Assembly (NCBI RefSeq): GCF_003334815.1 | Contig: NZ_QOWO01000067.1 | Source: Escherichia coli | GTDB lineage: Bacteria > Pseudomonadota > Gammaproteobacteria > Enterobacterales > Enterobacteriaceae | DNA: 7,586 nt | Reading direction: 5' to 3' (one strand) | Part shown: piece after piece, positions 1 to 7,586 of the stretch | How positions within the stretch are numbered: the first letter of the stretch is position 1 | How the letters are laid out: every line of letters begins with the position of its first letter | The notes under the pieces: generated by a model | What the model was told of the DNA's origin: nothing | Database searches by the model: none | What the model saw: the letters and a program-made list of their open reading frames with translations, nothing else | Position numbers and translations under genes: made by a program

Positions 1-156
1 TTAATGAAAACACTCGATGAACTGAACCAGTCGGGAAAAGGGAAAGTGTGGTTTGCGGGGCGAGGAACCGCCCCTGAATGGCAAATGAAACGGGAAATGT
101 TGAGTCAGTGTTATACAACTAAATGGCGAGATATTCCCCTGGCCAGGCTGGGTTAG
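1..156 (+). CDS. Possible 3' end of an unidentified gene entering from upstream of the window (partial)
   Basis: Frame 1 is open from position 1 to TAG at 154..156, reading ...GKGKVWFAGRGTAPEWQMKREMLSQCYTTKWRDIPLARLG*. It ends 1 nt before the convergent parR-like stop at 158..160. Too short for the supplied ORF track; I do not recognise the family. Confidence 0.25.
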   Translation, partial: LMKTLDELNQSGKGKVWFAGRGTAPEWQMKREMLSQCYTTKWRDIPLARLG

Positions 157-157
157 T

Positions 158-574
158 TCAGTCATCTCCGAACATATTTTCAGCGTTTCTTCTGGTCTGG
201 TCTTCACCGTCATTTCTCGACAGACTCTGCTCTGTAAGAGGAGTACTGCAATCCACAGACGTATGGAGACCAGATTGTTTTTCCAGTAATTCAAGCAATT
301 TCTTTTCAACCGAAAAAGCACCTGGTATTACGCTGGAAATCACCTTATTAATATCATCCAGAGTCGTATTTTCTGTCAGTAACTCCGATATCAGCAAAGG
401 AAGACGTTTATCTATAGCTGCAAACGCCGCACCAGTAACTAACATCGCGCGCATGAAACGTCCCCGCTCCTTCAGTTTTTCATTTGCAATGAGCTCATCT
501 GCTATCTTATCTCCTGTCCGTTCATCCGGGAAAAGTTCAAATGAGCAGCGTCTGGATTTATTTTCATCACTCAT
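158..574 (-). CDS. parR: ParR/StbB-like centromere-binding adaptor of a type II (actin-type) partition system
   Basis: 138-aa ORF. The N-terminal region (RRCSFELFPDERTGDKIADEL...ERGRFMRAMLVTGAAF...LLISELLTENTTLDDINKVI) follows the pattern I associate with the ParR family N-terminal ribbon-helix-helix, and it has an acidic C-terminal tail. ATG at 574..572 overlaps the parM stop (ATGAGTGA, 8-nt overlap). GGTGGT-type Shine-Dalgarno about 9 nt upstream. Confidence 0.8.
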   Translation of the reverse strand: MSDENKSRRCSFELFPDERTGDKIADELIANEKLKERGRFMRAMLVTGAAFAAIDKRLPLLISELLTENTTLDDINKVISSVIPGAFSVEKKLLELLEKQSGLHTSVDCSTPLTEQSLSRNDGEDQTRRNAENMFGDD

Positions 575-1547
575 TAGTCACACCACCTTTCATTTTTATC
601 ATTCCCATGACTAAATCAAACTGCGGGGATGAGCTCAGATAAAAGCGCTCATCAGGAACCTTAGTCAGGTTCTTCACAGCCTCGGCCACAATTTCAGCCC
701 CACCACCAACACACATTACATGTGTATAGTCGGTGAAACGGCTGATGACATCATTAACTCGTTTAATAAGCAACTTCTGCCGTTCATTGATAACATTAAT
801 GATAGACTCACGCTGTTCAGCATTATAAATGCGACGGGAAAGGTAGTCAGGTTCATTACGGTGCACAATGATATTGTCAGCCTGGAATGAGCTCACTCTT
901 GTATTAGCATGTACAGCCATCTGTTCCTTAACCCCGGATGTAATCAGGGACACGCCGATATTCGGATCACACCAGGTTTTTGTAATCCCTGTCATTTTGC
1001 TACGAACATGCGACACATCAAGAGTTGTACCACCGAGATCTACGATCAAAAGGGATTCATCATCCTCAAGCCCCGCAAGAACACTGAAACCAGCGGGAAT
1101 ACTTTCAGGAAGAACGGAAACACTGCGAATAACAAATGCATCACTCCCCTGCACCCGTACTTCACGCATCACATTTTTTTTCTTTCTTTCAATGTTTTGC
1201 TTATTTTTCTGATTGTTGGCGTCAAGGTATTCAGAGATCGGCAATGTGACGATGACATCAACAGGCTGCGCTTTCAGGCCGGTCTGCTGTAGCGCATGCT
1301 GAATGGCCACAACATTCACATCACTGTACTGATAGCGTGTTTCAGTCGTTACGACAGCATCAGCACTTAATGGATCAAATGAAAACTTCTCGCCGTCGAT
1401 CTCGTAATTAGCCGGAGCAGCATCATCCAGTAAACTAAAAGACCATTCCGGTTTAAAGCTGTTAGGGCTGATTAACGTTTTCACGTCACCATCCTCCAAC
1501 CAGGCAAGTTTAATGTTGGTAGAACCATCATCAATAAAGATTTTCAT
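567..1547 (-). CDS. parM: ParM/StbA-like actin-type plasmid segregation ATPase
   Basis: The track ORF 567..1616 contains MKIFIDDGSTNIKLAW..., the phosphate-1 DxGxT/S motif typical of the ParM/StbA N-terminus, plus VDLGGTTLDV (phosphate 2) and CVGGGAEIV (adenosine motif). I place the start at the ATG 1547..1545 (M24 of the track ORF), which has GGAG 8 nt upstream and gives 326 aa, a typical ParM length. The stop overlaps the parR start. Confidence 0.9.
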   Translation of the reverse strand: MKIFIDDGSTNIKLAWLEDGDVKTLISPNSFKPEWSFSLLDDAAPANYEIDGEKFSFDPLSADAVVTTETRYQYSDVNVVAIQHALQQTGLKAQPVDVIVTLPISEYLDANNQKNKQNIERKKKNVMREVRVQGSDAFVIRSVSVLPESIPAGFSVLAGLEDDESLLIVDLGGTTLDVSHVRSKMTGITKTWCDPNIGVSLITSGVKEQMAVHANTRVSSFQADNIIVHRNEPDYLSRRIYNAEQRESIINVINERQKLLIKRVNDVISRFTDYTHVMCVGGGAEIVAEAVKNLTKVPDERFYLSSSPQFDLVMGMIKMKGGVTNE

Positions 1548-1960
1548 AACCAGTCTCCGTTGCTCATAAACAAATAGAAAAAACAAACATGCTTCATACA
1601 TGCAATGTATATTCAATTATAATGAAAAAACGGTCTTTCTGAAAGGACAAATGCAACATAAAAACACGATAAATTGCATGTACATTGTACACACAACTTT
1701 AAGACCAGAGGAAATCATAGATACAAAAACATTATGAAGGTTATATGTGACACATAAATGCAATATAAAAACATCGTGGACATCATGGTTCAGGTTAAGG
1801 GAAAAGGAATGAAATGGTGAAACTGAGAGGAAAGGAAAGCGGTGACGAATCATGTCACCATAAACAGAAAGATGTCTAATGGGGACTCTTTAGGTACGTG
1901 AAGAATCCCCATAACGCATTTAAAAGACACACATCAGATACCCTTAAGGTATCCGATAGT
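1548..1960. promoter_or_regulatory. parC-like centromere/promoter region upstream of parMR, also the downstream flank of the ParA/RHH pair
   Basis: AT-rich non-coding stretch with repeated ATGCAA/TTGCAT units (around 1600, 1650, 1673, 1758). The unit AAATGCAA(C/T)ATAAAAACA occurs twice (about 1649..1667 and 1756..1774). Palindromes: ATACATgcaATGTAT near 1596..1610, GGTGAC-N7-GTCACC at 1839..1857, GATACC-cttaa-GGTATC at 1937..1953. The position matches a type II centromere/promoter; exact binding sites are not determined. Confidence 0.55.
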
Positions 1961-2269
1961 TTATTGACCTATTGCACCATCACGTTCAAGCTTCTCTCTT
2001 ATAGCCTCAATAATATATGAGCTAAAATCCAGAGATGTTTTACTGGTCGCTTTAAGTTCCGCATGAGCTTCAAAATACGACAGCGGTATGGCCTTAAGAT
2101 TCTTAGCCTTCGTCCTGGCAGCCACGGGACGACCTGAAACTTCCTCTGCACCTTCATTTGGCTGAGACGGGGCTGTTGCTGTTACGGCAGAAGAAGAAGT
2201 TTGTAATCTGGCAGAATCCACCAGGTTTTTCAGTTTTTCAGCCTGTGCACTAAATTTCGCTTTGCTCAT
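1961..2269 (-). CDS. Small ribbon-helix-helix-like DNA-binding protein, candidate ParG/ParB-type partner of the upstream ParA-like ATPase
   Basis: 102-aa ORF directly downstream of the ParA-like gene on the same strand. The C-terminus (AIPLSYFEAHAELKATSKTSLDFSSYIIEAIREKLER) fits a beta-strand/helix/loop/helix RHH pattern, preceded by a low-complexity, probably flexible N-terminal tail. Shine-Dalgarno is weak and an 86-bp gap separates it from the ParA-like stop, so the assignment is an inference from context. Confidence 0.55.
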   Translation of the reverse strand: MSKAKFSAQAEKLKNLVDSARLQTSSSAVTATAPSQPNEGAEEVSGRPVAARTKAKNLKAIPLSYFEAHAELKATSKTSLDFSSYIIEAIREKLERDGAIGQ

Positions 2270-2355
2270 GAGATAACCCAGGATGTTTGTTAGATACTTA
2301 AAAGATATCCATTAAAAGCCCAAAGGATACTATATGGATACCCAATAGACACACC

Positions 2356-3000
2356 TTACTGTTTGTTATTTTCAATCAGATGATTGATTTCTTCGATCAG
2401 GGCAATAACTTCCTTACCTCCTGCCGAATAGCGCCCATGAACAGACTCAGTGATTCCCATCCCAGTCTCAATGACATCCTCAAATTCTGCACGAGCAGAA
2501 ATGCGGCTCTTCATCAGCTTCAGATGTTTGAACGATGGCAGGATTGCATCAAGCTTAGGGAATTTCTTCTTGTTAGGATTAACTTTACAGAGATACAGGT
2601 GAGCAGTTATATCGGTCCCCATGATAGAGCTGATTTCGTCCAGTACTCCATCAAAATGCATCAAACCAATACGTTCAGTCAGGGAGTCTTTTGAAGGGAC
2701 AATAACGCAGTCTGCAAAGGCAATCGCAGTACGGGTAAGATCTGAGTCAAATCCCCCACAGTCAATAAGTAACGTCTTATCGCTGTTCTTGTAGGGAGTC
2801 ATAATTTCGATTAACTCATCCACTGTTTTGGGTACTTTCACGGAAATTTCTTTTCCTTCAGGTCTCAGCCCCAGAATGATAGAAAGCCCGGTATGAGTAT
2901 CCAGATCAACTGTATCAGACTTCATTTCACCAACAATGTTTACGGATGAAGTTGTCTTACCCACACCACCTTTGGGATGCGTATTAGCAATAACAGGCAT
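2356..3000 (-). CDS. parA: Small ParA-family (ParF-like, type Ib) deviant Walker-A partition ATPase
   Basis: Deviant Walker A KGGVGKTT near the N-terminus, LLIDCGG and a VIVP Walker-B-like hydrophobic strand. Start placed at ATG 3000..2998 (M23 of track ORF 2356..3066), with GGAG 7 nt upstream, giving 214 aa, the size class of type Ib ParA/ParF proteins that lack an N-terminal HTH. Confidence 0.8.
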   Translation of the reverse strand: MPVIANTHPKGGVGKTTSSVNIVGEMKSDTVDLDTHTGLSIILGLRPEGKEISVKVPKTVDELIEIMTPYKNSDKTLLIDCGGFDSDLTRTAIAFADCVIVPSKDSLTERIGLMHFDGVLDEISSIMGTDITAHLYLCKVNPNKKKFPKLDAILPSFKHLKLMKSRISARAEFEDVIETGMGITESVHGRYSAGGKEVIALIEEINHLIENNKQ

Positions 3001-3179
3001 AGTGTATCTCCAGAATCCACATGTAATACCCATAAAGACCCCATAAGACACCTTTCGGATATCCAAGAGGTACTCAATAGATGTTTTTTTACTCTATACC
3101 GGTCCTGCATGTCAACAGAATATGAAATACCGATAATATATCCATGAGATATCCGAAAGGGATTTAAAAAAGTCAGAGC
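3001..3179. promoter_or_regulatory. Promoter/operator region upstream of the ParA-like gene
   Basis: Non-coding gap between the recombinase stop (3180) and the ParA-like start (3000). Contains the palindrome GGATATCC (3057..3064) and GATATCC (3148..3154), related to GGATAC/GATACC motifs on the other side of the operon. Confidence 0.4.
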
Positions 3180-3959
3180 TTATGGAATTCTTTTGAGCAT
3201 AGACACCGCATCGGACTCAGGCATCGAAAACTGCACCCGGTGCCGTGCAGCCACATCCAGTGCAAACACCTTCGTGTAGACCTCCGTTGAGCTGATGGAC
3301 TTATGCCCCATCAGGCTCTGCAGGACCTTCAGCGGTATACCGGCATACAGCATATGCATCGCATAGGAATGGCGGAACGTATGTGGCGTGACCGGGACAG
3401 AGAACGTCACACCGTCAGCGGCAGCGGCGGCAACCGCCTCCCCAATCCAGGTCCTGACCGTTCTGTCCGTCACTTCCCATATCCGCGCTTTCTCTGTCCT
3501 GCCTGTTCGTTTATTACGCCGTTCCATGGGGATTTTCAGTGTGGCCACCATCGTCTGCAGCTGGCTGACGTACCAGGCGTCGGAGAGCGGAACCAGCCGG
3601 TGAGTCTGCTGACCGGCGGGCATTCTTCCTGCCGTCCTGGCGGCTTTTTCCGTCCGTTGTTTCAGGGTCGCAAGCTGCACAAACGGATACGGAGGCGTGA
3701 GCGAAAAATCCCCCCGCGTCAGCGCCAGTGCTTCATTAATGCGCGCACCGGTGTTCCACAGTGTGGCCAGCAGCATCTTGCGGCGCAGATCCGGGACGTA
3801 ATGGAGCAGGGCGCTCACTTCAGGGGCCAGCAGGTATTTGGGCAGTTCATCATGAACCATCGACATCTGGCGGAGTGCCAGCGCTGCCGGATAATCGATG
3901 GCAACAGGAAGCTGAGCGGCATCCCGGGCATGGTGGATCGGTGCCGGCAGGTGCTGCAT
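3180..3959 (-). CDS. Tyrosine site-specific recombinase (plasmid resolvase/integrase family, ResD-like)
   Basis: The C-terminal region carries the tyrosine-recombinase box II signature HTFRHSYAMHML...LMGHKSISSTEVYTKV (His-x-x-Arg, then His, then the catalytic Tyr), and an ARINEAL-type box I arginine sits earlier. Start placed at ATG 3959..3957 (M52 of track ORF 3180..4112), 1 nt after the stop of the upstream ORF, giving 259 aa. Overall it resembles plasmid multimer-resolution recombinases of F-like/I-like plasmids, as recalled from memory, not searched. Confidence 0.85.
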   Translation of the reverse strand: MQHLPAPIHHARDAAQLPVAIDYPAALALRQMSMVHDELPKYLLAPEVSALLHYVPDLRRKMLLATLWNTGARINEALALTRGDFSLTPPYPFVQLATLKQRTEKAARTAGRMPAGQQTHRLVPLSDAWYVSQLQTMVATLKIPMERRNKRTGRTEKARIWEVTDRTVRTWIGEAVAAAAADGVTFSVPVTPHTFRHSYAMHMLYAGIPLKVLQSLMGHKSISSTEVYTKVFALDVAARHRVQFSMPESDAVSMLKRIP

Positions 3960-3960
3960 A

Positions 3961-4374
3961 TCAGTGTTCACTCCACGGGGAAACGTCGGGCAGGTTTTCC
4001 ACAACCCTGTATTTTCCCGGATAACGGAGCTGGTTACCGCCACGCGTCCGGACGGTGACAACAAAACCCCCGCCCTGGTTGTTTTCGGGGAGCAGGCGAT
4101 CGCACTGCTCACTCAGCATGTGGATCACAAACGGCGCATCGCTGCCGTCTTCAAATATCAGTTCCAGCGCATCGCGGCCATCCAGCGTTCCCTTACTGAT
4201 GATGACGTACTCAGCCCCCCGCATCTCCCTGAGTAAATGTTTTGCCGCATCCGGGACAAGCAGCCTGGCTTCGCCGGCATTCCAGCTGAGGTAGACATAT
4301 CCGGCCTGCGCCTGTACAGACTGCCAGTAATCCGTTCTGGCGACAGCCTGACCTTCATTCTCAATAAAAAACAT
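3961..4374 (-). CDS. Hypothetical 137-aa protein, first gene of the recombinase operon
   Basis: Track ORF 3961..4413. I start it at ATG 4374..4372 (MFFIENEGQAV...) because of a strong AAGGAG 8 nt upstream. The stop TGA at 3963..3961 is separated by 1 nt from the recombinase ATG (TGATATG). No recognisable catalytic motif or membrane segments; family not recognised. Confidence 0.6.
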   Translation of the reverse strand: MFFIENEGQAVARTDYWQSVQAQAGYVYLSWNAGEARLLVPDAAKHLLREMRGAEYVIISKGTLDGRDALELIFEDGSDAPFVIHMLSEQCDRLLPENNQGGGFVVTVRTRGGNQLRYPGKYRVVENLPDVSPWSEH

Positions 4375-4410
4375 GGGTGACTCCTTTTTTCTTTTCCGGG
4401 CAGGGACGGT

Positions 4411-4495
4411 CATGCGATAACGTCATCCATCATCACTGCCCTTACCGTCACTCCGTCTGATAACATCATGCCGTTATCATCATCACCATGATAAC
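4411..4495. repeat. GATAAC/CATG repeat cluster, candidate recombination site or operator for the adjacent recombinase operon
   Basis: GATAAC at 4416..4421, 4459..4464 and 4490..4495, inverted GTTATC at 4473..4478, and CATCATCAC twice (about 4429..4436 and 4479..4486). Three GATAAC copies abut CATG. Lies 40 to 120 bp upstream of the operon start at 4374. Confidence 0.35.
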
Positions 4496-4811
4496 AAGCA
4501 TCCATATAACCACGCCGTTAAATTACCGGAGAGCCGTTTCCGTCAGATCCGACTTTTCGGAATATCACAACTTTCCGGAAGTGTACCACGCTGAGGAAAT
4601 AATCATATCGCTGTTTTCCGCCCCTGCGCGGCGCATCACAGGTCAGGGAGATGACACAACATATAGTGTCATCAGCAGCTGAATCCGGCACCACATGTTG
4701 TGCTGACGGGAGGTGGCGTTGTGTGGGGGGAGAAGAAGATCCGTAACCGCCGGAAACCGGATCTGCGCGGCGGGAAACGGGCAAGTGATATGGTAATTGA
4801 GCAATACACAC

Positions 4812-4867
4812 AAAATCATATCAGATATGATTTTCATCATTGATGATAGAACCATATCTGATATTAT
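4812..4867. promoter_or_regulatory. Palindromic operator array and candidate sigma70 promoter for the + strand operon starting at 4943
   Basis: Perfect 23-bp palindrome AAAATCATATC-A-GATATGATTTT (4812..4834); 13-bp palindrome TCATCA-T-TGATGA (4834..4846); 11-bp palindrome ATATC-T-GATAT (4854..4864). Candidate -35 TTGATG (4840..4845) and -10 TATTAT (4862..4867) with a 16-bp spacer overlap the palindromes. Confidence 0.45.
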
Positions 4868-4942
4868 AAGAAATCAGGAGCACACAAATCATACAGGATA
4901 TTATTTTTACCTGTCAGAACATTATCAGATGGAGCGTGCAGG

Positions 4943-5197
4943 ATGGATGAAGAAAGGGTGTTTTCACTCAGCTATGAGCAACTAACCCGAATAGCGGAAA
5001 AAAATATCCGTGAATGTGGGCTGGACAACCAGAGCGCCAGGTGTATCAGTGAACTGAAGGCCTCAGCTCTGCTGTGGTTGTGGTATGAACTGGCCATTCA
5101 TGGTGCGCCACAGAACAATCACGCACAGGCCCGGGAACGCATCGATACCGATTATCAGCGCCTCAAAAAACTCATCTGGTCGGAGGGTGACAGTTAA
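4943..5197 (+). CDS. Hypothetical 84-aa protein, first gene of a two-gene operon
   Basis: ATG at 4943 with GGAG about 10 nt upstream. The stop TAA (5195..5197) overlaps the next ATG (TAATG). No transmembrane segment; family not recognised. The + strand is preferred over the long antisense ORF (5063..5803, -), whose translation is an Arg/Pro/Ala-rich artefact typical of the reverse strand of a GC-rich gene. Confidence 0.55.
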   Translation: MDEERVFSLSYEQLTRIAEKNIRECGLDNQSARCISELKASALLWLWYELAIHGAPQNNHAQARERIDTDYQRLKKLIWSEGDS

Positions 5198-5787
5198 TGA
5201 CTCAGAGCCGCCGACCGTCGCCACTGCAGCGGAGAGTGCTGATTGTGCTGGCTGCGCTTGATGAAAAACGGCCGGGCCCCGTGCTGACGCGGGACCTGGA
5301 ACGGGTGCTGGAGCGAAGCGGGGAAGCCCCGGTCTACGGGCCAAACCTGCGCGCCTCCTGCCGTCGTCTGGAGGATGCCGGCTGGCTGCGTACCCTGCGC
5401 GCCCCGAACCTGCAGCTGGCAGTGGAGCTGACGGACGCCGGCCGGGCCGTGGCACAGCCTCTGCTGCTGGCAGAACAGGACCGCCTCCGGGCAGAACAGC
5501 GTGCGGCAGAAGTCGTCGTACTGCCGCTGGTCCCGGCAGCAGGTCTGCCCGCAGACGGCACTTCTGCCACTGATCTGGCGGTGGAGCTGAACGGCATAAC
5601 GTATCAGGCCTGCCGCGGGGATTTTGTGGTGCGTCTCGACGGCAGCACCTGTCTGCAGTTATGGAATAAAGAAGGCAGGGTGGTACGCCGGGAGGGCGAT
5701 CCGCTGGAAGTGGCGCAGTGGCTGCAGGCCTGTCATGACGCAGGAATAGAGGTTCGCGTACAGATAAATGAAAGTGCCGCTCCGTAA
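5197..5787 (+). CDS. Hypothetical 196-aa protein, possible winged-helix DNA-binding N-terminal domain
   Basis: ATG at 5197 overlaps the upstream stop. The N-terminal ~90 aa (LQRRVLIVLAALDEKRPGPVLTRDLERVLERSG...) has the hydrophobic/charged periodicity of a winged-helix domain (inference). The C-terminal ~100 aa is unrecognised. Markedly GC-rich compared with the rest of the window. Confidence 0.55.
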   Translation: MTQSRRPSPLQRRVLIVLAALDEKRPGPVLTRDLERVLERSGEAPVYGPNLRASCRRLEDAGWLRTLRAPNLQLAVELTDAGRAVAQPLLLAEQDRLRAEQRAAEVVVLPLVPAAGLPADGTSATDLAVELNGITYQACRGDFVVRLDGSTCLQLWNKEGRVVRREGDPLEVAQWLQACHDAGIEVRVQINESAAP

Positions 5788-5806
5788 GAACACGCCTGTG
5801 CACGGT

Positions 5807-6154
5807 TTACACATCATCCCATGGTGGCAGCCGGTTAACTTTCCTGCGCCACCAGTGGAAAGAGGCCATGCACAGTCCGAACAAAAAACCACCCGTGATA
5901 CTTATAATAATGGCCTCACCTGCCACCATTCCTGACGGCCCCCAGTAGGTAAACCACATTACACATCCCCAGGAAATGCCCCATAAGCCCCCCGTCAGCA
6001 CCGTGACCTGCCAGAACGGCATAAAGGGTAATGGCGGAAGCCGGATACCCAGCCGCCATAGAATACGCAGAAGAGGAGGGGCATAATTGCTCCGCCACAT
6101 CTTTTTGCTGTCCATCAGGGCAATGGCCCGGGCTTTTTTCTGCTCAAAGGTCAC
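5807..6154 (-). CDS. Small inner-membrane protein (two predicted transmembrane helices), function unknown
   Basis: 115-aa ORF with a GTG start at 6154..6152, preceded by GGAGG at 7-nt spacing. Two hydrophobic segments (VTVLTGGLWGISWGCVMWFTYW and MVAGEAIIISITGGFLFGLCMASFHWW) and a positively charged C-terminus. Convergent with the 196-aa gene (19-bp gap between stops). Confidence 0.55.
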   Translation of the reverse strand: MTFEQKKARAIALMDSKKMWRSNYAPPLLRILWRLGIRLPPLPFMPFWQVTVLTGGLWGISWGCVMWFTYWGPSGMVAGEAIIISITGGFLFGLCMASFHWWRRKVNRLPPWDDV

Positions 6155-6192
6155 AGGAGCACCTCCGTTCCATGATGTAAACGTGACACAGC

Positions 6193-6260
6193 TTATTGTT
6201 ATTGATTATTATTATCATGCTGTGATTATGTTATCACGCACCGGTACACGATAACAATAA
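6193..6260. promoter_or_regulatory. Inverted-repeat-flanked promoter region upstream of the immunity gene
   Basis: Perfect 10-bp inverted repeat TTATTGTTAT (6193..6202) and ATAACAATAA (6251..6260), separated by 48 bp that contain two TGATTAT-N-TTATCA(T/C)G direct repeats. An AAGGAG Shine-Dalgarno lies 7 nt before the ATG at 6273. Confidence 0.4.
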
Positions 6261-6272
6261 AGGAGAAACCAG

Positions 6273-6620
6273 ATGAAACTGGATATATCTGTAAAGTATT
6301 TACTGAAAAGCCTGATACCAAGCCTCATTATTCTTACAGTTTTTTATCTGGGATGGAAAGATAACCAGGAAAATGCAAGAATGTTTTATGCGTTCATCGG
6401 ATGCATTATCAATGCCATTACTTTTCCTTTTTCAATGAGGATAATACAGAAAATGGTAATAAAGTTTACAGGGAAAGAACTCTGGCAAAAAGACTTCTTT
6501 ACAAATCCAGTTGGCGGAAGCTTAACTGCAATATTTGAATTATTCTGTTTCGTTATATCAGTTCCTGTGGTTGCCATTTACTTAATTTTTATATTCTGCA
6601 AAGCCCTTTCAGGAAAATGA
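6273..6620 (+). CDS. Pore-forming colicin immunity protein (colicin Ia/Ib-type, three transmembrane helices)
   Basis: 115-aa protein with three hydrophobic helices (LIPSLIILTVFYLGW; MFYAFIGCIINAITFPFSM; LTAIFELFCFVISVPVVAIYLIFIFC). Convergent with the colicin gene, 17 bp from its stop, which is the arrangement known for immunity genes of pore-forming colicins. Its length matches my recollection of the Ib-type immunity protein, unverified. Confidence 0.8.
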   Translation: MKLDISVKYLLKSLIPSLIILTVFYLGWKDNQENARMFYAFIGCIINAITFPFSMRIIQKMVIKFTGKELWQKDFFTNPVGGSLTAIFELFCFVISVPVVAIYLIFIFCKALSGK

Positions 6621-6637
6621 AAGGGCATCATTATGTG

Positions 6638-7586
6638 TCAGATACCAATAAGTTTATTGACCTGCTCAATAAACTTATCATTAACAAGCGCACTCACAGC
6701 CGCCATAATAATTGCAAAACCCAGAATACCTACAGGGGTTCCCAGCATGACGGAAAACGTCCATGCTGTAACTGCTGAAGCAGCTCTTCCTGCTGCCAGT
6801 GATTCAAGTTTTACAAAAAATGGACGCCAGTTGTCCGTTTTTACAGCCTTTTGTAACTCCACAGCAACATCATAACGATCAATAACTTTTCCGGTAAAAC
6901 CAAATGCCTTACTGAACAGCTTAAAATTCTCCGCCATATGGACCTGATTAATAGCTTCCAGGGCTTTAGAAATGGCCATGCGATCTTGTATGCTATATTT
7001 CTTGTTCAGATTATTACGGAATTTATCAAAAGCGTTCAGTGCATCATCCACACTCTTAATCTGTTTCCCTTGAGATACAGAAGCCAGCTCCTTAGCAAGT
7101 TCGGATGCTTGTTTACCGAACTCATCATATATCGTTCTGTAGAAATCAGAGGTGAGTTTTATGGCATCCTTTACCATATTTATTTCATCCCTTTTTCTTT
7201 TCTCTTCCGCTATTTTCTGATTGATGTCAGCAAGCTGGCTACGGATATTCTCTTTTTCCTTCAACAGGGCATTAAGAGCGTCATTTGCATGCTTTTGTTC
7301 ATTTGTTCTGGCACTGACGTTATTTCTCGCCGAATTTATCGCAGATTCAGCAGAGGTGATTTTATTTCTGGCATCAAGCAATCGTTGCCGTAACTTATCC
7401 CATTCAGCAACTTCAGCATTATAAATTTTCTTGTCACCTTCCACATCCTCTGTAACCACCGGATTCCGGTCATTCAGAATATTGCGTTTATAGTCCAGAC
7501 CGGAATGGGTCAGAAGATAATTCAGGTTTGCACGGTTATCGATGACTGCGCTGGTTGTGATTTTTATCGTACCGGCAAATCTCGGA
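6638..7586 (-). CDS. Pore-forming colicin of the Ia/Ib family, 3' portion (channel-forming domain); 5' end lies beyond the window
   Basis: The frame is open from the window edge (first full codon 7585..7583) to TGA at 6640..6638. The track's GTG start at 7459 is an internal valine: manual translation upstream of it continues without stops (...TTSAVIDNRANLNYLLTHSGLDYKRNILNDRNPVVTEDVEGDKK...). The C-terminus (...DNWRPFFVKLESLAAGRAASAVTAWTFSVMLGTPVGILGFAIIMAAVSALVNDKFIEQVNKLIGI) has the hydrophobic helical hairpin of a colicin channel domain and matches my memory of colicin I-type sequence. Confidence 0.85.
   Translation of the reverse strand, partial: PRFAGTIKITTSAVIDNRANLNYLLTHSGLDYKRNILNDRNPVVTEDVEGDKKIYNAEVAEWDKLRQRLLDARNKITSAESAINSARNNVSARTNEQKHANDALNALLKEKENIRSQLADINQKIAEEKRKRDEINMVKDAIKLTSDFYRTIYDEFGKQASELAKELASVSQGKQIKSVDDALNAFDKFRNNLNKKYSIQDRMAISKALEAINQVHMAENFKLFSKAFGFTGKVIDRYDVAVELQKAVKTDNWRPFFVKLESLAAGRAASAVTAWTFSVMLGTPVGILGFAIIMAAVSALVNDKFIEQVNKLIGI

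Follow-up and report, generated by a model that had tools for sequence, protein, structure and literature searches.

Described relatives of the region

The F plasmid resolves multimers with ResD (the D protein), encoded in a ccdAB-resD operon, and the site rfsF. In the pdif modules of Acinetobacter plasmids, exchangeable cassettes are bordered by XerCD sites, about 28 bp long, whose arms are inverted and whose centre varies. IncI1 plasmids include a 'Col type' (ColIb-P9, NC_002122) and a 'Delta type' (R64); a Col/Delta switch at rfsF was described by Sampei (2010), as cited in PMC8004404, and PMC9412624 proposes acquisition mediated by ResD and rfsF.

We analysed a 7,586-nucleotide stretch of Escherichia coli DNA (contig NZ_QOWO01000067.1; the window). 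Judged from its sequence, it is the maintenance/accessory and colicin Ib region of a common Col-type IncI1 (ColIb-P9-type) plasmid. Its gene set and order (impB', parMR, yegA-yefA, resD-yedA, rfsF, ydfA-ydeA, ybaA, imm, colicin Ib'; Table 1) are those of ColIb-P9 and Col-type IncI1 plasmids from impB through cib, and ColIb-P9 is collinear with it between the colicin gene and impB, at 99.1% identity over 1-4748 and 95.4% over 4740-7586. The full-length matches that we inspected were typed IncI1/B/O or IncI-gamma/K1; neither the IncI1 replicon (repZ/inc RNA) nor I-type transfer genes were found within the window, and these are carried by the matching records only.

Each described system also differs from the window. 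ColIb-P9 has a 3,533-bp segment (a DUF4238 gene and others) between rfsF (at 15,611) and a degenerate second rfsF-like site (at 12,052); the window lacks this segment and has a single hybrid site in place of the two. R64 has the same backbone left of rfsF (99.1% identity), with homology covering 1-4747 only, whereas right of rfsF it carries pifA and others in place of ydfA-ydeA-ybaA-imm-cib, and its site reads TGGGGTTTTCGGATC rather than GCCGGAAACCGGATC in the centre and on the right. Compared to the F-type system, resD DNA is about 93% identical, the upstream DNA up to the site is 82% identical, and the two sites agree in their left arm, but yedA takes the place of ccdAB or other upstream genes of IncF plasmids, the final 3-4 residues of ResD differ, and the DNA past 3191 and past 4748 is unrelated. 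The pdif modules, like which short recombinase sites would here border exchangeable plasmid cassettes, depend on chromosomal XerCD instead of a plasmid-encoded ResD; a segment bracketed by two sites was clearly seen in one case only (ColIb-P9).

Table 1. Features, compositional segments and blocks of the window.
Feature	Position	Strand	GC	Description and evidence
impB 3' end	1-156	+	0.49	Y-family DNA polymerase; RefSeq annotation of collinear plasmids; frame ends ...ARLG, stop
parR	158-574	-	0.43	parR/stbB-like partition adaptor; Pfam Plasmid_stab_B PF10784, E=1.1e-27; PHROG partition protein, 1.6e-11
parM	567-1547	-	0.44	actin-like ATPase for segregation in type II partition; collinear RefSeq records name it 'plasmid segregation protein ParM'
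parM upstream spacer	1548-1960	.	0.35	AT-rich; presumed promoter and parC
yegA	1961-2269	-	0.45	small partner gene of yefA; PHROG 19714 (unknown function), 3.2e-17
yefA	2356-3000	-	0.43	ParA-family deviant Walker ATPase; RefSeq 'ParA family protein'
yefA-resD spacer	3001-3179	.		13-nt inverted repeat, arms 3051-3063 / 3148-3160
resD	3180-3959	-	0.59	tyrosine recombinase; Xer/integrase-type NCBIfam matches, 4.5e-24 to 1e-23
yedA	3961-4374	-	0.56	first gene of resD operon; slot comparison
rfsF	4738-4763	+		candidate ResD recombination site; GATCCGTAACC then GCCGGAAACCGGATC, homology with most plasmids breaking between them (4748/4749)
Inverted repeat	4815-4867	.		upstream of ydfA; 18-nt arms; P<0.005 versus shuffles
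ydfA	4943-5197	+	0.50	small gene; two very different alleles, 57-61% amino-acid identity
ydeA	5197-5787	+	0.65	strongly GC-rich; GC1 0.79, GC3 0.68; 0.71 over 5207-5559
ybaA	5807-6154	-	0.54	DUF6404 membrane protein; RefSeq annotation; PHROG 31022, 3.9e-38
Colicin Ib-specific cassette	6250-7183	.	0.376	immunity gene and pore-forming domain; homology with colicin Ia plasmids ends 6249, resumes 7184
imm	6273-6620	+	0.33	colicin Ib immunity gene; window minimum; annotation; 110/115 residues identical to ColIb-P9 immunity protein
Colicin Ib gene, 3' part	6638-7586	-	0.41	C-terminal 315 codons, gene continuing beyond the window; 312/315 residues as in ColIb-P9
Segment 1	1-3201		0.421	segmentation
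Segment 2	3202-4353		0.594	segmentation
Segment 3	4354-5206		0.472	segmentation
Segment 4	5207-5559		0.708	segmentation
Segment 5	5560-6171		0.560	segmentation
Segment 6	6172-7586		0.387	segmentation
Block A	1-3191		0.42	impB', parMR, yegA-yefA
Block B	3192-4748		about 0.59 over genes	resD-yedA and left half of rfsF
Block C	4749-6249		0.47 to 0.71 to 0.56	right half of rfsF, ydfA, ydeA, ybaA
Block D	6250-7183		0.38	colicin Ib immunity gene and pore domain
After block D	from 7184			colicin central region common to Ia and Ib

Genes and modules

The original prediction listed two partition systems, a resolution system and a colicin module. All of these accessory modules are present, but the second 'partition system' amounts to just a ParA-like ATPase (yefA) and a small family-less protein (yegA). 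The first is a type II (ParMRC) gene pair, with a ParM ATPase and a ParR/StbB adaptor encoded by overlapping genes in one operon; NCBIfam actin-fold matches to parM were only weak. The adaptor gene is labelled 'parB' in R64-style annotations (e.g. LC567069). The spacer upstream of parM contains no tandem repeats and has no significant direct (P=0.20) or inverted (P=0.17) repeats versus shuffles; five differences from the collinear plasmid L001 cluster at 1601-1700. yefA matched NF041546 (ParA_partition) with E=1.6e-14 and 53.9 bits, under the 180-bit cut-off, YegA matched nothing in Pfam, NCBIfam or the PDB sequences, and the ParB/ParG-like partner and centromere repeats of type I (ParA-type) systems were not found for yefA-yegA. 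With no recognisable family for YegA and no centromere repeats, yefA-yegA thus stays a putative second partition system.

ResD is 94% identical in amino-acid sequence to the IncF ResD beside ccdAB, and alignment of the two places the catalytic motifs Arg, His-x-x-Arg, His, and Tyr at ARINE, HTFRH, GH, and Y, respectively. yedA had no Pfam, PHROG or PADLOC match. The inverted repeat upstream of ydfA, which is overlapped by a promoter-like match (4840-4867), is a probable operator; an Rfam mir-463 match to the same repeat was spurious. YdeA, whose family has only 221 representatives, is a predicted DNA-binding protein of the winged-helix type, whose C-terminal domain is unassigned: its AlphaFold model (pLDDT 90.4) matched MarR/PadR regulators in Foldseek over roughly 100 residues (E about 5e-4).

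Base composition and codon usage

The window has an overall GC of 0.471, with gene extremes at imm and ydeA. GC is heterogeneous among 200-bp bins (chi2=281.5, df 36, p=8e-40), bin GC has an SD (0.097) above that of every one of 300 first-order Markov simulations (mean 0.035, maximum 0.047), and the homologous 7.6 kb of the collinear IncI1 plasmid NZ_CP147055 (90,105 bp, GC 0.499) ranks among the most heterogeneous 0.8% of that plasmid's windows. These results refute the suggestion that the heterogeneity is chance or a visual impression without statistical support, to which we assign a negligible probability; after calculation, nothing spoke in its favour. Compositional mosaicism, originally noted by eye, is thus confirmed, and the accompanying ranking (colicin, immunity and partition regions AT-rich, the recombinase operon moderately GC-rich, and the gene at 5197-5787 strongly GC-rich) matches per-gene GC. 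The GC profile proposed as a check was not uniform (segments 0.387-0.708). Against the plasmid average of 0.499, segments of 0.39-0.71 look foreign by GC.

Codon usage, proposed as a second check, showed a GC3 range of 0.33 to 0.68 across the window, but synonymous codon usage was not significant for any of the eleven genes compared to length-matched blocks of backbone transfer genes (empirical P 0.08-0.39). GC3 was unusual only in resD and ydeA (P about 0.017, length-matched backbone blocks), and the backbone is also patchy, with gene GC3 from 0.39 to 0.64. On length-matched codon usage, no module stands out clearly as 'foreign' to the plasmid.

The lack of significance for single genes is consistent with a rival reading, in which the differences in composition come mainly from gene-intrinsic constraints (amino-acid composition, membrane proteins, expression or silencing signals, or selectively kept lineage-specific GC) rather than from separate origins or recent assembly. 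We regard this reading as unlikely, although it has further points on its side. imm encodes a small membrane protein and is low in GC at all codon positions (0.35, 0.31, 0.34), the high GC1 of ydeA reflects richness in Ala, Arg, Gly and Pro, and a 54%-identical ydeA homologue keeps a GC of 0.67 in a contig of about 0.52; homologues that are 27-30% identical have a GC of 0.44-0.47. On this comparison of homologues, high GC is a long-standing trait of the ydeA lineage, so that GC alone neither dates nor sources its acquisition. However, GC3 also differs two-fold (0.33-0.43 versus 0.62-0.68), and amino-acid composition is therefore not the whole story. Moreover, of the five steps in composition, three (3201, 5206, and 6171) fall close to homology breakpoints that were mapped independently, the blocks are found separately in other plasmids, and the sets of nearest relatives already suggest incongruent block-wise trees. 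Gene-intrinsic constraints can account for some of the compositional differences, but they leave the mosaic structure unexplained. A point against assembly from blocks is that rfsF itself is not a compositional step; steps flank it at 4353 and 5206.

Breakpoints and exchangeable blocks

We compared modules across related plasmids, another check proposed at the outset, and located breakpoints at which other plasmids lose homology: 3191/3192, 4748/4749, about 5200 (the ydfA/ydeA junction), 6249, and 7184. For thousands of plasmids, homology extends over parts of the window only, with recurrent match ends at 3191/3192, 4747-4749, 4846/4894, 5787/5862, and 6249/6267. Divergence from L001 steps at about 3200, 4772, 4978, 5202, 6200, and 7200, and includes a divergent patch over ydfA (4772-5202). 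Over the whole window, no record exceeds 98.6% identity; each module is 99.7-100% identical in different records, the matches of blocks A, B, C, and D at this level fall in different record sets, and no database record joins all four at the window's identity level. NZ_CP024481, for example, is 98.9-100% identical over blocks A-C, yet carries the colicin Ia cassette. In the same slots, related plasmids hold distant analogues of ParM (37-39% amino-acid identity), ParA (19-26%), and Imm (25%), and ccdAB or other genes in the yedA slot; ResD and YdeA stay at 94-99%. Colicin Ia plasmids have a non-alignable cassette in place of block D; the convergent layout of colicin and immunity genes is the same in Ia and Ib, as is the central colicin region (96.5-97% DNA identity from 7184 onward), but the Imm proteins share the 25% identity given above and the C-terminal 315 colicin residues 62.5% overall. 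Incongruent relatives, recurrent breakpoints and partial sharing thus support modular assembly by recombination, as originally predicted.

The same prediction described the junctions as repeat-rich. This holds for three of the five intergenic regions (3001-3179, 4375-4942, and 6155-6272), which have excess inverted repeats (P<=0.01), but not for the parM-yegA and yegA-yefA spacers, which have no repeat excess. The 13-nt inverted repeat between yefA and resD was reached in 0 of 200 shuffles, and no real tandem arrays were found in the window. Judged by sequence, it is a defined recombinase site of 26 bp (rfsF), and not generic repeats, that makes up the main junction. The pattern GATCCG-N14-CGGATC occurs once in the window, at 4738-4763, upstream of the resD operon; the corresponding R64 site (nt 43,621-43,646) matches the published rfsF coordinate 43,620 (PMC8004404). 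Only 664 (16%) of the 4,067 plasmids that match 4560-4940 span at least 80% of it, and among the sampled rows most other matches end at 4740-4765 (query positions 181-206). The GATCCG...CGGATC arms are common to all junction sequences, and homology ends in the centre. The site in the window consists of the left half of the first ColIb-P9 site (rfsF) and the right half of the second, and we infer that it arose from two parental sites by deletion or exchange, with ResD probably catalysing the joins at rfsF. A point against this is that the parental sites have only TCCGNAACC in common around the crossover and differ in their central sequences; a complete exchange by a tyrosine recombinase does not usually look like this.

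The main agents of assembly could instead have been transposable elements (insertion sequences or transposons) and not site-specific or homologous recombination, but we consider this very improbable. In relatives, IS26, IS903B, IS66, and IS100 lie near these genes, and ISEcp1-blaCMY-2 sits within ybaA (5-bp blastn overlap at window 5952-5956). However, no transposase genes or insertion-sequence ends were found in the window, the dominant breakpoint lies inside rfsF and not at an insertion-sequence boundary, the Ia/Ib, ydfA, and ParA cassette swaps have no flanking insertion sequences, and neither insertion-sequence remnants nor target-site duplications were seen at 3191, 4748, 5200, 6249, or 7184.

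We consider it highly probable that the window is a chain of exchangeable blocks of unlike composition, reassorted via rfsF/ResD, cassette replacement and a junction at the resD end; the differing composition would reflect differing evolutionary histories of the blocks. Reassortment would occur among IncI, IncK, IncF, and IncR plasmids by three routes. In the first, ResD, whose normal role is plasmid multimer resolution, would recombine rfsF sites between plasmids, or rfsF with a second rfsF-like site, and so place new right-hand cargo on the resD side. In the second, whole cassettes would be replaced, presumably by homologous recombination in conserved flanks, as for the Ia and Ib colicins, the alleles of ydfA, and the variants of ParA and ParMR. 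The third would use a junction in the last resD codons (3191/3192), where the block common to IncF plasmids has its left edge and where the step in composition at 3201 also falls. The rfsF switch in IncI1 was already published (Sampei, 2010, as cited in PMC8004404); uneven composition and block swapping at defined breakpoints are already described and are ordinary for IncI1-type plasmids.

Base composition and the GC-rich gene ydeA

In 200-bp bins, the GC content of the window (0.471 overall) was markedly heterogeneous (chi2 = 281.5, df 36, p = 8e-40), and the standard deviation of bin GC was 0.097; 300 first-order Markov simulations gave 0.035 on average and 0.047 at most. The homologous 7.6 kb of the collinear 90-kb plasmid NZ_CP147055 (GC 0.499) ranked in the top 0.8% of that plasmid's windows for heterogeneity, and its twelve most heterogeneous windows, which start at 71,250-74,250, all overlap the homologous region. 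Thus, the compositional mosaicism noted by eye in the original prediction is borne out strongly. Per-gene GC was lowest for the immunity gene (0.33) and highest for ydeA (0.65), a ranking that agrees with the predicted AT-rich colicin/immunity and partition regions, moderately GC-rich recombinase operon, and strongly GC-rich gene at 5197-5787. Segmentation by likelihood ratio divided the window into six segments, which are listed in the table with the genes and homology blocks; gene order was taken from the annotation of collinear records and from our own searches.

Genes, compositional segments and homology blocks of the window
Feature	Coordinates	Strand	Basis or property
impB 3' end	1-156	+	annotation of collinear records
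parR/stbB-like	158-574	-	Pfam PF10784, E=1.1e-27
parM	567-1547	-	annotation of collinear records
yegA	1961-2269	-	annotation of collinear records
yefA, ParA-family ATPase	2356-3000	-	annotation and own search
resD, tyrosine recombinase	3180-3959	-	annotation and own search
yedA	3961-4374	-	annotation of collinear records
Spacer, 568 bp	between yedA and ydfA		
ydfA	4943-5197	+	
ydeA	5197-5787	+	overlaps ydfA
ybaA, DUF6404	5807-6154	-	
Colicin Ib immunity gene	6273-6620	+	protein 110/115 identical to ColIb-P9
Colicin Ib, last 315 codons	6638-7586	-	312/315 identical to ColIb-P9 colicin Ib
Segment	1-3201		GC 0.421
Segment	3202-4353		GC 0.594
Segment	4354-5206		GC 0.472
Segment	5207-5559		GC 0.708
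Segment	5560-6171		GC 0.560
Segment	6172-7586		GC 0.387
Block A	1-3191		best matches NZ_CP023356 and others
Block B	3192-4748		best matches NZ_CP024481 and four others
Block C	4749-6249		best matches NZ_CP024481 and others, 99.7%
Colicin region	6250-7586		best matches NZ_AP017613 and others

GC3 showed a two-fold spread among genes (0.33-0.43 compared to 0.62-0.68). A plain G-test of codon usage against backbone transfer genes gave an apparently significant deviation, which we discarded when it was gone under a length-matched control; the statistic of this test depends on gene length. Compared to length-matched blocks of the same backbone genes, no gene was individually significant in codon usage (P 0.08-0.39), and GC3 was unusual for resD and ydeA only (P ~0.017). 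The plasmid backbone is itself patchy.

The YdeA family is small, with 221 representatives in a representative library, many of them fragments, and its close relatives (169-214 aa) were all enterobacterial plasmid proteins; some relatives, of 303-428 aa, are extended further at the C terminus. A search of 5.8 billion proteins for a GC-rich donor of ydeA returned near-identical enterobacterial proteins only. A 54%-identical homologue in record L021 has 67% GC within a contig of ~52% GC and also follows an overlapping ydfA-like gene, the ydfA-ydeA pair being conserved, and homologues of 27-30% identity have GC of 0.44-0.47. Because the 54%-identical homologue is GC-rich and the distant ones are not, high GC is an old trait of a ydeA sub-lineage, for which a GC-rich donor cannot be named. 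A confident AlphaFold model of YdeA built from 19 sequences (pLDDT 90.4) predicts a winged-helix domain like those of MarR/PadR, a long helix, and a C-terminal domain rich in beta structure; the first ~100 residues resemble MarR/PadR-type winged-helix regulators (Foldseek E ~5e-4), and the C-terminal domain was matched by none of the top PDB hits. An antisense open reading frame of 246 codons, rich in Pro, Arg and Ala, runs across ydeA (5063-5803, minus strand) and most probably reflects the scarcity of stop codons in GC-rich sequence rather than a gene.

Homology breakpoints and differing relatives of the blocks

A megablast search of 72,556 plasmids matched at least 5,000 records, and nearly all of these were E. 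coli or Salmonella plasmids. Among the matches listed, 371 records covered at least 80% of the window and none exceeded 98.6% identity over its whole length; the best full-length matches inspected were conjugative plasmids, IncI1/B/O or IncI-gamma/K1. Each block had matches of 99.7-100%, with sets of records that differed between blocks. NZ_CP024481, for example, is 98.9-100% identical in blocks A-C and yet carries a colicin Ia cassette, and NZ_CP019173 is 100% identical in A and B and then has another ydfA allele and lacks colicin. Identity between the window and ColIb-P9 is 99.1% for 1-4748 and 95.4% for 4740-7586. Homology to R64 (record NC_005014) is confined to 1-4747.

We mapped breakpoints from match ends listed across the whole ranking and by blastn against fetched loci. 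The dominant one was 4748/4749: the interval 4560-4940 was matched by 4,067 plasmids and spanned to at least 80% by 664 of them (16%), and other match ends, in the rows sampled, lay mostly at 4740-4765. From 3191/3192 onward, resD is common to IncF and several IncI-like plasmids; this junction lies inside the last resD codons, and the final 3-4 residues vary with context. Between 4772 and ~5202, the window diverges by 6-33% from the collinear plasmid L001, compared to 0.2-2% in the flanks, and this patch extends from rfsF, the ResD recombination site, exactly to the ydfA/ydeA junction. There are two ydfA alleles with 57-61% amino-acid identity (~70-74% at the DNA level), and the overlapping ydeA is 97-99% identical. 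Positions 6249 and 7184 bound a cassette of colicin Ib-specific immunity and pore sequence (GC 0.376), in place of which colicin Ia plasmids carry one that cannot be aligned to it as DNA and whose immunity protein is 25% identical. Three of the five compositional steps lay no more than 80 bp from a breakpoint mapped independently (3201, 10 bp from 3191/3192; 5206, 4-12 bp from the right edge of the divergent patch; 6171, 78 bp from 6249), a coincidence of limited weight because both kinds of boundary tend toward gene ends.

Among related plasmids, slot order is constant and slot contents are replaced by distant analogues, with amino-acid identities of 37-39% for ParM, 27-31% for ParR, and 19-26% for the ParA-like ATPase, which is inverted in one case; the slot upstream of resD holds yedA, ccdAB, or two unrelated genes. 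These replacements, together with the breakpoints and the incongruent relatives, support the proposed modular assembly by recombination. Assembly mediated by insertion sequences was rejected because the window contains no insertion-sequence genes or ends.

Several further observations concern individual slots. The yedA slot (3961-4374) corresponds to the ccdAB position in the IncF resD operon, and two unrelated genes occupy it in the IncF plasmid L012. Family searches with YedA, YegA and YdfA gave no matches in Pfam, NCBIfam or PADLOC; in PHROG, YegA alone matched, to a family of unknown function, and its only matches among PDB sequences were chance ones to annexins. Hypothetically, YegA could be a ribbon-helix-helix protein resembling ParG. 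The first 3.2 kb shows seven differences from L001, and five of them cluster at 1601-1700, in the AT-rich spacer upstream of parM. This 100-bp cluster may mark a short stretch exchanged by recombination or a regulatory or centromere region that evolves rapidly. In blaCMY-2 IncI1 plasmids (L011, 11,014-14,093), an ISEcp1-blaCMY-2 unit sits inside ybaA, where the two pieces of the alignment share 5 bp (window 5952-5956), as would be consistent with a 5-bp target-site duplication judging from the alignment.

The expectation of repeat-rich junctions held in part: inverted repeats were in excess in three of five spacers (3001-3179, 4375-4942 and 6155-6272), and the two around yegA showed no such excess. 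A tandem-repeat scan of the window gave three trivial rows, with no arrays or iterons, and a generic repeat finder returned mostly short two-copy chance families, leaving long junction repeats unsupported. Predicted promoters and terminators were at the level of shuffled sequence and did not locate module borders. The yefA-resD spacer holds a perfect 13-nt inverted repeat (3051-3063/3148-3160, containing TTTCGGATATC and GATATCCGAAA) whose arms lie 84 bp apart; none of the 200 shuffled sequences equalled it. The repeat may serve yefA-yegA as an operator or a centromere-like element. Just upstream of ydfA, an inverted repeat with 18-nt arms (4815-4867) overlaps a promoter-like site and is a plausible candidate operator for the winged-helix protein YdeA. 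An Rfam scan gave only two sub-threshold matches, to mir-463 (30.6 bits compared to a gathering score of 70) and snoRNA sR14, both of which we attribute to chance, the former being merely this 4815-4867 repeat.

The hybrid rfsF site and its neighbouring cargo

A 26-bp unit, GATCCG-N14-CGGATC, is common to all the junction sequences, and homology stops at its centre. It occurs once in the window, at 4738-4763, where it reads GATCCGTAACC followed by GCCGGAAACCGGATC. R64 has the same site at nt 43,621-43,646, and a passage in PMC8004404 gives nt 43,620 as the R64 coordinate at which the 'rfsF to yfcA' block starts; the site at 4738-4763 is rfsF. The same paper cites Sampei et al. (2010) for a switch between Col-type and Delta-type IncI1 plasmids at rfsF. 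The window ResD and the IncF ResD encoded beside ccdAB are 94% identical. Among rfsF variants (L003, L004, L008, L012, L023, L025), the outer GATCCG/CGGATC arms are kept, and the centre and inner arm bases vary, as in F/R64 (TGGGGTTTT), the window (GCCGGAAAC) and pO157 (ACCAGAAAC). In some IncF plasmids, a right half of the window type follows left halves of quite another sequence (GATCCGACTTA, GATCCACTTCA).

ColIb-P9 (L024) has two sites, a canonical rfsF at 15,611-15,636 and a degenerate one at 12,052-12,077 (TCTCCGGAACCGCCGGAAACCGGATC; left arm TCTCCG), which bracket 3,533 bp (GC 0.534) absent from the window. The window site combines the left half of the ColIb-P9 rfsF with the right half of the second site, and the crossover is confined to AACC (4745-4748). 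Deletion by site-specific recombination between two ColIb-P9-type sites would yield this single hybrid site; exchange with another plasmid bearing the GCCGGAAACCGGATC right half would do so equally. We infer a role for ResD in forming the hybrid.

The variable slot beside rfsF often holds anti-phage genes. R64 (L023, 1142-3367) carries PifA (PADLOC E=2.9e-290) and pSMS35_130 (L004, 1703-3841) a PDC-S06 ATPase (E=2.6e-285); in other records, genes at this slot are annotated, among other things, as 'anti-phage transmembrane ATPase', 'RES family NAD+ phosphorylase' or 'abortive infection protein'. In the ColIb-P9-type 3.5-kb segment, none of the four genes had a PADLOC match. For IncR and IncFII plasmids, a passage in PMC9412624 proposes rfsF-ResD-mediated acquisition of foreign segments. 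A tentative and, as a whole, rather doubtful reading is that rfsF and degenerate secondary sites bound ResD-mobilisable cargo cassettes. On that reading, ResD may be a general driver of cargo exchange among IncI, IncF, IncK and IncR plasmids, beyond its role as a multimer resolvase; much of the cargo would be anti-phage (PifA, PDC-S06 and Abi-like genes); the window would be an excised or 'empty' state with a hybrid site; and the system would be a plasmid-encoded counterpart of pdif modules. Recombination might then run as a single strand-pair exchange followed by replication, given that the two parental sites differ at their centres.

Relevance to IncI1 plasmids

The mosaicism of the window is correct but already known, and current understanding is unchanged: the rfsF junction, the colicin Ia/Ib swap and the sharing of resD between IncI and IncF are ordinary in such plasmids. 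Our results confirm and refine what earlier comparisons of R64, ColIb-P9 and their relatives have reported. The additions are minor: the hybrid rfsF, a further rfsF-like site in ColIb-P9, the patch of divergent ydfA alleles (rfsF to the ydeA start), and the three steps that coincide with breakpoints. In practical terms, this region is the patchiest in the plasmid by composition, its blocks differ in their nearest relatives, and its junctions are dominated by rfsF. In E. coli and Salmonella, IncI1 plasmids are major vehicles for blaCMY-2 and blaCTX-M, and recombination points in their backbone are useful for plasmid typing and outbreak tracing because trees built across breakpoints mix histories.

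Follow-up and report, generated by a model that had tools for sequence, protein, structure and literature searches.

The reading frame that enters an Escherichia coli plasmid fragment from the left is probably the 3' end of the SOS polymerase gene impB

The open reading frame that enters the left edge of the DNA analysed here, a 7,586-nt stretch from Escherichia coli (contig NZ_QOWO01000067.1; the window), is probably the end of a plasmid-borne SOS polymerase gene. We assign window positions 1–156 on the + strand to codons 374–424 and the TAG stop of impB, which would encode a 424-aa UmuC-type Y-family DNA polymerase and stand last in the LexA-repressed operon impC-impA-impB found on I-complex plasmids. 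We put the probability of this reading at about 0.9, on the strength of 100% identity to sequenced plasmids and of profile matches. Pol V, an error-prone translesion polymerase, has UmuC as its catalytic subunit. The impCAB operon was reportedly first described by Lodwick, Owen and Strike in 1990 on the IncI1 plasmid TP110. It is also carried by IncI1 plasmids of the R64/ColIb type and by the Shigella virulence plasmid. The gene has therefore long been known and is routinely annotated, and the frame is real but ordinary.

Identity of the left-edge frame

Frame 1 of the + strand is free of stops from base 1 to a TAG at 154–156, which gives 51 sense codons with the translation LMKTLDELNQSGKGKVWFAGRGTAPEWQMKREMLSQCYTTKWRDIPLARLG before the stop. 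A lone T at position 157 separates this TAG from a TCA at 158–160, which on the minus strand reads as the TGA that ends an ORF at 158–574 (junction sequence CTGGGT TAG T TCA GTCAT). The original prediction had described a frame entering from the left and ending 1 nt short of a parR-like stop, and both the geometry and the label are correct. The product of the minus-strand ORF (138 aa; WP_001278818.1, named "plasmid partitioning/stability family protein" in RefSeq) matches Pfam Plasmid_stab_B (PF10784) with E = 1.1e-27, as expected of a ParR/StbB-type partition adaptor. An NCBIfam search with ParR returned no family, so that Pfam was required for this assignment. The upstream partner of parR is parM at 567–1547 on the minus strand (locus bases 4567–5547 of NC_019131.1), which encodes an actin-like segregation ATPase (WP_000688514.1, "plasmid segregation protein ParM").

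Sequenced plasmids allow the frame to be followed beyond the window's left edge. Many Escherichia and Salmonella plasmids, typed IncI-gamma/K1, MOBP and MPF_I, match window positions 1–1600 with 100% identity. In the two identical plasmids that we examined, NC_019131.1 (L001) and NZ_CP023356.1 (L002), the window starts at locus base 4001, within a CDS at 2882–4156 that is annotated "Y-family DNA polymerase" (WP_000457524.1) and translates without interruption into 424 residues. The suggestion that the frame is part of a real gene, convergent with parR and for the most part beyond the window's edge, is borne out by this 424-codon ORF. Extending the sequence leftward and searching with the full ORF, as had been proposed, identified a Y-family polymerase of the UmuC family, ImpB. 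We looked upstream for in-frame stops or a missing start and found neither in the identical plasmids, where the ATG overlaps the stop codon of a umuD-like gene. One part of the prediction fails, namely that the gene is unannotated: RefSeq lists WP_000457524.1 as Y-family DNA polymerase/UmuC, and UniRef names the exact protein "ImpB n=174", found on at least 1000 contigs.

Profile searches agree on what the gene encodes. The full WP_000457524.1-type protein, taken from plasmids 100% identical to the window, scored 795.4 bits against the NCBIfam UmuC model NF002955 (cut-off 431) and aligned over positions 1–422 of 422. Pfam places IMS at residues 6–149 (E = 4e-40), followed by IMS_HHH, IMS_C at 245–359 (E = 2e-24) and DUF4113 at 372–419 (E = 9e-20). 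The 51 residues encoded in the window match DUF4113 (PF13438) on their own, with E = 6.7e-21 over model positions 3–49 of 51. The protein has the catalytic carboxylates D6, D101 and E102, and a clamp-type motif, QPGLF, lies at residues 358–362, just left of the window; the catalytic core and little finger are likewise encoded to the left. On family score, catalytic core, DUF4113, a UmuD-type partner gene and an SOS box, all of which were found, ImpB is classed by its sequence as a member of the UmuC subfamily. A PDB search with full ImpB matched only Pol IV/Dpo4-type cores, through residue ~330. Translesion and UV-mutagenesis activity of imp operons is reportedly treated in earlier literature (Lodwick et al. 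1990; Runyen-Janecky et al. 1999; as cited in PMC12211044 and PMC10286972).

Operon and SOS control

In the identical plasmids, impB is preceded by a DinI-like impC and a UmuD-like impA, in that order. The gene directly upstream of impB scores 143.4 bits against the NCBIfam UmuD model NF007621 (cut-off 110), and its stop overlaps the impB start codon (GCTGATG). Its product carries QAG, with an Ala-Gly cleavage site, together with GESM and VKR, which we take from knowledge of LexA and UmuD to be the motifs of the Ser-Lys dyad.

A promoter-like sequence, TTGACT-18-TAGAAT, is followed immediately by a LexA box, CTGTATATGCATACAG. This CTGT-N8-ACAG box, at locus bases 2161–2176 of NC_019131.1, is the sole such site in 9.6 kb, where 0.13 would be expected by chance, and it differs by no more than one base from the SOS box given for impCAB of pTF2, an IncI1 plasmid (PMC12211044). 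The ImpC, ImpA and ImpB proteins of pTF2 rise in an SOS-constitutive strain (PMC12211044). The operon is a conserved feature of I-complex plasmids, and its over-expression is toxic (PMC10286972).

Two minor features of the impC promoter (locus bases 2134–2176 of NC_019131.1) deserve mention. The -35 hexamer is overlapped by CTGTGTGTGGATTCAG, a further LexA-like site that is weaker than the first; read on the opposite strand, it gives the core of the second site that PMC12211044 lists for impCAB on pTF2. RefSeq records also conflict over the impC start, which is placed at locus base 2167 or 2200; the former falls within the LexA box, and the ATG at the latter comes after GGGAGATGAGAAC.

Alternative explanations

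Taken alone, the openness of the 51-codon edge frame is weak evidence and compatible with chance. When the first 600 nt were shuffled, a frame open for 51 or more codons from the edge arose in 1185 of 20000 shuffles (~6%), and the opposite strand of the window itself has a 106-codon ORF at 1–321 that we judged spurious because it is antisense to two homology-supported genes. We therefore counted frame 1 as a real gene for its homology and not for its openness. A chance frame devoid of coding function would not be expected to yield a 51-aa peptide that by itself matches a Pfam family, and the DUF4113 match rules this explanation out. The frame is also conserved in plasmids of Escherichia, Salmonella, Klebsiella and Erwinia with substitutions biased toward third codon positions, which account for 246–264 of the ~430–460 nucleotide differences over the whole gene in homologues of 67–71% identity. 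A second explanation accepts the coding sequence and takes it for an independent small gene: the ORF listing gives an ATG at window 4–6 and a frame of 50 aa ending at 156, which could be a free-standing DUF4113 peptide. This ATG is, however, the internal Met375 of the continuous 424-codon frame, which rules the small gene out; by eye, the preceding codons contain no Shine-Dalgarno-like sequence, and no such gene is annotated in any of the plasmid records inspected. We give either explanation almost no weight.

A more serious alternative is that impB is 5'-truncated or interrupted in the source of the window, so that positions 1–156 are pseudogene sequence. Remnants of this kind are common, and an impB tail alone is therefore no proof of a complete gene. 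Many IncF plasmids carry a ~680-bp piece of ~98% identity that runs from impB nucleotide 750 to the stop and on through the 3' part of parR to window position ~320; the example in the IncF plasmid NZ_CP041032.1 (1235–1913) adjoins IS1 and sitABC, and PLSDB's gene table, itself incomplete, lists no gene under it. The junction of impB tail and parR (at least 80% of window 1–400) is found in 2094 plasmid records, compared with 902 that have both the junction and a near-full-length impB. Yet the IncF remnants extend no further than window ~320, and the window itself runs on through intact parR and parM and continues to a ParA gene, an integrase gene and a colicin region, as in I-complex plasmids. 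Of the 1081 plasmid records that cover at least 80% of window 1–1600, those inspected all carry the complete 424-codon gene, and the 156 nt in the window are 100% identical to intact alleles. NZ_CP147055.1, which is colinear with the whole window, encodes an identical ImpB protein and has the full impCAB operon on the left. Judging from the identical plasmids, we consider it very probable that the source of the window carries a complete impB, and a dead remnant improbable.

The C-terminal tail

The 51 window-encoded residues lie C-terminal to the core, little finger and beta-clamp motif of the polymerase and constitute the DUF4113 extension. Two candidate binding segments can be recognised in it. 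ImpB residues 374–393 (window 1–60, +), with the sequence LMKTLDELNQSGKGKVWFAG, match the N-terminal ~30 residues of DUF4113 and form a candidate RecA-binding motif. From profile comparisons, homology has been reported between the first ~30 residues of DUF4113 and the N-terminal oligomerisation motif of RecA, and this RecA-like motif has been suggested to pick up a single RecA at the filament's 3' end (PMC6511836). Residues 397–424 (window 70–153, +), APEWQMKREMLSQCYTTKWRDIPLARLG, form by homology with UmuC a candidate ImpA' binding site of ~28 residues; in UmuC itself, the conserved final ~28 residues are reported to be where UmuD' mainly binds (PMC6511836, with reference to Jonczyk & Nowicka 1996 and Sutton & Walker 2001).

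Conservation in the tail was assessed in six homologues of 67–100% identity from E. coli, Salmonella, Klebsiella and Erwinia plasmids, among which at least 20 tail residues are invariant. In the first segment, G387, K388, W390, F391, A392 and G393 are the same in all six. The second segment has P398, E399, W400, Q401, M402, K403, R404, E405, L407 and S408, as well as T412, T413, W415, P419 and A421, each invariant in 6 of 6.

The resemblance to RecA is limited to a short motif, a helix with G-K-G at its end and then a hydrophobic strand, which reads ...LDELNQSGKGKVWFAG in ImpB and ...LGQIEKQFGKGSIMRLG in RecA. A Smith-Waterman local alignment of the ImpB motif with residues 4–31 of E. coli RecA (sequence checked against the PDB) aligned GKG and scored 31. 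Shuffled controls had a mean of 20.4 and a standard deviation of 4.2, with 125 of 5000 scoring as well (p ~0.025), so the alignment is only suggestive; BLASTP of the ImpB tail against the RecA N-terminus gave no alignment. Structural routes added little. A PDB sequence search with the tail found no solved DUF4113 structure (the best match, with E = 1.6, was irrelevant), and an AlphaFold2 model built from the 6-sequence alignment had a mean pLDDT of 45, with values below 50 for residues 330–424, and was unusable for the tail. Combining homology and conservation, we infer that residues 374–393 may bind RecA and residues ~397–424 ImpA'. In the literature surveyed, we found no report on the biochemistry of the ImpB tail.

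How the tail might act can be sketched from what is observed, namely the identity and domain content of the gene, its operon and the LexA box, combined with homology to E. coli UmuC. DNA damage would lead to cleavage of LexA and expression of impCAB. ImpA would then cleave itself on the RecA filament to yield ImpA', a dimer of which could dock on the final ~28 residues of ImpB. The helix-strand motif that precedes them would mimic the RecA N-terminus and remove a single RecA-ATP from the filament's 3' end, and this captured RecA-ATP would activate the polymerase.

Comparison with known systems

The closest known system is the ImpB of impCAB itself. The protein bears the same UniRef name, the operon has the same order and occurs in the same plasmid group, and the LexA box is the near-match to that of pTF2 noted above; in these features we see no substantive difference. 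E. coli UmuC and the plasmid homologues MucB, SamB and RumB/RulB share with ImpB the Y-family core with D6/D101/E102, the little finger, a QxxLF clamp motif, the DUF4113 tail, a self-cleaving UmuD-type partner and LexA control. Unlike E. coli UmuC, ImpB is plasmid-borne and its operon has a third gene, the DinI-like impC.

The facts about impCAB have already been described, and the identification has little import beyond bookkeeping. The operon is of some practical interest as the source of an error-prone polymerase, toxic if over-expressed, on plasmids that spread antibiotic resistance (PMC10286972).

The junction with the partition genes

The two convergent genes leave almost nothing between them in which transcription could end. 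A scan with a terminator consensus found no site at the junction or past the end of impB on the + strand; region-wide, five terminator-like sites were present where 4.0 would be expected by chance. Predicted folds of the junction were no better than those of shuffled sequences on either strand (z = -1.34 and -0.22), and Rfam at gathering thresholds gave no match in the window. A perfect 10-nt palindrome, CCTGGCCAGG, lies at window 137–146 in the impB tail, a few codons 5' of the stop; no T-run comes after it, and it is not a terminator. Since the single-base spacer has no room for an intergenic terminator and no terminator-like site is present, transcripts would end within the opposing gene, end via Rho, or not be terminated there at all. 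With one base between the stops and no detectable terminator, SOS-driven antisense transcription might run into parR and parM, and parMR transcription into impB, and so couple the SOS response to partition and copy control. We regard this coupling, jointly with the altered ImpA' binding considered below, as a long shot.

The end of impB is also where plasmids of this group change partners. I-complex plasmids with an unrelated ParMR module are near-identical to the window until nucleotide ~99 and then diverge, and codon comparison, sliding identity and the ends of megablast matches place a putative recombination (mosaic) boundary at window 99–156. Between NC_019131.1 and one such plasmid, NZ_OW967977.1, impB has 0 differences in codons 1–314, six synonymous differences in codons 315–384 and 13 changed codons in 407–423. 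Sliding identity between the two is at least 58/60 up to window nucleotide 81, 42/60 at 82–141 and ~24/60 beyond, and megablast matches stop at window 99 (query position 1218). The partition proteins of NZ_OW967977.1 have little in common with those of the window, with 34 of 141 residues identical in ParR (24%) and 119 of 328 in ParM (36%). Because the match ends at nucleotide ~99 and the codon changes follow, the last ~18 codons of impB appear to travel with the partition module, and exchange of the module seems to use the end of impB as one crossover site.

The diverged tail of NZ_OW967977.1 still codes for a UmuC-like end, ...SPSYTTQWTEIPIASF. There are accordingly two C-terminal ImpB allele types, ...SQCYTTKWRDIPLARLG in the window and ...SPSYTTQWTEIPIASF in the other group, each accompanied by a different ParMR module, and the breakpoint in the end of impB may serve as a marker for the ParMR module of an IncI plasmid. 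A third arrangement occurs in NZ_CP129264.1, which has a co-directional ParA-type module in the same position; its impB also matches the window to nucleotide ~99 and then diverges. In IncF and Klebsiella homologues, convergent parB genes follow after 81–135 nt.

The window's own allele has an unusual pair of residues in this region. Positions 121–126 encode Q409-C410, where five homologues (67–98% identity) have Pro-Ser or Pro-Ala after the invariant L407-S408. The pair sits in the part of the tail predicted to bind the UmuD'-type subunit. Chimeric tails created by exchange of the impB end and par genes, such as the one with Q409-C410, could conceivably differ in ImpA' binding, an idea to which, taken together with SOS-partition coupling, we attach very little credence.

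Plasmid backbone

Knowing the gene helps to type the backbone, as had been anticipated: the arrangement of impCAB and parMR is typical of I-complex plasmids (PMC10286972). We type the window as the backbone of an I-complex (IncI1/I-gamma/K/B/O) conjugative plasmid, by way of the matching plasmids; the replicon itself lies outside the window. All top matches are typed IncI-gamma/K1 or IncI1/B/O, MOBP and MPF_I and have the same gene order, in which impCAB is followed by convergent parMR, ParA, a resolvase/integrase and colicin Ia/Ib-type genes. The result places the window between the SOS mutagenesis operon and a region of partition, resolution and colicin genes.

Only NZ_CP147055.1 (IncI1/B/O, 98.0% identity) matches all 7586 nt in one colinear piece. 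The other best whole-window matches (98.6%) are split into two or three pieces by insertions of ~3.5–6.6 kb, which in some of the matching plasmids include ISEcp1-blaCMY-2 and a DUF4238 gene.

Base composition varies along the window. Blocks rich in G+C (0.56–0.69) occupy positions 3201–4400 and 5201–6000, and elsewhere the value is ~0.36–0.45. The blocks cover a tyrosine recombinase/integrase gene with a neighbouring ORF and a 196-aa hypothetical ORF at 5197–5787, which suggests that parts of the backbone have different origins. Toward the right edge, RefSeq naming gives a colicin immunity gene at 6273–6620 (+), and adjoining it is the 3' part of a colicin Ia/Ib-type pore-forming gene at 6638–7586 (-), which leaves the window there.

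Follow-up and report, generated by a model that had tools for sequence, protein, structure and literature searches.

Several described partition systems bear on the locus analyzed here. In plasmid R1, the parC centromere carries 11-bp-phased repeats on both sides of the promoter in a clean 5+5 array. The delta/omega system of pSM19035 (inc18) consists of a small Walker ATPase and a ribbon-helix-helix (RHH) protein binding 7-bp repeats (parS heptads). Sets of these repeats precede both genes, those ahead of the RHH gene falling in the interval between it and the ATPase gene. The double locus of pB171 joins par1, a ParM/ParR type II system, to par2, a ParA/ParB type Ib system, whose ParB reportedly binds parC1, the central region, and exerts cross-regulation on par1 (Ringgaard et al. 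2007, cited in PMC7602700). Walker-type and actin-type systems also occur together on the enterobacterial plasmids R27 (IncHI1) and Shigella pINV (ParAB plus StbAB), and in the two-par plasmids R27 and SCP1 one system dominates (PMC13245405). Within IncI1, the parABS locus of pESBL is a type Ib system (Daniel et al. 2020, PMC7602700).

Here we analyze a 7,586-nt stretch of Escherichia coli DNA (the window) in which a ParA-type cassette (yefA/yegA) lies directly upstream of an actin-like ParM-type cassette (parM/parR), head to tail. Based on sequence comparisons, we consider it likely that these are two self-contained partition cassettes occupying the resD–impB slot of an IncI1 backbone. Both systems are of known kinds, with only YegA and the YegA-type repeats looking undescribed. 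Plasmids of IncI1 and related groups rank among the main vehicles of ESBL and AmpC genes in E. coli and Salmonella and rely on maintenance modules to persist. We found no experiments on R64-type yefA/yegA or R64-type parMR in the searchable literature. Given that pESBL, the only experimentally defined IncI1 system that we found, differs from the R64-type cassette, the classical IncI1 par functions appear to be experimentally uncharacterized.

Gene content and plasmid context

The window has an IncI1 (R64/ColIb-P9-type) backbone, and its maintenance region is standard for IncI1-type resistance plasmids. The first-pass annotation had proposed two different partition systems in tandem on one strand, a small ParA and an RHH-like protein directly upstream of a ParM/ParR pair. 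In silico this proposal holds: the four ORFs, all on the minus strand, are found as listed, with the RHH assignment coming from AlphaFold models alone. They are the yefA, yegA, "parA", and "parB" genes of R64, located between resD and impB. The features of the region are as follows.

3180..3959, minus strand: resD-like tyrosine recombinase (context; conserved left neighbor of the par slot)
3001..3179, minus strand: putative yefA–yegA promoter/operator and upstream repeat array, assigned from the layout
2356..3000, minus strand: yefA, encoding a 214-aa ParA-like Walker-type ATPase of type Ib size
2270..2355, minus strand: yefA–yegA gap, 86 bp, with about five heptads phased at 11 bp
1961..2269, minus strand: yegA, encoding a 102-aa candidate centromere-binding protein
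1865..1960, minus strand: downstream YegA-type array, short and overlapping two hairpins
1830..1960, minus strand: three predicted RNA hairpins after yegA, from RNA folding and terminator-like calls
1551..1830, minus strand: parC-like candidate centromere and parMR promoter, with repeats around a promoter-like site
567..1547, minus strand: parM ("parA" in the R64 annotation), encoding a 326-aa actin-like segregation ATPase
158..574, minus strand: parR-like gene ("parB" in the R64 annotation), encoding a 138-aa adaptor protein
1..156, plus strand: 3' end of impB (Y-family polymerase; context), the conserved right neighbor, convergent with parR

The IncF copies and the pB171-type locus have the resD-like neighbor as well. 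Comparison with related plasmids reveals that the tandem order is not a rare arrangement: yefA–yegA–parM–parR is conserved backbone in more than 1000 sequenced IncI1, IncIgamma/K1, IncK2/Z, and some IncF plasmids, including R64, and the four-gene unit was found in ~1080 plasmid records. All four genes are intact, and their proteins are 98–100% identical among eight copies compared from several Inc groups.

YefA is without an N-terminal DNA-binding domain and has a deviant Walker A motif (KGGVGKT at residues 10–16, within HPKGGVGKTT). It matches the NCBIfam model ParA_partition over its full length (E=1.7e-14) with a score of 53.9, below the curated equivalog cut-off of 180, as well as the PHROG family "ParA-like partition protein" (E=9e-23) and, weakly, Pfam MipZ, AAA_31, and CbiA. 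Comparison with homologs 82–84% identical to YefA gives a dN of ~0.09–0.11 with saturated dS; for both yefA and yegA, dS greatly exceeds dN, and dN/dS is below 1 for yefA, yegA, and parM.

YegA comprises a conserved N-terminal helix (residues 4–20, with conserved K12, K14, and R21), a variable, disordered linker (residues 24–48), and a conserved C-terminal domain (residues ~56–98) that is confidently modelled by AlphaFold, the sole basis for its assignment to the RHH fold. The modelled C-terminal dimer resembles RHH dimers such as single-chain Arc, and structural matches of the pseudo-dimer include VirC2, TraY, and omega; only one of five pseudo-dimer models is confident, and DSSP assigned no beta strand. 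YegA matches no family in Pfam or NCBIfam and has no sequence relationship to solved RHH proteins, and a Foldseek search returned nothing. Databases name this protein "GroEL". Given this name and the lack of a family model, surveys relying on similarity to reference ParB proteins may score ~1000 plasmids as type II only.

ParM matches the R1 ParM structures (E=6e-104, 53% identity over 316 residues) and a PHROG partition protein (E=3e-56). The parR-like gene shares its first 8 nt with the end of parM, and its product matches Pfam Plasmid_stab_B (E=1.1e-27) and, over residues 1–83, the pB171 ParR structure 2JD3 (E=2e-6). Judged by these matches, parM/parR is an R1-like type II cassette.

Repeat arrays and the spacer between the cassettes

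Degenerate RRTATC heptads at 11-bp spacing occur upstream of yefA, in the yefA–yegA gap, and just after yegA. Upstream of yefA, GGATATC/GAGTACC-type heptads with this spacing form two blocks (3122–3160 and 3043–3075), and the region contains a perfect 13-nt inverted repeat (3051–3063/3148–3160). The two blocks flank a −35 element, TTGACA (3115..3110), and a weak −10-like element, GTAAAA (3092..3087). We infer that this site is the yefA promoter. Three homologous loci (L010, L013, and L015) share TTGAC(A/T)–17 nt–(G/T)TAAAA between two repeat blocks; a promoter consensus scan of the window made no call at the proposed site, whose −10 is poor. The gap heptads, in gene orientation, are GGGTATC, TAGTATC, GGATATC, AAGTATC, and GGTTATC. 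In the downstream array, an inverted heptad pair, GGATACC-TTAA-GGGTATC (1937–1954), precedes degenerate 11-bp units.

Autocorrelation, which is motif-free and presupposes no repeat sequence, gives a lag-11 peak in each non-coding segment: z=5.0 upstream of yefA, z=3.2 in the gap (lag-22 z=3.0), z=2.4 in the weakly periodic downstream array at 1865–1960 (lag-22 z=2.6), and z=2.8 in the candidate parC at 1551–1830, where the units are degenerate. Seven homologous loci show the same lag-11/lag-22 periodicity in nearly all of the corresponding segments. RRTATC heptads are ~9-fold enriched (11 of the 29 matches in the window fall within 306 bp, against 1.2 expected), for a motif and regions picked post hoc, after inspection of the sequence. 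The total heptad count across the window is not above chance; clustering and phasing alone exceed it, and Tandem Repeats Finder detected no array. We used an 86.6-kb whole plasmid, identical to the window over 1–3300, for plasmid-wide repeat counts, and heptad clusters occur on it only at these sites and in one irregular cluster within a coding region.

The spacer between yegA and parM (1548..1960), described in the first-pass annotation as a repeat-rich separator of ~410 bp, measures 413 bp and contains a 20-nt direct repeat and several inverted repeats in addition to the lag-11 peaks. It is composite, with YegA-type repeats and three hairpins (~1830–1960) followed by the parC-like promoter region (1551–1830), which bears out the suggestion that it flanks the first system downstream and serves the second as promoter/centromere. 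The hairpin stems lie at ~1932–1958, 1872–1919, and 1840–1860 (plus-strand coordinates). The region folds as RNA with −45.2 kcal/mol (z=−5.1 against shuffles) and matches no Rfam family; T-rich tails follow two of the three hairpins, and terminator-like calls fall at 1958..1932 and 1860..1840. The three hairpins are probably terminators or insulators between the cassettes.

In the parC-like region, the promoter-like site TTCAGA-16-TATAAT (1643..1616) matches 10 of 12 consensus positions. Both of its sides carry TTGCAT-containing 11-bp units and the 20-nt direct repeat of the spacer (1649–1668 and 1756–1775); four of the seven TTGCAT copies in the window lie within 1600–1763, a cluster found nowhere else on the whole plasmid. 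In the Pectobacterium relative L013, the parM promoter is surrounded by clear 11-bp direct repeats (CTCATATTGTT). There are no strong heptads within 1551–1830, and nothing in the repeat analysis pointed to a pB171-like shared centromere in the spacer. Given that the hairpins probably end the first transcript, we view the spacer as the junction of two sets of cis sites and not as one shared centromere.

Module combinations and alternative readings

From the gene identities, repeat architecture, and comparative distribution, we predict the following binding, regulation, and stabilization. Cassette 1 (3179..~1865) would be a type Ib system in which YegA dimers bind the RRTATC heptads of the three arrays, one helical turn (11 bp) apart, an interaction that would both build the partition complex and repress the yefA promoter. 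The conserved N-terminal segment of YegA may stimulate the YefA ATPase, and nucleoid-bound YefA-ATP would position plasmid copies via the usual ParA gradient mechanism. Cassette 2 (1830..158) would be an R1-like type II system in which ParR binds the 11-bp units flanking its own promoter as parC and then caps ParM filaments, which would push sister plasmids apart. The two systems would act redundantly or additively; an equal contribution of both is unlikely given the dominance of one system in R27 and SCP1.

The YefA/YegA family has a stable internal layout. All the way from Escherichia to Vibrio, the order of parA, a 77–95-bp repeat-filled gap, a small gene, and a downstream array is maintained; all of the family members examined, L007 to L017, have the gap, and the three-array layout recurs in homologs as distant as those of Klebsiella and Vibrio. 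The repeat sequence varies with the protein: close relatives have GGATATC-type repeats, the Klebsiella plasmid with 45% identity has GGAWTCC, and Vibrio has TGnATAT. The downstream array is much longer in relatives (~200–250 bp, z up to 9.2). Family members adjoin replication genes, and on several plasmids the family locus is the sole par-like module within a flank of ~4–5 kb. Across plasmids the module is paired with three different ParMR lineages or with none. Alongside YefA proteins of 82–84% identity, the ParM partners reach only 39% and 52% identity to the window ParM, and parMR lies 410 bp, 1.1 kb, or, with umuDC intervening, 2.2 kb away. In one IncF copy, an IS66 insertion removed parMR and left yefA–yegA intact. 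These varied partners and distances, the loss of parMR to IS66, the lack of strong heptads in 1551–1830, and the three hairpins together argue for the independence of the two cassettes.

This natural series also bears on an alternative that we consider possible though unlikely, namely that one cassette alone is effective in E. coli/Salmonella and the other is a weak backup, host- or condition-specific, or mainly a regulator. The relatives with YefA/YegA alone and the IS66 deletion are consistent with such a division, as are the single-system dominance in R27 and SCP1 and the fact that in pESBL and other IncI1 plasmids a single, different type Ib locus suffices in the same slot. The integrity of all four genes, the 98–100% protein identity among the eight copies compared, and the presence of the unit in ~1080 records argue against it, together with the dN/dS values below 1 for yefA, yegA, and parM and the retention of repeat sets by both cassettes.

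We regard as improbable a coupling of the two systems by cross-talk like that of pB171, in which the spacer would be a shared centromere/operator, with YegA also binding in or near parC and controlling parMR, or with the YegA array serving ParR. The cross-regulation of par1 by the pB171 ParB is a precedent, the YegA-type array ends only ~35–200 bp from the parC-like repeats, and IncI, IncK/Z, and IncF plasmids have inherited the tandem unit as a single block; however, no strong heptad lies in 1551–1830, three hairpins separate the repeat sets, and the YefA/YegA module occurs with three unrelated ParMR/parC lineages at differing distances as well as with none. It is very improbable that YefA/YegA is a non-partition pair serving another DNA transaction, for instance as a relaxosome accessory of the VirC1/VirC2 type or as a global repressor. 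The structural matches of the YegA pseudo-dimer do include VirC2 and TraY, and YefA scores below the ParA_partition cut-off, but nikA/oriT lies ~20 kb away, the genes adjoin resD or, in relatives, rep genes, a homolog is present on a plasmid typed as non-mobilizable, the confinement of the repeat clusters to the cassette itself speaks against a plasmid-wide regulon, and gene order, protein sizes, and flanking arrays match type Ib loci (pESBL and pB171 par2).

Our preferred reading of two self-contained cassettes supplies concrete predicted binding sites, and the natural series of module combinations is suited to asking whether type Ib and type II systems are redundant, additive, or host-specific. 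The parC/promoter segment diverges by 16–18%, against ~0.5% in the flanking genes. Tentatively, we speculate that YefA/YegA represents an uncharacterized type Ib lineage marked by a three-part centromere that includes the conserved intergenic array, that enterobacterial plasmids have repeatedly joined it to unrelated ParMRC systems because Walker-type positioning and actin-type pushing are more effective in combination, and that the unusually fast parC divergence reflects selection to escape partition incompatibility where IncI and IncF plasmids share a host.

Comparison with known partition systems

The Walker-type systems of R27 and pINV appear to differ from YefA/YegA. The second cassette shares with the ParMRC systems of R1/R100 the order of promoter/centromere, parM, and parR, and its ParM is 53% identical to that of R1. 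Its parC-like repeats are likewise 11-bp phased on both sides of a promoter-like site but consist of degenerate TTGCAT units, unlike those of R1, and, unlike the R1-like ParM, its ParR has the distant pB171 ParR family as closest solved entry. The first cassette resembles delta/omega of pSM19035 in its small Walker ATPase, its candidate RHH partner, and its 7-bp repeats ahead of the ATPase gene and in the gap that follows it. The omega heptads of pSM19035 are contiguous whereas those of the window lie one helical turn apart, and the proteins have no sequence similarity. Omega has copy-number and toxin-antitoxin promoters under its control as well, whereas we found no further repeat cluster on the window plasmid.

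The pESBL parABS locus resembles the window locus in its IncI1 group, its position adjoining impB, its small ParA, and its repeat arrays both upstream and downstream, and its centromere-binding protein, of ~100 aa and without a recognizable family, recalls YegA. The pESBL repeats, however, are contiguous 8-bp GATAACAA units in contrast to the 11-bp-phased heptads of the window, and pESBL has neither an array between its two genes nor an adjacent ParMR, both of which the window has. A pESBL-type parABS is ruled out for the window by the 24% identity of its ParA to YefA and the unrelated centromere-binding proteins, which place the two in different lineages, and by the absence of contiguous GATAACAA octamer arrays from the window cassette.

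The pB171 double locus likewise has adjoining type Ib and type II systems. Loci of this type share the backbone slot of the window locus, with ccdAB/resD on one side and imp/umu, DUF1281, and a methylase on the other, and in pB171 repeat arrays lie upstream and downstream of the type Ib operon, as they do for yefA/yegA. The pB171-type locus L018 is divergent (parB<-parA / parM->parR) from a shared central region, as the first-pass annotation had described for pB171, whereas the window operons are in tandem. The proteins of the two loci are not orthologous (19% identity for ParA, 37% for ParM, and 30% for ParR, with no detectable similarity between the centromere-binding proteins), and with the same-strand operons this rules out a pB171-type double locus.

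Gene content of the tandem par locus

Over positions 1–3300 the window shares 100% identity with many complete plasmids of E. coli and Salmonella that are typed as IncI1 or IncI-gamma/K1, and the archetype R64 carries the same gene order at 45383–48225. The tandem locus is ordinary, long-sequenced backbone of IncI1-type plasmids. The genes of this part of the window, with the basis of each assignment in parentheses, are as follows:

3959..3180, minus strand: resD (R64-style annotation)
3000..2356, minus strand: yefA, encoding a 214-aa ParA-like ATPase with a deviant Walker A motif (R64-style name)
2269..1961, minus strand: yegA (R64-style annotation)
1547..567, minus strand: R64 'parA', which is parM (R64-style annotation and ParM matches)
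574..158, minus strand: R64 'parB', of the ParR/StbB family (R64-style annotation and Pfam match)
1–156: 3' end of impB, convergent with the par genes

Colicin Ia and immunity genes occupy the right part of the window. The first-pass annotation had described a type Ib-like ParA/RHH pair lying head-to-tail with a type II ParM/ParR pair across a repeat-rich spacer. All four open reading frames are present as described, and the spacer (1548–1960, 413 bp) contains direct and inverted repeats together with a promoter-like site; the double par observation is real and its interpretation holds.

The protein named 'ParA' in R64 is ParM, with 53% identity to R1 ParM and E=6e-104 against its structures, and 'ParB' belongs to the ParR/StbB family (Pfam Plasmid_stab_B, E=1e-27; pB171 ParR structure, E=2e-6). 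YefA matches ParA_partition at E=1.7e-14, with a score below the curated cut-off, and the PHROG family 'ParA-like partition protein' at E=9e-23. YegA, the candidate RHH protein, has no match in Pfam, NCBIfam, PDB sequence or PDB profile searches. In an alignment of the YegA family the N-terminal segment is conserved and a C-terminal region of ~45 residues strongly so, with a variable, low-complexity linker between them. The AlphaFold2 model has a helix at the N terminus, disorder in the linker and, at the C terminus, a two-helix unit predicted with confidence. Purifying selection acts on both yefA and yegA. Database labels for these genes are unreliable in two respects: the 100-aa YegA family is misannotated as 'molecular chaperone GroEL' in several NCBI-derived sources, and R64-style records have the types the wrong way round, with yefA listed as a 'type II' partitioning protein and ParM/ParR as 'type I'.

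Heptad arrays and the spacer

The non-coding DNA around yefA and yegA contains degenerate heptads at 11-bp spacing; in gene orientation they follow the pattern RRTATC and often read GGATATC or GGGTATC. They are arranged as follows:

Upstream of yefA: heptad array 1, two blocks either side of a TTGACA -35 element
3051–3063 and 3148–3160: perfect 13-nt inverted repeat within the array upstream of yefA
86-bp yefA–yegA gap: heptad array 2, about five copies filling the gap
Directly after the yegA stop codon: heptad array 3, which has an inverted pair and then degenerate units

Given that a weight-matrix scan is partly circular, being built from the proposed sites, we rely on motif-free autocorrelation, whose maxima fall at lags 11 and 22 in every segment (z=5.0 upstream of yefA, 3.2 in the gap and 2.4 downstream). 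Tandem Repeats Finder reported nothing between 1500 and 3250 except an 8-bp chance repeat within yegA, as the units of the arrays are too degenerate for it. On the whole of pSH146_87, a complete 86.6-kb plasmid that is 100% identical over window 1–3300, heptads form clusters upstream of yefA and in the yefA–yegA gap and at no other site except 83.1 kb; we rejected that last cluster as a fourth array on account of its irregularity and its position within coding sequence. Across the whole window, GATAYC occurs 15 times against 6.9 expected (at least that many in 8 of 200 shuffles), which is not significant alone, and the total count of TTGCAT, a motif of the spacer, is at chance; for both motifs, clustering alone is informative, not total counts.

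Read from yegA to parM, the spacer contains YegA-type units, three hairpins, a TTGCAT/promoter region and the parM ribosome-binding site. Two of the hairpins have T-rich tails, and the RNA fold of the three has an energy of -45.2 kcal/mol (z=-5.1); a search of the window against Rfam returned no RNA family. The promoter-like TTCAGA-16-TATAAT (1643..1616) has 11-bp units containing TTGCAT, together with a 20-nt direct repeat, on both sides, and this TTGCAT cluster is the single one on the whole plasmid. The weight-matrix scan, with its partial circularity, found no strong YegA-type heptad within 1551–1830. Given this succession of elements, the spacer looks like a junction of two different sets of candidate cis sites, and its order fits the earlier prediction that it would serve as the flank of one system and the promoter/centromere of the other.

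The putative parMR promoter/parC core (1600–1700) is also a sharp divergence hotspot, as examined with the comparison loci L019, L020 and L022–L026. It differs from the IncF copies by 16–18% mismatches, while their four par genes are 99–99.7% identical at the nucleotide level, and in an eight-sequence alignment variable columns make up 20% of the spacer versus 2–4% of the genes. This hotspot could be a recombination patch or could reflect selection on centromere/operator specificity.

GATAAC palindromes occur at two other places in the window. Upstream of yedA–resD (4416–4497) there is TGATAAC-N8-GTTATCA at 4458–4479, and more copies stand at 4416 and 4490; the palindrome upstream of the colicin immunity gene (6229–6256) is TGTTATC-N14-GATAACA. 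They resemble the parS octamer GATAACAA of the IncI1 plasmid pESBL, are not contiguous arrays and may be operators for some regulator.

Homologous cassettes and their partners

We compared YefA/YegA homologues from Salmonella (L008, L010–L012), Pectobacterium (L013–L014), Klebsiella (L015–L017 and L007) and Vibrio (L009), the most distant ParA proteins being those of Klebsiella L007 (45% identity) and Vibrio (39%). All examined homologues share one layout: parA, a gap of 77–95 bp, a small gene whose product has the conserved C-terminal domain, and a downstream array. Nearly all of their non-coding segments have lag-11 periodicity (z up to 9.2), and the repeat itself changes from GGATATC in close relatives to GGAWTCC in the 45% relative and TGnATAT in Vibrio, as would be expected of repeats that are read by the small protein. 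The module adjoins a replication gene in several of these plasmids, where it is also the sole par-like locus in the fetched flanks.

The tandem unit including the spacer is present in ~1080–1110 PLSDB records, and sampled copies are carried by IncI1, IncI-gamma/K1, IncK2/Z and IncFIA/FIB/FIC plasmids. Outside this group the partners vary. Salmonella Rep3-type plasmids have a YefA that is 82% identical and a ParM that is only 39% identical to that of the window and closer to the pB171 type, with a umuDC operon separating the two cassettes; in Pectobacterium a YefA with 84% identity is found 1.1 kb from a ParM with 52% identity; and the Klebsiella plasmids have no ParMR within the fetched flanks of YefA/YegA. 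In one IncF copy, parMR has been lost to an IS66 insertion and yefA–yegA retained. The pairing of type Ib and type II systems therefore recurs, and the varied partners and distances, the Klebsiella flanks and the IS66 loss argue for two independent modules, not a shared centromere. In relatives outside the tandem group the downstream array spans 200–250 bp and abuts the impB 3' end; we infer that the IncI1 arrangement has an R1-like ParMRC cassette placed between a shortened array and impB.

Two further observations concern parMR. A 221-bp piece comprising the impB and parR 3' ends (window 100–320) is 99% identical in many IncF-type plasmids that are otherwise devoid of parMR, and is apparently what remains of a deleted ParMR cassette. 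In the Salmonella plasmid contig L010 (8549–9193), the ParR-like partner of ParM has 214 aa and seems to hold two copies of the ParR N-terminal domain, given that one and the same part of the window's ParR aligns with two separate stretches of it.

For an IncI double par locus, searches of the literature yielded only the pESBL paper and general partition papers; for yefA/yegA they yielded only unrelated papers, and we found no functional study of the pair in the searchable literature. Within that coverage, which omits key older papers and so limits any claim of novelty, the YefA/YegA lineage appears to be undescribed, with its candidate RHH centromere-binding protein, its three-array layout including an intergenic array and its recurrent pairing with different ParMRC cassettes.

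Comparison with pB171, pESBL and the PLSDB survey

We represented the virulence plasmid pB171 by L018, a pB171-type IncF plasmid with a ParR that shares 98.8% identity with the solved ParR of pB171. Its par locus occupies the same backbone slot, with ccdAB–resD on one side and an impB remnant, umuD, dinI, DUF1281 and a methylase on the other; however, its operons are divergent (parB<-parA / parM->parR), unlike the tandem operons of the window. The proteins differ as well (ParA 19%, ParM 37% and ParR 30% identity, and no similarity between the centromere-binding proteins), and, as they lack orthology, we reject the idea that the tandem locus is the pB171 locus with a plain inversion.

The window, L018, pESBL (L005), L010, L013 and L015 were compared for the slot that separates resD from the imp/umu genes and leading region. 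It contains type Ib and type II cassettes in tandem, divergent or split by umuDC, YefA/YegA alone, or the pESBL-type Ib cassette alone; different partition cassettes occupying the same slot suggest a hotspot for swapping maintenance modules.

Experiments have defined the par locus of pESBL (Daniel et al. 2020, PMC7602700); in contrast to that of the window, it is a different, single type Ib cassette adjoining impB with contiguous GATAACAA octamers; its ParA type is itself common in PLSDB. A recent PLSDB survey (PMC13245405), which used BLAST against reference proteins of pB171 and pSM19035 to assign systems, describes type I-RHH with type II as a combination that is frequent and had been reported before (971 accessions). 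Given these references, the lack of similarity between YegA and pB171-type ParB, and our count of 977 records with a pB171-type ParR at 95–99% identity, which is close to 971, we suspect that R64-type plasmids were left out of the survey's double-system count. Both cassettes of the window are of known kinds, and double par loci are already established.

Follow-up and report, generated by a model that had tools for sequence, protein, structure and literature searches.

The 413-bp gap between the two partition operons of an R64-type IncI1 plasmid is probably a composite, in which the cis-sites of both partition systems lie side by side (positions 1548-1960 of the window, as we call the whole stretch of 7,586 nucleotides analyzed). 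One end of the gap would be a downstream repeat array of the ParA-YegA system, and the other the promoter of parM together with repeats that are the probable binding sites of ParR. As an element the gap is not of a new type; its sites, though unmapped, are of kinds already known. An earlier note on this DNA had taken the mixture of motifs as a sign that more than one DNA-binding protein uses the region. Because the region is composite, that interpretation was partly right: several proteins very probably do use it, but the mixture would reflect two adjoining modules and not a single heterogeneous type II centromere.

The window covers the stability region of the plasmid. On the minus strand its two operons follow each other in tandem, first parA(yefA)-yegA, of type Ib, and then, across the gap, parM-parR, of type II. 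The 413-bp region is present at a coverage of at least 80% in 1082 PLSDB plasmids, nearly all of the IncI1 type. R64 carries the same four genes, and its ParA, YegA and ParR accessions are those of a near-identical relative of the window. The gene directly downstream of the gap, described before as ParM-like, encodes a true ParM (Pfam StbA_N, E=8.2e-82; ParM C-terminal domain, E=4.4e-72), 52% identical to ParM/StbA of the R1/R100 type. It is followed by parR, which overlaps the end of parM and whose product matches PF10784 (Plasmid_stab_B, E=1.1e-27) and the structure of pB171 ParR (2JD3, E=2e-6). Both genes are preserved intact in more than 1000 plasmids. The ATG of parM (1547-1545), annotated as the start in identical records, is preceded by a ribosome-binding site, GGAGAC (1558-1553); for this element (1545-1558, minus strand) 15/16 columns are invariant. 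ParA (YefA) has 214 residues, with the Walker motif KGGVGKTT at residues 11-18, and is of the small deviant-Walker-A type that lacks an N-terminal HTH; it matched NCBIfam ParA_partition with E=1.6e-14, which is under the curated cut-off, and Pfam MipZ, AAA_31 and CbiA weakly. For YegA (102 residues), a Foldseek comparison of the model with the PDB gave no usable match and phmmer against the PDB gave chance matches only; the NCBIfam search returned nothing for YegA or ParR. In the literature searched we found no experimental studies of yefA or yegA. Two small open reading frames in the gap, of 78 residues (1617-1853, minus strand) and 45 residues (1600-1737, plus strand), were rejected as genes because single-base indels in close relatives break their frames. 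Two IS-truncated copies of the locus (L005 and L006) were considered as natural module boundaries, and merely carry IS1/IS66 insertions.

Judged by its sequence, the segment at 1870-1955 is a third, downstream array of the type Ib system, and a putative second centromere-like site. Its 11-bp units are G(G/T)(A/G)TATC-like and belong with those of the two other arrays, in front of parA and between this gene and yegA. Five units follow one another on the minus strand, CGGATACCTTA (1955-1945), AGGGTATCTGA (1944-1934), TGTGTGTCTTT (1933-1923), TAAATGCGTTA (1922-1912) and TGGGGATTCTT (1911-1901), and about three convergent units lie on the plus strand, AGATGTCTAAT (1870-1880), GGGGACTCTTT (1881-1891) and AGGTACGTGAA (1892-1902); the orientation of the units is ambiguous because their core is nearly palindromic. 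The upstream array (3001-3180, minus strand) has about three to four units before a TTGACA -35 element and about eight from there to the start of parA, and the intergenic array (2270-2355, minus strand) has about eight; lag 11 gave the top autocorrelation in both (z 5.4 and 3.4, respectively). In the downstream array the autocorrelation was seen at lag 22 (z 2.5) and lag 11 (z 1.9), and the 11-bp register is unbroken through all three arrays. We trained a matrix of YegA-type units on the arrays at 3001-3180 and 2270-2355 only, with the gap excluded, and took a score of at least 6 as a match. Seven matches fell within 1867-1957, against a maximum of two among 590 other 91-bp windows, and seven were reached in none of 2000 shuffles; there were no matches in 1548-1850. 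Moreover, the 30 nt at 1867-1896 repeat 3027-3056 in inverted orientation with 80% identity. The same three arrays are present in relatives with YegA identities of 52-84%. In four homologous modules (L007-L010) arrays were found at the corresponding three positions, with matrix matches enriched 4-9 fold there relative to the parA coding sequence, and two of these modules (L009 and L010) have the downstream array without an adjacent parM. Palindromes are present in the gap, as had been noted before, and we found several. However, they had been assigned to a type II centromere, an assignment that does not hold for the distal ~90 bp, which carry two large ones and match the ParA-YegA arrays: the palindromes at 1933-1957 (10-nt arms, ATCAGATACC/GGTATCCGAT) and 1881-1910 (GGGGACTCTT...AAGAATCCCC) are convergent units of the YegA-type array.

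The parM-proximal part of the gap has a different content. From its position, repeats and conservation, and from comparison with relatives, we infer that 1574-1775 comprises the promoter and a parC-like site of ParM-ParR. It holds two kinds of 11-mer, TGTTTTTAT-like (here T5 units) and ATTGCATKTAY, and is placed as parC is in relatives. The predicted sigma-70 promoter of parM-parR (1616-1644, minus strand) has a -35 element TTTCAG (1644-1639), a 17-nt spacer and a -10 element TATAAT (1621-1616); the promoter scan read it as TTCAGA-16-TATAAT, with 10/12 matches. Transcription of parM is predicted to begin near 1609. At the equivalent position, the sequences of two homologues read TTTACA-17-AATAAT (L013) and TTTACT-17-GATAAT (L011). 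Conservation was assessed over nine sequences, including eight close relatives, with ParR residues 1-109 identical in at least the most diverged one. The -10 element is invariant at 5/6 positions and the -35 element at only 2/6, and the latter, with the spacer, forms the least conserved part of the region.

Around this promoter lie the candidate ParR sites, all described on the minus strand. The distal one is a 22-bp composite repeat, GATGTTTTTAT|ATTGCATTTAT (1754-1775), and the proximal one, CGTGTTTTTAT|GTTGCATTTGT (1647-1668), abuts the -35 element on its upstream side. These repeats embody the 18-bp unit that had been reported to occur twice, about 107 bp apart: AAATGCAA(C/T)ATAAAAACA is found at 1649-1666 and 1756-1773, 17/18 identical and 107 bp apart from start to start, and extends to 22 bp at 18/22 identity. 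When one mismatch was allowed, no repeat in 300 shuffles was longer than 16 bp (mean 11.4), so that the 18-bp repeat stands above all of them. In both composites the T5 half is better conserved than the TTGCAT half (8/11 versus 6/11 invariant columns in the distal repeat, 9/11 versus only 4/11 in the proximal one). A third T5-type unit, AATGTTTTTGT|ATCTATGATTT (1712-1733), lies in the best-conserved upstream block, with 17/19 columns invariant in the nine variants versus 66% for the intergenic region. Downstream of the -10 element and overlapping it, four contiguous 11-bp units at 1574-1617 are candidate operator or ParR sites: ATTGAATATAC (1617-1607), ATTGCATGTAT (1606-1596), GAAGCATGTTT (1595-1585) and GTTTTTTCTAT (1584-1574). 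One relative (L019) has a further 11-bp unit (ATTGCATGCAC), in tandem, exactly at this place, and ATTGCATGTAY is found twice without mismatch in the L007/L021 lineage. The earlier description of a type II centromere, with repeats flanking the promoter, is borne out insofar as a promoter-like site is flanked by repeated 11-mers; the proximal repeats, however, are few, degenerate and dispersed (spacings of 42, 65, 34 and 48 bp), unlike the tandem sets of five in R1 parC.

The statistical signal of these proximal repeats is uneven. The best de novo 11-mer family, GTTTTTATATT, of which the unit at 1712-1733 is a member, has five copies, all in the same orientation (p ~0.025). ATTGCATKTAY has three copies at up to one mismatch, the only ones in the 7.6 kb, and lag 11 is the top autocorrelation in 1775-1548 (z 2.8). 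A loose family, TGCATTTATGT (TGCAT), with eight copies at up to three mismatches, was insignificant (p = 0.2). As for the ATGCAA/TTGCAT units, of which at least four had been counted, there are four, at 1600-1605, 1651-1656 and 1758-1763 on the plus strand and at 1674-1679 on the minus strand, out of seven in the whole window. None of 2000 dinucleotide-preserving shuffles of 1548-1960 had ATGCAA four times; nevertheless, some hexamer occurred at least four times in 72% of the shuffles, so the count is weak once the post-hoc choice of the hexamer is considered. AT-rich promoter DNA, or the U-tract that belongs to a hairpin at 1671-1699, may account for part of the T-tract signal. Could the type Ib array then be the sole protein-binding centromere? 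The proximal motifs would be no more than what promoters, leaders and terminators in AT-rich DNA ordinarily show, and ParR would have fewer sites (1574-1617, for example) or ParMR would be a poorly functional passenger. The modest significance of the 11-mer families, the shuffles with repeated hexamers and the terminator-like hairpins at 1932-1958 and 1671-1699 are all consistent with this, as is the finding that in the related IncI1 plasmid pESBL one type Ib system does the partitioning (PMC7602700). We nonetheless consider it unlikely: the 18-22-bp repeat exceeds all shuffles, the T5 units are better conserved than their surroundings (82-89% invariant versus 66% for the region), L019 gained one 11-bp unit, ParM and ParR are intact and widely conserved, and clear iterons occupy the equivalent place in relatives.

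The two 11-mer classes differ in how they are conserved. The ATGCAA hexamer, pointed out before as an iterated unit, is kept in 8/9 variants at 1600-1605 and in only 4/9, 4/9 and 6/9 at the other positions, whereas the neighboring TGTTTTT(A/G) units are nearly invariant. Among relatives whose DNA-binding half of ParR is identical (residues 1-109, checked at least in the most diverged relative), the hexamer disappears at three of the four places. The hexamer is part of the second 11-mer class and not a conserved core. The independence of the TTGCAT class from ParR, the alternation of the two classes and an H-NS-like CGATAAATT, as read from the sequence at 1667-1675, could mean that the ATTGCATKTAY/ATGCAA units are recognized by a third factor (a nucleoid protein of the host or another plasmid regulator), which would share the region with YegA and with ParR bound at its T5 units. 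This is very unlikely, in our view. The units in question matched neither a candidate protein nor a known motif and are poorly conserved, and iteron arrays also vary in number; in addition, bipartite ParR repeats of 20-22 bp are known from pSK41. The main reading of the earlier note, in which the whole of 1548-1960 is one extended parC with ParR reading the ATGCAA units and the palindromes, has in its favor the location upstream of parM, the four hexamer copies, the 18-bp repeat and the palindromes themselves. It is highly improbable, since 1870-1955 matches the ParA-YegA arrays and recurs 3' of yegA homologues that have no parM beside them, the hexamer is lost at 3/4 positions where the N-terminal half of ParR is identical, and beyond 1776 there are neither ATGCAA nor T5 units.

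Three of the inverted repeats, at 1932-1958, 1671-1699 and 1879-1912, are also potential RNA hairpins with significant folding energies. The first (1932-1958, minus strand; 12 pairs, -15.6 kcal/mol, z -4.9) comes directly after the yegA stop codon (1961-1963), is followed by GUGUGUCUUUU and overlaps units 1-2 of the array. It is terminator-like and may also end parA-yegA transcription as an intrinsic terminator; its pairs are kept in the nine variants, with insignificant covariation. The second, AAGTTGTGTGTAC-AAT-GTACATGCAATTT (1671-1699, minus strand; 14-nt arms, -12.4 kcal/mol, z -3.7), has a 3' arm that repeats the 11-mer ATTGCATGTAC (1673-1683, plus strand) in inverted form and holds the ATGCAA at 1674-1679. 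The T5 unit at 1658-1668 follows it, and therefore this hairpin is also terminator-like; its pairing is mostly kept through G-U/A-U changes, within the shuffle control. At the end of the array, a GGTGAC-7-GTCACC palindrome (1841-1859) may form a weak hairpin (-9.2 kcal/mol, z -2.8); 16/19 of its columns are invariant in the nine variants, and it overlaps a weak promoter-like TAGACA-18-CATGAT (1878-1849, minus strand). When four hairpins were tested for covariation over the nine variants, pairing was kept but not beyond the shuffle control (207/500), and because of this we do not claim a structured RNA. A scan of 1400-3300 against Rfam gave no matches at E<=1. Two shorter palindromes lie at 1596-1610 (ATACAT-3-ATGTAT) and 1744-1756 (TATGTG-1-CACATA). 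We considered the latter, TATGTGaCACATA, as an operator or a CRP-like site and rejected it, since relatives do not conserve it (TGTATCACA, TGTATTGCA, TGTATTACA) and its spacing is unfit for CRP. That the hairpins at 1932-1958, 1879-1912 and 1671-1699 are themselves the functional elements, as terminators or attenuators of read-through from parA-yegA into parM-parR with the repeats secondary, would agree with folds that are all significantly better than shuffles, two of them terminator-like, and with pairing kept in 94% of cells over nine variants, with G-U/A-U changes that make sense only on a minus-strand RNA, yet it is scarcely probable given the covariation and Rfam results, the AT-rich, weak stems, and the arrays of remoter type Ib homologues, which consist of direct repeats and do not conserve the palindromes.

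Between the two modules lies a conserved polypyrimidine spacer (1777-1840, minus strand; invariant fraction 0.61, near the regional mean of 0.66), in which we found no matches to the YegA-type matrix and no 11-bp periodicity. Additional length is tolerated here: AACCTG is expanded by 12 bp in L020, and the L007 lineage has an insertion, also of 12 bp.

For the composite we favor, the following scheme may be proposed. YegA would consist of an N-terminal helix that is conserved, a linker that is disordered and, at the C-terminus, a ribbon-helix-helix-like domain, and its dimers would coat the three arrays to form a partition complex that is moved over the nucleoid by the Walker-type ParA; the upstream array would double as an operator. 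By analogy, pB171 par2 (parC1/parC2) and pESBL ParABS could serve as models for this part. ParR, in turn, would bind the 11-bp units upstream of the -35 element and across the -10 and start region, above all the TGTTTTT(A/G)T units, which often form a 22-bp composite with ATTGCATKTAY. Once bound, it would repress the promoter and also form the complex by which the ends of ParM filaments are captured. More speculatively, the tandem layout may itself be functional, with the YegA-coated downstream array, the hairpins and the weak promoter-like site at 1849-1878 gating transcription into parM-parR, or with the array joining ParR-parC in one segrosome, so that the two machines are coupled through the gap. 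We regard such coupling as quite unlikely; if it did occur, it would be the tandem counterpart of the cross-talk in the divergent double locus of pB171.

Among the plasmids that carry ESBL/AmpC resistance genes in E. coli and Salmonella, IncI1 plasmids of the R64 type are some of the commonest, and exactly this double partition module is found in more than 1000 sequenced plasmids; in the literature searched, we found no mapping of its cis-sites. Delimiting the sites reveals no new mechanism. It does predict which fragments should show partition incompatibility, it offers targets for plasmid-curing or interference constructs, and it makes a natural tandem type Ib and type II locus available for comparison with the divergent locus of pB171.

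The type II part may be compared with parMRC of R1. In the parC of R1/NR1 the par promoter is flanked by 11-bp iterons, which come in two sets of five (PMC2241845). Both loci have an actin-like ParM followed by a PF10784 ParR, a cis site, putative in the window, upstream of parM that overlaps the promoter, and an 11-bp unit with an A5/T5 tract beside CA/TG as its core (CCCAAAAACA in R1, TATAAAAACA on the plus strand of the window), and autoregulation by ParR is expected here as well (PMC2241845). In R1, however, the 10 iterons are tandem, in two tight blocks within 159 bp, whereas the units of the window are dispersed over ~200 bp and belong to two sequence classes paired in 22-bp composites, including one inverted copy; the A-tracts are on the opposite strand relative to parM. 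The nearest ParM relatives outside the R64 type are those of IncL/M pCTX-M3/pOXA-48 and IncF homologues (L013 and L011; 64-66% identity, with ParR at 35-38%). In the 64% relative, pCTX-M3, a centromere has been reported upstream of the parM homologue (PMC8125031). L013 and L011 have the promoter equally far from parM and obvious T-rich 11-bp units on both sides of it, but their iterons are tandem and uniform (GTATTTTTCT-like), the TTGCAT class is missing and no type Ib array adjoins.

On the type Ib side, ParF-ParG-parH of TP228 pairs a small ParA-type ATPase with ParG, whose N-terminus is flexible and whose C-terminal RHH binds arrays of short repeats and autoregulates. A small ParA ATPase, a small protein with a predicted RHH-like C-terminus and repeat arrays would make the system of the window analogous, but parH lies upstream only. 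A BLASTP comparison of YegA with ParG, which is a weak test, was insignificant (E=2.7). The ParABS system of pESBL (IncI1) is also of type Ib, with arrays of the octamer GATAACAA, as shown by EMSA, GFP foci and mini-F stabilization (PMC7602700). It occupies the same backbone slot beside impB and likewise has a small Walker ParA, a ParB of ~100 residues without a recognizable motif, and short repeats, some direct and some inverted, upstream of the operon as well as downstream. Its proteins, however, are unrelated in sequence and have other accessions, its octamer differs from the 11-bp GGTATC-like core of the window, and it has no adjacent ParMR. A pESBL-type parS was rejected for this region, as clustered GATAACAA is absent at up to one mismatch between 1136 and 2200.

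In pB171, par1 (parMR) and par2 (parAB) reportedly share parC1, with parC2 downstream of parB; the operons are said to be divergent, and the ParB and ParR sites to interdigitate in parC1 and to cross-regulate. We found no close relative of the pB171-type ParA at E<=1e-10. In the window, the operons are instead in tandem, the downstream type Ib array abuts the parM promoter region, and the two sets of sites are ~95 bp apart, with no overlap detected by the YegA-type matrix. The type Ib system of pB171 has repeat arrays upstream of its operon and others downstream (PMC7602700). The two loci are alike in that a type II and a type Ib system adjoin, in that their ParR proteins are related, and in having an intergenic region with sites, putative in the window, for both centromere-binding proteins.

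Four partition genes lie on the minus strand, as in annotated relatives: a ParR-like gene (158-574), the ParM gene (567-1547), yegA for a 102-aa protein (1961-2269) and yefA for a Walker ParA (2356-3000; parA below), followed by the resD recombinase gene and, further along, colicin Ia/Ib-type genes. The intergenic region of 413 bp at 1548-1960 separates the ParM gene from yegA and is probably, as judged from its repeats, the junction of two partition modules, in which a type Ib array adjoins a ParM-ParR promoter/parC. Both parts are new examples of well-known kinds of site. The literature searched contained no experimental work on R64-type partition sites, and the functions discussed here we infer from sequence. 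Among plasmids the 7586-bp window has thousands of enterobacterial matches, the full-length ones being of IncI1 type (98-98.6% identity), and 1082 of the 72,556 plasmids in PLSDB cover at least 80% of the 413-bp region. The module is shared by R64, the prototype IncI1 plasmid, whose ParA, YegA and ParR accessions are identical to those of a near-identical relative of the window. Few plasmids (e.g., NZ_CP147055) are collinear with the window. Most close relatives carry an insert of 3.5-6.6 kb between yedA and ydfA, absent from the window (about 4414-4942, versus 5375-9503 in the relative L002, LC567069), with a DUF4238 protein gene among others, or with ISEcp1-blaCMY-2. IncF plasmids (L005 and L006) too have the ParA-YegA module together with resD, adjoining ccdAB; there the intergenic region is cut by IS1 or IS66 at the equivalents of about 1764 and 1819, and parM is removed or separated.

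The ParM protein matched the Pfam StbA_N (8e-82) and ParM C-terminal (4e-72) domains and shares 52% identity with the R1/R100 type, so that its predicted identity is unambiguous. By homology, the 138-aa protein is ParR/StbB (PF10784, 1e-27; pB171 ParR structure 2JD3, E=2e-6). ParA (214 aa) contains KGGVGKTT, a deviant Walker A motif, and matches ParA families weakly. Family, profile and structure searches found no family match for YegA and lend no support to the label 'molecular chaperone GroEL' that it bears in many GenBank/RefSeq records. In an alignment of 27 homologues, the N-terminal helix of YegA is conserved, the linker varies and the C-terminal 45 or so residues are strongly conserved. 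The record for L002 labels ParM/ParR 'type I plasmid partitioning protein' and the Walker ParA (yefA) 'type II', the reverse of the usual classification.

Read along transcription, the three non-coding stretches around parA-yegA (3001-3180, 2270-2355 and 1870-1955) keep an unbroken 11-bp register, with units resembling GGATATC, GGGTATC, GGTGTCT and GAGTACC; lag 11 gave the top autocorrelation both in the stretch upstream of parA (z 5.4) and in that between parA and yegA (z 3.4). A position matrix trained on only these two arrays was scanned over the whole window. Seven matches scoring at least 6 fell in 1867-1957, compared with a mean of 0.33 and a maximum of 2 in 590 other 91-bp windows (0 of 2000 shuffles reached seven), and none fell in 1548-1850. 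Minus-strand matches at 1944, 1933, 1922 and 1900 are spaced in steps of 11, about three convergent plus-strand units occupy 1870-1902, and the 30 nt at 1867-1896 repeat 3027-3056 of the upstream array in inverted orientation at 80% identity. On IncF, IncFII(K) and other plasmids, homologues of the ParA-YegA module (YegA identity 84, 69, 63 and 52%) all have arrays at the same three positions, in which the window-trained matrix is 4-9 fold enriched over coding sequence. Two of them, L009 and L010, have the downstream array without an adjacent parM, which argues that the array belongs to the type Ib module and not to parC. Thus, 1870-1955 very likely serves the ParA-YegA system. The presence of palindromes, noticed earlier, is confirmed (1933-1957, 1881-1910, 1841-1859, 1671-1699, 1596-1610 and 1744-1756); the GGGGA...TCCCC palindrome results from the convergent array units, and GATACC...GGTATC from the nearly palindromic core of the unit.

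Closer to parM, the best promoter match within 1400-3300 is TTCAGA-16-TATAAT, or TTTCAG-17-TATAAT (1644-1616), and lies on the parM strand. The 11-mer family with most copies in an unbiased search comprises GTTTTTATATT-like units at 1772, 1730, 1665, 1631 and 1583, all in one orientation, and is equalled in 2.5% of shuffles. A second 11-mer, ATTGCATKTAY, occurs with at most one mismatch at 1596-1606 (-), 1673-1683 (+, inverted) and 1754-1764 (-) and nowhere else in the window, with degenerate copies at 1607-1617 and 1647-1657. At the centres of these 11-mers are the ATGCAA hexamers of the earlier note, which we recovered at 1600, 1651, 1674 (-) and 1758 (the window has seven copies in all). 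Four copies of ATGCAA arose in 0 of 2000 dinucleotide shuffles of the region; since 72% of region shuffles hold some hexamer at least four times, the hexamer count alone is weak. The 18-bp repeat reported with them also stands (1649-1666 and 1756-1773, 107 bp apart, 17/18 identical), and is longer than any repeat in 300 shuffles (maximum 16). It widens to a 22-bp composite (1647-1668 and 1754-1775), in both copies a TGTTTTT(A/G)-type 11-mer (T5 unit) beside a TTGCAT unit. From 1775 to 1548 the top autocorrelation is again lag 11 (z 2.8). Four contiguous 11-bp units (1574-1617) overlap both the -10 and the expected start, a placement that would suit an autorepressor. On balance, we lean towards 1574-1775 being a ParR-bound promoter/parC. 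The segment CGATAAATT at 1667-1675 (+) resembles the high-affinity H-NS motif, TCGATAAATT; its C is replaced by T in five of nine relatives.

Nine intergenic variants (80-100% identity) were aligned. Invariant columns made up 66% of the whole region, 73-89% of the T5 units, 91-94% of the leader and ribosome-binding site, 36-73% of the TTGCAT halves and 2/6 positions of the -35. ATGCAA is kept in 8/9, 4/9, 4/9 and 6/9 variants at its four positions and is thus not a constrained core, save for the copy that directly follows the -10. There, two perfect ATTGCATGTAY units stand in tandem in the diverged lineage, and one member (L019) has gained a third by an exact 11-bp tandem insertion, ATTGCATGCAC (alignment columns 383-393); gains of whole units are characteristic of iteron arrays. 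The most diverged lineage has a ParR with 97% overall identity and no change in residues 1-109, so its DNA specificity should be unchanged. In the L007/L019/L021 lineage, another 12 bp are inserted upstream of the distal T5 unit. The earlier proposal that the ATGCAA units and palindromes form one type II centromere does not hold, as 1870-1955 is assigned to ParA-YegA and ATGCAA is poorly kept in relatives; its suggestion of several proteins acting here is very probably right.

Minus-strand hairpins at 1932-1958, 1879-1912, 1841-1859 and 1671-1699 fold better than shuffles, and two of the four are terminator-like. The one at 1932-1958 directly follows the yegA stop codon and may, as a candidate terminator, end the parA-yegA operon. 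Hairpin pairing is kept across variants, with covariation no higher than in controls, and Rfam gave no match. The polypyrimidine spacer at 1777-1840 has no YegA-type matrix match and tolerates 12-bp insertions; one variant (L020) carries an AACCTG-AACCTG expansion there (columns 180-191). Small ORFs in the region were rejected as genes, being broken by indels in relatives.

The pairing of type Ib and type II systems is already known from pB171. It is common in PLSDB, where 971 accessions combine RHH-type I and type II systems (PMC13245405). Arrays around a type Ib operon have been reported for pB171 par2 and pSM19035, and experiments have demonstrated them in pESBL, an IncI1 plasmid whose type Ib system is unrelated (PMC7602700). 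The pESBL system occupies the backbone slot of the R64-type module; its proteins differ, and so does its repeat, an octamer absent from 1548-1960. Adjoining impB, pESBL (NC_018659, at 50-51 kb) encodes ParA WP_000587689 and a 100-aa ParB, and R64 (NC_005014, at 45.4-48.2 kb) encodes ParA-YegA and ParM-ParR; this difference conflicts with a published statement that pESBL carries the R64 parAB at 100% conservation (PMC10286972). GATAAC, the core of the pESBL ParB octamer GATAACAA, has 11 copies in the window where 3.0 are expected (0/200 shuffles), and pESBL-type ParA/ParB are not present here. Four copies lie at 4416-4495, upstream of a minus-strand ORF (3961-4413), and two, with degenerate ones, at 6196-6257, between an ORF (5807-6154) and the colicin immunity gene; these clusters may be operator sites for some regulator. 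For ParM, the nearest relatives outside the R64 type are those of L011 (IncF, 66% identity) and L013 (IncL/pOXA-48-like, 64.5%). Their promoters, TTTACT-17-GATAAT and TTTACA-17-AATAAT, lie as far from the start codon as that of the window does and have obvious tandem T-rich 11-bp iterons on both sides, more regular than the window's proximal repeats. The R1-type parC follows the same logic; its iterons are A-rich (PMC2241845).

Follow-up and report, generated by a model that had tools for sequence, protein, structure and literature searches.

Phased 11-bp repeat arrays as putative partition sites in a type Ib-like locus of R64-type IncI1 plasmids

Short sequences related to GGATAC and GATATCC lie on both flanks of, and inside, an operon in which a ParA-like gene, yefA, is followed by a small partner gene, yegA. 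Are they binding sites of a plasmid partition system, or words that recur by chance in A/T-rich DNA? We addressed this question in a 7,586-nucleotide stretch of Escherichia coli DNA (the window), for which the original prediction had assigned the motifs to the type Ib theme of operator and centromere sites on both sides of an operon, as in parC1 and parC2 of pB171. All of the motif positions that it gave match the sequence (Table 1), and its reading was supported in silico by the enrichment of the motif, an 11-bp phasing, a profile shared across arrays and a conserved three-part layout. We consider it probable (roughly 0.8) that the motifs belong to arrays of binding sites for YegA, the partner of the ParF-like YefA, and that the two genes form a type Ib locus on the backbone of R64-type IncI1 plasmids. 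The system is most likely of a known kind, type Ib partition, and its unusual feature is the conserved intergenic array; our search of the literature found no work on yefA/yegA and no binding, repression or stabilisation results for the locus.

Table 1. Features of the yefA/yegA locus (positions in the window)
Feature	Position	Strand	Description
yefA	2356-3000	-	ParA-like Walker ATPase, 214 aa
yegA	1961-2269	-	102 aa, candidate centromere-binding protein
Array U2	3125-3168	-	3-4 units just upstream of the -35; + strand AAATACCGATA, ATATATCCATG, AGATATCCGAA, AGGGATTTAAA
Array U1	3013-3089	-	7 units, flanked by the -10 and the yefA Shine-Dalgarno sequence GGAG
Array M	2270-2357	-	8 units filling the 86-bp gap from yefA stop to yegA start
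Array D	1925-1957	-	3 units, AGACACACATC, AGATACCCTTA, AGGTATCCGAT, directly after the yegA stop
GATACC-N5-GGTATC	1937-1953		downstream palindrome, within array D
GATATCC	2304-2310		within array M
GGATAC	2325-2330		within array M
GGATACC	2336-2342		within array M
GGATATCC	3057-3064		perfect palindrome, within array U1
GATATCC	3148-3154		within array U2
Palindrome able to form a 12-bp RNA hairpin	1932-1958	-	3' end of the operon transcript
Second hairpin	~1880-1920		downstream of the operon
Promoter-like element	3086-3115	-	-35 TTGACA (3115-3110), 18-nt spacer, -10-like TAAAAA (3091-3086)
13-bp perfect inverted repeat arm CCTTTCGGATATC	3051-3063	.	partner 3148-3160, 100% complementary

Enrichment and phasing of the motif

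Within the window, GGATAYC and GATAYCC each occur 7 times, against 1.9 and 1.7 expected, and these counts were reached in 3 and 1 of 200 shuffles, respectively; the hexamer GGATAC (6 copies against 2.9 expected, 15 of 200 shuffles) was not significantly enriched in the window. The within-window counts are unusual to a moderate degree only. Six of the 7 heptamer matches fall within 326 bp of non-coding DNA. The original prediction had proposed a count of the motif in the whole plasmid against the intergenic regions, and as the density reference we used a whole plasmid of 94,881 bp, in which the par region (window positions 1850-3250) is 100% identical to the window. This count revealed a strong intergenic enrichment: 9 of the 75 RGATAYC positions on the plasmid lie inside the 326 bp of non-coding DNA, where 0.26 would be expected (binomial P = 7e-12), and so do 5 of the 15 RGATAYCC positions (P = 1e-9). 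The motif density there is 40- to 145-fold above that of the rest of the 94.9-kb plasmid (about 40-fold for RGATAYC), and no comparable motif cluster was found elsewhere on it.

Because RGATAYC had been picked after looking at the sequence, two motif-free tests were added. An unbiased 6-mer count ranked GTATCT, GGTATC and GGGTAT top in the non-coding DNA, with 13, 12 and 12 near-matches in 321 nt of non-coding sequence compared with 3, 2 and 4 in 955 nt of coding sequence. Self-similarity, scored at lags 1-33, was highest at lag 11 in all four non-coding segments, with z values of 3.1-3.6 (U2, 3.2; U1, 3.6; M, 3.4, with lag 22 at 3.2; D, 3.1), and the z value for lag 11 rose to 5.2 over positions 3001-3179. 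Over the whole window, lag-11 identity was highest in the three 88-bp windows beginning at 3108, 3014 and 2281, and a repeat search returned a 5-copy family spaced 11 bp that includes array U2.

Organization of the repeats

The motifs are part of four arrays, comprising about 22 degenerate 11-bp repeats in the same orientation with the gene-strand consensus TATGGGTATCT, which fill the non-coding DNA before, between and after yefA and yegA. In each unit, an A/T-rich spacer follows the core GG(A/T)TATC(C/T), which has approximate two-fold symmetry. The motif family described on the flanks of and inside the operon is therefore real but was under-described, in that only the best-matching units of larger arrays had been seen, and what had appeared as isolated palindromic sites are direct 11-bp repeats. 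With the register and boundaries of the units set by us, a leave-one-out profile placed 22 of 25 in-frame units above the 95th percentile of the background and 18 above the 99th, and a profile built from array M alone found the upstream and downstream arrays (z = 4.6). The leave-one-out scores were 5.2, 3.9, 9.7 and 2.0 bits in array U2 (background 99th percentile 3.7), 3.3-9.6 bits in array U1 and 6.3, 10.6 and 7.8 bits in array D, beside which an extra matching unit (1903-1913) scored 7.3 bits; the first unit of array M (2270) is one base out of register.

Arrays U2 and U1 flank the promoter-like TTGACA-N18-TAAAAA. This element was not listed by the promoter scan, which missed it because its -10 lacks the final T, and we take it as the putative promoter of the operon, with a weak -10; TTGAC(A/T)-N18-TAAAAA is present at the equivalent position in the homologous loci L007 and L015, where the spacers have diverged. 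Inspection of the sequence by eye found no convincing internal promoter for yegA. The promoter-like element also lies between the arms of the 13-bp inverted repeat, which are 97 bp apart centre to centre. This repeat is kept at 12 of 13 positions in L019 and is more degraded in L020, so that the extended symmetry is not strictly conserved.

The two gene products

YefA matches NF041546 (ParA_partition) with an E value of 1.6e-14 and 53.9 bits, below the curated cut-off of 180 bits, and it also matches phrog_164. The YefA family profile matched the PDB entries 5u1g ('ParA') and 4dzz (ParF of TP228) over their full length (E ~1e-18). Like other type Ib ParA proteins, YefA is small (~200-220 aa is usual), carries a deviant Walker A motif of the form KGGxxGK[ST] (KGGVGKT, residues 10-16) and is without the N-terminal DNA-binding extension.

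The product of yegA begins with a conserved, nearly invariant helical segment (residues 6-19), which a disordered linker joins to a C-terminal part made up of an extended segment and then two helices; this strand-helix-helix topology is accompanied by a family consensus G-x-T between the two helices. As is usual for type Ib, the gene lies directly downstream of parA and encodes a small partner unrelated to the helix-turn-helix ParB/Spo0J proteins, and the pairing of parA with the small-protein gene is conserved in 14 other loci. No Pfam or NCBIfam domain, including ParB/Spo0J, was found in YegA, and two Pfam scans of the family, with 41 and 63 members, were empty. Searches of PDB sequences (phmmer and hmmsearch, three different queries) gave nothing meaningful, and hhalign comparisons with ParG and omega, using hand-entered sequences of both, detected nothing; with Arc, whose sequence was likewise entered by hand, hhalign gave a weak in-register alignment (E = 0.007 and 0.018). 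The centromere-binding protein is a ribbon-helix-helix dimer in many, though not all, type Ib systems, and a ribbon-helix-helix fold is plausible for YegA. In a set of 1.84 billion proteins, the family has no more than 79 representatives at 50% identity. Its members are named 'GroEL', 'chaperonin' or 'molecular chaperone' in the databases, and the public name of YegA, 'molecular chaperone GroEL', is a mis-annotation.

Conservation of the layout in homologous loci

For comparison, we used 14 other distinct, diverged loci (L007-L012, L015-L018 and L022-L025). A gap of 53-105 bp separates parA from parB in 13 of the 14, and lag 11 or 22 was the top lag in this gap in 12 of them, indicating an 11/22-bp array. 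In the downstream DNA, lag 11 or 22 was the top lag in 9 loci, and arrays built from the locus's own motif were found there in 10, while L012, L023 and L025 have plain hairpins and no arrays downstream. In the upstream region, the core positions of array U1 are kept in L007, L015 and L016. The intergenic and downstream arrays, which lie away from the promoter, are more conserved than those on the promoter side.

The core motif differs between clades, being GGTATCC/GTGTCT, TGTATAC, TGTATWT, GGAATCC, TGTACAT/TGTACAC or GATATCT, and in a matrix in which the motifs were cross-scored, the blocks track ParB similarity. A layout that is kept while the core motif shifts with the clade of the small protein fits sites that are read by the small protein. 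The arrays exist, are phased and are confined to the locus, and among its relatives the layout is kept while motif and protein change together. Iterated repeats adjoining the operon, a further mark of type Ib loci, are present here, phased, specific to the locus and conserved, from which we infer a centromere role.

Comparison with known partition systems

In the type II system of plasmid R1, the parC site consists of 11-bp iterons in two blocks that flank the promoter, is bound by ParR, a small ribbon-helix-helix protein, and serves as both centromere and operator. The yefA/yegA locus resembles it in having 11-bp units in blocks on both sides of a promoter; it differs in that the R1 motor is the actin-like ParM, not a Walker-type ParA, and in that parC is a single upstream site. 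Plasmid pB171 carries a type Ib locus beside a type II locus. The pB171 repeats are 6-bp units, and the plasmid is not known to have an array between parA and parB. The likeness to par2 of pB171 lies in repeat arrays on both sides of parA-parB, in the order parC1-parA-parB-parC2 (PMC4270457), the upstream one of which also regulates transcription (PMC7602700).

In TP228, about 20 degenerate short boxes are separated by A/T-rich spacers, and some of them double as the promoter operator (PMC3130281). Arrays of about 20 degenerate short units with A/T-rich spacers are common to both loci, as are a ParF-type ATPase and a small partner (ParG in TP228) whose N-terminal part is flexible and whose DNA-binding domain, putative in YegA, is C-terminal. 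However, the TP228 units are ACTC tetramers with 4-bp A/T spacers and an 8-bp period, all of them upstream of parFG (PMC3130281), whereas the yefA/yegA units have a core of 7-8 bp (GGTATC) and an 11-bp period, with arrays also between and after the genes. The locus was not assigned to the ParFG-parH group of TP228, given the different repeat unit and period and a lack of similarity to the hand-entered ParG sequence in hhalign.

The par locus of the I-complex plasmids pESBL and pMS7163B has been studied experimentally, and was shown to bind ParB and to stabilise mini-F (Daniel et al. 2020; PMC7602700). It shares with yefA/yegA the backbone position next to impCAB, the type Ib class, a partner, ParB, that is about 100 aa long and has no known domain, and arrays upstream and downstream. 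Its ParA, however, is 24% identical to YefA, its ParB (Hp7) gave no significant alignment with YegA, its repeats are contiguous 8-bp GATAACAA/TTGTTATC units, and its two genes overlap, so that it has no intergenic array. With the proteins, the repeat unit and the spacing all different, we rejected the possibility that yefA/yegA is a par locus of the pESBL type, and tblastn found no ParB of that type on the 94.9-kb plasmid.

Proposed function and alternative explanations

On the preferred reading, each unit would take one YegA dimer; because the spacing is roughly one helical turn, neighbouring dimers would sit on the same face of the DNA and assemble cooperatively. As U2 and U1 lie on either side of the promoter, YegA bound to them would be expected to autorepress the operon. 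The upstream, intergenic and downstream arrays, once coated with YegA, may jointly form the partition complex, and the conserved N-terminal helix of YegA may contact nucleoid-bound YefA-ATP and stimulate its ATPase, by which plasmid copies would be positioned and separated.

The notion that the motif copies are functionless A/T-rich words in A/T-rich intergenic DNA draws on the short length of the motif, for which the original prediction had allowed for chance, on the lack of enrichment of the hexamer GGATAC in the window, on heptamer counts that a few window shuffles reached and on the degeneracy of single units. It is refuted by the plasmid-wide density, by the lag-11 signal, which needs no motif and appears in four separate segments, and by the cross-array profile; in addition, the motif was recovered by de novo 6-mer ranking, and 11-bp arrays recur among the 14 diverged loci. 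Real binding sites with another owner, such as the neighbouring tyrosine recombinase ResD acting at a res site, the ParR-like protein of the adjacent ParM system or a host nucleoid protein, are also very improbable. The neighbourhood would suit such an owner, in that resD ends 1 bp past the upstream region (3180), a ParM gene lies downstream with lag-11 similarity in its own upstream region, and the perfect 13-bp inverted repeat is present. However, L007, L008, L011, L012, L017 and L023 keep arrays of their own motif without an adjacent tyrosine recombinase or a downstream ParM gene, the motif tracks the clade of the small protein, and the region upstream of the ParM gene has a different word, ATGCAAT. 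The arms of tyrosine recombinase core sites are separated by 6-8 bp, those of the inverted repeat by 84 bp, and with its poor conservation in L020 we rejected this repeat as a recombination site.

It also seems improbable that the role of the arrays is confined to transcriptional control as an operator, or to DNA curvature through phased A/T tracts, and that the YefA/YegA pair serves a purpose other than plasmid partition. In favour of this view, a placement of 7 units from the -10 to the ribosome-binding site, with 3-4 more upstream of the -35, is typical of repressors, the A/T-rich spacers are phased and the plasmid has a second partition system with ParM. Against this, the more conserved arrays are those inside and downstream of the operon, a ParF-like ATPase with a small DNA-binding protein is the gene pair that defines type Ib, and Ebersbach and Gerdes reportedly described double par loci in pB171 in 2001; moreover, operator boxes of TP228 also act as its centromere (PMC3130281). 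For the downstream palindrome, which had been proposed as an operator or centromere site, the two array units that it contains in register stand, but the same sequence can also fold as an RNA hairpin. A primary role at the RNA level, with the element acting as a terminator or stabilising the 3' end of the operon transcript instead of binding protein, is rather unlikely. In its favour, the hairpin directly follows the stop codon and scored as terminator-like on the gene strand (tail TGTGTCTTTT), the region with both hairpins has a minimum free energy of -30.9 kcal/mol (z = -4.3), the first two downstream units are short palindromes in L007, L015 and L016, and three loci, as noted above, have plain hairpins in place of arrays. 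Yet the stem is A/T-rich, with only 4 of its 12 pairs G-C, the U-run is short and detached from the stem, and the equivalent palindromes in L007, L015 and L016 are without U-runs. The palindrome is also composed of two motif units in 11-bp register with a third, and because the motif core is nearly palindromic, inverted units make a hairpin automatically. Rfam recorded no known RNA family within the window. The RNA reading concerns positions 1932-1958 only and is compatible with YegA binding to the arrays.

The place of the conserved array M, between parA and parB, would be unusual for a type Ib centromere. We tentatively raise the possibility, which we hold with some doubt, that the locus is a distinct sub-type of type Ib, combining an unannotated family of centromere-binding proteins, units of one helical turn as in the parC of type II and a split centromere whose intergenic array is the most conserved. 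Since the intergenic array is transcribed as part of the operon, ParB sitting on it could impede transcription before parB itself is reached; if the sub-type is real, such binding would both fix the ParA:ParB ratio and provide the core of the partition complex.

Occurrence and implications

R64-type IncI1 plasmids are major vehicles for ESBL and CMY-2 resistance genes, and the published partition work on the I-complex concerns a different locus, that of the pESBL/pMS7163B type. The probable centromere and operator map presented here would offer targets for work on stability, incompatibility and plasmid curing. R64-type plasmids carry an adjoining ParM/ParR-like system; with this system next door, the yefA/yegA locus could be redundant or mainly regulatory, and with type Ib and type II loci in tandem, these plasmids may tolerate the loss of one partition system. 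The yefA/yegA genes and their arrays are present at an identity of at least 97.6% in about 1,100 PLSDB plasmids, and the locus is found in the prototype R64.

Phased repeat arrays in the yefA-yegA operon

A repeat search of the window revealed a five-copy family with neighbouring copies 11 bp apart, and when the non-coding DNA was set out in 11-bp rows, four arrays of degenerate repeats in a single orientation were found around the ParA-like gene yefA and the 102-aa small-protein gene yegA. The unit consensus, AGATACCCATA on the plus strand and TATGGGTATCT on the gene strand, comprises a nearly two-fold-symmetric core, GG(A/T)TATC(C/T), and an A/T-rich spacer; the sequence GGATATCC forms a perfect palindrome. 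In a leave-one-out profile, 22 of the 25 in-frame units exceeded the 95th percentile, and 18 the 99th, of the scores of background 11-mers.

Three tests that were independent of the choice of motif agreed with this four-array description. Among lags 1-33, self-similarity was highest at lag 11 in all four segments (z 3.1-3.6; z 5.2 for 3001-3179), and the best three 88-bp windows for lag-11 identity across the 7.6-kb window were these array regions. In a blind 6-mer count of the non-coding DNA, GTATCT, GGTATC and GGGTAT ranked highest, and a profile of array M by itself detected the upstream and downstream arrays (z 4.6 against shuffles).

The original prediction had listed GGATAC/GATATCC motifs and read them as type Ib operator/centromere sites. 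All of these motifs were found where it had placed them, and the observation is now enlarged, as they are parts of the four 11-bp arrays. In the window, the heptamers showed a modest excess (7 observed against about 1.8 expected, a count attained by 1-3 of 200 shuffles), and the hexamer GGATAC was not over-represented; six of the seven heptamer matches lay in the 326 non-coding bp that surround yefA and yegA. Plasmid p95 of E. coli (NZ_CP023356; 94,881 bp) is 100% identical to window positions 1850-3250, and these 326 bp held 9 of its 75 RGATAYC positions (expected 0.26, P 7e-12) and 5 of its 15 RGATAYCC positions (P 1e-9), with no comparable motif cluster elsewhere on the plasmid. In this comparison, which the prediction had proposed as a check, the intergenic regions were clearly enriched relative to the whole plasmid, and this clustering excludes chance occurrence, an option that the prediction had left open.

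Features of the yefA-yegA locus and neighbouring repeats (window positions)
Feature	Position	Strand	Remarks
yefA	2356-3000	minus	ParA-like gene
yegA	1961-2269	minus	small-protein gene
Array U2	3125-3168		3-4 units
Array U1	3013-3089		7 units
Array M	2270-2357		8 units; first one base out of register
Array D	1925-1957		3 units, plus a matching unit at 1903-1913
Promoter-like element	TTGACA 3115-3110, 18 nt, TAAAAA 3091-3086	gene strand	read from sequence
A-run of putative -10	3084-3091		TAAAAAAAC
Perfect palindrome	3057-3064		GGATATCC
13-bp inverted repeat	3051-3063 and 3148-3160		perfect
Downstream palindrome	1932-1958		
Second hairpin	~1880-1920	minus	GGGGAUUCUUC...GAAGAGUCCCC; 11-bp stem
ParM-like gene	567-1547		
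ParM upstream region	1560-1860		
18-nt direct repeats	1649 and 1756		AAATGCAAYATAAAAACA; two copies
Inverted ATGCAAT/ATTGCAT copies	1597-1610 and 1669-1682		
GATAAC/GTTATC clusters	4416-4497 and 6196-6257		
ORF for a 196-aa product	5197-5787		

Expression signals around the arrays

The element TTGACA-N18-TAAAAA, judged from its sequence, is the probable operon promoter; it was omitted by a consensus scanner because its -10 lacks the final T. At the equivalent position, two homologous loci (L007 and L015) carried TTGAC(A/T)-N18-TAAAAA despite diverged spacers. Array U2 lies immediately upstream of the -35, and array U1 occupies the interval separating the -10 from GGAG, the yefA ribosome-binding site. 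The 13-bp inverted repeat, which has one arm on each side of the promoter-like element, was given no special role because a relative with 97.6% identity has it in degraded form. The A-run of the putative -10 is one base shorter in the IncI1 plasmid R64 and in two other relatives (L019 and L020), and represents a homopolymer length polymorphism within this element. The 86 bp from the yefA stop to the yegA start are wholly taken up by array M; yegA cannot be extended in frame, and no convincing internal promoter for yegA was seen on inspection of the sequence by eye. Array D starts directly after the yegA stop.

Conservation among homologous loci

The comparison covered 14 other distinct loci in which a small-protein homologue of 25-75% identity is encoded. 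Klebsiella, Yersinia, Enterobacter and Aeromonas plasmids contributed six, Pectobacterium, Cedecea, Kosakonia and a metagenome another four, and the remaining four were distant representatives of the family. The small-protein gene was downstream of the ParA-like gene in all 14, and a non-coding gap of 53-105 bp was kept in 13, counting the annotated 152-bp gap of L010 as 89 bp with an assumed upstream start, since its start codon has probably been called too far downstream; L024 had no such gap. The top lag in the gap was 11 or 22 in 12 of the 13 gapped loci. Upstream arrays were present in most loci and downstream arrays in nine, with plain hairpins in their place in L012, L023 and L025.

The repeat period was constant across loci and the core motif varied: GGTATCC/GTGTCT in the window, L007, L015 and L016; TGTATAC/GGATAC in L017 and L018; TGTATWT in L008; GGAATCC in L009 and L010; TGTACAT/TGTACAC in L011 and L012; and a GATATCT-like core in L022 and L025. 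When intergenic-array profiles were compared with the flanks of every other locus, the matches formed blocks tracking small-protein similarity. The geometry was fixed and the motif co-varied with one protein, as would be expected of sites which that protein binds, and it is mainly for this reason that we are confident in predicting that the small protein binds the arrays.

The two proteins

YefA is a 214-aa protein with a deviant Walker A motif (KGGVGKT) and without an N-terminal extension. A profile of YefA and its relatives matched two structures over the full length (E ~1e-18), TP228 ParF and 5u1g, a 214-aa 'ParA'.

Neither YegA alone nor its 41- and 63-sequence profiles matched Pfam, NCBIfam or PDB sequences, no family member had a Pfam domain, and the sole family match was a PHROG of unknown function. 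YegA and its relatives are annotated in NCBI and other public records as 'molecular chaperone GroEL', 'chaperonin', 'molecular chaperone' or 'hypothetical', and we found no support for the chaperone names in sequence, size or genomic context. The family is small: it comprises 363 clusters at 90% identity, and a set of 1.84 billion proteins includes 79 representatives of it at 50% identity. The AlphaFold model of YegA (mean pLDDT 67) has helices at 6-19, 65-74 and 79-97, of which the first is followed by a disordered linker and the second preceded by an extended segment at 59-64; the N-terminal segment and C-terminal domain are nearly invariant in close relatives. The wider family consensus is K-x-L-x-x-x-P...L-K-x-x-G-x-T-x-L-x-F-S-x-Y-I-x-E-A-x-R-E-K-L-E-R-D-G, and ribbon-helix-helix proteins are characterised by a strand followed by two helices that G-x-S/T separates. 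In hhalign, the YegA family aligned with a manually entered Arc sequence, with the whole domain in register at low probability (E 0.007 and 0.018).

Relationship to known partition systems

As far as sequence can tell, the yefA-yegA locus is a new, uncharacterised example of a known par type, resembling type Ib systems in its small deviant-Walker ParA, small unrelated partner protein and iterated repeats. Arrays on both sides of the operon recall pB171 par2, and degenerate boxes with A/T spacers and a predicted second role as operator recall TP228. The 11-bp period and promoter-flanking layout are shared with R1 parC. The array between parA and parB is not a known feature of pESBL, pB171 par2, TP228 or R1 parC. 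In some repABC plasmids (type Ia), centromere sites lie between repA and repB, so the intergenic position has precedent among par systems generally.

Identity with the par locus of the I-complex plasmid pESBL (PMC7602700) was rejected, because there the genes overlap, ParB is unrelated and the repeats are contiguous GATAACAA octamers; YefA and pESBL ParA share 24% identity. Plasmids pESBL (pESBL-EA11, L004/L003) and pMS7163B (L006) encode identical ParA (WP_000587689) and ParB (WP_001245884), and R64 instead carries yefA-yegA and the ParM/ParR-like pair. These observations conflict with the statement that pESBL shares the R64 parAB with full conservation and that this parAB has no relationship to the one in pMS7163B (PMC10286972).

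Proposed mechanism and alternatives

The operator/centromere interpretation is supported in silico by the motif enrichment, the phased arrays, and the layout and co-varying motif in relatives. By anatomy and analogy, one YegA dimer would occupy each unit, and the 11-bp period would place successive dimers on nearly the same helix face, favouring cooperative coating. The 11-bp iterons of R1 parC are coated in this manner by ParR. In TP228, the boxes are coated cooperatively by ParG (PMC3130281). Promoter repression would result from YegA bound at U2 and U1, the partition complex would consist of the coated arrays U, M and D, spanning ~1.25 kb, and the conserved N-terminal helix of YegA would engage YefA-ATP on the nucleoid.

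A role of the arrays as operator only is possible but fits poorly with the better conservation of those distant from the promoter. A reader other than YegA is unlikely: arrays persist in loci where no tyrosine recombinase or ParM gene is nearby, which rules out ResD or ParR, and the core motif follows small-protein similarity. Alongside protein binding, an RNA role is possible for the downstream palindrome, since it scores terminator-like, its region folds as two stable hairpins, and the first two downstream units likewise form palindromes in three relatives; however, only 4 of its 12 stem pairs are G-C and the U-run is short and detached, which argues against a classical terminator. The second stable hairpin, ~40 nt past the yegA stop, separates the type Ib operon from the ParM upstream region and may be the true 3' end of the operon transcript.

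Plasmid context and neighbouring repeats

In PLSDB, 1,109 plasmids, chiefly conjugative ones from Escherichia and Salmonella, matched window positions 1850-3250 with no less than 97.6% identity across 80% or more of that segment. The minus-strand gene order is yedA, resD (tyrosine recombinase), the ParA-like gene, the 102-aa gene, the ParM-like gene and a ParR/StbB-like gene. Outside the window comes impB, and on the opposite side are colicin Ia and its immunity gene. Prototype IncI1 plasmid R64 encodes both proteins identically (WP_001144036 and WP_000030199) and is 99.85% identical to window positions 1880-3200; the names yefA and yegA were taken from the annotation of one relative. We consider the locus moderately interesting for its prevalence in resistance plasmids, mis-annotated protein family and conserved intergenic array.

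In R64/p95 and in the Klebsiella and Enterobacter plasmids of L009 and L010, the ParA-like gene is preceded, at a distance of 0.8-1 kb, by a tyrosine recombinase gene; its recurrence in several otherwise unrelated plasmids suggests that a resolvase and a type Ib par travel together as a 'stability module'.

The ParM upstream region has repeats of its own, both direct and inverted, and high lag-11 similarity, with the 88-bp windows from 1585 and 1647 placed 4th-5th across the window. This region probably serves as parC-like site for the neighbouring type II (ParM/ParR-like) system, in which case R64-type plasmids carry a tandem type Ib and type II double par locus. In addition, the GATAAC/GTTATC clusters, upstream of yedA and in the interval separating the DUF6404 and colicin immunity genes, are near the pESBL parS octamer consensus GATAACAA, which with at most one mismatch had 20 matches against 7.1 expected, a count attained by 0 of 200 shuffles. 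A tblastn search found no pESBL-type ParB encoded on the plasmid; the 196-aa ORF product, a putative DNA-binding protein, looks like a candidate reader of these clusters.

Follow-up and report, generated by a model that had tools for sequence, protein, structure and literature searches.

We consider it probable, at roughly 0.7, that the 86-bp spacer between the ParA-like gene yefA and the small gene yegA on an Escherichia coli plasmid fragment is an array of eight iterons, the middle one of three such arrays, which YegA would bind as centromere and operator of a partition locus resembling those of type Ib. The repeat anatomy of the spacer, the restriction of its repeat to the par locus, and the conservation and co-variation of the arrangement across a whole gene family are observed directly, and are presented in this order below. 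An earlier note on the same DNA had offered three readings of the spacer, namely an internal promoter or operator, an internal centromere, or a sign that the downstream gene is not the true partner of the ParA-like gene. The centromere/operator reading now has the best support, the internal promoter fares poorly and the idea of a wrong partner is refuted, as detailed below.

The window, by which we mean the whole stretch of 7,586 nucleotides that was analysed, is a piece of IncI1/IncI-gamma plasmid backbone, and for the 1,351 bp around the gap there are matching sequences in 1,139 plasmid records, mostly of conjugative plasmids of E. coli and Salmonella; in 958 of these records the identity is at least 99%. 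The gene order in R64-style annotation is resD - yefA - yegA - parA (ParM-like) - parB (ParR-like). All coordinates refer to the window, in which yefA (R64 naming; the ParA-like gene) lies on the minus strand at 3000..2356, with its ATG at 3000 and its stop codon at 2358..2356, and encodes 214 residues; yegA, on the same strand at 2269..1961, is an open reading frame of 102 residues whose product we propose as the centromere-binding protein. The 86-bp gap at 2355..2270 extends from the yefA stop to the yegA ATG, exactly as the earlier note had delimited it, and the R64-style annotated record gives the same interval.

The YefA protein begins MPVIANTHPKGGVGKTT and carries the N-terminal deviant Walker A motif KGGVGKT without any N-terminal DNA-binding extension. 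It matches the Pfam families MipZ, AAA_31, and CbiA, the ParA-like group of PHROG (E 9e-23), and the NCBIfam model ParA_partition over residues 3-203 (E 1.6e-14), in the last case with 53.9 bits, which is below the curated cutoff of 180; in more than 1,000 plasmids the product is labelled "ParA family protein". These matches place YefA, as a small Walker ATPase, in the ParA/MinD superfamily.

Directly downstream of yegA, at 158-1616 on the minus strand, lies a pair of genes for a ParM-like protein (open reading frame of 349 residues) and a ParR-like protein (138 residues), so that the region forms a tandem double par locus. The segment in front of this pair, 1595-1773, has repeats of its own, AAATGCAAYATAAAAACA present twice and the inverted elements TACATGCAATGTAT / ATAAATTGCATGTA; these surround the promoter-like sequence TTCAGA-16-TATAAT and make the segment a candidate parC.

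The motifs of GGATAC type to which the earlier note had drawn attention are indeed enriched: GGATAY occurs 17 times in the window versus 6.7 +/- 2.8 times in shuffled sequences, none of 200 of which reached 17, with three matches in the gap and five more in two flanking non-coding regions. What the earlier note had missed is that these motifs are the cores of 11-bp units, eight of which make up the gap in a single register and a single orientation. Written in rows of 11, the gap reads GAGATAACCCA / GGATGTTTGTT / AGATACTTAAA / AGATATCCATT / AAAAGCCCAAA / GGATACTATAT / GGATACCCAAT / AGACACACC. The array thus spans the gap completely, from the stop codon of yefA to the start codon of yegA. The core of the iteron is GATAYC and its consensus is AGATAYCYnAT on the plus strand of the window, or ATnRGRTATCT on the strand of the operon; the units at 2271, 2292, 2303, 2325, and 2336 are good representatives, while those at 2281, 2314, and 2347 are degenerate. 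Autocorrelation of the gap is 0.44 both at lag 11 (z 3.4, a value reached by 1 of 2,000 shuffles) and at lag 22 (z 3.1, reached by 3 of 2,000), with no other peak, lags 10 and 12 being at background.

The same iteron recurs on both sides of the gene pair. With a weight matrix trained on the units of the gap only, the density of matches (per 100 bp) is 9.3 in the gap itself, 5.0 over the 100 bp that follow yegA, and 3.5 over the 170 bp that precede yefA, versus 0.9 in the rest of the window. We then scored for arrays of six units in 11-bp phase the complete IncI plasmid p95 (94,881 bp), which is 100% identical over the query region: the three highest phased scores belong to the gap (44.3), the region upstream of yefA (36.1), and that downstream of yegA (28.2), against a background with a best score of 25.8, a mean of 3.8, and a standard deviation of 3.4. 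Given that the top three scores on p95 are those of the par locus, there is no sign of a plasmid-wide iteron regulon across its 94.9 kb, where only these three arrays stand out. Iterative refinement of the matrix collects 25 sites in the 403 bp of the three non-coding regions, again with consensus AGATAYCYnAT, a count that is biased by the training; for this reason we rely on the cross-validated figures of the gap-only matrix.

Upstream of yefA the iterons fall into two groups, which bracket a candidate promoter for this gene. The proximal group, 2999..3089, contains about eight iteron-like sites spaced by 9-14 bp and lies between the candidate promoter and the yefA start codon; the distal group, 3122..3168, lies upstream of the candidate -35 and consists of three iterons with 11-bp spacing (3122, 3133, and 3144) and a weaker site at 3158. 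The candidate promoter itself, located by eye at 3086..3115 on the minus strand, combines TTGACA (3115..3110), a spacer of 18 nucleotides, and the weak -10 element TAAAAA (3091..3086), which was missed by the consensus scan because it lacks the final T. The downstream array, 1870..1964, follows directly after the yegA stop with about seven iteron-like sites in both orientations. Two inverted iterons of this array form a terminator-like hairpin (TATCGGATACCTTAAGGGTATCTGATG) at 1958..1932 on the minus strand, followed by a T-rich tail, and consequently the same sequence could be at once a binding site and a transcription stop. Moreover, 30 nucleotides of the downstream array (1867-1896) are an inverted copy, at 80% identity, of 3027-3056 in the upstream array. 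The cassette is thus bracketed by inverted iteron blocks, which could matter for pairing or looping.

A question then arises as to whether the spacer is a peculiarity of the source plasmid; the earlier note had called the gap unusual for a type Ib operon and had proposed that its conservation be checked in homologous loci. We collected pairs of ParA and YegA-family genes from plasmid records, species-representative genomes, and metagenome assemblies (via distant family representatives), while a protein-profile scan of genome contigs returned six loci, two of them new. In all 17 distinct loci, which range from 99% to about 30% identity, a gene of the YegA family lies directly downstream of the ParA gene, and this constant synteny refutes the idea of a wrong partner. 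A gap of 45-95 bp, with repeats spaced by about 11 bp, separates the two genes in 16 of the 17 loci, from IncI and IncF plasmids, Klebsiella, Yersinia, Pantoea, Aeromonas, Photobacterium, and metagenomes. It measures 86 bp in three IncI/IncF variants, in Enterobacter (with corrected start codon), and in Huaxiibacter; 95 bp in a Klebsiella IncFII plasmid; 91 bp in a Salmonella IncF plasmid; 90 bp in Klebsiella pKPC-e4b7; 62 bp in Yersinia; 61 bp in both Aeromonas and Photobacterium; 56 bp in Pantoea; 53 bp in K. quasipneumoniae; and 45, 68, and 60 bp in three metagenomic loci. The sole exception is locus L025, on a short contig, in which the genes overlap. On the evidence of these loci, the spacer is the rule of the ParA+YegA gene family and not an anomaly of the plasmid in which it was noticed. 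It is unusual in comparison with the two other type Ib cassettes that were measured, in which the genes overlap by 4 bp (pESBL type) and 7 bp (pUTI89 type).

The periodicity of the spacer is also shared. Of the 13 loci of the first round, 9 reach a z value of 3.2 or higher at lag 11, and in two others the peak is at lag 12; among the further distant loci with a gap, two of three have z values of 2.5-2.8 at lag 11. The sequence of the repeat changes from clade to clade, with cores such as GGTATC, TGTATWT, GGAATCC/GGTTTCC, TGTACA, GATATC, ATGCT, and AAATAT, and the repeats of each gap agree with the upstream repeats of their own locus, usually also with the downstream ones. When the matrices of nine gaps were tested on the flanks of all nine loci (9 x 9), the matrix from a locus's own gap ranked first or tied first on its own flanks in five; the best matrix came from a close relative in two of the remaining four, and AT-rich motifs were to some extent recognised by one another's matrices. 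Close relatives of the window sequence all have a gap of 86 bp and retain the GTATC/ATATC cores, with drift in the fourth unit, a degenerate one. Conserved architecture combined with clade-specific sequence is the pattern that would be expected of an array bound by a cognate protein, and constitutes the strongest evidence that we obtained.

In two of these loci, from Klebsiella (L004, 2199-2345) and Enterobacter (L005, 2163-2222), another small conserved gene comes immediately after the "downstream" iteron array. The product of this gene in the Enterobacter locus starts MSQYTLKGRTPSG..., and the gene may belong to the cassette as its third member and be controlled in the same way.

What kind of protein would recognise these arrays? 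The YegA family comprises 76 cluster representatives (50% identity, E <=0.001), with members of 70-118 residues that share a common layout of N-terminal segment, variable linker, and conserved C-terminal block. In YegA these parts are a conserved N-terminal helix and the motif S/G-A-x-L-Q/K, a variable and disordered linker, and a conserved C-terminal stretch of 45 residues. The C-terminal pattern of YegA is K-x-L-K-A-I-P...F-x-A-H...K-T-S-L-D-F-S-x-Y-I-x-E-A-x-R-E-K-L-E-R-D and that of the family K-x-K-x-L-x-x-x-P-x-x-x-F-x-x-H-x-x-L-K-x-x-G-x-T-x-L-x-F-S-x-Y-I-x-E-A-x-R-E-K-L-E-R-D-G. The AF2 model of the monomer has helices at residues 6-19, 65-74, and 79-97. YegA had no match in Pfam, NCBIfam, or the set of PDB sequences, and it corresponds to PHROG 19714, which is annotated as "unknown function". 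No profile or fold search confirms the designation "RHH-like" used in the earlier note; the pattern of the sequence and the helices of the model are no more than consistent with it, and a ribbon-helix-helix fold is plausible.

The N-terminal motif of the family, which in fuller form is S/G-A-x-L-K/Q-E/T and occupies residues 17-24 of the YegA of the window, is conserved family-wide despite the hypervariable, low-complexity linker that follows. This motif is a candidate for a peptide contacting ParA or stimulating its ATPase. In many GenBank/RefSeq records proteins of the YegA family are labelled "molecular chaperone GroEL", "chaperonin", or "molecular chaperone", and in others "hypothetical"; for proteins of 70-118 residues that are always found beside parA, the GroEL label looks like a propagated mis-annotation, and recognising the three-array architecture would correct this systematic error.

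From these elements we infer binding by YegA, its stoichiometry, and the centromere activity of the arrays, according to the following scheme. Binding of YegA dimers to the iterons would be cooperative, with one dimer for about every 11 bp, a spacing near the helical pitch that would place successive dimers on roughly one face of the DNA. The three arrays would jointly form the partition complex, that is the centromere, and engage YefA through the conserved N-terminal peptide of YegA, while the upstream array would also autoregulate the yefA promoter by repression. Translation of yegA would start independently at its weak ribosome-binding site. The earlier note was right on the weakness of this site: the best duplex with the 3' end of 16S rRNA has -3.1 kcal/mol versus -6.4 for yefA, and the neighbouring parM-like gene and resD have -6.6 and -5.9 kcal/mol, respectively. 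This weakness is confined to the IncI/IncF clade; several others have GAGG at this place. Two features, the position of an array within the transcription unit and the weak Shine-Dalgarno sequence, could in addition keep the output of YegA low. A bolder version of this scheme, which we regard as rather unlikely, would make the internal array the principal centromere of a distinct partition family, in which a Walker ParA is combined with a ParR-like segrosome on 11-bp-phased iterons and assembly of the complex gates the synthesis of YegA by a roadblock feedback. If true, such a gating of binding-protein synthesis, made possible by the position of the array in front of yegA within the transcription unit, would add a level of control for which type I systems are not known to provide an example.

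The gap could instead contain a separate promoter for yegA that YegA represses via the iterons, so that expression of the binding protein would not depend on that of yefA, in the way of P-omega of pSM19035. This possibility, which is compatible with a role as centromere, would fit with iteron arrays preceding every gene of the cassette, including the further small gene of loci L004 and L005, and with the overlap of each pSM19035 array with a promoter. Two homologous loci even have sigma-70 candidates with 10 of 12 matches in or at their gaps, TGGACG-16-TATAAT in L006 and TTGACA-17-AATATT in L013, on account of which an internal promoter retains some chance. However, the position of these candidates is not conserved, and in the window no sigma-70-like site was found on the coding strand in or just before the gap, either at 9 of 12 matches or at the relaxed threshold of 8, nor any terminator-like site between yefA and the gap. 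We hold the promoter reading to be doubtful here; co-transcription of yefA and yegA through the gap is the economical reading and the most likely one. In a purely regulatory interpretation, YegA bound within the transcription unit would act as a roadblock or attenuator that cuts read-through into yegA and sets the ratio of ParA to YegA, with no part in partition of the array. In its favour, the array borders on the start of yegA, within what is probably one transcription unit, and the weak Shine-Dalgarno sequence also points to a low output of YegA; yet the same iterons are found downstream of yegA, where no roadblock of the operon is possible, and we judge this interpretation to be improbable.

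Even less credit can be given to the notion that the gap has no function and its periodicity is incidental, the DNA being no more than AT-rich filler or a remnant of the shuffling of cassettes. It is true that some units are degenerate and that AT-rich intergenic DNA gives many weak matches to the matrix, but the 11-bp periodicity recurs in gaps of unrelated sequence, the motif of the gap predicts the flanking arrays within each clade, and the array fills the gap exactly, with a length of 86 bp that does not change among loci whose gaps are 87-92% identical and that recurs in the unrelated clade of L005/L012. Finally, the gap might specify a leader peptide or a small RNA, or might form an RNA structure through which translation of the two genes is coupled, and two mechanical open reading frames of 20 and 25 residues, with GTG/TTG starts, do overlap it; neither is credible, a search of the gap in Rfam gave no match, the folding energy of RNA across the gap is no better than that of shuffles (z -0.29), and between clades the sequence of the gap is unconserved except for the periodic repeat, so that we attach next to no weight to this alternative. 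The array reading, by comparison, accounts for a gap iteron that also occurs upstream of yefA and downstream of yegA, and for homologous gaps that carry repeats of their own.

With respect to known partition systems, the locus shows several features of type Ib: a small Walker ParA (214 residues, in a class of about 200-230) with a deviant Walker A motif and no N-terminal DNA-binding domain, an adjacent small downstream gene, and flanking repeat arrays that cluster at the locus and co-vary with it. This combination suggests that the locus works like a type Ib system, even if it is not a member of the families of ParFG, delta/omega, pB171 par2, and pESBL. That small partition proteins bind arrays of iterons is already an established principle; what is new here is the tripartite, 11-bp-phased array that includes the spacer between yefA and yegA.

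The closest architectural precedent is the type Ib system delta/omega with parS1-3 of plasmid pSM19035 from Streptococcus pyogenes, which likewise has a Walker ParA, a small binding protein with a disordered N-terminal tail, and several separate arrays. The omega protein binds iteron arrays of 7-10 repeats each in front of delta, omega, and copS (PMC3074150, PMC5016525), one of which therefore sits between the genes for the ATPase and the binding protein. In contrast, the repeats of pSM19035 are contiguous 7-bp heptads, WATCACW, whereas the present ones are 11-bp units with the core GATAYC; moreover, the pSM19035 arrays overlap mapped promoters and the genes are separate transcription units, while no promoter is detectable in our gap. 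YegA has no similarity to the sequences of solved structures in the PDB and no Pfam match that would place it in the omega family.

The 11-bp spacing rather recalls parC/ParR of plasmid R1, a type II system in which ParR binds 11-bp iterons arranged in two blocks of five that flank the promoter, with about one dimer per iteron (PMC2241845). The layout upstream of yefA, with 3-4 iterons, the candidate -35, and then about eight iterons, is similar. However, R1 has an actin-like ParM and a ParR with N-terminal RHH, whereas the motor of the present locus is of the Walker ParA kind and its small protein has the conserved, putative DNA-binding domain at the C-terminus, and in R1 there is no array inside the operon; spacing and promoter-flanking layout are all that the two have in common.

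The par2 system of pB171 is also of type Ib; its operon is flanked by two repeat arrays, parC1 and parC2, and it lies beside a parM/parR locus. For it we used parAB of pUTI89 (locus L027) as a stand-in, the equivalence of the two being taken from PMC9800825. The genes of pUTI89 parAB overlap, instead of being separated by 86 bp, and are divergent from parM; its ParA is 19% identical to YefA (pairwise E 3e-4), hhalign gives a probability of 0.5% for the comparison of its ParB with YegA, and its repeats are TCACA/TTCAT-like, unlike the GATAYC iteron. In pUTI89 this unrelated type Ib cassette (16098-19555) occupies the same slot, from a resD-like integrase to parM/parR (PMC9800825). It seems, therefore, that different partition cassettes can be accommodated there.

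The only experimentally studied par system of IncI plasmids that we found is ParAB-parS of pESBL, from E. coli O104:H4, a type Ib system with experimental support that has arrays upstream and downstream of the operon and a ParB of about 100 residues without recognisable motif (PMC7602700). Its repeats are contiguous octamers, GATAACAA, and in the pESBL-type locus L015 parA and parB overlap; the locus of the window has neither property. We considered whether yefA-yegA could be this published IncI par locus and rejected the identification: the octamer is unclustered here, the primers for ParB (Hp7) encode a different protein, and the genes overlap there. Also rejected was the identification of the cassette-bearing plasmid of O104:H4 (H104) with pESBL, because it is the IncF plasmid pAA, and as such it allows no inference on redundancy with the pESBL par locus.

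The ParF/ParG-parH system of TP228, to which the earlier note had referred, similarly combines a small ParA with a small binding protein whose N-terminal tail is flexible and whose DNA-binding domain (putative in YegA) is C-terminal, and its repeats, which have AT-rich spacers, double as operator (PMC5016525). In TP228, parH and the operator are upstream only, whereas here arrays are also internal and downstream. YegA has no match to the Pfam family of ParG and, in a comparison of little power, showed no resemblance to a ParG sequence.

Our literature search, with yefA/yegA and with IncI1 combined with ParA, ParM, or resD, found no functional study of the yefA-yegA locus, even if over 1,100 sequenced plasmids of the IncI and IncF groups, from E. 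coli, Salmonella, Shigella, and Klebsiella, have the cassette in their backbone and ESBL/AmpC genes are present on many of them. Its three-array architecture provides testable candidates for centromere and operator, and the clade-specific repeats predict incompatibility determinants that differ between clades. The slot between resD and parM, with its unrelated type Ib cassettes of different gene spacing, could be useful for plasmid typing, curing, and incompatibility strategies.

The whole resD-yefA-yegA-parM-parR module is also found at 5145-8972 of the pAA plasmid of E. coli O104:H4 C227-11 (L014), an IncFIB/FII virulence plasmid for aggregative adherence, where it lies beside ccdAB and vapBC; its presence on an IncF plasmid indicates that the cassette moves between IncI and IncF backbones. 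Elsewhere in the window, direct and inverted repeats of GATAAC/GTTATC type occur in the non-coding segments 4416-4520 and 6193-6260, for example GATAACGTCAT / ATGCCGTTATC and TTATTGTTAT / ATAACAATAA, and flank a block with ydfA, ydeA (4943-5787), and a minus-strand open reading frame at 5807-6154. They resemble the pESBL ParB octamer, yet they are few and not in tandem. At the right end of the window (6273-7586) lies a gene for a pore-forming colicin of Ia/Ib type, which is on the minus strand and runs off the window; together with an immunity-like gene on the plus strand (6273-6620), it represents ordinary cargo of IncI plasmids.

Follow-up and report, generated by a model that had tools for sequence, protein, structure and literature searches.

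The 7,586-nt window analyzed here (the whole stretch of DNA, from an Escherichia coli contig) carries a tyrosine recombinase gene whose start codon lies immediately behind the stop codon of a 137-amino-acid (aa) open reading frame (ORF). The question raised by this locus is whether the upstream ORF encodes a functional partner of the recombinase, as proposed in an earlier note on the sequence, or an unrelated protein that shares its operon.

Layout and identity of the locus

The two ORFs were located on the minus strand, with the 137-aa ORF at 4374..3961 (start ATG 4374..4372, stop TGA 3963..3961), followed by the single base 3960 (TGAtATG) and the 259-aa recombinase ORF at 3959..3180 (ATG 3959..3957, stop 3182..3180). 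These coordinates confirmed the earlier description of an ORF with a strong Shine-Dalgarno sequence and a recombinase ATG 1 nt past its stop. A GGAG was also read directly 11 nt upstream of the recombinase ATG, within the 3' end of the upstream ORF. An in-frame 150-aa version of the upstream ORF, starting at ATG 4413, was unsupported; the homologues in its family begin at the 137-aa position.

The sequence was 100% identical to IncI-gamma/K1 plasmids, with an IncI-complex replicon, and the annotation of LC567095 already carries the names yedA (137-aa ORF) and resD (recombinase), which are used here. From their sequence, positions 3180-4764 (minus strand) are identified as an rfsF-yedA-resD locus belonging to a conjugative plasmid of the IncI complex (Table 1). 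In this locus, yedA is a single gene between a leader and resD, and the IncI copy lies between rfsF and the partition genes, in the maintenance region rather than the leading region.

Table 1. Coordinates of features at the rfsF-yedA-resD locus
Feature	Position in window	Strand	Basis
resD, 259-aa tyrosine recombinase (plasmid multimer resolvase ResD)	3180..3959	-	translation, identity to F ResD, profile matches
First ~16 resD codons, specific to the YedA cassette and divergent from resD behind other cargo	3912..3959	-	megablast, N-terminus comparison
Junction TGAtATG, with 1 nt between the yedA stop and the resD start	3957..3963	-	direct reading
yedA, 137-aa passenger gene of the operon, uncharacterised mobile-element family	3961..4374	-	homologues, model, selection, annotation
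Cassette-specific yedA leader	4375..4520	-	alignment of four cargo types, repeats, promoter scan
yedA Shine-Dalgarno AAGGAG, 6 nt ahead of ATG	4381..4386	-	direct reading
~240-bp non-coding block, rfsF / oriV1-proximal region, presumed ResD cis site	4521..4764	-	alignments
Perfect 8-8-8 inverted repeat GATGACAC-N8-GTGTCATC in the conserved block	4650..4673	.	repeat search
Inverted repeat AGATCCG / CGGATCT, 14-bp spacer	4737..4764	.	direct reading, alignments
Three 22-bp palindromes, spacing 36-37 nt	4813..4917	.	repeat search

ResD was 94% identical to the ResD of the F plasmid (236/251 residues, E = 9e-176). Its catalytic residues were readable in the translation (R73, H193, R196 [H193-x-x-R196], H219, and Y228), and it matched XerD/XerC-type profiles in NCBIfam and the integrase profile phrog_216 in PHROGs. 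The catalytic domain, the closeness to F ResD, and the adjacent rfsF region together place it among the ResD/RsdB multimer-resolution tyrosine recombinases. Based on the identity to F ResD and the conserved site region upstream, ResD is predicted to resolve plasmid multimers at rfsF. The recombinase, its site, and its operon setting are textbook plasmid biology.

The coupled expression that had been read from the spacing of the two genes was supported. Neither a promoter nor a terminator would fit in the 1-nt gap, the junction has the form associated with termination-reinitiation, and the homologous operon of pSLT is co-transcribed, as shown by RT-PCR (PMC5065971).

Conserved and cassette-specific sequences upstream of yedA

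The yedA leader was absent from ccdAB and other cargo types, contained GATAAC-type direct and inverted repeats, and held only a weak promoter-like site (TTATCA-18-CATGAT, 4494->4465). The non-coding block upstream of it was common to all cargo types aligned and to F at about 45.9-46.2 kb. Two rfsF sites have been described at the start of F nt 45922-52516 (PMC4398462), and a switch of gene sets in IncI1 plasmids has been located at rfsF (PMC8004404). The center of the 8-8-8 inverted repeat in this block, CACTATATGTTGTG, was unchanged across all aligned plasmids, and the repeat is a candidate recombinase core-type site. The inverted repeat with the 14-bp spacer is a candidate rfsF crossover point, because the boundary of the IncI-versus-IncF mosaic falls within it. 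The best sigma-70-like site directed toward yedA-resD (CTGACA-18-TATGAT, 4917->4888) was found about 500 nt upstream, and the region of the three palindromes is a possible distal promoter/operator, which may be shared with divergent genes encoding 84 and 196 aa.

Variable gene content between rfsF and resD

The body of resD was detected in 4,582 plasmid records of PLSDB and YedA in 1,083 to 1,157. Junctions of resD with ccdB were present in 2,454 records, with the gene for a 229-aa protein in 538, and with the gene for a 273-aa protein in 105. About 75% of resD plasmids carried no YedA. The earlier proposal of a conserved functional partner did not survive these counts, in which even the upper figure for YedA is only 1,157, with mostly ccdB or unrelated genes ahead of resD otherwise; nor does the partner always co-occur with the recombinase, being absent from most resD plasmids. 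The yedA-resD locus is present in >1,000 sequenced plasmids, and the finding as first stated is largely ordinary.

The same flanks enclosed ccdAB, a gene pair encoding 116 aa plus 273 or 229 aa, or genes encoding 89, 128, and 177 aa, and the slot in Cronobacter contained genes for 120 aa, 242 aa, YedA, and 280 aa. The loci read comprised at least five cargo sets unrelated to one another, and four of these (including ccdAB) made up about 90% of the plasmid records with resD. In Pfam, a weak match to HEPN_RiboL-PSP was obtained for the other cargo proteins, with no significant matches beyond it. In every ResD locus read, the last cargo gene ended between -11 and +4 nt from the resD start (spacings of +1, 0, -1, -4, -11, and +4 nt), so the tight yedA-resD junction does not reflect chance. 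Shine-Dalgarno-like motifs preceded every resD start.

The N termini of ResD varied by cargo type, with the common sequence beginning at LPVAIDYPAALALRQM, and megablast matches to IncF plasmids ended at about window position 3911. The variable segment extended from ~4520 to ~3912, inside resD. Because its ends miss the candidate recombination sites, homologous recombination between the conserved flanks is the better explanation for exchange of this segment.

In light of these comparisons, resD likely closes an operon, translationally coupled to the exchangeable cargo ahead of it, and YedA is likely a self-contained cargo protein. The slot is occupied by YedA here, by CcdA-CcdB in F-type plasmids, and by at least three other unrelated sets elsewhere, and both the leader and the first 16 to 25 resD codons come with the particular cargo. 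In this plasmid lineage, resD would never be free-standing but would be the distal gene of an operon. Since the last cargo gene abuts the resD ATG in every case, ResD would be made from the transcript of the cargo and, judging from the spacing, would probably be produced for the most part by reinitiation of ribosomes that have just terminated at the stop codon of the cargo. Translational coupling of this kind is predicted for all cargos, with independent initiation at resD also possible. Because the cargo is exchangeable and resD is always last and tightly coupled, the dosage of ResD in resistance and virulence plasmids would be tied to whichever passenger lies upstream, which bears on how stability phenotypes of ccd or yedA deletions are interpreted.

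The exact correspondence in position between yedA and the ccdAB genes of F raises the possibility that YedA is a stability or addiction determinant replacing CcdAB, acting through delayed division or post-segregational killing during dimer resolution. The weak HEPN-type toxin-domain match in another slot occupant is consistent with such a role, as is the coordinated expression of toxin-antitoxin genes and resolvase that has been suggested in Tn3-family elements and in F (PMC7157771). Against it, yedA stands alone, its family has no conserved cognate partner, and searches of Pfam, NCBIfam, and PADLOC gave no toxin or antitoxin matches for it. In a transposon screen of one I-complex plasmid, which may or may not carry yedA, maintenance required only the replicon and parAB (PMC10286972). 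A stability or addiction role for YedA is considered improbable.

YedA is a real gene of a large mobile-element family

Several lines of evidence establish the 137-aa ORF as a real gene. YedA had 141 homologues down to about 50% identity, and its profile matched 1,146 clusters at 50% identity. Ratios of dN/dS were 0.06-0.11 (0.11 versus the Cronobacter orthologue), indicating that YedA is under purifying selection. The AlphaFold model was confident (pLDDT 92.3). YedA is a small, free-standing, mostly beta protein, which is acidic (pI 5.0; family median, 5.5), and its residues E71, E75, D76, D92, R93, and R123 are invariant.

The earlier statement that the protein has no recognisable motifs was upheld, with no sequence or profile match in Pfam, NCBIfam, PHROGs, PADLOC, or PDB sequences. 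The model had no similar fold in the PDB, Foldseek searches returned nothing with E <= 0.001 in BFVD, and those against AFDB50 returned uncharacterised family members only. The homology and structure check proposed in the earlier note yielded a large family and a confident model but no annotated family or match to a solved fold. The literature searched contained no experiment on YedA. With its large and conserved family in mobile elements, no Pfam family, and a confident model unlike any solved fold, YedA is a reasonable low-cost candidate for functional screening (e.g., for establishment, anti-defence, or toxicity).

A 126-aa allele also occurs, in which an in-frame 33-nt deletion removes the ELIFEDGSDAP motif, otherwise invariant in the family, while the reading frame, the junction, and an intact resD are kept. 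Together with the coupling geometry that is conserved across unrelated cargos, this loss of the most conserved motif would fit a yedA frame kept in IncI plasmids mainly as a translated leader that feeds ribosomes to resD, with the protein itself dispensable there. The strong purifying selection between the IncI and Cronobacter orthologues argues against this explanation, as does the retention of full-length YedA in about 1,100 records at 95-99% identity, and a leader-only function is very improbable.

Neighborhoods of YedA outside IncI plasmids

YedA loci were scanned up to 6 kb on each side where the contig allowed. At the species level, 32 of 34 loci with a YedA homologue had no tyrosine recombinase, and the 2 that did were E. 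coli IncI-type loci. The recombinase was limited to the same 2 IncI-type loci when only the 27 loci whose downstream sequence reached 1 kb or more were counted, and Pfam Phage_integrase was matched by 2 of 143 neighboring ORFs (29 YedA loci). In other elements, YedA was encoded mid-operon, in genes overlapping their neighbors.

These distributions bear directly on whether YedA serves ResD as a dedicated accessory factor or regulator, with an architectural or directionality function at rfsF or as an autoregulator of the operon. The tight coupling of the genes is consistent with such a role, and yedA and resD occur together in about 1,100 IncI-type records; in plasmids of the IncI type one is almost never found without the other, as shared descent would also predict. 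The GATAAC-type repeats of the leader could act as an operator. However, the ~94% identical ResD of F works without YedA, most resD plasmids lack YedA, and in 32 of 34 species the YedA homologue is not near a recombinase. The mid-operon position elsewhere is unlike that of an autoregulator. YedA is acidic rather than basic, no helix-turn-helix or other DNA-binding fold was found by Pfam or fold searches, and the 126-aa allele persists beside an intact resD. An AlphaFold2 prediction of a YedA-(GGGGS)6-ResD fusion from an unpaired alignment gave a pTM of 0.41, with the ResD part itself poorly folded (pLDDT 40-65) owing to a shallow alignment, so that the model speaks neither for nor against an interaction. 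A dedicated accessory or regulatory function is very unlikely. Among the three roles listed in the earlier note, that of an unrelated determinant sharing the operon fits the data, while those of accessory factor and regulator are not favored.

All-against-all clustering of the ORFs neighboring YedA loci recovered, as a candidate conserved partner, only a set of ParB-like, PAPS-reductase-like (DUF3440), and SNF2-like helicase genes, shared by six prophage-like loci. Profiles built from the extra domains of fused YedA-family members had no matches in the YedA loci examined. On plasmids, the neighbors of YedA encoded SSB, ParB_N, KilA-N, and ProQ proteins and a helicase protein of 6,136 aa that contains LPD domains. 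One homologue, on a conjugative plasmid, was surrounded by orphan methylases (adenine and cytosine) and a helicase gene of very large size, and one family representative was fused to a Pfam Antirestrict domain, with a second Antirestrict gene adjacent (a single case, from a short contig). Several distant homologues were found in an establishment or leading-region setting.

These neighborhoods, the one Antirestrict fusion, and the analogy with other slot occupants suggest that YedA functions in the establishment of mobile elements or in genetic conflict and not in the resolution of DNA. A more specific form of this explanation, in which YedA is an establishment or counter-defence protein (anti-restriction-like or similar) and the resD operon merely its expression platform, draws on the prophage-like gene sets, the plasmid neighbors, the orphan methylases, the fusion, and the small, acidic, free-standing character of the protein. 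It is weakened by the lack of sequence or fold similarity to known anti-defence proteins in Pfam, PHROGs, PADLOC, PDB, and BFVD, by the location of the IncI copy in the maintenance rather than the leading region, and by the heterogeneity of the neighborhoods and the solitary nature of the fusion. This explanation is a real possibility, although on balance rather unlikely. As self-contained cargo, YedA would be a selectively maintained mobile-element protein that acts independently of recombination.

A broader proposal, which is tentative and unlikely as a whole, is that the rfsF-resD operon is a general docking position for conflict or addiction modules in enterobacterial plasmids, with YedA founding a new widespread establishment/counter-defence family. 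If true, modules in this position would be co-expressed with the dimer resolvase, with CcdAB, the HEPN-like protein, YedA, and others as occupants, and the YedA family would comprise >1,100 clusters at 50% identity in plasmids and prophages, with no Pfam family or similar solved fold.

Comparison with known systems

The locus superficially resembles an integron (intI, attI, and cassettes) in having a tyrosine recombinase gene near a site and variable, unrelated genes. Integron-like capture at rfsF was rejected, as neither end of the variable segment lies at 4650-4673 or 4737-4764, and no attC-like elements were found at the yedA-resD locus. Two other assignments were not supported. As a type II toxin-antitoxin module, yedA would be one of two genes with recognisable domains, and Pfam, NCBIfam, and PADLOC gave no such domains and no conserved adjacent partner was found; as a member of known anti-restriction or anti-defence families (ArdA, ArdB/KlcA, and similar), YedA would have sequence or fold similarity to them, which was not detected.

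Xer/cer and Cre/loxP likewise use a tyrosine recombinase and a cis site to resolve plasmid multimers, the activity predicted here for ResD. Xer systems use the host accessory proteins ArgR and PepA, and Cre is encoded by a stand-alone gene. Neither system has an exchangeable upstream passenger, and YedA shows no property of the Xer accessory proteins. Toxin-antitoxin pairs beside the resolvases of Tn3-family elements are similar to the present arrangement in that passengers next to a resolvase gene and res site share expression signals (PMC7157771). Tn3-family resolvases are mostly serine recombinases (TnpR) with recognisable toxin-antitoxin passengers, whereas here the recombinase is a tyrosine recombinase and the passenger belongs to no known family.

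The earlier remark that plasmid resolvases are usually described as single genes is wrong for this family, as its closest counterparts show: resD of F lies behind ccdAB (PMC7157771) and rsdB of pSLT lies in a six-gene operon (PMC5065971). In pSLT/pSDL2 (ccdAB-PSLT029-PSLT030-rsdB-PSLT032 with crs/rfsF), as here, a ResD-family resolvase is distal in a polycistronic operon with short or overlapping junctions (PMC5065971, PMC9412624). The pSLT operon differs in having a toxin-antitoxin pair and two further genes ahead of rsdB and in being regulated by the toxin-antitoxin complex, whereas the yedA version shows no evident regulator of this kind. The F locus, rfsF-ccdA-ccdB-resD (D protein), differs in its CcdA/CcdB toxin-antitoxin pair in place of the single yedA, in its leader and first ~16 resD codons, and in its IncF replicon, compared with the IncI-complex plasmid here. 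The ccd genes and the resolvase gene of F are reported to form one operon (PMC7157771), and the two loci share the rfsF-region block and a 94% identical recombinase (PMC4398462, PMC7157771). In both, plasmid maintenance genes are neighbors and resD is the last gene, abutting the preceding stop codon (in F, the ccdB TAA is followed directly by ATG).

Gene pair and plasmid setting

The pair belongs to the known rfsF-resD system of multimer resolution and represents its IncI "yedA" version; compared with the F ccdAB-resD operon, of which it is a variant, the passenger differs. ResD was 94% identical (236/251 residues) to ResD ("D protein") of the F plasmid, contained the tyrosine-recombinase residues R73, H193, R196, H219, and Y228 in its translation, and matched recombinase profiles in NCBIfam and PHROGs. 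A block of ~240 bp upstream was kept in every resD locus aligned and corresponded to ~45.9 to 46.2 kb of F, the part in which published annotation places the rfsF sites targeted by ResD (PMC4398462). Two inverted repeats within this block are candidate ResD sites, and the alignments placed an IncI-versus-IncF mosaic boundary inside the AGATCCG/CGGATCT repeat. The "Col" and "Delta" gene sets of IncI1 plasmids change over at rfsF (PMC8004404), and further plasmid mosaics have been ascribed to rfsF with ResD or RsdB (PMC9412624).

Coordinates of features at the yedA-resD locus
Feature	Position	Strand	Basis or remark
resD (259 aa)	ATG 3959..3957, end 3182..3180	-	sequence reading
yedA (137 aa)	ATG 4374..4372 to TGA 3963..3961	-	sequence reading
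Shine-Dalgarno AAGGAG of yedA	4386..4381, 6 bases ahead of ATG	-	sequence reading
Leader of YedA cargo	4375-4520		
Block kept in aligned resD loci	4521-4764		
Candidate site, perfect 8-8-8 inverted repeat	4650-4673		repeat search
Candidate site, inverted repeat AGATCCG/CGGATCT	4737-4764		direct reading, alignments
Three 22-bp palindromes (AAATCATATCAGATATGATTTT and variants)	4813-4907 (and 4888-4928)		spacing 36-37 nt
Divergent hypothetical genes, 84 aa and 196 aa	4943-5787	+	ORF reading; ATGA overlap
DUF6404 gene	5807-6154		flanks colicin immunity region

The 137-aa ORF with its Shine-Dalgarno sequence and the recombinase gene were correctly located by the earlier note; both are on the minus strand, with a single base (3960) between the yedA stop and the resD ATG. 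A longer in-frame yedA start (ATG 4413, 150 aa) was dropped, as homologues in many genera start at the 137-aa position. YedA had no matches in Pfam, NCBIfam, PHROGs, PADLOC, or PDB sequences, in agreement with its earlier description as lacking recognizable motifs. Homology searches and structure prediction, which had been proposed for this protein, returned a large family (141 homologues down to ~50% identity in a word-indexed search and 1,146 clusters at 50% identity in an exhaustive profile search) and a confident AlphaFold2 model (pLDDT, 92.3; pTM, 0.87) of nine strands and two helices. Together with a dN/dS of 0.11 against the Cronobacter orthologue, these results mark the ORF as a real gene.

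Across the 1.8 kb spanning the pair, several IncI-gamma/K1 (I-complex) conjugative plasmids from E. coli and E. fergusonii matched the window at 100% identity. The gene order was colicin Ia/Ib and immunity, the DUF6404 gene, two divergent hypothetical genes, yedA, and resD, followed by a ParA-type ATPase, ParM/StbB-type genes, and impCAB. The names yedA and resD are used for the pair in one deposited IncI record, and "YedA" entries also occur in UniProt; in the literature searched, yedA appeared only as a landmark name, and no functional study was found. The divergent 196-aa gene had a G+C content of 69%, compared with ~40 to 45% for the plasmid flanks, and gave only a weak PHROG match of unknown function; an antisense 246-aa ORF over it is an artifact of the high G+C content. 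Within positions 6273 to 7459, an immunity gene of the colicin Ia/Ib type (115 aa, plus strand) converged on the C-terminal, pore-forming portion of a colicin gene, present as a 273-aa ORF (6638-7459, minus strand); an identical plasmid has a colicin gene of 1,881 bp at the corresponding place.

Expression of resD

The last cargo gene adjoined the resD ATG in all types compared, so that coupling is a property of resD and not of YedA.

Cargo genes preceding resD, their junctions with resD, and PLSDB records with each junction type
Last cargo gene	Cargo and plasmids	Junction	Spacing (nt)	PLSDB records
yedA	yedA (window)	TGAtATG	+1	1,083
ccdB	ccdA-ccdB; F and IncF plasmids	TAAATG	0	2,454
273 aa	116-aa and 273-aa genes; other IncI-gamma and IncFIB plasmids	TGATG	-1	105
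229 aa	116-aa and 229-aa genes; other IncI-gamma and IncFIB plasmids	ATGA	-4	538
280 aa	120-aa gene, 242-aa gene, YedA, and 280-aa gene; Cronobacter plasmid	overlap	-11	
177 aa	three small acidic proteins, 89, 128, and 177 aa; Citrobacter plasmid	gap	+4	

resD occupies the distal position in a polycistronic operon and is expressed from whatever stands upstream. This reading agrees with the published operons: F ccd is described as sharing its operon with the gene for the resolvase (PMC7157771, citing Lane 1986 and de Feyter 1989), and in pSLT the resD homologue rsdB is cotranscribed with ccdAB and two further genes, its level depending on the upstream promoter (PMC5065971). The 1-nt gap implies that yedA and resD are cotranscribed, which bears out the proposed coexpression, and resD may be translated by reinitiation after termination at the yedA stop. 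A GGAG lies 11 nt ahead of the resD ATG; as this distance exceeds the usual one, initiation independent of yedA is possible but probably weak.

The best sigma-70-like site toward yedA-resD (4917->4888) lay amid the three palindromes and was not a confident promoter; the YedA leader contained only a weak site. The palindromes separate the yedA-resD operon from the divergent genes of 84 and 196 aa and are overlapped by sigma-70-like sites on both strands, and the region looks like an operator/promoter array. A perfect TTGACA was present ~75 nt 3' of the resD stop, ahead of the ParA-type gene yefA (window 3067-3180; 2356-3066, minus strand), and the minus strand between resD and yefA showed no terminator-like hairpin.

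Within yedA, the reading frame of resD stays open for 51 codons 5' of the resD ATG, and single-base frameshifts or sequencing errors therefore create YedA-ResD fusion entries. Fusion proteins labeled "XerD" were present in databases (AFDB A0A6D1P2I1, 398 aa; P0019, 236 aa). An IncI-type yedA-resD sequence (96% identical), with resD split into two ORFs, was binned in a "Lachnospiraceae" MAG (L014, contig CAAFVW010000115.1); this contig is probably a misbinned enterobacterial plasmid fragment with a frameshift.

Exchange of cargo and co-occurrence with ResD

In other plasmids, different genes take the place of yedA between the rfsF block and resD body. ResD variants shared a common sequence from LPVAIDYPAALALRQM onward and differed in their first 16 to 25 residues, and megablast matches to IncF plasmids ended at window ~3911; each cargo therefore brings its own leader and its own resD start. 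An integron-like capture platform was rejected, the variable segment not being delimited by candidate recombination sites. Among the cargo proteins, the 116-aa protein matched phrog_36524, the 273-aa protein weakly matched HEPN_RiboL-PSP (E = 4e-4), the 229- and 242-aa proteins contained a hydrophobic, possibly membrane-spanning segment (phrog_33426), and the 280-aa protein had a GNAT-like motif without a significant match. Several annotation searches with the other cargo proteins returned nothing significant. The alternative cargo loci (L012, 3360-4590; L013, 3275-4358; L005, 3866-6344; L053, 3743-4995) are uncharacterized.

The resD body (3180-3911) was found in 4,582 PLSDB records (megablast, at least 80% coverage) versus 1,157 records with YedA (tblastn). 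A census with queries reaching 150 nt to either side of the resD start assigned ~90% of resD-bearing records to the four junction types counted, and among close homologues of resD about one in four had yedA upstream. From the side of YedA, a scan of one genome per species yielded 34 loci with a homologue, spanning Gamma-, Beta-, Alpha-, and Deltaproteobacteria, with single MAG matches labeled Chloroflexi and other phyla. When these 34 loci were searched with an iterated profile of recombinases, only 2 had a tyrosine recombinase, both of them E. coli IncI-type sequences, and the result held for the 27 in which 1 kb or more of sequence was available downstream. An independent Pfam scan of 143 ORFs within 2.3 kb of YedA homologues at 29 loci returned two Phage_integrase matches, one to ResD itself in Cronobacter and the other to an integrase in the opposite orientation, 1.7 kb away, on a Pantoea/Erwinia-type plasmid.

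Both tests contradict a dedicated accessory or regulator of ResD, as do the properties of the YedA protein, and this role is extremely improbable. Of the earlier interpretation, coexpression thus stands and the conserved functional partner does not: YedA does not always accompany this recombinase subfamily and is absent from most close resD loci, a result that the earlier note had set as a refutation. AlphaFold2 on a YedA-ResD linker fusion gave a pTM of 0.41, with the ResD half itself badly folded.

Properties and genomic company of YedA

YedA has a mass of 15.4 kDa and is mildly acidic (pI 5.0, against a median of ~5.5 for the family), with invariant charged residues (E71, E75, D92, R93, and R123) and the motifs SWNAGAARLLVP, ELLFEDGSDxPF, and GKYRVV. 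In a 126-aa allele (L015, 1828-2205; PLSDB hit H63), an in-frame 33-nt deletion removes ELIFEDGSDAP, the most conserved motif of the family, and leaves the resD junction intact. Two protein clusters, with 48 and 44 members, contained the allele, and it falls within an 80 to 90% identity band of ~28 PLSDB records. Loss of an invariant motif with frame and junction kept is what a yedA serving only as a translated leader would allow; strong purifying selection on the protein makes that role very improbable. A CcdAB-like addiction determinant is also unlikely, as the second gene is missing and YedA is without any toxin signature.

Six representatives (P0124, P0180, P0229, P0243, P0183, and P0264) carried a further ~85-aa domain N- or C-terminal to the YedA domain (YH.ELP.EL..W..Y..D.GHSI...VVD), which matched neither Pfam nor PHROGs and is possibly a functional partner domain. 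A 300-aa protein combined YedA with a C-terminal Antirestrict (PF03230) domain and was followed by a second Antirestrict-domain gene (L049, 339-2730), a single case on a short 3-kb contig.

At six loci in different genera, YedA lay just 3' of a ParB-like gene, directly abutting it in five, and the ParB-like gene was preceded by a PAPS-reductase-like (DUF3440) gene and an SNF2-like helicase; at one of these, a phage-portal-like gene was read from the translation further downstream, where the profile search was blank. Plasmid neighbors included SSB, ParB_N, KilA-N, ProQ, and a helicase protein of 6,136 aa. A conjugative plasmid of Thioalkalivibrio had YedA amid nucleases, a helicase gene of very large size, and orphan methylases for adenine and cytosine, and on Pantoea/Erwinia-type plasmids it adjoined an IncFII replicon. 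This company is that of mobile-element accessory regions. YedA was mostly embedded in operons and overlapped its neighbors, which argues against an autoregulator, and no partner gene was conserved family-wide among the loci compared. YedA is therefore likely to be a self-contained cargo protein; a role in element establishment or genetic conflict is suggested only tentatively. Other occupants of the slot match a conflict theme loosely, namely the CcdAB toxin-antitoxin pair and the 273-aa protein with its weak HEPN_RiboL-PSP similarity.

What interest remains attaches to the exchangeability of the cargo and to YedA, a large and uncharacterized family of mobile elements. The F ccdAB-resD operon belongs to the same rfsF-resD multimer-resolution system, with ccdAB as the passenger in F and yedA in the window.

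Follow-up and report, generated by a model that had tools for sequence, protein, structure and literature searches.

The window, by which we mean the whole 7,586-nucleotide stretch of Escherichia coli DNA analysed here, contains an intergenic region of 529 bp (4414-4942, 46.5% G+C) that separates two divergent gene groups, and the question is what this DNA does. The first-pass annotation had drawn attention to a GC-rich island at 4600-4790 and had suggested that it could be what is left of a deleted gene, a structured RNA or a region bound by protein. The last of these was right in kind. With high confidence, we assign a 28-bp core (4737-4764) and the conserved non-coding block adjoining it (4502-4736) to rfsF, the multimer-resolution site of a conjugative plasmid of the IncI-gamma/K1 type, which would be the recombination site of the adjacent ResD together with its conserved flanking DNA. 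The element is already known and is an ordinary member of the rfsF/ResD sites.

Conjugative IncI-gamma/K1 plasmids of E. coli match the window at 100% identity, and no phage match to it was found. The minus-strand group comprises the gene for a 137-aa protein (3961-4374), which is first in the operon and is annotated in the identical plasmids and in R64, followed by resD (3180-3959), encoding the cognate tyrosine recombinase of the site, and the gene for ParA. On the plus strand, the gene pair 4943-5197 and 5197-5787 encodes proteins of 84 and 196 residues, to which family searches assigned no function. Pfam and NCBIfam searches of these three small proteins (137, 84 and 196 residues) gave nothing useful. 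The presence of a colicin Ia gene downstream marks the window as carrying the Col-type side. No gene is annotated in the intergenic region of the identical plasmids. Strong steps in G+C content were observed in the window at 3200-4300 and 5200-5700: resD and its partner gene are at about 60% and the 196-aa gene at up to 70%, with neighbouring genes at 31-45%. These steps would fit a mosaic in which the modules flanking the core differ in origin.

The leader directly upstream of the 137-aa/resD operon (4416-4495) carries GATAAC-type repeats and a palindrome, TGATAAC-N8-GTTATCA (~4458-4479). These elements are present in IncI-type plasmids (the window, pO26_EH031_2 and R64) but missing from F, where ccdAB replaces the 137-aa gene. 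This region may be an operator for the operon. The palindrome was also considered as the core of a recombination site, and was rejected as it is confined to the IncI-type operon leader and absent from F.

The identification as rfsF starts from the recombinase. The product of the gene at 3180-3959 (minus strand) is 94% identical over 251 aa to ResD (protein D) of F; the alignment shows the tyrosine-recombinase motifs HTFRHS and, at the C terminus, EVYT, and the protein matches Xer and integron tyrosine-recombinase families, below their cut-offs. The D protein of F is reportedly described as both repressor and resolvase in the title of a 1986 paper by Lane et al. When the intergenic region was compared with F nt 44,000-47,000 and 52,000-68,000, the only significant match was at F nt 45,939-46,165, between pifC and ccdA-ccdB-resD, and to this segment the block is 82% identical. 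The DNA shared with F extends from about 4502 to 4747 and is oriented in the same way with respect to resD. The block is common to every examined plasmid with a resD operon (F, R64 and several IncF and Klebsiella plasmids were aligned). The core motif was located at F nt 45,922-45,949 and at R64 nt 43,620-43,647. According to PMC4398462, F nt 45,922 is where pEC958 and F start to be homologous in RepFIA, with the order rfsF, oriV-1, ccdAB, resD, and an 'rfsF to yfcA' segment starts at R64 nt 43,620 (PMC8004404). Both published coordinates thus fall on the first base of the core motif.

The core, the presumptive crossover site (4737-4764, AGATCCGTAAC-CGCCGG-AAACCGGATCT), has the form AGATCCG-N14-CGGATCT: its outer inverted arms of 7 bp are perfect, its inner arms, of about 10-11 bp, are imperfect, and its centre of 6-8 bp is variable. 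This architecture agrees with rfsF as described in PMC5587640, namely imperfect inverted repeats of 10-14 bp around a spacer of 6-8 bp. The pattern matched nowhere else in the window with up to two mismatches allowed, and shuffling produced it in none of 200 versions of the F locus and in 4 of 200 versions of the window (at most two mismatches). Its outer arms are invariant in the 11 plasmids aligned and about 97% conserved in 48 homologues, in which the centre varies and the arms are kept. The 14-nt interior is TAACCGCCGGAAAC here, compared with TAACTTGGGGTTTT in F and R64, and a Klebsiella variant of the core has the left arm AGATCCGACTT. The first-pass annotation missed the core, although its string CCGGAAACCGG (4750) is the centre plus right arm of the perfect 7-bp inverted repeat; its CCGCCG (4747) also lies in the core. 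A core of the Xer type (dif/cer-like) was tried and discarded, as GGTGCG-N3-AA-N8-TTATGNTAAAT has no match in the window even with three mismatches.

How widely block and core occur together was determined by a scan of one genome per species, which gave 80 loci with ResD relatives of 47-100% amino acid identity. Probable contaminant contigs aside, all belong to Enterobacterales. A sequence-only model of window 4500-4772 detected the full block with the core in 48 of the 80 loci, always upstream of resD and with unchanged orientation. ResD in these loci is about 61-100% identical at the amino acid level, and the genera include Pantoea, Rahnella, Yersinia, Hafnia and Erwinia. Some ResD genes that are 92-99% identical to the E. 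coli one lie on contigs of unrelated taxa (Collinsella, Lachnospiraceae, Haemophilus, cyanobacteria, Alicyclobacillus and others; L014, L056, L062, L079-L085), several of them matching residues 145-258 alone. Most likely these contigs represent contamination, mini-F/BAC cloning-vector sequence or binning errors.

Plasmid records were searched with two queries. The 570-bp intergenic query gave partial matches in 4,146 records, 563 of them with at least 80% coverage. A 211-bp query centred on the island matched more than 5,000 records. The nucleotide search in other replicons, proposed as a check by the first-pass annotation, showed the segment to be widespread, and a gene was almost never annotated beneath the match. 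Among the matching places in complete E. coli genomes, 48 of 4,073 are on chromosomes rather than plasmids.

The block itself, which is about 235 bp long and lies on the resD side of the core, is homologous to the rfsF-ccdA region of F. As revealed by the 48 homologues, its conservation is gathered in short islands. At the resD-proximal edge, the island AATTACCG (4521-4528) has a mean conservation of 0.95. It is followed by an arm-like motif, GATCCGACTTT (4546-4556, plus strand), which is oriented like the left core arm and whose sequence is that of the left arm in the Klebsiella variant of the core; its first part, GATCCG (4546-4551), is exact in 43 of 48 homologues. From this resemblance GATCCGACTTT is a candidate accessory half-site for ResD. 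The most conserved island of the block is TTTCCGGAAGTGTACCACG (4572-4590, mean column conservation 0.97). It contains the palindrome TTCCGGAA, which is similar to the inner arm (TCCGGAAC) of the core variant found most often; the string [CT]CGGAAG, within TTTCCGGAAG (4572-4581), is present in all 48 homologues, and TAcCACG (4584-4590) forms a further conserved island.

The centre of the block is occupied by a palindromic element, ACACAACATATAGTG ... CAGCTG ... CACCACATGTTGTG (4652-4702, inverted repeat I7), with 14-nt arms that are 86% complementary and both kept across genera. Its symmetry accounts for the reverse-strand matches of the model at model positions ~150-210. The element is a candidate binding site for a dimeric factor, either a host protein or ResD. 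The arm-like motifs of the block do not co-vary with the core arms, as the Rahnella group has GTTCCGA in the block and GATCCG in the core. Judging by its conservation, the block is presumed to be an accessory or regulatory part of the resolution site.

On its other side the core borders on DNA of a different history. Homology between plasmids ends inside 4737-4764: in the 11 plasmids the left block is common to ten, while the right flanks are of at least six unrelated types. The ends of matches to the 211-bp query cluster at query positions 153-159, 175-178 and 151/160, corresponding to window ~4742-4749 and 4764. In the 48 loci, we compared the identity of the left block with that of the 100 nt beyond the core, and the two were uncoupled (r = 0.03, 1,128 pairs). 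Right flanks that were at least 80% identical (18 pairs) were accompanied in 12 cases by left blocks below 70%, and left blocks that were at least 80% identical (nine pairs) in five cases by right flanks below 60%. In the plasmid records the block was found 3,615 times and the right flank 1,714 times. The uncoupled flank identities and the unequal record counts together indicate that the core is a junction of recombination and module exchange. Within the core, breaks are not confined to a single nucleotide position. A centre that always travels with the right flank, which would mark a fixed point of first-strand exchange, was considered and dropped: it holds for the locus pairs L013/L022, L028/L042 and L041/L068 and is not general.

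The module to the right starts with GCGCGGCGGGAAACGGGCAAGTGATATGGTAATTGAGC (4765-4803, plus strand) and moves together with the 84-aa/196-aa gene pair rather than with resD. It is common to pJNE131328-1, Klebsiella pC587_1 and the loci L013, L022, L043 and L045; F, R64 and many others have unrelated sequence in its place. One Klebsiella plasmid shares the core and the right flank only, and there the right flank precedes a homologous small-gene pair, as in the window. Many Klebsiella IncFIB(K) plasmids carry, beside an ars operon, a solo 28-bp core (AGATCCGACTTAGCCAGAAATCGGATCT) with the right-hand module of the window but without the accessory block and with no resD beside the core (for example K. 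pneumoniae CP067638.1, locus L004, ~4985-5050; also hits H83-H89). Such solo cores may be products of rfsF-mediated or illegitimate exchange.

Further into the right-hand side, at 4812-4907, a 22-bp palindromic unit, AAAATCATATC-A-GATATGATTTT, occurs three times at a spacing of 36-37 bp, and a half-unit lies at ~4787-4794. The array overlaps a sigma-70-like promoter on the plus strand (TTGATG-16-TATTAT, 4840-4867) upstream of the 84-aa/196-aa pair, and is kept with the right-hand module in Escherichia, Buttiauxella, Hafnia and Klebsiella plasmids. It looks like an operator array. An Rfam match to mir-463 at 4816-4868 was discarded as a false positive that reflects the DNA palindrome of the array.

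The GC-rich island can now be placed. Its higher G+C content was confirmed (57% at 4600-4790 versus 46.5% for the whole intergenic region), and the strings listed by the first-pass annotation are where it put them: CTGCGCGGCG at 4624 and 4763, CCGGAAACCGG and CCGCCG in the core, CGGGAAACGGG at 4771 and CGGCGG at 4768. However, because homology stops inside the core, with unrelated right flanks beyond, the island is a composite. It consists of the right two-thirds of the block (4600-4736), the core and the start of the right-hand module (4765-4790), the latter holding most of the second CTGCGCGGCG copy, CGGGAAACGGG and CGGCGG. The repeated CTGCGCGGCG and GGAAAC units, which had been taken as the signal of the island, do not stand out clearly from chance and are not conserved. 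Exact direct repeats of 10 nt or more occurred in 290 of 2000 dinucleotide shuffles of the intergenic region (14.5%) and in 31 of 2000 shuffles of the island alone (1.6%), so the 10-nt repeat is only weakly unusual, and CTGCGCGGCG is exact in three of 48 homologues for copy 1 and in one of 48 for copy 2. We therefore rejected it as a functional unit. The proposed CCGCCG/CGGCGG stem is likewise not conserved among the homologues. The GC-rich stretches at 4615-4640, with the first CTGCGCGGCG copy, and at 4705-4736 are poorly conserved spacers of the block, and the two GC-rich segments are its least conserved parts in the 48 homologues (mean column conservation 0.52-0.61). The GC-rich stretches and the CTGCGCGGCG/GGAAAC repeats are probably unconserved spacer or flank without a role of their own.

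Three other explanations compete with a resolution site. That the island is the decayed remnant of a gene once located between the two operons has in its favour the two weak, poorly coding reading frames noted at the outset (4488-4682, plus strand, and 4518-4811, minus strand), which do exist and cover the island, as well as one minus-strand frame that stays open for about 80 codons in many homologues. Neither of the two is coding. The open minus-strand frame reflects composition, and it drifts relative to the core, since the distances between the two anchor motifs differ by 1-2 nt between homologues. Of 122 gap runs, 103 are not multiples of three; substitutions show almost no 3-nt periodicity (1441/1183/1196 by column phase), and 1-nt indels occur among close relatives in the G-run at ~4725-4730. 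The block is kept as non-coding DNA in 48 loci of many genera, with frame-breaking indels and with conservation in short invariant motif islands, as is typical of binding sites, and thousands of plasmid records have no annotated gene under the match. A gene remnant is thus extremely improbable. Somewhat less remote, but still very unlikely, is a structured RNA or a single-stranded DNA signal acting in conjugation, such as an Frpo-type single-strand promoter or an ssi priming site, which the thousands of matching conjugative plasmids had suggested. The plus strand of the window folds slightly better than shuffled sequences (z = -2.67 as RNA, -2.0 as DNA) and, as judged from gene orientation, is probably the transferred strand; RNAalifold on 10 close relatives paired the two GC-rich segments in a long G-U-rich stem, with a few compensatory changes. 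With the 48 diverse homologues this stem was lost and just two inverted repeats resembling protein sites were left, so that the folding and covariation check proposed by the first-pass annotation yielded no sustained structured RNA. Conservation in the block is lowest in the segments forming the stem, where indels also occur, and mean folding z-scores of the single sequences were weak and without strand asymmetry (-0.6 for the plus strand, -0.9 for the minus strand). Rfam 15 gave no match at 4500-4800, the island included, and only two sub-threshold matches in the whole window, and neither a sigma-70-like promoter nor a terminator was found in 4500-4765. In blastn, the intergenic region matched the F leading region (52,000-68,000), where Frpo lies, at chance level only (E >= 0.1). 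Lacking both homology to this region and a conserved stable fold, the Frpo/ssi candidate was rejected.

The third alternative concerns the conserved block. A 1986 paper by O'Connor et al. is said to place rfsF 'in the oriV1 region' in its title. The F homologue of the block is indeed labelled oriV-1 (PMC4398462), and the block might therefore additionally, or instead, be a secondary replication origin homologous to F oriV-1, with the island as origin DNA. We regard this as unlikely, although less so than the two preceding explanations. The block accompanies resD in 48 loci of many genera and in IncI, IncF and IncR contexts, whatever the replicon, and no DnaA-box-like or AT-rich unwinding element is prominent among its conserved islands. 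IncI plasmids replicate from the RepZ origin. The ori-1 of F requires the pifC/repC product, but the annotation of 18.6 kb around the site includes no pifC, and R64 nt 43,000-45,500 shows only the 137-aa gene, resD and parA.

For the preferred reading as rfsF, the following mechanism can be proposed. ResD would bind the two inverted arms of the core, as established for tyrosine recombinases and for ResD/rfsF of F. Two cores on a plasmid dimer would be synapsed by ResD, and strand cleavage and exchange across the centre of 6-8 bp would turn the dimer back into partitionable monomers. The arm-like GATCCGACTTT, TTCCGGAA and the central palindrome of the block would bind extra ResD and/or a host factor. 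Such accessory binding may favour intramolecular resolution and may also let ResD repress local transcription. Occasional intermolecular recombination by ResD at the core could lead to swaps of 'Col'/'Delta' gene sets and of IncF modules.

The closest relatives of the site are the rfsF-ResD systems of F, R64, ColIb-P9 and IncR plasmids, which have the same core architecture and outer arms, a homologous block of ~230 bp and the same order of core, block, small genes and resD. They differ in the core interior, in the first gene of the operon (ccdAB in F versus the 137-aa gene here) and in the distal flank, which is the pif side in F and a Col-type module here (the 84-aa/196-aa pair and colicin Ia). 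Their role as a junction between exchangeable gene sets in F, IncI1 and IncR plasmids is the same: switching between the Delta and Col sets of genes has been reported at rfsF (PMC8004404), and rfsF is likewise an exchange site in IncR and IncFII mosaics (PMC9412624).

Other systems are similar in layout. In TnpI/IRS of Tn4430 and in Xer-cer/psi, which are unrelated in sequence to the site in the window, an inverted-repeat core would likewise stand at one end of 100-250 bp of conserved accessory DNA, on the side of the recombinase gene. The accessory part of the Tn4430 IRS has extra arm-like motifs (DR1/DR2), to which those of the block may be compared, and in both systems, as presumed here, the accessory DNA is presumed to restrict recombination to dimer resolution. 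cer and psi use host proteins, whereas TnpI acts with the recombinase only. Cre/loxP of P1 and FLP/FRT also have a core that consists simply of two inverted arms flanking a 6-8-bp spacer, and serve dimer resolution (PMC5587640). However, loxP and FRT work without accessory DNA, whereas in 48 of the 80 loci the core has a long conserved block beside it.

A more far-reaching proposal can be made tentatively, which we rate at somewhat less than an even chance. The 235-bp block could be a dedicated, recombinase-specific accessory module across Enterobacterales that would make ResD/rfsF a 'res-like' multi-site tyrosine-recombinase system, with an additional half-site for ResD (4546-4556), a TTCCGGAA site (4572-4581) and the palindrome at 4652-4702 for a further factor. 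Such a module might control the topology and order of strand exchange and might explain rfsF as a major hotspot of module swapping that shapes the IncF/IncI/IncR mosaics. No dissection of the block architecture was found in the searchable literature.

Recognition of the rfsF site avoids its misannotation as an RNA or a pseudogene and provides a predictable breakpoint for the analysis of plasmid mosaics. According to the comparative data and the literature, rfsF is also a junction for the exchange of resistance, colicin and virulence modules among IncI, IncF and IncR plasmids. For the plasmids themselves, the large low-copy conjugative plasmids are stably inherited because rfsF/ResD keeps them monomeric.

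What the first reader, a model, noticed from the sequence alone, without database searches (positions are those of the whole stretch)
4812..4930. Stack of three related palindromes overlapping a candidate promoter
A perfect 23-bp palindrome (4812..4834) is followed immediately by a 13-bp palindrome (4834..4846) and an 11-bp palindrome (4854..4864). The core ATATC-N-GATAT occurs in both the first and third, and a partial copy TTATCAGAT lies at about 4922..4930. A TTGATG-N16-TATTAT promoter-like element is embedded in them. This density of dyad symmetry is well beyond chance in 60 bp and looks like a multi-site operator for a dimeric repressor, possibly the winged-helix protein encoded downstream.
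Basis: seen in the sequence. Interest (0 to 1): 0.5.

Follow-up and report, generated by a model that had tools for sequence, protein, structure and literature searches.

The report
Repressor binding-site array at ydfA-ydeA promoter
The palindromes are a conserved, evenly spaced row of protein-binding sites over the promoter of a two-gene plasmid operon (ydfA-ydeA), most likely the self-regulating operator of the winged-helix protein YdeA; the module is uncharacterised and common in E. coli, Salmonella and Klebsiella plasmids, but it is an ordinary kind of switch.

Summary
The window is IncI1/I-gamma plasmid backbone, 100% identical to NZ_CP024481.1. The perfect 23-bp one is unlikely by chance (P about 0.0004).

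- The real units are three dyads, AAATCAT-N7-ATGATTT, at 4812-4834, 4849-4870 and 4886-4907. Their centres are 36 and 37 bp apart.
- Two in-register half-sites flank them, at 4786-4796 and 4919-4930.
- The 13-bp palindrome and the TTGATG -35 are not conserved.

In 19 loci from about 12 enterobacterial genera (61-100% pairwise identity), the arms are conserved and the spacers are not. Site 2 carries a conserved extended -10 (TGnTATGAT).

The array always travels with ydfA (84 aa) and ydeA (196 aa), whatever lies to the left. It starts just right of the rfsF/ResD crossover core (4737-4764).

Best reading: YdeA binds this array and represses its own operon. This rests on computation only. It is a new member of a known kind, of moderate interest.

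The parts
4737..4764 (.). Context and left boundary: deduced rfsF (ResD) crossover core, AGATCCGTAAC-CGCCGG-AAACCGGATCT.
   Evidence: Plasmid mosaic junctions fall at window 4747-4749, inside the 6-bp spacer. The inverted arms are kept in every context. The literature places rfsF at the Col/Delta switch point of IncI1 plasmids (PMC8004404).
4786..4796 (+). Right-arm-only half-site, TGATATGGTAA (GATATGATAAT in relatives). It is in register with the array and is also a -10-like TATGAT, so it is an alternative promoter candidate.
   Evidence: Mean information content 1.63 bits over 19 loci. GATATKRT occurs at 4787, 37 bp before the one at 4824. In a ydfA-only locus this block has become TATAAT.
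4812..4834 (.). Site 1: perfect 23-bp palindrome. The conserved arms are AAAATCATA and TATGATTTT; the inner 5 bp vary.
   Evidence: P = 0.0004. Arm information content 1.89 and 1.70 bits against 0.89 for the inner bases.
4835..4839 (+). Extra conserved ATCAT half-site next to site 1.
   Evidence: Information content 1.46 bits, against 0.89 for 4840-4849. See also alignments A3 and A6.
4849..4870 (.). Site 2: dyad AACCATATCTGATATTAT (AATCATATCTGATATGAT in relatives). Here the inner bases are conserved as well.
   Evidence: copy 2 of family D1. Inner-base information content 1.79 bits.
4859..4867 (+). Extended -10 element, TGaTATTAT, inside the right half of site 2. The weak -35-like TTGATG at 4840-4845 is not conserved. 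The predicted transcription start is about 4874.
   Evidence: Promoter scan. TG precedes this hexamer in 21 of 23 loci, but only sporadically at the other arms. BProm put the promoter 103 bp and the start 69 nt upstream of ydfA in pUA1135 (PMC12111858); mapped onto this window, 4943-103 = 4840 and 4943-69 = 4874.
4886..4907 (.). Site 3: dyad AAATCATACAGGATATTATTTT (AAATCAT-N7-ATGATTT in relatives). It would lie in the 5' leader if the site-2 promoter is used.
   Evidence: 82% identical to site 1. Arm information content 1.43 and 1.68 bits against 0.72 for the inner bases.
4919..4930 (+). Conserved leader block ACATTATCAGAT.
   Evidence: Information content 1.52 bits. ATCA at 4924 is 36 bp after the ATCA at 4888.
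4931..4945 (+). Shine-Dalgarno GGAG (4931-4934) and the ydfA start codon (4943).
   Evidence: Information content 1.78 bits; nearly invariant GGAGCGTGCAGGATG.
4943..5197 (+). ydfA, 84 aa. It is modelled as a three-helix bundle with no DNA-binding fold recognised.
5197..5787 (+). ydeA, 196 aa. It has an N-terminal winged helix (residues 9-78), a long helix (80-104) and a C-terminal beta-rich domain (127-190). It is the proposed binder of the array. Its start overlaps the ydfA stop (TAATG).
4473..4495 (.). Possible outlying site ('site 0'): GTTATCAT-CATCACC-ATGATAAC, upstream of the divergent 137-aa/resD operon. It has the same ATCAT-N7-ATGAT arms but belongs to the resD-side module.
   Evidence: The 105-kb plasmid holds only two exact ATCAT-N7-ATGAT matches, and both are in this intergenic region (0.12 expected). 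Site 0 is present in L010, with 1-mismatch variants in L002 and L009.

Best explanation
The region 4786-4930 is a periodic array of binding sites for a dimeric DNA-binding protein. It is laid over the promoter and leader of the ydfA-ydeA operon of an IncI1-type plasmid.

Anatomy: three full dyads (AAATCAT-N7-ATGATTT) have centres at 4823, 4859 and 4896, that is 36 and 37 bp apart (about 3.5 helical turns). One in-register half-site flanks them on each side. The two arms of a dyad are 12 bp apart, which suits two recognition helices of a winged-helix dimer in adjacent major grooves. Site 2 contains the operon's extended -10 (TGaTATTAT, 4859-4867). Site 1 then lies just upstream of the promoter and site 3 lies in the leader, at about +22.

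Proposed mechanism: YdeA, the second gene product, has an N-terminal winged helix, a long helix and a C-terminal domain. It binds the dyads as dimers, probably cooperatively along the array. This occludes RNA polymerase at site 2 and holds its own operon at a low, self-limited level. In other plasmids the same operon also carries downstream cargo, such as the phage-defence gene ibfA or an Hha-domain gene, which would be held down too.

What is shown by computation: the sites, their conservation and spacing, their linkage to ydeA, and the winged-helix fold.

What is inferred: that YdeA is the binder, that binding represses, and where transcription starts.
For: 1. Real and non-random. P = 0.0004 for the 11-bp arms. 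Three copies lie at 36/37 bp. GATATKRT occurs at 4787, 4824, 4860 and 4897, against 1.1 matches of this 8-mer class expected in the whole window.

2. Phylogenetic footprint. Nineteen loci were compared (pairwise identity mean 72%, minimum 61%). Arms score 1.4-1.9 bits; the inner bases of sites 1 and 3 score 0.7-0.9; spacers score 0.6-0.9. The dyads are kept by sequence conservation, not by compensatory change: 87.3% of cells are paired against 86.4% in shuffles. That pattern argues for a protein site rather than an RNA or DNA hairpin.

3. Linkage. The array sits at about -129, -93 and -56 from the ydfA ATG in IncI1, IncF and other replicons of Escherichia, Salmonella, Klebsiella, Enterobacter, Citrobacter, Buttiauxella, Phytobacter, Hafnia, Raoultella, Pluralibacter and Superficieibacter. 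The left-hand neighbours differ: resD operon, arsR, IclR, korC, DUF4238.

4. The binder is YdeA rather than YdfA.
- Yersinia ydeA homologues (47-48% identity) lack ydfA, yet have AATCA arms at -113/-77/-42/-6 and at -126/-89/-53/-18.
- A 48%-identity homologue on a Rep3 metagenomic plasmid has TGATT arms at -117/-81/-44.
- A 31%-identity homologue has a single TTAATCAC-N7-GTGATTAA 72 nt upstream of its start codon.
- A ydfA-only lineage retains only one dyad.

5. Local target. Apart from site 0 at 4473-4495, which lies in the same intergenic region, there is no other exact motif in the 105-kb plasmid.

6. Promoter. The TG-extended -10 in site 2 is conserved in 21 of 23 loci. Its position coincides with the BProm prediction in PMC12111858. 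That paper also shows by RT-PCR that ydfA, ydeA and the downstream genes are co-transcribed.
Against: - There are no binding, footprinting, reporter or transcription-start data for this module in the searchable literature.
- YdeA matches no Pfam or NCBIfam family at significance. The winged helix therefore rests on an AlphaFold model built from a 21-sequence alignment.
- The -35 is not conserved. A second -10-like block (4786-4796) is equally conserved, so the promoter position is uncertain.
- The right arm TATGAT itself resembles a -10 hexamer, so part of the conservation could reflect promoter elements.
- Over 47-100% YdeA identity the arms barely change, so protein-operator co-variation could not be shown.
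- A conserved host factor of Enterobacterales, or a YdfA-YdeA complex, is not excluded.
- The pS88 qRT-PCR data show only that ydfA and ydeA are transcribed, and if anything lower in iron-poor medium. They say nothing about autoregulation.
Confidence: 0.65

Rival explanations
1. The array is a real protein-binding array, but the binder is not YdeA alone. It could be a conserved enterobacterial host factor, YdfA, or an obligate YdfA-YdeA complex. In the last case YdfA would act as co-repressor or anti-repressor.
For: The arms are almost invariant across hosts and across 47-100% YdeA identity, which is also what a conserved host protein would produce. ydfA and ydeA are translationally coupled (TAATG overlap) and co-occur in nearly all plasmid loci.
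Against: The best Fur-box match is 12 of 19, no better than shuffles (P = 0.34). In pS88, ydfA was not induced by iron depletion (0.17-fold). YdfA has no recognisable DNA-binding fold. Dyads persist upstream of ydeA homologues that lack ydfA. The array is decayed in a ydfA-only lineage. The array is always next to ydeA, which a host-factor site would not require.
Confidence: 0.15
2. The dyads are accessory (architectural) sites of the adjacent rfsF/ResD multimer-resolution site. They would be analogous to res subsites II and III of Tn3-family resolvases, or to the accessory arms of cer/psi. The binder would be ResD itself or YdeA, and the sites would impose topological selectivity on recombination.
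For: The array begins about 22 bp to the right of the deduced rfsF core. Nearly every ydfA module carries the rfsF right arm CGGATCTG at its left edge. A fourth ATCAT-N7-ATGAT palindrome with an asymmetric 7-bp spacer lies on the resD side, at 4473-4495.
Against: The rfsF of pO157, an F-type (IncFIA/FIB/FII) plasmid, has the same core and left-hand region but no dyads on its right (L008). In L010 and L003, four other genes separate the resD-proximal rfsF from the array. The about 215 bp conserved with resD operons in more than 5000 plasmids lies to the left of the core. The Yersinia arrays have no CGGATCT arm nearby. The dyads overlap a conserved -10 and sit at a fixed distance from the ydfA start.
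Confidence: 0.07
3. The array is a centromere-like or silencing array. YdeA would polymerise along a 36.5-bp lattice, as TubR, ParR or omega-type proteins do on iterons. The function would be plasmid maintenance or nucleoid-like silencing rather than simple autoregulation.
Against: There are only three to five units. No partner motor gene travels with the module; the ParA and ParM genes of the window are backbone genes that are absent from the Klebsiella contexts. The array is fixed relative to the ydfA start and the -10. The TubR similarity is no better than that to dozens of MarR-type repressors.
Confidence: 0.05
4. There is no dedicated binding protein. The pattern would be A+T-rich promoter DNA with several -10-like hexamers (TATGAT/TATTAT), and the palindromes would arise by chance.
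For: The region is 33% G+C. The right arm equals a near-consensus -10.
Against: Shuffles give P = 0.0004. The left arms (ATCAT), which are not -10-like on the coding strand, are as conserved as the right arms. The 36-37 bp spacing is kept across genera and in ydfA-less homologues.
Confidence: 0.03

Closest known systems
MarR/HxlR/PadR-type winged-helix autorepressors (for example MarR, QsrR, SlyA) binding palindromic operators over their own promoters
   Different: There is no significant sequence match to Pfam MarR, HxlR or PadR. YdeA has an extra C-terminal beta-rich domain of about 70 residues. The regulator is the second gene, behind a small helical protein. The operator is a regular 36-37 bp lattice of three dyads plus two half-sites, rather than one or two sites.
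AbiEi-type antitoxin/autoregulators (winged helix plus C-terminal domain; cooperative binding to two inverted repeats in the abiE promoter). This comparison is from my own knowledge of Hampton et al., NAR 2018.
   Same: It is a protein of about 200 aa with an N-terminal winged helix and a second domain. It would show negative autoregulation through several inverted repeats in the promoter. There is a weak AbiEi_4 Pfam hit (E = 0.07). In Delta-type IncI1 plasmids the operon carries the abortive-infection gene ibfA.
   Different: No AbiEii nucleotidyltransferase toxin partner is present. The Pfam hit is below threshold. The PADLOC search gives only a weak JetA-like hit (E = 0.0037). The repeat geometry is different.
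Multi-subsite recombination sites (Tn3/gamma-delta res; cer/psi accessory sequences)
   Same: Several dyads lie at defined spacing immediately beside a site-specific recombination core (rfsF, 4737-4764).
   Different: The dyads are not required next to rfsF in other plasmids (L008, L010). They are fixed relative to a gene start and a -10. ResD is a tyrosine recombinase, and its conserved flanking DNA lies on the other side of the core.
Global plasmid regulators with reiterated operators (KorA/KorB of IncP; StbA, ArdK and KorA of R388). This comparison is from my own knowledge.
   Same: A plasmid-encoded repressor recognises short palindromes at promoters of maintenance or accessory operons.
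   Different: This motif is confined to one intergenic region of the 105-kb plasmid, so the circuit looks local rather than a plasmid-wide regulon.

Membership tests
Operator of a dimeric repressor overlapping a sigma-70 promoter | Dyad-symmetric sites whose arms, rather than spacers, are conserved among relatives | tested here: met
   Information content is 1.4-1.9 bits in the arms against 0.6-0.9 bits in the spacers, over 19 loci. No compensatory pattern was found.
Operator of a dimeric repressor overlapping a sigma-70 promoter | Overlap with a functional promoter (-10 and -35 elements, mapped transcription start) | tested here: inconclusive
   The extended -10 TGnTATGAT in site 2 is conserved in 21 of 23 loci and is found by the scan. 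The -35 is not conserved. A second -10-like block lies at 4786-4796. The only published start site is a BProm prediction (PMC12111858).
Operator of a dimeric repressor overlapping a sigma-70 promoter | Demonstrated binding of the cognate protein and change of transcription | not testable with these tools
   This needs EMSA or footprinting and reporter assays. Nothing was found in the literature searches.
MarR family (Pfam PF01047/PF12802) | Significant sequence match to the family profile | tested here: not met
   Pfam gives no hit with E <= 0.001 for YdeA or for any of the 21 aligned homologues. A profile search of the PDB gives only weak MarR hits, E = 0.007-0.01.
MarR family (Pfam PF01047/PF12802) | Winged helix-turn-helix fold | tested here: met
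AbiEi antitoxin (PF13338) / type IV abiE toxin-antitoxin system | Profile match, and an adjacent AbiEii (DUF1814) nucleotidyltransferase toxin gene | tested here: not met
   AbiEi_4 gives E = 0.073 and 0 of 21 members reach E <= 0.001. The neighbours are ydfA (a helical bundle) and a convergent DUF6404 gene.
Fur box | Match to GATAATGATAATCATTATC better than chance, and iron-dependent repression | tested here: not met
   The best match is 12 of 19, with P(>=12) = 0.34 in shuffles. In pS88, ydfA was 0.17-fold in iron-depleted LB.
Accessory sites of the rfsF/ResD resolution site | Present next to rfsF wherever ResD-type systems occur | tested here: not met
   Absent to the right of rfsF in pO157 (L008) and at the resD-proximal rfsF of L010. 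The Yersinia arrays lack an rfsF arm.
Structured RNA or attenuator hairpins in the leader | Base pairs maintained by compensatory changes; a match to an RNA family | tested here: not met
   Only 2 of 25 pairs show any double change, and paired cells are 87.3% against 86.4% in shuffles. The only Rfam hit is mir-463 at 30.6 bits against a gathering score of 70.

The most novel reading that the evidence does not exclude
The rfsF core, the YdeA-bound lattice, ydfA-ydeA and the variable downstream cargo (ibfA, an Hha-domain gene, others) form a portable, self-regulated 'cargo head'. ResD-type recombination at rfsF would shuffle this unit between IncI and IncF plasmids. The YdeA nucleoprotein array, sitting directly beside the crossover site on alternate DNA faces, would also act architecturally. 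It would either insulate the promoter from events at rfsF or modulate ResD synapsis, possibly together with the matching palindrome at 4473-4495 on the other side.
Probability: 0.1. Interest if true: 0.6.

Novelty: new member of a known kind. Interest (0 to 1): 0.35.

Why it matters
The ydfA-ydeA pair is present in at least 5000 of the 72,556 PLSDB plasmids. These include epidemic IncI1 and IncF resistance and virulence plasmids of E. coli, Salmonella and Klebsiella. It is annotated everywhere as 'hypothetical', and at least once it is confused with the chromosomal arabinose exporter YdeA.

If YdeA is the repressor of this array, it controls whatever lies downstream in the operon. In Delta-type IncI1 plasmids that is the phage-defence gene ibfA, which RT-PCR shows is co-transcribed with ydfA and ydeA. 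In Klebsiella IncF plasmids it is a DNA-binding protein and an Hha-domain gene.

The finding gives a precise operator model that can be tested directly: a consensus, a spacing and a candidate -10. It also gives an annotation for a very common plasmid module. In kind, though, it is a conventional autoregulatory circuit.

Tried and rejected
- Frpo/ssi-type single-strand promoter. The region left of the array (4490-4800) matches thousands of plasmids, sometimes several times per record. I rejected the idea because the element is single-copy in this plasmid and is not found near ssb, psiB or ardA. It always sits upstream of ccdAB/137-aa-resD operons. The ssDNA folds are only weakly better than shuffles (z about -2). 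ydfA-ydeA point away from oriT. It is the rfsF region.
- Fur box: rejected.
- RNA family or hairpin: rejected.
- Plasmid-wide regulon: the 105-kb plasmid has no other exact site outside this intergenic region.
- Protein-operator co-variation. I looked at homologues of 31-49% identity. One has a matching single dyad (L016). One has a different palindrome, ACTATTAT-N5-ATAATAGT (L018). Several show nothing clear (L020, L023, L024). There were too few for a statistical statement.
- The search for related loci with the wide alignment A4 failed because it had no conserved stretch. It was repeated with A5.
- P0268 could not be located on a contig.
- The minus-strand promoter-like match CTGACA-N18-TATGAT (4917..4888) has a -35 that is conserved only within the IncI1 Col subgroup. 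I did not pursue it.

Full report
**Where the window comes from.** The window is 100% identical to the IncI-gamma/K1 conjugative plasmid NZ_CP024481.1 of E. coli. From left to right it carries:
- ParM and ParA partition genes (minus strand);
- a ResD-like tyrosine recombinase, annotated as 259 aa (window 3180-3959), preceded by a 137-aa gene (3961-4374), both on the minus strand;
- a 568-bp intergenic region;
- two plus-strand genes of 84 aa (4943-5197) and 196 aa (5197-5787);
- a convergent DUF6404 gene, then colicin Ia immunity and colicin Ia.

Some records name the two small genes ydfA (84 aa) and ydeA (196 aa) (PMC12111858).

**Checking the observation.**
The TTGATG-N16-TATTAT element is found by the promoter scan, with a TG before the -10.
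- In 5000 dinucleotide-preserving shuffles of 4801-4942 (33% G+C), a perfect arm of 11 or more occurred with P = 0.0004. The summed arm length was reached with P = 0.0018.
It is a 22-nt dyad present three times, at 4813-4834, 4849-4870 and 4886-4907, with start-to-start spacing of 36 and 37 bp. The third copy was missed.
- The octamer GATATKRT occurs at 4787, 4824, 4860 and 4897. Left-arm ATCA occurs at 4815, 4888 and 4924, with ACCA at 4851. The array is therefore a 36.5-bp lattice of three full dyads plus a right-arm half-site (4786-4796) and a left-arm half-site (4919-4930).

**Comparative footprint.** I collected homologous upstream regions from plasmids and genomes of about 12 enterobacterial genera and aligned 19 of them. 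Pairwise identity averaged 72%, with a minimum of 61%.
- Information content is high in the arms: 1.89 and 1.70 bits for site 1, 1.52 and 1.53 for site 2, and 1.43 and 1.68 for site 3.
- It is low in the inner five bases of sites 1 and 3 (0.89 and 0.72) and in the spacers (0.58-0.89).
- The flanking half-site blocks (1.63 and 1.52) and the SD-ATG region (1.78) are also conserved.
Only its left arm, ATCAT at 4835-4839, is.
- The site positions relative to the ydfA ATG (-129, -93, -56) are nearly invariant.
- The dyads are maintained by sequence conservation, not by compensatory change. Paired cells are 87.3% against 86.4% in shuffles, and only 2 of 25 pairs show any double change. The only Rfam hit is a sub-threshold miRNA artefact. 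This is the signature of a protein-binding site, not of an RNA or cruciform structure.

**Context: the rfsF boundary.**
- Searching the intergenic region against PLSDB shows it is mosaic. Window 4521-4748 is conserved in more than 5000 plasmids. Hits either end at window 4747/4748 or begin at 4740/4749.
- The left part always lies upstream of ccdAB-resD or 137-aa-resD operons.
- The junction falls in the 6-bp spacer of an 11-6-11 inverted repeat, AGATCCGTAAC-CGCCGG-AAACCGGATCT (4737-4764), whose arms are kept in all contexts. I take this to be the rfsF crossover core.
[quoted passage not shown] 2010) and as a hotspot of plasmid mosaicism (PMC9412624).
- The dyad array belongs to the module on the right of this core. 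It is found with ydfA-ydeA next to resD operons, arsR, an IclR gene, korC or a DUF4238 insertion.
- It is absent to the right of rfsF in pO157 and at the resD-proximal rfsF of L010.

**Who binds.**
- YdfA is modelled with confidence (pLDDT 88.7) as a three-helix bundle. Only generic helical neighbours were found, and it has no significant profile match.
- By sequence YdeA belongs to no Pfam or NCBIfam family. It has only weak profile hits to MarR structures (E = 0.007).
- The family is small: 221 cluster representatives at E <= 0.001 among 1.84 billion.
- More distant ydeA homologues that lack ydfA keep the DNA signature:
  - Yersinia loci (47-48% identity) have AATCA arms at -113/-77/-42/-6 and at -126/-89/-53/-18.
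  - A 48%-identity homologue on a Rep3 metagenomic plasmid has TGATT arms at -117/-81/-44.
  - A 31%-identity homologue has a single TTAATCAC-N7-GTGATTAA 72 nt upstream of its start.
- A widespread ydfA-only lineage retains just one dyad.
- In the 105-kb plasmid the exact motif ATCAT-N7-ATGAT occurs only twice, both times in this intergenic region, against 0.12 expected.
- Together these results point to YdeA, acting locally on its own promoter.

**Promoter.**
- The right arm of every dyad (TATGAT/TATTAT) resembles a -10. Only at site 2 is it preceded by TG in 21 of 23 loci, and only site 2 has conserved inner bases (1.79 bits). That is what an overlapping extended -10 would produce.
- The -35 at 16-18 bp is weak and variable.
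- A BProm prediction published for the IncI1 plasmid pUA1135 places the promoter 103 bp and the transcription start 69 nt upstream of ydfA. Mapped onto this window these are 4840 and 4874, the same element. The paper also shows by RT-PCR that ydfA, ydeA, ibfA and a proQ-like gene are co-transcribed (PMC12111858).
- With this promoter, site 1 is centred at about -51, site 2 covers the -10, and site 3 lies at about +22.
- The equally conserved block at 4786-4796 is an alternative or additional -10. It has become TATAAT in the ydfA-only lineage. The transcription start therefore needs to be mapped.

**Mechanism proposed.**
- YdeA dimers bind the dyads. The arm centres are 12 bp apart, which suits a winged-helix dimer.
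- Adjacent dyads are 3.4-3.5 helical turns apart, so neighbouring dimers lie on opposite faces. Sites 1 and 3 are about 7 turns apart, on the same face.
- Occupancy of site 2 would block RNA polymerase, and sites 1 and 3 and the half-sites would add cooperativity. The outcome is negative autoregulation of ydfA-ydeA and of any cargo downstream.
- Shown by computation: the sites, their conservation, spacing and linkage, and the fold.
- Inferred: the binder, the sign of regulation, cooperativity and the transcription start.

**Rivals.**
- A host factor such as Fur is not supported. The best Fur-box match is 12 of 19 (P = 0.34), and ydfA was not induced by iron depletion in pS88.
- Accessory sites for ResD/rfsF are unlikely, because rfsF occurs without them and the Yersinia arrays occur without rfsF arms. 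However, the constant adjacency of the module to rfsF and the matching palindrome at 4473-4495 leave some room for an architectural role.
- A centromere-like filament array is possible in principle (regular lattice; TubR among the neighbours), but no motor gene travels with the module.
- Chance is excluded by the shuffles and by the conservation.

**Verdict.**
- In kind this is an ordinary autoregulatory repressor-operator circuit. Its points of interest are that the protein family is uncharacterised and matches no existing profile, that the operator is an unusually regular 36-37 bp lattice, that the module is very common in clinically important plasmids, and that it heads operons carrying phage-defence or Hha-domain cargo next to a recombination hotspot.

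Noticed in passing
window 4737-4764 (core) and 4521-4736 (left flank): This is the deduced rfsF/ResD crossover core, AGATCCGTAAC-CGCCGG-AAACCGGATCT. Plasmid mosaic junctions fall in its 6-bp spacer. The ~215 bp to its left is conserved in more than 5000 plasmids, always upstream of ccdAB-resD or 137-aa-resD operons, and is probably the accessory region of the resolution site.
   Followed up: partly
window 4473-4495: A palindrome, GTTATCAT-CATCACC-ATGATAAC, lies about 100 bp upstream of the divergent 137-aa/resD operon. It has the same ATCAT-N7-ATGAT arms as the ydfA operator. It is one of only two exact matches in the 105-kb plasmid. It travels with the resD-side module (L010; 1-mismatch variants in L002 and L009). 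It could be a cross-regulatory YdeA site or the operator of the 137-aa gene.
   Followed up: partly
window 4604-4633 and 4763-4792: An imperfect inverted repeat of about 30 bp (CATATCGCTGTTTTCCGCCCCTGCGCGGCG / CTGCGCGGCGGGAAACGGGCAAGTGATATG) brackets the rfsF core. One arm lies in the resD-side module and the other in the ydfA-side module. It pairs in the ssDNA fold, but the fold is only about 2 SD better than shuffles.
   Followed up: no
window 3180-4112 (minus strand): The mechanical 310-aa ORF over-extends the recombinase. RefSeq annotates 259 aa (3180-3959), directly preceded by a 137-aa gene of unknown function (3961-4374). That gene takes the place that ccdAB occupies in F-like plasmids (L004, L008).
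   Followed up: partly
window 5001-5750: ydeA is 63-67% G+C. The operator is about 33% and the neighbouring plasmid DNA 41-46%. The coding region appears to be compositionally foreign to its own promoter.
   Followed up: no
window 5195-5199: The ydfA stop and the ydeA start overlap (TAATG), which suggests translational coupling of the two genes.
   Followed up: no
window 4888-4917 (minus strand): A good promoter-like match on the opposite strand (CTGACA-N18-TATGAT, 10 of 12) has its -10 in the left arm of site 3. Its -35 (CCTGTCAG on the plus strand) is conserved only within the IncI1 Col subgroup. It may be a divergent promoter under the same operator.
   Followed up: no
L046 and L047 (Yersinia pekkanenii, Y. 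ruckeri); L021/L022 (metagenomic Rep3 plasmid): These ydeA homologues of 47-48% identity have no ydfA. They keep arrays of three to four AATCA...TGATT units at a 35-37 bp period directly upstream, the last overlapping the start codon in Yersinia.
   Followed up: partly
L051 and relatives (ydfA-like gene P0211, next to a Ter-family gene): This is a widespread ydfA-only lineage with no ydeA. The array is reduced to one dyad, and the upstream half-site block has become a consensus TATAAT.
   Followed up: partly
literature: PMC12987596: A 2026 GWAS of IncK2 plasmids interprets the plasmid gene 'ydeA' as the chromosomal L-arabinose exporter YdeA. That looks like a name collision: in this window, the plasmid gene named ydeA in plasmid annotations encodes the 196-aa winged-helix protein described here.
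   Followed up: no
L011, L002, L013 (Klebsiella and Enterobacter IncF plasmids): In these plasmids the ydfA-ydeA pair heads a longer same-strand gene row: a DNA-binding protein, hypothetical proteins, an Hha-domain protein, and then a DUF1778/GNAT toxin-antitoxin pair. In L013 the ydeA homologue is fused or extended to 403 aa.
   Followed up: no

Follow-up and report, generated by a model that had tools for sequence, protein, structure and literature searches.

A widespread plasmid gene pair, ydfA-ydeA, read as a probably self-repressing winged-helix module

Gene content and coding status of the locus

The window, i.e., the whole stretch of 7,586 nt that was analysed, shows 100% identity to the E. 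coli IncI-gamma/K1 conjugative plasmid NZ_CP024481.1. Its minus strand carries, in window order, ParM with its partner, ParA, a ResD-like tyrosine recombinase and a 137-aa hypothetical gene. This block is followed by a 530-nt intergenic region and the plus-strand genes ydfA and ydeA, after which come a convergent DUF6404 gene, the colicin Ia immunity gene and the 3' end of the colicin Ia gene. Respective features are listed in Table 1. An earlier note on this DNA treated ydfA and ydeA as nameless; names do exist and stem from the R64/ColIb-P9 nomenclature (PMC3438092, PMC12111858).

Table 1. Features of the ydfA-ydeA region in window coordinates; palindrome centres are given relative to the inferred transcription start near 4874.
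Feature	Position	Strand	Basis and remarks
Conserved 5' module edge, recurrent recombination junction	4749-4811	+	strongly conserved in six-locus alignment A3
O1, operator-like palindrome AAAATCATATCAGATATGATTTT	4812-4834	.	perfect 11/11 inverted repeat, centre ~ -51
Sigma-70-like promoter, TTGATG, 16 nt, TATTAT	4840-4867	+	consensus scan; TG at -15/-14 (extended -10)
O2, operator-like palindrome AACCATATCTGATATTAT	4850-4867	.	overlaps spacer and -10 hexamer, centre ~ -15
O3, operator-like palindrome AAATCATACAGGATATTATTTT	4886-4907	.	inside the 5' leader, centre ~ +22
ydfA	4943-5197	+	84-aa ORF; named YdfA in UniRef (P0174)
Antisense ORF, not a gene	5063-5803	-	246 aa; longest ORF over the interval
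Coupling junction	5182-5199	+	GGAGGG Shine-Dalgarno inside ydfA, then TAATG stop/start overlap; read from sequence
ydeA	5197-5787	+	196-aa ORF, two-domain putative DNA-binding protein; named YdeA in UniRef and AFDB
YdeA winged helix-turn-helix, residues 9-78	5221-5430	+	AlphaFold2 model; helix 48-60 is the likely recognition helix
YdeA long helix, residues 80-104	5434-5508	+	secondary structure in model; candidate dimerisation element
YdeA linker, residues 105-126		+	AlphaFold2 model; variable, low pLDDT
YdeA beta-rich domain, residues 127-190	5575-5766	+	five strands, helix, strand; no close solved relative
DUF6404 gene (ybaA in pS88 nomenclature)	5807-6154	-	next gene after ydeA, convergent

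Within 3180-4413 of the window, on the minus strand, the recombinase ORF mechanically yields 310 aa from a GTG, compared to 259 aa (780 nt) in RefSeq. The RefSeq recombinase abuts the 137-aa hypothetical gene upstream, which is without a family match. The rest of the divergent intergenic region (4414-4748) contains short direct repeats of the GCCGTTA and ATAACATCAT types as well as a 27-nt imperfect palindrome at 4655-4702. Both the 137-aa/ResD operon promoter and an rfsF-type resolution site may be located in this part.

The coding status of both plus-strand ORFs was assessed by comparing the window with five homologous loci of about 70-95% identity, in all of which both ORFs are intact. Compared to diverged homologues, substitutions are distributed over the three plus-strand codon positions as 37/33/90 for ydeA and 18/17/25 for ydfA. 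The dN/dS values over informative pairs range from 0.1 to 0.57 for ydeA/ydfA (ydfA 0.25-0.49), where the near-identical pair L005/L006 was left out of the range because it shows too few differences. That is, the plus frame is under purifying selection and, according to the codon-position patterns, ydfA and ydeA are real coding genes.

The longest ORF over the interval is nevertheless found on the opposite strand. If this antisense ORF were the real gene, the plus-strand ORFs would be incidental, a possibility that the earlier note had named as fatal to its own reading. We tested it and give it virtually no credence. Third positions of the plus frame are second codon positions of the antisense ORF, such that nearly every substitution would change its amino acid; since most substitutions hit this second position, the ORF is not conserved as a protein. 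Comparably long stop-free antisense runs are present in all homologues, as expected at 60-65% GC, and searches of NCBIfam, PADLOC and PHROG provided no family match for it. The high GC content of the DNA accounts for this ORF, which is an artefact.

The two genes are tightly joined. The ydfA stop codon TAA (5195-5197) overlaps the ydeA start codon ATG (5197-5199), and GGAGGG is positioned 9 nt before the latter. A stop/start overlap, either TAATG or the 4-nt ATGA, is kept in 8 diverged loci. Together with the codon-position pattern, this bears out the real, translationally coupled two-gene unit proposed in the earlier note.

The GC content rises from 50.8% in ydfA to 65.6% in ydeA (GC1 0.80), with the colicin immunity gene at 33%. 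The step between ydfA and ydeA is seen in 8/8 enterobacterial loci examined, and the standalone ydeA of a distant locus (L010) has likewise 69% GC. The step is thus ancient and common to the pair rather than a mosaic joint that arose recently on one plasmid. The GC jump had been taken to indicate a mosaic or horizontally acquired cassette. The portable cassette holds, based on a recurrent left junction discussed below, but the jump itself is conserved in every pair-bearing locus.

Just 19 nt separate the stop codons of ydeA and the DUF6404 gene, and no terminator-like site or hairpin was found 3' of ydeA in the window. Given this spacing, the convergent orientation and the absence of such a hairpin, the two transcripts should collide or overlap. 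For plasmid pS88, both ydfA and ydeA transcripts were detected by qRT-PCR; in serum and urine, ybaA went up 3-9 fold and ydeA/ydfA down to 0.2-0.7 fold, with p-values that were not significant (PMC3438092). An assignment of the DUF6404 neighbour to the "ibfA" of ColIb-P9 was dropped, since the coordinates of NC_002122 put ibfA elsewhere.

The YdeA and YdfA proteins

An alignment-based AlphaFold2 model of YdeA (pLDDT 87.4) divides the protein into four parts (Table 1). In the N-terminal part, three helices and a beta wing precede a further helix, which gives it a MarR/PadR-like fold. The winged-helix-like N-terminus and the unrecognised C-terminal domain that had been described from the sequence thus agree with residues 9-78 and 127-190 of the model.

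Profile searches of Pfam, NCBIfam and PADLOC gave no significant match for either protein, in accordance with the earlier statement that neither belongs to a named, characterised family. For YdeA, this includes the MarR, PadR and HxlR regulator models of Pfam and NCBIfam; Pfam reported only AbiEi_4 (E 0.073) and PaaX (E 0.18). No WYL or other known sensor domain was detected in YdeA by Pfam or fold search. PDB sequence searches with the YdeA C-terminal domain and with YdfA returned nothing below E 0.27. A fold search of AFDB50 with YdeA matched only uncharacterised YdeA-family proteins, and the relatives named by organism are all from Enterobacterales. For YdfA, PHROG and PDB are likewise without a match, and a profile search provided no annotated relative.

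With 221 clusters at 50% identity, the YdeA family is small, and it falls into three length classes, namely a common two-domain unit of about 195 aa, long forms of 390-428 aa and variants of 169 aa. The long forms bear an extra, unassigned C-terminal extension; those of L002 (5261-7661) and L004 (4984-6216) have 410-417 aa with an extension of about 215 aa. The abundant 169-aa variants carry an in-frame deletion that removes the C-terminal half of the long helix together with the linker. This deletion spans residues ~90-116 (window ~5464-5544); the respective cluster P0120 is found on at least 1000 contigs, and locus L015 also has a 169-aa variant. Variants of ydeA with a frameshift or truncation are also common among the database proteins, e.g., P0084 on 91 contigs.

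YdfA is small and acidic and, judged from its sequence, looks helical. FSLSYEQ.T near the N-terminus, W47 and D70..RL..LI are invariant, and the protein is found only in Enterobacterales. When the window is compared with ColIb-P9 (L006) and a ColBM plasmid (L005), ydfA shows a dN of 0.30-0.33 vs. 0.006-0.008 for ydeA, and the YdfA variants P0140 and P0149 are chimeras of two YdfA types. The ColIb-P9/ColBM comparison thus reveals a recent exchange inside ydfA. YdfA would be a lineage-specific partner of YdeA.

Operator-like palindromes and proposed autoregulation

The earlier note placed a palindromic array upstream of ydfA, which we find resolved into three related palindromes (O1-O3, Table 1). 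Their centres are 36 and 37 nt apart, and the sites lie over the TTGATG-16-TATTAT promoter of the putative regulator itself. For the homologous operon of pUA1135, BProm predicted a promoter 103 bp and a start site 69 bp upstream of ydfA (PMC12111858), and the promoter listed here coincides with it in position.

O1 matches the motif AATCAT-N7-ATGATT exactly, the half-site centres of which are 13 bp apart, and its half-sites are invariant in A3. O3 has 1 mismatch to the motif, with AAATCA and ATT.TT invariant in the same alignment. O2 is 89% complementary to O1 and shows an invariant core ATAT.T.ATAT; it differs from O1/O3, such that its conservation may reflect the -10 element alone. When allowing for at most 1 mismatch, the motif has 2 occurrences here and none elsewhere in 100 kb of the host plasmid (mean of shuffles 0.07). 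The 183 nt 5' of ydfA show 72% identity between loci with near-saturated synonymous sites (dS 0.6-1.5), with no variation in the half-sites AATCA(T) and (A)TGATT among the compared loci. An Rfam search of the window provided a single match, namely the animal microRNA mir-463 at 4816-4868 with 30.6 bits vs. a gathering score of 70, which was rejected as an artefact of the O1-O2 palindromes.

Similar sites accompany distant homologues of ydeA. In L010 (48% identity, beside a Rep3 replication gene), ydfA is lacking and the upstream DNA is not alignable with the window; here, AATCAGTATTGATATGATT is located at -58, and six ATGATT hexamers are found within 200 nt vs. 0.2-0.3 expected. In L021 (55% identity, no ydfA), two sites 36 nt apart are located directly 5' of ydeA and are the sole matches in 8.6 kb. 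The exact O1 19-mer with a second site 36 nt off occurs in L024 (50% identity), where an unrelated small ORF precedes ydeA. Upstream of the most distant homologues, namely L007, L009 and L023 with 31-49% identity, we see no clear operator. Searches for ydfA in the distant ydeA loci by tblastn or HMM found nothing significant, and L007, L009, L010, L021 and L023 are all without ydfA. Since L010, L021 and L024 keep the sites without ydfA, operator and spacing are inherited with ydeA, and ydfA is dispensable and lineage-specific.

Overlapping small upstream ORFs of 88 and 82 aa, without significant similarity to YdfA, are present in L022 (3742-4008) and L024 (3756-4004), respectively; the one of L022 reaches only a marginal match to YdfA (E ~0.4-0.5). 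The position of a small partner may thus be conserved even where its sequence is not.

We consider it probable (about 0.6) that ydfA-ydeA is a self-contained, negatively autoregulated cassette in which YdeA represses its own promoter. Whereas the analyses above show that both genes are coding, that YdeA has a winged-helix fold, how operators and promoter are arranged and that the operator is inherited along with ydeA, we infer DNA binding, repression and dimerisation by YdeA as well as all roles of YdfA and of the C-terminal domain. YdeA would dimerise via its long helix 80-104, like other MarR/PadR-type proteins, and the dimer would bind the three AATCAT-N7-ATGATT-type palindromes that bracket or overlap the promoter of its own operon. 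Bound at the -10 region and the leader, it would block RNA polymerase, such that ydfA-ydeA, plus any gene read onward from the same promoter, would be held at a low set level. The beta-rich C-terminal domain would provide a second function; it may link dimers bound to adjacent operators, which are spaced by 36 nt, or act as receiver for a signal or partner. YdfA, made in fixed proportion via translational coupling, could modulate YdeA as co-repressor or anti-repressor. No functional study of ydfA-ydeA and no experiment on YdeA binding or its effect on expression was found in the searched literature.

A palindromic, probably autoregulated promoter in front of two small coupled genes is also what a toxin-antitoxin or abortive-infection pair would present. 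Here, a harmful protein would be neutralised by its DNA-binding partner, which would also repress the operon, an arrangement known from reverse-order systems such as higBA and mqsRA. The plasmid site among stability genes and the weak AbiEi_4 match on the YdeA winged helix fit this view. However, neither protein matches a toxin or antitoxin model of Pfam, NCBIfam or PADLOC, and there is no AbiEii-type partner. Furthermore, ydeA stands alone in five of the distant loci, i.e., the genes are not obligately linked. Standalone and commonly truncated ydeA as well as the missing toxin signature weaken this reading, which we regard as improbable.

Distribution, neighbourhood and comparison with known systems

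DNA matches to ydfA-ydeA are found in at least 5000 of the 72,556 PLSDB plasmids, with Escherichia, Klebsiella, Salmonella, Enterobacter, Citrobacter and relatives as hosts. The survey of joint conservation proposed in the earlier note finds most of both genes together in at least 2609 PLSDB records, with varied neighbours. Replicons among the fetched loci include IncI, IncF and IncHI2. Thus, the location between a recombinase and a colicin module, which the earlier note considered typical, applies to this window but is one context among many.

In the Klebsiella loci L003 and L004, similarity to the window begins at 4749 and 4758, respectively, with unrelated DNA to the left, where Klebsiella IncF plasmids have ParDE or HEPN genes. 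ColIb-P9 aligns with the window to either side of ~4745-4758 but carries about 3.5 kb of extra DNA at this point (L006, 3076-6627), including a DUF4238 gene. This left boundary of the module (~4745-4758) is a recurrent recombination junction, and the pair behaves as a portable cassette. On the right, the pair is followed by the convergent DUF6404 gene with colicin Ia/Ib genes, by ibfA-proQ, by hypothetical genes and hha, or, in L002, by a DpdC-like gene and a thermonuclease gene after a long-form ydeA. On the latter, a Citrobacter plasmid, the DpdC-like DUF6884 protein has a PADLOC E-value of 2.5e-43, and stops and starts of long-form ydeA, this gene and the thermonuclease-family gene overlap.

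The variable neighbourhood bears on a role in plasmid maintenance. YdeA, bound to the repeats, would then serve partition or the resolution of multimers by ResD/rfsF, with the sites functioning like a centromere or as an accessory element. This is the way in which TubR, ParR and the accessory proteins that assist site-specific recombination act. The putative binding sites of the module are iterated as well, and the pair adjoins resD, parA and parM in IncI and ColBM plasmids. This neighbourhood is not conserved, which weakens the idea: in IncF and IncHI2 plasmids the pair is located away from any recombinase or partition NTPase, and 3.5 kb lie between the pair and resD in ColIb-P9. Given in addition that the sites overlap a promoter, we judge such a role to be very unlikely.

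The same neighbours suggest an extension of the autoregulation model rather than a contradiction to it. That is, the module might also control adjacent genes as a switch of defence islands or other cargo, with the C-terminal domain or YdfA sensing phage infection or plasmid entry and thereby relieving repression. Defence-type genes recur next to the pair: L018, which represents the R64-type layout, has IbfA (HEC-04 / ATPase-Toprim) downstream and PDC-S06 upstream; DUF4238 is found in ColIb-P9 and L004; HEPN is found in L004; and L002 contributes the DpdC-like and thermonuclease genes. In an R64-like plasmid, ydfA-ydeA-ibfA-proQ were linked on one transcript by RT-PCR, and complementation with the whole operon resulted in an EOP of 0.01 vs. 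0.05 with ibfA alone (PMC12111858). The lack of a terminator-like site after ydeA in the window is in accordance with such read-through. On the other hand, a separate ibfA promoter was predicted (PMC12111858), and the window offers no co-directional gene 3' of the pair but only the closely spaced convergent one. There is no operator copy elsewhere on the host plasmid and no known sensor domain in YdeA. The neighbour association derives from about 13 hand-picked loci, and several of the neighbours have no PADLOC match. We therefore consider this extension possible but tentative.

A bolder version appears still less likely to us. Here, YdeA would found a family of gatekeepers that control the variable regions (defence, bacteriocin) on resistance plasmids of enterobacteria. 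An attack by phages or the entry of a plasmid would be sensed by the C-terminal domain together with YdfA, the latter in the role of anti-repressor, and adjacent cargo such as IbfA would then be turned on; the edge near 4749 would be a preferred joint for swapping cargo. The earlier note had listed regulation, anti-restriction and exclusion among the candidate roles; only regulation has sequence support.

The autoregulation model leaves the retention of so simple a module on thousands of plasmids without explanation. The pair is already named and very widespread; the findings are best explained if YdeA is a winged-helix regulator that represses itself and carries an unassigned second domain, with YdfA as a small partner. 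This reading provides a testable assignment, with defined putative operators, for what is widely annotated as two hypothetical proteins. The pair rides on IncI1, IncF and IncHI2 backbones that spread antibiotic resistance, and the reading helps to interpret the operon bearing the IbfA phage-defence gene in R64-like plasmids. Better annotation is what is gained if the module acts on itself alone, whereas control of neighbouring cargo would make it relevant to how plasmids keep costly defence genes in check. The identity is also a safeguard against name-based mis-annotation, given that ydeA of the chromosome encodes an unrelated sugar exporter. A GWAS of IncK2 plasmids discusses a plasmid gene named ydeA as the chromosomal MFS L-arabinose exporter (PMC12987596); should this gene be the ydeA of the present module, its functional interpretation would stem from a confusion of names.

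Among known systems, small winged-helix proteins of viruses and plasmids such as F-93 (SSV1/STIV) and TubR are without a C-terminal domain, which YdeA has. TubR works with the GTPase TubZ, and no such partner exists at ydfA-ydeA; a conserved partition NTPase neighbour, as for TubR or ParR, was not found across 13 ydeA contexts. With regard to AbiE, the AbiEi_4 match of YdeA is below significance (see above) and no nucleotidyltransferase gene is adjacent.

BrxR/CapW are WYL-domain regulators heading phage-defence systems. YdeA resembles them in that an N-terminal winged helix is followed by a small beta-rich domain and in that its gene is found at the edge of variable, often defence-carrying regions, including co-transcription with ibfA in R64-like plasmids (PMC12111858). 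It differs in being much shorter and in lacking a WYL domain by Pfam or fold search. Furthermore, ydeA is not consistently located 5' of a defence system: it is in the R64-like layout of L018, whereas a convergent gene follows in this window.

Compared to the autorepressors of the MarR/HxlR/PadR type, YdeA lacks membership in the respective sequence profiles and has an extra beta-rich C-terminal domain of 65 residues on a flexible linker. The module is further set apart from these by its three operator-like sites at 36-37 nt spacing and, in enterobacterial plasmids, by the coupled small partner gene upstream of ydeA.

Follow-up and report, generated by a model that had tools for sequence, protein, structure and literature searches.

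The immunity control region and its inverted repeat

The DNA analysed here, a stretch of 7,586 nt referred to as the window, is a segment of a ColIb-P9-type/IncI-type plasmid, as indicated by its open reading frames and by the plasmids that match it; the same sources identify a ParM-like gene, a ParA-like gene and an integrase gene among its other genes. A 126 nt intergenic stretch of the window is 100% identical to the corresponding DNA of ColIb-P9 of Shigella sonnei (NC_002122.1). The features of this region are collected in Table 1. The gene imm, annotated in matching plasmids as encoding the colicin Ib immunity protein, is divergent from a gene encoding a DUF6404 protein and convergent with the 3' part of the colicin gene cib. 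The immunity protein matched the colicin E1 immunity family of Pfam (PF03526, E = 5.8e-6), NCBIfam assigned neither of the two small proteins to any family, and BLASTP revealed no relationship between the DUF6404 protein and Imm.

The arrangement is that of the pore-forming colicins E1, A, B, N, Ia and Ib, in which the immunity gene lies on the opposite strand, is convergent with the colicin gene, and has its own promoter. The expression of immunity genes in this class of colicins is usually described as constitutive. For imm, a sigma-70 promoter with 10 of 12 consensus matches was predicted, from which we infer a transcript start near position 6219–6220, and a second, divergent promoter was predicted for the DUF6404 gene. 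The −35 element of the latter reads ATGACA in the majority form of the colicin Ia and IncF loci (majority alleles G6233 and T6237). Both promoters are consensus matches only, each with a suboptimal spacer of 18 nt.

Table 1. Features of the imm control region and the adjoining genes (window positions).
Feature	Position	Strand	Description
DUF6404 (PF19942) gene	5807–6154	−	115 aa; divergent from imm; GTG start, GGAGG ribosome-binding site
Predicted sigma-70 promoter of imm	6183–6212	+	−35 GTGACA 6183–6188; 18 nt spacer; −10 TATTAT 6207–6212
Left arm of the dyad	6193–6202		TTATTGTTAT; on the − strand, AATAAC AATAAG, the distal portion of Fur-type hexamers arrayed head to tail
Predicted Fur box	6198–6216	−	GATAATAATAATCAATAAC; 16/19 to the 19 bp consensus GATAATGATAATCATTATC; 15/19 on the + strand
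First inner repeat	6203–6217		TGATTATTATTATCA; 13/14 to the 7-1-7 Fur motif TGATAATnATTATCA
Predicted divergent promoter of the DUF6404 gene	6208–6237	−	−35 GTGATA 6237–6232; 18 nt spacer; −10 AATAAT 6213–6208
Second inner repeat	6223–6236		TGATTATGTTATCA; degenerate, variable Fur-like half-site pair, no central spacer
Inner inverted repeat	6229–6256	+	TGTTATC-N14-GATAACA; arms 6229–6235 and 6250–6256 (repeat search)
Right arm of the dyad	6251–6260		ATAACAATAA; A-rich stretch of the Ib-type imm leader reaching the first Shine-Dalgarno base
Shine-Dalgarno sequence of imm	6260–6265	+	AAGGAG; 7 nt before the ATG at 6273
imm, colicin Ib immunity protein	6273–6620	+	115 aa; from the open reading frame list
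cib, 3' part, colicin Ib pore-forming domain	6638–7586	−	Convergent with imm
cib promoter	Beyond the window		Published Fur and LexA sites

A first-pass annotation of the window had pointed out a perfect 10 bp inverted repeat just before the immunity Shine-Dalgarno sequence. Direct reading and a repeat search both recovered this dyad, with arms that are 100% complementary and separated by 48 nt, and the Shine-Dalgarno sequence and the imm start codon come straight after the right arm. Two direct TGATTAT-N-TTATCA repeats had been described between the arms, which is nearly but not exactly the case, as the two units are not identical (TGATTAT-TA-TTATCA, 15 nt, versus TGATTAT-G-TTATCA, 14 nt). In the repeat search, they appeared as two copies of TGATTAT at a spacing of 20 nt and two copies of TTATCA(T/C)GC at a spacing of 19 nt.

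In dinucleotide shuffles of the whole window, perfect inverted repeats with arms of 10 bp or more and a loop of at most 100 nt numbered 0.63–0.70. Therefore, one such repeat is expected somewhere in 7.6 kb; the real window contains eight. When the 118 nt intergenic region alone was subjected to dinucleotide shuffling, which does not control for the low-complexity TTATTG/ATT units that compose both arms and make up the whole AT-rich block, such a repeat was obtained in only 0.5% of the cases. Single-strand folding of the canonical Ib region gave z = −2.3 as RNA and z = −3.4 as DNA. Thus, the dyad is real, and self-complementarity is locally somewhat above chance. With the promoters predicted here, neither transcript would include both arms. 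The centres of the arms are 58 bp apart, a distance that does not suit a dimeric operator.

Several other inverted repeats were observed in the window. A perfect 13 bp repeat (ATAAGTTTATTGA-N5-TCAATAAACTTAT, 6648–6678) lies in the last cib codons, 28 nt past the imm stop codon, and, in the RNA fold predicted for this segment (z = −1.85), pairs into an AU-rich stem of 13 bp. This stem may terminate or stabilise the convergent transcripts of imm and cib; it was missed by a terminator scan because it has neither G+C pairs nor a T run. A near-perfect palindrome, AAAATCATATC-A-GATATGATTTT, is located at 4812–4834 and is followed by a second, related copy at 4850–4867 upstream of a small ORF (4943–5197); the two look like an operator pair. 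Another perfect 13 bp repeat (CCTTTCGGATATC at 3051–3063 and GATATCCGAAAGG at 3148–3160), whose arms are separated by 84 nt, encloses the gap between the integrase gene (3180–4112, minus strand) and the ParA-like gene (2356–3066, minus strand) and may be a recombination or partition-related site. A 14 nt repeat that is 93% complementary (TACATGCAATGTAT at 1597–1610 and ATAAATTGCATGTA at 1669–1682) is situated at the start of the ParM-like gene (567–1616, minus strand) and immediately upstream of it.

Distribution of the dyad and of the conserved block in related loci

In a megablast search, the region was found in 2956 plasmid records, only 648 of which extend through the Ib-type imm gene. For a detailed survey, loci retrieved by a metagenome scan with a conserved 21-mer were combined with plasmid loci, resulting in 123 usable loci with 75 distinct sequences; positions 6162–6182 are fixed by the search pattern of this survey. 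All relatives are close, with at least about 87% identity, and conservation can therefore be judged only to a limited depth; more distant intergenic DNA is absent from PLSDB.

A comparison with related colicin Ia and Ib plasmids had been suggested as a check on the dyad, and it turned out that the dyad is not kept. The left arm is present in all 123 loci, independently of the presence of a right arm. A perfect right arm occurs in 23 loci, all of them Ib; in a further 8 loci it matches at nine of ten positions, and it is absent in 92, namely all 56 colicin Ia loci, all 30 IncF remnants, and 6 junctions with other DNA. The imperfect form (ATGACAATAA), which characterises one Ib sub-lineage, carries an uncompensated A-to-G change together with an 8 bp deletion that reduces the gap between the arms from 48 nt to 40 nt. 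Across the loci, this gap is 48 nt, or 40 or 47 nt in variants, and no compensatory changes between the arms were found among the 123 loci.

The right arm occupies positions −22 to −13 relative to the imm start codon, in Ib-specific sequence to the right of a break in the homology between Ia and Ib. This break is illustrated by the colicin Ia plasmid pSAN1-1727, where homology extends from the DUF6404 gene to about 6249 and then ends, the right arm being replaced by CTGACAAAAGTGC. Colicin Ia modules have the same gene arrangement as Ib modules and a different A-rich leader at the place of the right arm. On the IncF plasmids, the DUF6404 gene is followed by a remnant of the start of an Ia-type imm gene, again without a right arm.

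The folding results follow the same lines. Only the canonical Ib region folds better than its shuffled versions, and no excess folding was found for the Ia, IncF, variant Ib and diverged Salmonella Oslo regions (z from −0.77 to +1.5). The survey of the 123 loci rules out the dyad as a conserved functional unit, and a structure of the whole region, as RNA or DNA, was rejected as well. Of the two roles that the first-pass annotation had offered for the dyad, a structure affecting expression finds no support in Ia, IncF and variant Ib loci. The other, a site for a regulatory protein, has to be divided: the control region of imm very probably does contain such a site, but the dyad is not that site, given that its right arm is not conserved.

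What is conserved is a block that includes the left arm. Among the 75 distinct sequences, positions 6193–6209 are invariant and positions 6210–6217 are nearly so, and the flanking positions 6191–6192 and 6218–6225 are hot spots of substitutions and deletions. In the diverged module of S. Oslo, the left arm differs by a single T-to-C change.

The survey also yielded observations on the fate of individual modules. On IncF and IncX1 plasmids (L003, about 3450–3520; L004, 2501–2700), the control region is followed by no more than the initial codons of an Ia-type immunity gene (ATGAACAGGAAATATTATCTTAAT...); these stubs look like scars of lost colicin Ia modules, and the Fur-like box of the IncX1 copy, described below, is decayed as well (14/19). 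In three metagenome contigs (L040, L043 and L066; pattern start plus about 50 nt), the conserved region stops at ...TGATTATTATCATGC(T/A)GTGATATCCGGACAG and is followed by unrelated DNA, with one ATT unit of the box missing (14/19). These ends are probably insertion or rearrangement junctions at about 6222–6226, where the substitutions and the 8 bp deletion of other lineages cluster. On a plasmid of strain ECOR 3 (L001, 3839–5582), whose immunity region is 100% identical to 5800–6640 of the window, the colicin gene is annotated with only 1275 nt and overlaps a CDS for a hypothetical protein; in this plasmid, the toxin gene may be disrupted and imm kept.

Similarity of the conserved block to Fur boxes

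The conserved block resembles a binding site of the iron regulator Fur. The matches of the predicted Fur box and of the first inner repeat (Table 1) are the best Fur matches of the whole window, and the densest cluster of perfect NATWAT hexamers of the window is found at 6204–6230, with six of eight hexamers at 6204–6216. In our own reading of the minus strand, the sequence from 6216 to 6192 is GATAAT AATAAT C AATAAC AATAAG, and on this view the left arm would be the distal pair of hexamer-like units in an extended Fur array. The second inner repeat, which overlaps the predicted −35 element of the minus-strand promoter, varies at positions 6225, 6233 and 6237, is partly deleted in one Ib lineage, and reads TGATTGTGCTGTCA in S. 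Oslo.

The rarity of such matches was assessed in several ways. In shuffles of the intergenic region, 16/19 was reached in at most 1 of 5000 cases, and the same was true for 13/14. Over 100 kb of E. coli K-12, comprising the ent-fep cluster and cirA, 16/19 occurred only at the fepD-entS promoter. In the same scan, fepB-entC scored 15/19 and 13/14, the entC promoter being the only one to reach the latter value, the cirA promoter scored only 14/19, and one hit of 15/19 was located inside a coding region. Thus, the match in the imm region equals or beats those of known Fur-controlled K-12 promoters in the scanned regions. In 1.07 Mb of scanned DNA, matches of at least 16/19 were found at about 8–10 distinct sites, among them the imm box and the colicin promoter. 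Altogether, 118 of the 123 loci have a Fur box of at least 16/19, and in one natural variant the score rises to 17/19; the lowest scores (14/19) belong to the decayed IncX1 remnant and to copies beside junctions with foreign DNA. A homologue of imm from Morganella (56% identical) is uninformative, with a Fur match of only 14/19 in an upstream region that can barely be aligned.

Other candidate sites were considered for the same region. A LexA box (CTGT-N8-ACAG, at most one mismatch) does not occur in 6155–6272, and comparison with consensus sequences by eye gave no convincing match to IHF, Zur or other AT-rich sites. In the literature that was searched, no footprint, ChIP data, reporter study or mapped start site of the imm promoter was found. 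A preprint of 2024 states that imm is Fur-regulated and shows no data for this.

The most direct comparison is that with the colicin promoter of the same module. Over 6.4 kb of the Ia plasmid locus, the only other strong Fur match is GTTAATGATAATCACTATC (17/19, and 13/14), which lies directly upstream of the −35 element TTGACA of the colicin promoter and is followed downstream by a LexA-type box. For Pcib, Spriewald et al. placed the Fur site directly upstream of the −35 element, and iron-dependent repression of this promoter has been established by reporters and immunoblots (PMC4675545, PMC3879352). Taken together, the match at imm and that at the colicin promoter mean that the module is bracketed by two Fur-type boxes of near-equal quality, the function of one of which is experimentally supported. 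The two boxes belong to the same module and the same motif class, have similar strengths (16/19 and 13/14 at imm, 17/19 and 13/14 at Pcia/Pcib), and would follow the same physiological logic. They differ in their setting: the Pcib box acts just upstream of the −35 element and works together with a LexA box, whereas the predicted imm box lies over both predicted −10 hexamers, those of two divergent promoters that are themselves consensus predictions, and has no LexA-like box nearby.

Comparable systems exist elsewhere. The bidirectional promoters fepD-entS, fepB-entC and fepA-fes of the E. coli enterobactin cluster are controlled by Fur and, as in the present case, serve divergent genes with a common short AT-rich intergenic region that holds matches to the Fur consensus, although there the genes are chromosomal iron-uptake genes and here they are a plasmid-borne toxin immunity gene and a gene for a small membrane protein. 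On colicin V (microcin V) plasmids, the cvi-cvaC and cvaA promoters are reportedly regulated by iron and Fur, which provides a precedent for Fur control of the immunity gene of a bacteriocin that enters via an iron-regulated receptor. In that system, however, immunity and toxin genes share one operon, whereas imm has a promoter of its own and is convergent with the toxin gene. Compared with the immunity genes regarded as constitutive, the Ia/Ib pair has an operator resembling a Fur box over the promoter, which speaks against simple constitutive expression in these two.

A possible iron response of imm and alternative explanations

In our view, these features are probably best explained by a Fur operator that makes imm, and likely also the DUF6404 gene, responsive to iron, the dyad being a by-product that is confined to one lineage. 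The motif is strong, rare, conserved and linked to imm; Fur binding, as well as the direction and size of its effect, are what we infer for promoters whose positions are themselves predicted. The putative operator (about 6192–6217) would consist of the left arm and the first inner repeat and extend across the −10 hexamers of the back-to-back promoters. When iron is plentiful, Fe(II)-Fur bound to this array would occlude both −10 regions and lower the activity of both promoters. When iron is scarce, imm and the DUF6404 gene would be derepressed together with cib and the gene for the receptor CirA, so that immunity would rise in step with toxin and receptor. It has been described that iron limitation derepresses the colicin promoter while CirA is also induced (PMC3879352, PMC4675545). 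Given the strong Fur match of the conserved block, colicin immunity is therefore probably raised under iron scarcity. The dyad is present only in the Ib lineage, whose A-rich leader happens to contain ATAACAATAA, the complement of two hexamer-like units of the operator.

Occlusion of a promoter by Fur is an entirely conventional mechanism, and in this module the other promoter is already known to be under Fur control. If Fur controls imm, producers of colicins Ia and Ib would tie the toxin, the CirA receptor and their own protection to a single signal. This would refine the common statement that the immunity of pore formers is constitutive, and it would bear on the competition between Salmonella and E. 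coli in the inflamed, iron-poor gut as well as on reports that imm seems dispensable in some conditions. It would also provide a first regulatory clue for the very widespread plasmid gene encoding the DUF6404 protein.

The most probable alternative, although we regard it as unlikely, dispenses with a dedicated regulator. Positions 6183–6217 would then be kept as core elements of overlapping, divergent, constitutive promoters, the likeness to a Fur box would be a by-product of AT-rich −10 regions, which look somewhat like Fur boxes in general, and the dyad would be due to chance, as expected for one perfect 10 bp repeat per window. The predicted −10 hexamers of both strands do lie inside the block, and the textbook view of pore-former immunity agrees with this explanation. 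Conservation alone cannot distinguish a Fur box from core promoter elements, because 6155–6217 is well conserved throughout, the relatives are close, and 6162–6182 is fixed by the search pattern. The rarity of the match speaks against a by-product, since composition-matched shuffles hardly ever reach it and, in the 100 kb of K-12, the sole 15/19 match outside known Fur promoters is in coding DNA. Furthermore, nothing comparable occurs in the module apart from the colicin promoter's published Fur site, and the invariant block continues to 6193–6202, which is more than a −10 hexamer needs. Purely constitutive expression of imm is doubtful because the control region very probably holds a site for a regulatory protein.

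An improbable variant accepts the Fur box and assigns it to the DUF6404 gene only, with imm being expressed constitutively from a promoter that is unaffected by the box. Its appeal lies in the IncF plasmids that lack imm and the colicin gene and have kept an intact DUF6404 gene and the box (16/19 in 28 of the 30 IncF loci with an imm remnant), and in the good −35 element ATGACA of the majority form of the minus-strand promoter. The diverged, Ia-like module of S. Oslo points in the opposite direction. Its imm is 83% identical, its colicin is intact (626 aa), and it has ParG instead of the DUF6404 gene upstream; nevertheless, the block is kept ahead of imm from about 6174 (GTAAACGTGACACAGCTTATTGTCATTGATTATTATTATAA), with homology starting just upstream of the predicted imm −35 element. 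Its imm box is weaker (14/19 and 12/14), a drop that counts against a Fur operator, and the box of its colicin promoter scores 16/19. Moreover, the only promoter-like site on the plus strand upstream of imm has its −10 element inside the box. None of three distant DUF6404 homologues in Klebsiella, Serratia and Xenorhabdus has a Fur box immediately upstream of its gene, and the idea that DUF6404 genes generally carry a Fur box was rejected on these grounds. The S. Oslo module and the distant homologues speak for a role of the box at imm, the IncF plasmids speak for a role at the DUF6404 gene as well, and the simplest reading is that one operator is common to two divergent promoters, as in the enterobactin cluster.

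We consider it quite improbable that the inner inverted repeat of the imm leader forms a hairpin that stabilises the mRNA or tunes translation just upstream of the Shine-Dalgarno sequence. The colicin Ia leader has TTGTCA/TGACAA at the same place despite its different right-hand sequence, position 6233 shows what looks like an A-T to G-C exchange, and four independent single changes all lead to G.U or U.G pairs on the plus strand. Yet the chance of four wobble-compatible transitions is about 1 in 16, the pairing in Ia needs a register shift with the loss of one pair, and S. Oslo carries an uncompensated T-to-C change. In addition, the hairpin is absent from the minimum-energy fold, and the leader folds with z = −1.8 in Ib and +0.46 in Ia.

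Least probable of all is a functional dyad in Ib plasmids, with arms acting as half-sites of a DNA-looping regulator or as an RNA or extruded-DNA stem that modulates imm, as its perfection, its rarity in shuffled intergenic regions and the folding of the canonical Ib region are outweighed by the absence of the right arm from 92 of the 123 loci, including all Ia modules, the uncompensated change and shortened gap in one Ib lineage, the conservation of the left arm independently of its partner, the lack of excess folding in the Ia, IncF, variant Ib and S. Oslo regions, and the prediction that neither mRNA would contain both arms. CGATAACAAT is common to the right arm and the best Fur-consensus match of the K-12 cirA promoter, and the arm could for this reason be a weak auxiliary Fur half-site in Ib; nothing requires such a role, and the right arm by itself matches only about 10 positions of the Fur 19-mer in a letter count by hand.

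The Fur operator that we favour can be extended to the function of the DUF6404 gene. In this extension, which is speculative and has rather little probability as a whole, a single Fur operator would co-regulate imm and the DUF6404 gene, immunity would be tuned by iron to the density of CirA, and the DUF6404 protein would be regulated by iron and work together with the colicin I module. This membrane protein could, for example, act as a further immunity or tolerance factor or help to release the colicin; colicin I has no lysis gene. A partner role, if true, would explain why the gene and the operator have been kept on thousands of plasmids after loss of the colicin.

The DUF6404 gene adjoins imm on plasmids of both the Ia and the Ib type, and many IncF plasmids retain it next to the decayed start of an Ia-type imm gene (loci L003, L127, L130 and L132). 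Its homologues in Klebsiella, Serratia and Xenorhabdus, with 55–61% identity, are located in unrelated chromosomal or prophage-like contexts. On another IncF plasmid (L005, 3846–3870), a 15/19 match to the Fur consensus comes after a truncated Ib-type colicin gene and upstream of a small ORF and of two kinds of genes, one annotated as encoding an asparagine synthase-related protein and the other a lasso peptide biosynthesis B2 protein; the arrangement resembles a lasso-peptide microcin cluster with a Fur-like box of its own.

What the first reader, a model, noticed from the sequence alone, without database searches (positions are those of the whole stretch)
6273..7586. Colicin I-type module: type (Ia versus Ib) unresolved and gene truncated by the window
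The colicin reading frame runs off the right edge, so the receptor-binding and translocation domains, the SOS (LexA) promoter and any upstream regulators are outside the window. The 115-aa immunity protein fits my recollection of the Ib-type length, but I cannot verify this without a comparison. The exact type matters because Ia and Ib immunity proteins are specific.
Basis: partly seen in the sequence, partly recalled or inferred. Interest (0 to 1): 0.3.

Follow-up and report, generated by a model that had tools for sequence, protein, structure and literature searches.

The report
Colicin Ib gene with its immunity gene
This is the well-known colicin Ib toxin gene (its last 315 codons) with its matching Ib immunity gene, as carried by hundreds of sequenced IncI-type conjugative plasmids; the Ia-versus-Ib question is settled inside the window, and the result is ordinary.

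Summary
Both ORFs exist as described: a 115-aa ORF on + 6273-6620, and a minus-strand frame open from 7585 to a stop at 6638-6640 (315 codons, running off the right edge). The type is Ib.

- **Colicin:** the fragment is 312/315 identical to residues 312-626 of the ColIb-P9 colicin. Its pore domain matches PDB 8IOM (colicin Ib) except at two internal positions. It is only 84/195 identical to colicin Ia over residues 432-626.
- **Immunity protein:** 110/115 identical to the ColIb-P9 immunity protein (IMMJ_ECOLX) and 26/109 to the 111-aa Ia immunity protein. The exact allele is already catalogued as "Colicin Ib immunity protein" on at least 1000 contigs.
- **Where the types differ:** Ia and Ib differ only in a block at about 6225-7239, which lies wholly inside the window, so the missing 5' part is not needed for typing.

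Part of the CirA-binding domain (residues 312-385) is inside the window. In full-length relatives the promoter has a Fur box plus degenerate overlapping LexA-type boxes, not two consensus CTG-N10-CAG boxes.

Whether the gene is complete in the source cannot be told. One side observation: the left flank carries alleles typical of ColIa plasmids, which suggests the block was exchanged by recombination. Already known; low interest.

The parts
6273..6620 (+). imm: colicin Ib immunity protein gene, 115 aa, complete
   Evidence: ORF. 110/115 identical to the ColIb-P9 immunity protein and 26/109 to the Ia immunity protein. The exact sequence is catalogued as 'Colicin Ib immunity protein' V5KCK8_ECOLX, in the same 90% cluster as IMMJ_ECOLX, on >=1000 contigs. 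Pfam PF03526. Three hydrophobic stretches at residues 5-28, 37-58 and 79-115.
6183..6212 (+). Candidate constitutive promoter of imm (GTGACA-18-TATTAT); Shine-Dalgarno AGGAG at 6261-6265
   Evidence: Consensus scan, 10/12 matches. The number of such sites in the region is no higher than in shuffles, so the evidence is positional only. The sequence was read directly.
6638..7585 (-). cib: 3' part of the colicin Ib gene, residues 312-626 plus the stop codon; the 5' part (residues 1-311) and the promoter lie beyond the window
   Evidence: Translation. 312/315 identical to ColIb-P9 Cib residues 312-626. PDB 8IOM colicin Ib E 5.9e-120.
7364..7585 (-). C-terminal 74 residues (312-385) of the CirA receptor-binding domain, a stretch shared by Ia and Ib
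   Evidence: PDB 2HDI chain B (colicin Ia R-domain) aligns to fragment residues 1-74. Pfam PF11504 model positions 31-72. 60/60 identical to Ia over residues 312-371.
6650..7201 (-). Pore-forming (channel) domain, Ib type, residues 440-623; includes the 38-residue hydrophobic stretch 575-612 (window 6683-6796)
   Evidence: Pfam PF01024, full length 2-185/185, E 2.9e-49. It differs from PDB 8IOM at two internal positions. 84/195 identical to Ia over residues 432-626. The hydrophobic stretch was read from the translation.
6225..7239 (.). Ia/Ib type-specific block (imm, the intergenic hairpin and the cib channel domain), flanked on both sides by sequence shared with ColIa plasmids
   Evidence: DNA identity to a ColIa plasmid is about 40-60% inside the block and >=93% outside it. 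Mismatches against six ColIa loci start at 6225 on the left, and the dense cluster ends at 7239 on the right.
6603..6626 (.). Perfect 9-bp stem / 6-nt loop hairpin (GCCCTTTCA...TGAAAGGGC) spanning the imm stop codon, between the convergent genes; candidate two-way transcription terminator or RNA 3' stabiliser
   Evidence: Inverted repeat I2. It forms in the MFE and centroid folds on both strands, z -4.4 and -3.6. ColIa has a hairpin of different sequence (AGGCTGTCT...AGACAGCCT, followed by TTTTT) at the same place. It does not pass the simple terminator scan because it lacks a T-run.

Best explanation
The region holds the distal half of cib (colicin Ib) and the complete cognate imm gene, the standard bacteriocin module of IncI-complex conjugative plasmids of E. 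coli, Salmonella and Shigella.

Shown here: the sequence identity, the domain content, the convergent gene arrangement, the absence of a lysis gene, and the Ib type.

Inferred from established knowledge of colicins Ia and Ib:
- The 626-aa toxin binds the outer-membrane siderophore receptor CirA through its central domain. Part of that domain is in the window.
- It is imported in a TonB-dependent way by its N-terminal domain, which lies outside the window.
- It inserts its C-terminal channel domain (in the window) into the inner membrane and forms a voltage-gated pore that depolarises the target cell.
- The 115-aa immunity protein has three hydrophobic stretches. It is read from its own promoter towards cib, sits in the producer's inner membrane, and specifically blocks the Ib channel domain but not the Ia one.
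- cib itself is repressed by Fur and LexA from a promoter beyond the window.
- Because there is no lysis gene, the toxin is released when prophage lysis genes lyse the cell.
For: Colicin type: the fragment is 312/315 identical to ColIb-P9 Cib residues 312-626. Its pore domain equals PDB 8IOM/9K2H 'Colicin Ib' except N509S and A587T. Over residues 432-626 it is only 84/195 identical to Ia.

Immunity type: 110/115 to the P9 Ib immunity protein and 26/109 to the Ia one. The exact allele is named 'Colicin Ib immunity protein' in UniRef and occurs on >=1000 contigs.

Domains: PF01024, PF11504 and PF03526.

How common it is: window 6200-7586 is 100% identical to at least 22 PLSDB plasmids. 600 records cover >=80% of it, and 1261 of the 1372 records with any match (which include ColIa plasmids matching only the shared part) are typed conjugative.

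Organisation: full-length relatives (L002, L004, L005) have the same layout, yagA - cib (626 aa) - imm - DUF6404.

Promoter in those relatives: GTTAATGATAAT(C/T)ACTATC (17/19 or 16/19 to the Fur consensus, by my reading), TTGACA-17-TAAATT, then CTGTATATGTATCCAT overlapping CCATAT(A/G)CGTAAGCAG.

No lysis gene: no small lipobox ORF anywhere in the window.

Literature: Fur and LexA control, CirA as receptor and the role of imm in PMC3879352; no own lysis gene and release through prophage lysis genes in PMC7374059.
Against: Nothing contradicts the Ib assignment. Limits remain:
- Residues 1-311 and the promoter are not in the window, so an intact, expressed gene in the source is not shown. At least one plasmid with a 100% identical block (NZ_AP017613) has a colicin CDS of only 424 aa next to a resistance transposon region.
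- The window alleles differ from ColIb-P9 by 3 residues in the channel domain (N509S, E547D, A587T) and 5 in the immunity protein (I17S, S47N, R64K, F70L, L108F). The effect of these on specificity was not tested.
- The imm promoter and the hairpin's terminator role rest on sequence pattern only.
Confidence: 0.96

Rival explanations
1. It is a colicin Ia module, so the immunity protein would protect against Ia.
For: PDB colicin Ia (1CII) is the top hit by E-value for the whole fragment (2e-127). RefSeq annotation calls the gene 'colicin Ia central receptor-binding domain-containing protein'. The exact alleles of the two neighbouring genes (the 196-aa ORF and DUF6404) lie next to Ia-type modules (111-aa immunity gene; BLAST-checked as Ia-type in the 10 module-bearing loci compared) in 15 of the 16 contigs sampled; in the 16th a resistance-gene insertion occupies the place of the module.
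Against: The 1CII score comes from the shared central region. Over residues 432-626 identity to Ia is 43% against 98% to Ib. The immunity protein is 24% identical to Ia's and has 115 aa rather than 111. The annotation name is a domain name, not a type.
Confidence: 0.01
2. It is an Ib-type remnant: in the source the colicin gene is truncated or interrupted beyond 7586 (by an IS or transposon insertion, or a contig end), leaving an immunity gene and a dead toxin gene.
For: NZ_AP017613 carries a 100% identical block, yet its colicin CDS is only 424 aa and is followed by tet(A)/mer transposon genes. A ColIa example (NZ_CP023385) is cut to 411 aa beside blaCMY-2. This region of IncI plasmids is a known insertion hot spot, seen here as ISEcp1-blaCMY-2, IS2 and Tn3-blaTEM.
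Against: Within the window the frame is intact for 315 codons. 576 PLSDB records cover >=80% of a full imm+cib+promoter query, against 600 covering the window part, so most Ib modules appear complete. This is a rough comparison of counts, not a per-record check.
Confidence: 0.1
3. It belongs to a different pore-forming colicin group (E1, K, 5/10, A, B, N, S4) or is a new immunity type.
For: The immunity protein's only Pfam hit is the colicin E1 immunity family. The channel domain also matches pyocin S5 and colicin E1.
Against: Those hits are far weaker than Ib: 166 and 122 bits, and 36-63 bits for S4, B, A and N, against 403 bits for Ib over the same domain. Both proteins are 96-99% identical to the ColIb-P9 references.
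Confidence: 0.01

Closest known systems
Colicin Ib / Ib immunity module of plasmid ColIb-P9 (NC_002122; Cib 626 aa, Imm 115 aa = IMMJ_ECOLX; pore-domain structures PDB 8IOM, 9K2H)
   Same: Same gene order and convergent orientation, and the same 17-nt gap with the same hairpin. Colicin residues 312-626 are 99% identical and the immunity protein 96%. Same neighbours in the full-length relatives: yagA upstream of cib, and ParA/ParM partition genes, resD-type integrase and impCAB beyond imm; the DUF6404 gene next to imm is annotated in L001, L003, L004 and L005 but not in the P9 gene table.
   Different: Allelic differences only: N509S, E547D and A587T in the channel domain; I17S, S47N, R64K, F70L and L108F in the immunity protein. 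The window allele is itself common: 100% DNA identity to at least 22 PLSDB plasmids, and the immunity protein occurs on >=1000 contigs. The window backbone lacks a 3.55-kb segment (DUF4238 gene and others) that P9 carries.
Colicin Ia / Ia immunity module (PDB 1CII, 2HDI; Ia immunity protein 111 aa)
   Same: Same architecture, receptor-binding domain, flanking genes and plasmid family. Residues 312-431 are 116/120 identical. A hairpin sits at the same intergenic position.
   Different: The channel domain is 43% identical and the immunity protein 24% identical, with 111 aa rather than 115. DNA identity is 40-60% across window 6225-7239. By established knowledge the two immunity proteins do not cross-protect.
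E1-type pore-forming colicins and pyocin S5
   Same: Same channel-domain fold family (PF01024) and the same immunity protein family (PF03526).
   Different: Only distant sequence similarity (122-166 bits against 403). Different receptor and translocation domains. Colicin E1 has a lysis gene, and none is present here.

Membership tests
Colicin Ib (cib) | C-terminal channel domain of the Ib sequence type | tested here: met
   192/195 identical to ColIb-P9 over residues 432-626. Two internal differences from PDB 8IOM. 84/195 to Ia.
Colicin Ib (cib) | Pore-forming colicin domain (Pfam PF01024) present at full length | tested here: met
   Model positions 2-185 of 185, E 2.9e-49.
Colicin Ib (cib) | Central CirA-binding domain of the Ia/Ib type | tested here: met
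   The part present (residues 312-385) matches PDB 2HDI chain B and PF11504. The first ~30 residues of that domain lie outside the window.
Colicin Ib (cib) | N-terminal translocation domain with TonB box; full length of 626 aa | not testable with these tools
   Residues 1-311 lie beyond the window edge. Full-length relatives L002, L004 and L005 encode 626 aa, but the source itself was not found.
Colicin Ib (cib) | Fur- and LexA-controlled promoter upstream of cib | not testable with these tools
   It lies outside the window. It is present and 99% conserved in three full-length relatives. Regulation is described in PMC3879352.
Colicin Ib (cib) | No lysis gene in the module (as reported for ColIb) | tested here: met
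   imm is followed directly by the DUF6404 gene. No 25-70-aa ORF with a lipobox anywhere in the window. PMC7374059 states that the ColIb system lacks its own lysis gene.
Colicin Ib immunity protein (imm, IMMJ_ECOLX) | 115-aa small hydrophobic protein of the Ib sequence type, encoded just downstream of cib on the opposite strand | tested here: met
   115 aa and 110/115 identical to the P9 protein. Stop codons 17 nt apart. Three hydrophobic stretches. Same 90% cluster as IMMJ_ECOLX.
Colicin Ib immunity protein (imm, IMMJ_ECOLX) | Protects against Ib but not Ia | not testable with these tools
   Needs a killing and cross-immunity assay.
Colicin Ia / Ia immunity | Ia-type channel domain and 111-aa Ia-type immunity protein | tested here: not met
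   43% and 24% identity respectively; 115 aa against 111 aa.

The most novel reading that the evidence does not exclude
The window may record a recent exchange of the Ia/Ib specificity block between plasmids. Positions 5400-6224 are base-for-base identical to ColIa-plasmid backbones, 4751-5399 nearly so (L007; a few more differences in L010), and 5995-7586 are base-for-base identical to an Ib module on an IncK2/Z plasmid. That places a crossover in the 230-bp shared stretch 5995-6224. In the contigs sampled, the exact alleles of the two left-hand neighbour genes were otherwise found only next to Ia modules. If true, the channel-domain-plus-immunity block behaves as a swappable unit between conserved recombination arms. 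A more remote reading is that the 3+5 substitutions relative to ColIb-P9 shift immunity specificity.
Probability: 0.5. Interest if true: 0.15.

Novelty: already known. Interest (0 to 1): 0.05.

Why it matters
Practically, the module should now be annotated as colicin Ib plus Ib immunity. A host carrying it, if the gene is complete, would kill CirA-bearing E. coli and relatives that lack Ib immunity, including ColIa producers. That is relevant to gut competition of Salmonella and E. coli (PMC3879352). The result also shows that automatic product names for this locus do not give the type: 'colicin Ia central receptor-binding domain-containing protein', 'colicin E1 family microcin immunity protein' and 'colicin transporter' all appear. 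The type has to be read from the roughly 1-kb block at 6225-7239. Nothing here opens a new question.

Tried and rejected
- **NCBIfam scan** of the immunity protein, the colicin fragment and three neighbours: no family for four of them. The colicin got only weak coiled-coil noise (SMC, Rad50) far below cut-offs.
- **Strict CTGT-N9-CAG search:** nothing at the cib promoter of a full-length relative, because both boxes there deviate in one outer triplet. The single window hit at 4312-4327 is at chance level, 100 of 200 shuffles.
- **Terminator scan:** no sites in 5700-7586. The intergenic hairpin appeared only through folding and the repeat search.
- **Finding the source to extend past 7586:** no PLSDB or complete E. 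coli record matches the whole window above 98.6%. Exact-protein look-ups with the 196-aa ORF and the DUF6404 protein returned ColIa plasmids, not the source. I ran no further search on this, because typing does not need the extension.
- **Ia type and other colicin groups:** considered and rejected.

Full report
**1. What is in the sequence**

The + strand ORF 6273-6620 starts with ATG, encodes 115 aa, and has AGGAG at 6261-6265. On the minus strand, the frame read from 7585 gives 315 sense codons and a stop at 6638-6640. It has no start inside the window, so it runs off the right edge. The two genes converge, with 17 nt between their stop codons.

**2. Type: Ia or Ib**

Against solved structures, the fragment matches colicin Ia (1CII, E 2e-127, fragment residues 1-312). 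It also matches the colicin Ib pore domain (8IOM/9K2H, E 5.9e-120, fragment residues 121-315). The alignments show why both score highly:
- Residues 312 to about 431 are nearly the same in Ia and Ib.
- The channel domain matches Ib apart from two internal positions, and is much more diverged from Ia.

I then took reference loci from annotated plasmids:
- ColIb-P9 (NC_002122, L002) has cib at 8294-10174 and a gene annotated 'colicin 1B immunity protein' at 10192-10539.
- A ColIa plasmid (NZ_CP023385, L003) has a gene annotated 'colicin 1A immunity protein' of 111 aa.

| Comparison | vs Ib (ColIb-P9) | vs Ia |
|---|---|---|
| Colicin fragment, all 315 residues | 312/315 | 200/315 |
| Colicin residues 432-626 | 192/195 | 84/195 |
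| Immunity protein | 110/115 | 26/109 |

The exact immunity sequence is already in public collections under the name 'Colicin Ib immunity protein' (V5KCK8_ECOLX). It is in the same 90% cluster as IMMJ_ECOLX and occurs on at least 1000 contigs. The type is Ib.

**3. The type-specific part lies inside the window**

A DNA alignment with the ColIa locus shows 93-100% identity from 7586 down to about 7214, then 40-60% from about 7200 down to about 6260, then 92-100% again to the left. Mismatch positions against six ColIa loci begin at 6225 on the left. On the right, the dense cluster ends at 7239. So the block that distinguishes Ia from Ib is roughly 6225-7239: imm, the intergenic hairpin and the channel domain. 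The missing 5' half of the gene is the part Ia and Ib share, so it is not needed for typing.

**4. Domains**

- Pfam finds a full-length pore-forming colicin domain (PF01024, fragment residues 129-312, E 2.9e-49). It also finds the end of the Colicin_Ia receptor-binding domain (PF11504, fragment residues 1-42).
- The crystallised CirA-binding fragment (2HDI chain B) aligns to fragment residues 1-74.
- The immunity protein hits PF03526, the colicin E1-type immunity family. It has three hydrophobic stretches at residues 5-28, 37-58 and 79-115, as expected for an inner-membrane immunity protein of this group.
- Other colicins score far lower than Ib on the channel domain (403 bits): pyocin S5 166, E1 122, and S4, B, A and N between 36 and 63.

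**5. Signals**

- *imm promoter.* A promoter-like site, GTGACA-18-TATTAT, lies at 6183-6212 upstream of imm. This is pattern evidence only.
- *Intergenic hairpin.* A perfect 9-bp hairpin at 6603-6626 spans the imm stop codon. ColIa has a hairpin of unrelated sequence at the same position, followed there by TTTTT. That conservation of structure without sequence supports a role as terminator or 3' stabiliser for the convergent transcripts. The Ib version lacks a T-run and fails the simple terminator scan, so this remains an inference.
- *No lysis gene.* No small lipoprotein ORF exists anywhere in the window. This agrees with the published statement that the ColIb system has no lysis gene of its own and is released through prophage lysis genes (PMC7374059).

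**6. What lies beyond the edge, judged from relatives**

In the full-length loci L002, L004 and L005, cib encodes 626 aa and is preceded by yagA. Their promoter regions are 99% identical to each other. They contain, in order:
- GTTAATGATAAT(C/T)ACTATC, which by my reading matches the Fur consensus GATAATGATAATCATTATC at 17/19 or 16/19 positions;
- TTGACA-17-TAAATT;
- CTGTATATGTATCCAT, overlapping CCATAT(A/G)CGTAAGCAG.

Each LexA-type box deviates in one outer triplet, so the strict pattern search does not find them. Published work reports joint Fur and LexA control of cib and contrasts it with the two LexA sites usual in most other colicins (PMC3879352).

Whether the source has this promoter and a complete gene cannot be told. 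One plasmid with a 100% identical block has a colicin CDS of only 424 aa beside transposon genes. Most records appear complete: 576 records cover at least 80% of imm+cib+promoter, against 600 covering the window part.

**7. How common it is**

- Window 6200-7586 is 100% identical to at least 22 PLSDB plasmids of E. coli and Salmonella.
- 600 records cover at least 80% of it.
- 1261 of the 1372 records with any match are typed conjugative; that total includes ColIa plasmids that match only the shared part.
- Ia-type channel domains at 90% identity or more occur in about 490 records.

This is one of the commonest bacteriocin modules of enterobacterial plasmids.

**8. Side observation: a mosaic**

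No record in PLSDB or among complete E. coli genomes matches the whole window above 98.6%. Several results explain this:
- The exact alleles of the 196-aa ORF (5197-5787) and the DUF6404 gene (5807-6154) lie next to Ia-type modules (111-aa immunity gene; BLAST-checked as Ia-type in the 10 module-bearing loci compared) in 15 of the 16 contigs sampled. In the 16th a resistance-gene insertion occupies the place of the module.
- The window has no mismatch to those Ia backbones between 5400 and 6224; 4751-5399 is nearly identical to L007 and a little less so to L010.
- It has no mismatch to the Ib module of NZ_AP017613 from 5995 to 7586.

The simplest reading is a homologous crossover within 5995-6224 that placed an Ib block on a backbone usually seen with Ia. 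That fits the known mosaic nature of these plasmids and is of minor interest.

**9. Verdict**

The feature is already known. Interest is low.

Noticed in passing
window 4751-7586 (crossover interval 5995-6224): Mosaic structure. 5400-6224 is base-for-base identical to backbones of ColIa plasmids and 4751-5399 nearly so, while 5995-7586 is identical to an Ib module on an IncK2/Z plasmid. The exact alleles of the 196-aa ORF and the DUF6404 gene lay next to Ia-type modules (111-aa immunity gene) in 15 of the 16 contigs sampled; in the 16th an insertion replaced the module. This suggests the Ia/Ib block was exchanged by homologous recombination.
   Followed up: partly
window 4740-4748: Compared with ColIb-P9 and many IncI1 plasmids, a 3.55-kb segment (DUF4238 gene plus three small ORFs) is absent here. 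The two BLAST pieces overlap by 9 bp at the junction. p1002W03_1 and the ColIa plasmids sampled also lack the segment.
   Followed up: partly
window 6648-6678, minus-strand coding sequence of cib: A perfect 13-bp inverted repeat with a 5-nt loop (ATAAGTTTATTGA / TCAATAAACTTAT) lies inside the last 13 codons of cib. It is the strongest local hairpin on both strands. The Ia gene has no comparable stem there. Its function is unknown; it might stabilise an RNA 3' end or pause the converging imm transcript.
   Followed up: partly
window 6170-6174 (L001 7639-8971): In plasmid NZ_AP017613 an IS2 element sits between the DUF6404 gene and imm. The flanking alignments overlap by 5 bp (window 6170-6174), consistent with a target-site duplication. 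The imm-proximal intergenic region is thus an insertion site in relatives.
   Followed up: no
window 5201-5600 versus 6401-7200: Sharp composition contrast: the 196-aa ORF of unknown function is 69% G+C, while the colicin/immunity block is 38%. The 196-aa and 84-aa ORFs (5197-5787, 4943-5197) have no NCBIfam hit, and no Pfam family is on record for them in the contig tables.
   Followed up: no
window 1-4413: The rest of the window is IncI-type plasmid maintenance backbone. By coordinate correspondence with annotated relatives: 3' end of a Y-family (ImpB-like) polymerase gene at 1-156; plasmid stability protein 158-574; ParM 567-1547; ParA-family ATPase about 2356-3000; tyrosine recombinase (ResD-like) about 3180-3959; a 137-aa ORF ending at 4374.
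   Followed up: partly
public annotations of the same locus: Product names for this module are inconsistent and do not give the type. The Ib colicin is labelled 'colicin Ia central receptor-binding domain-containing protein' or 'colicin'. The Ib immunity protein is labelled 'colicin E1 family microcin immunity protein', 'colicin transporter' or 'hypothetical protein'.
   Followed up: yes
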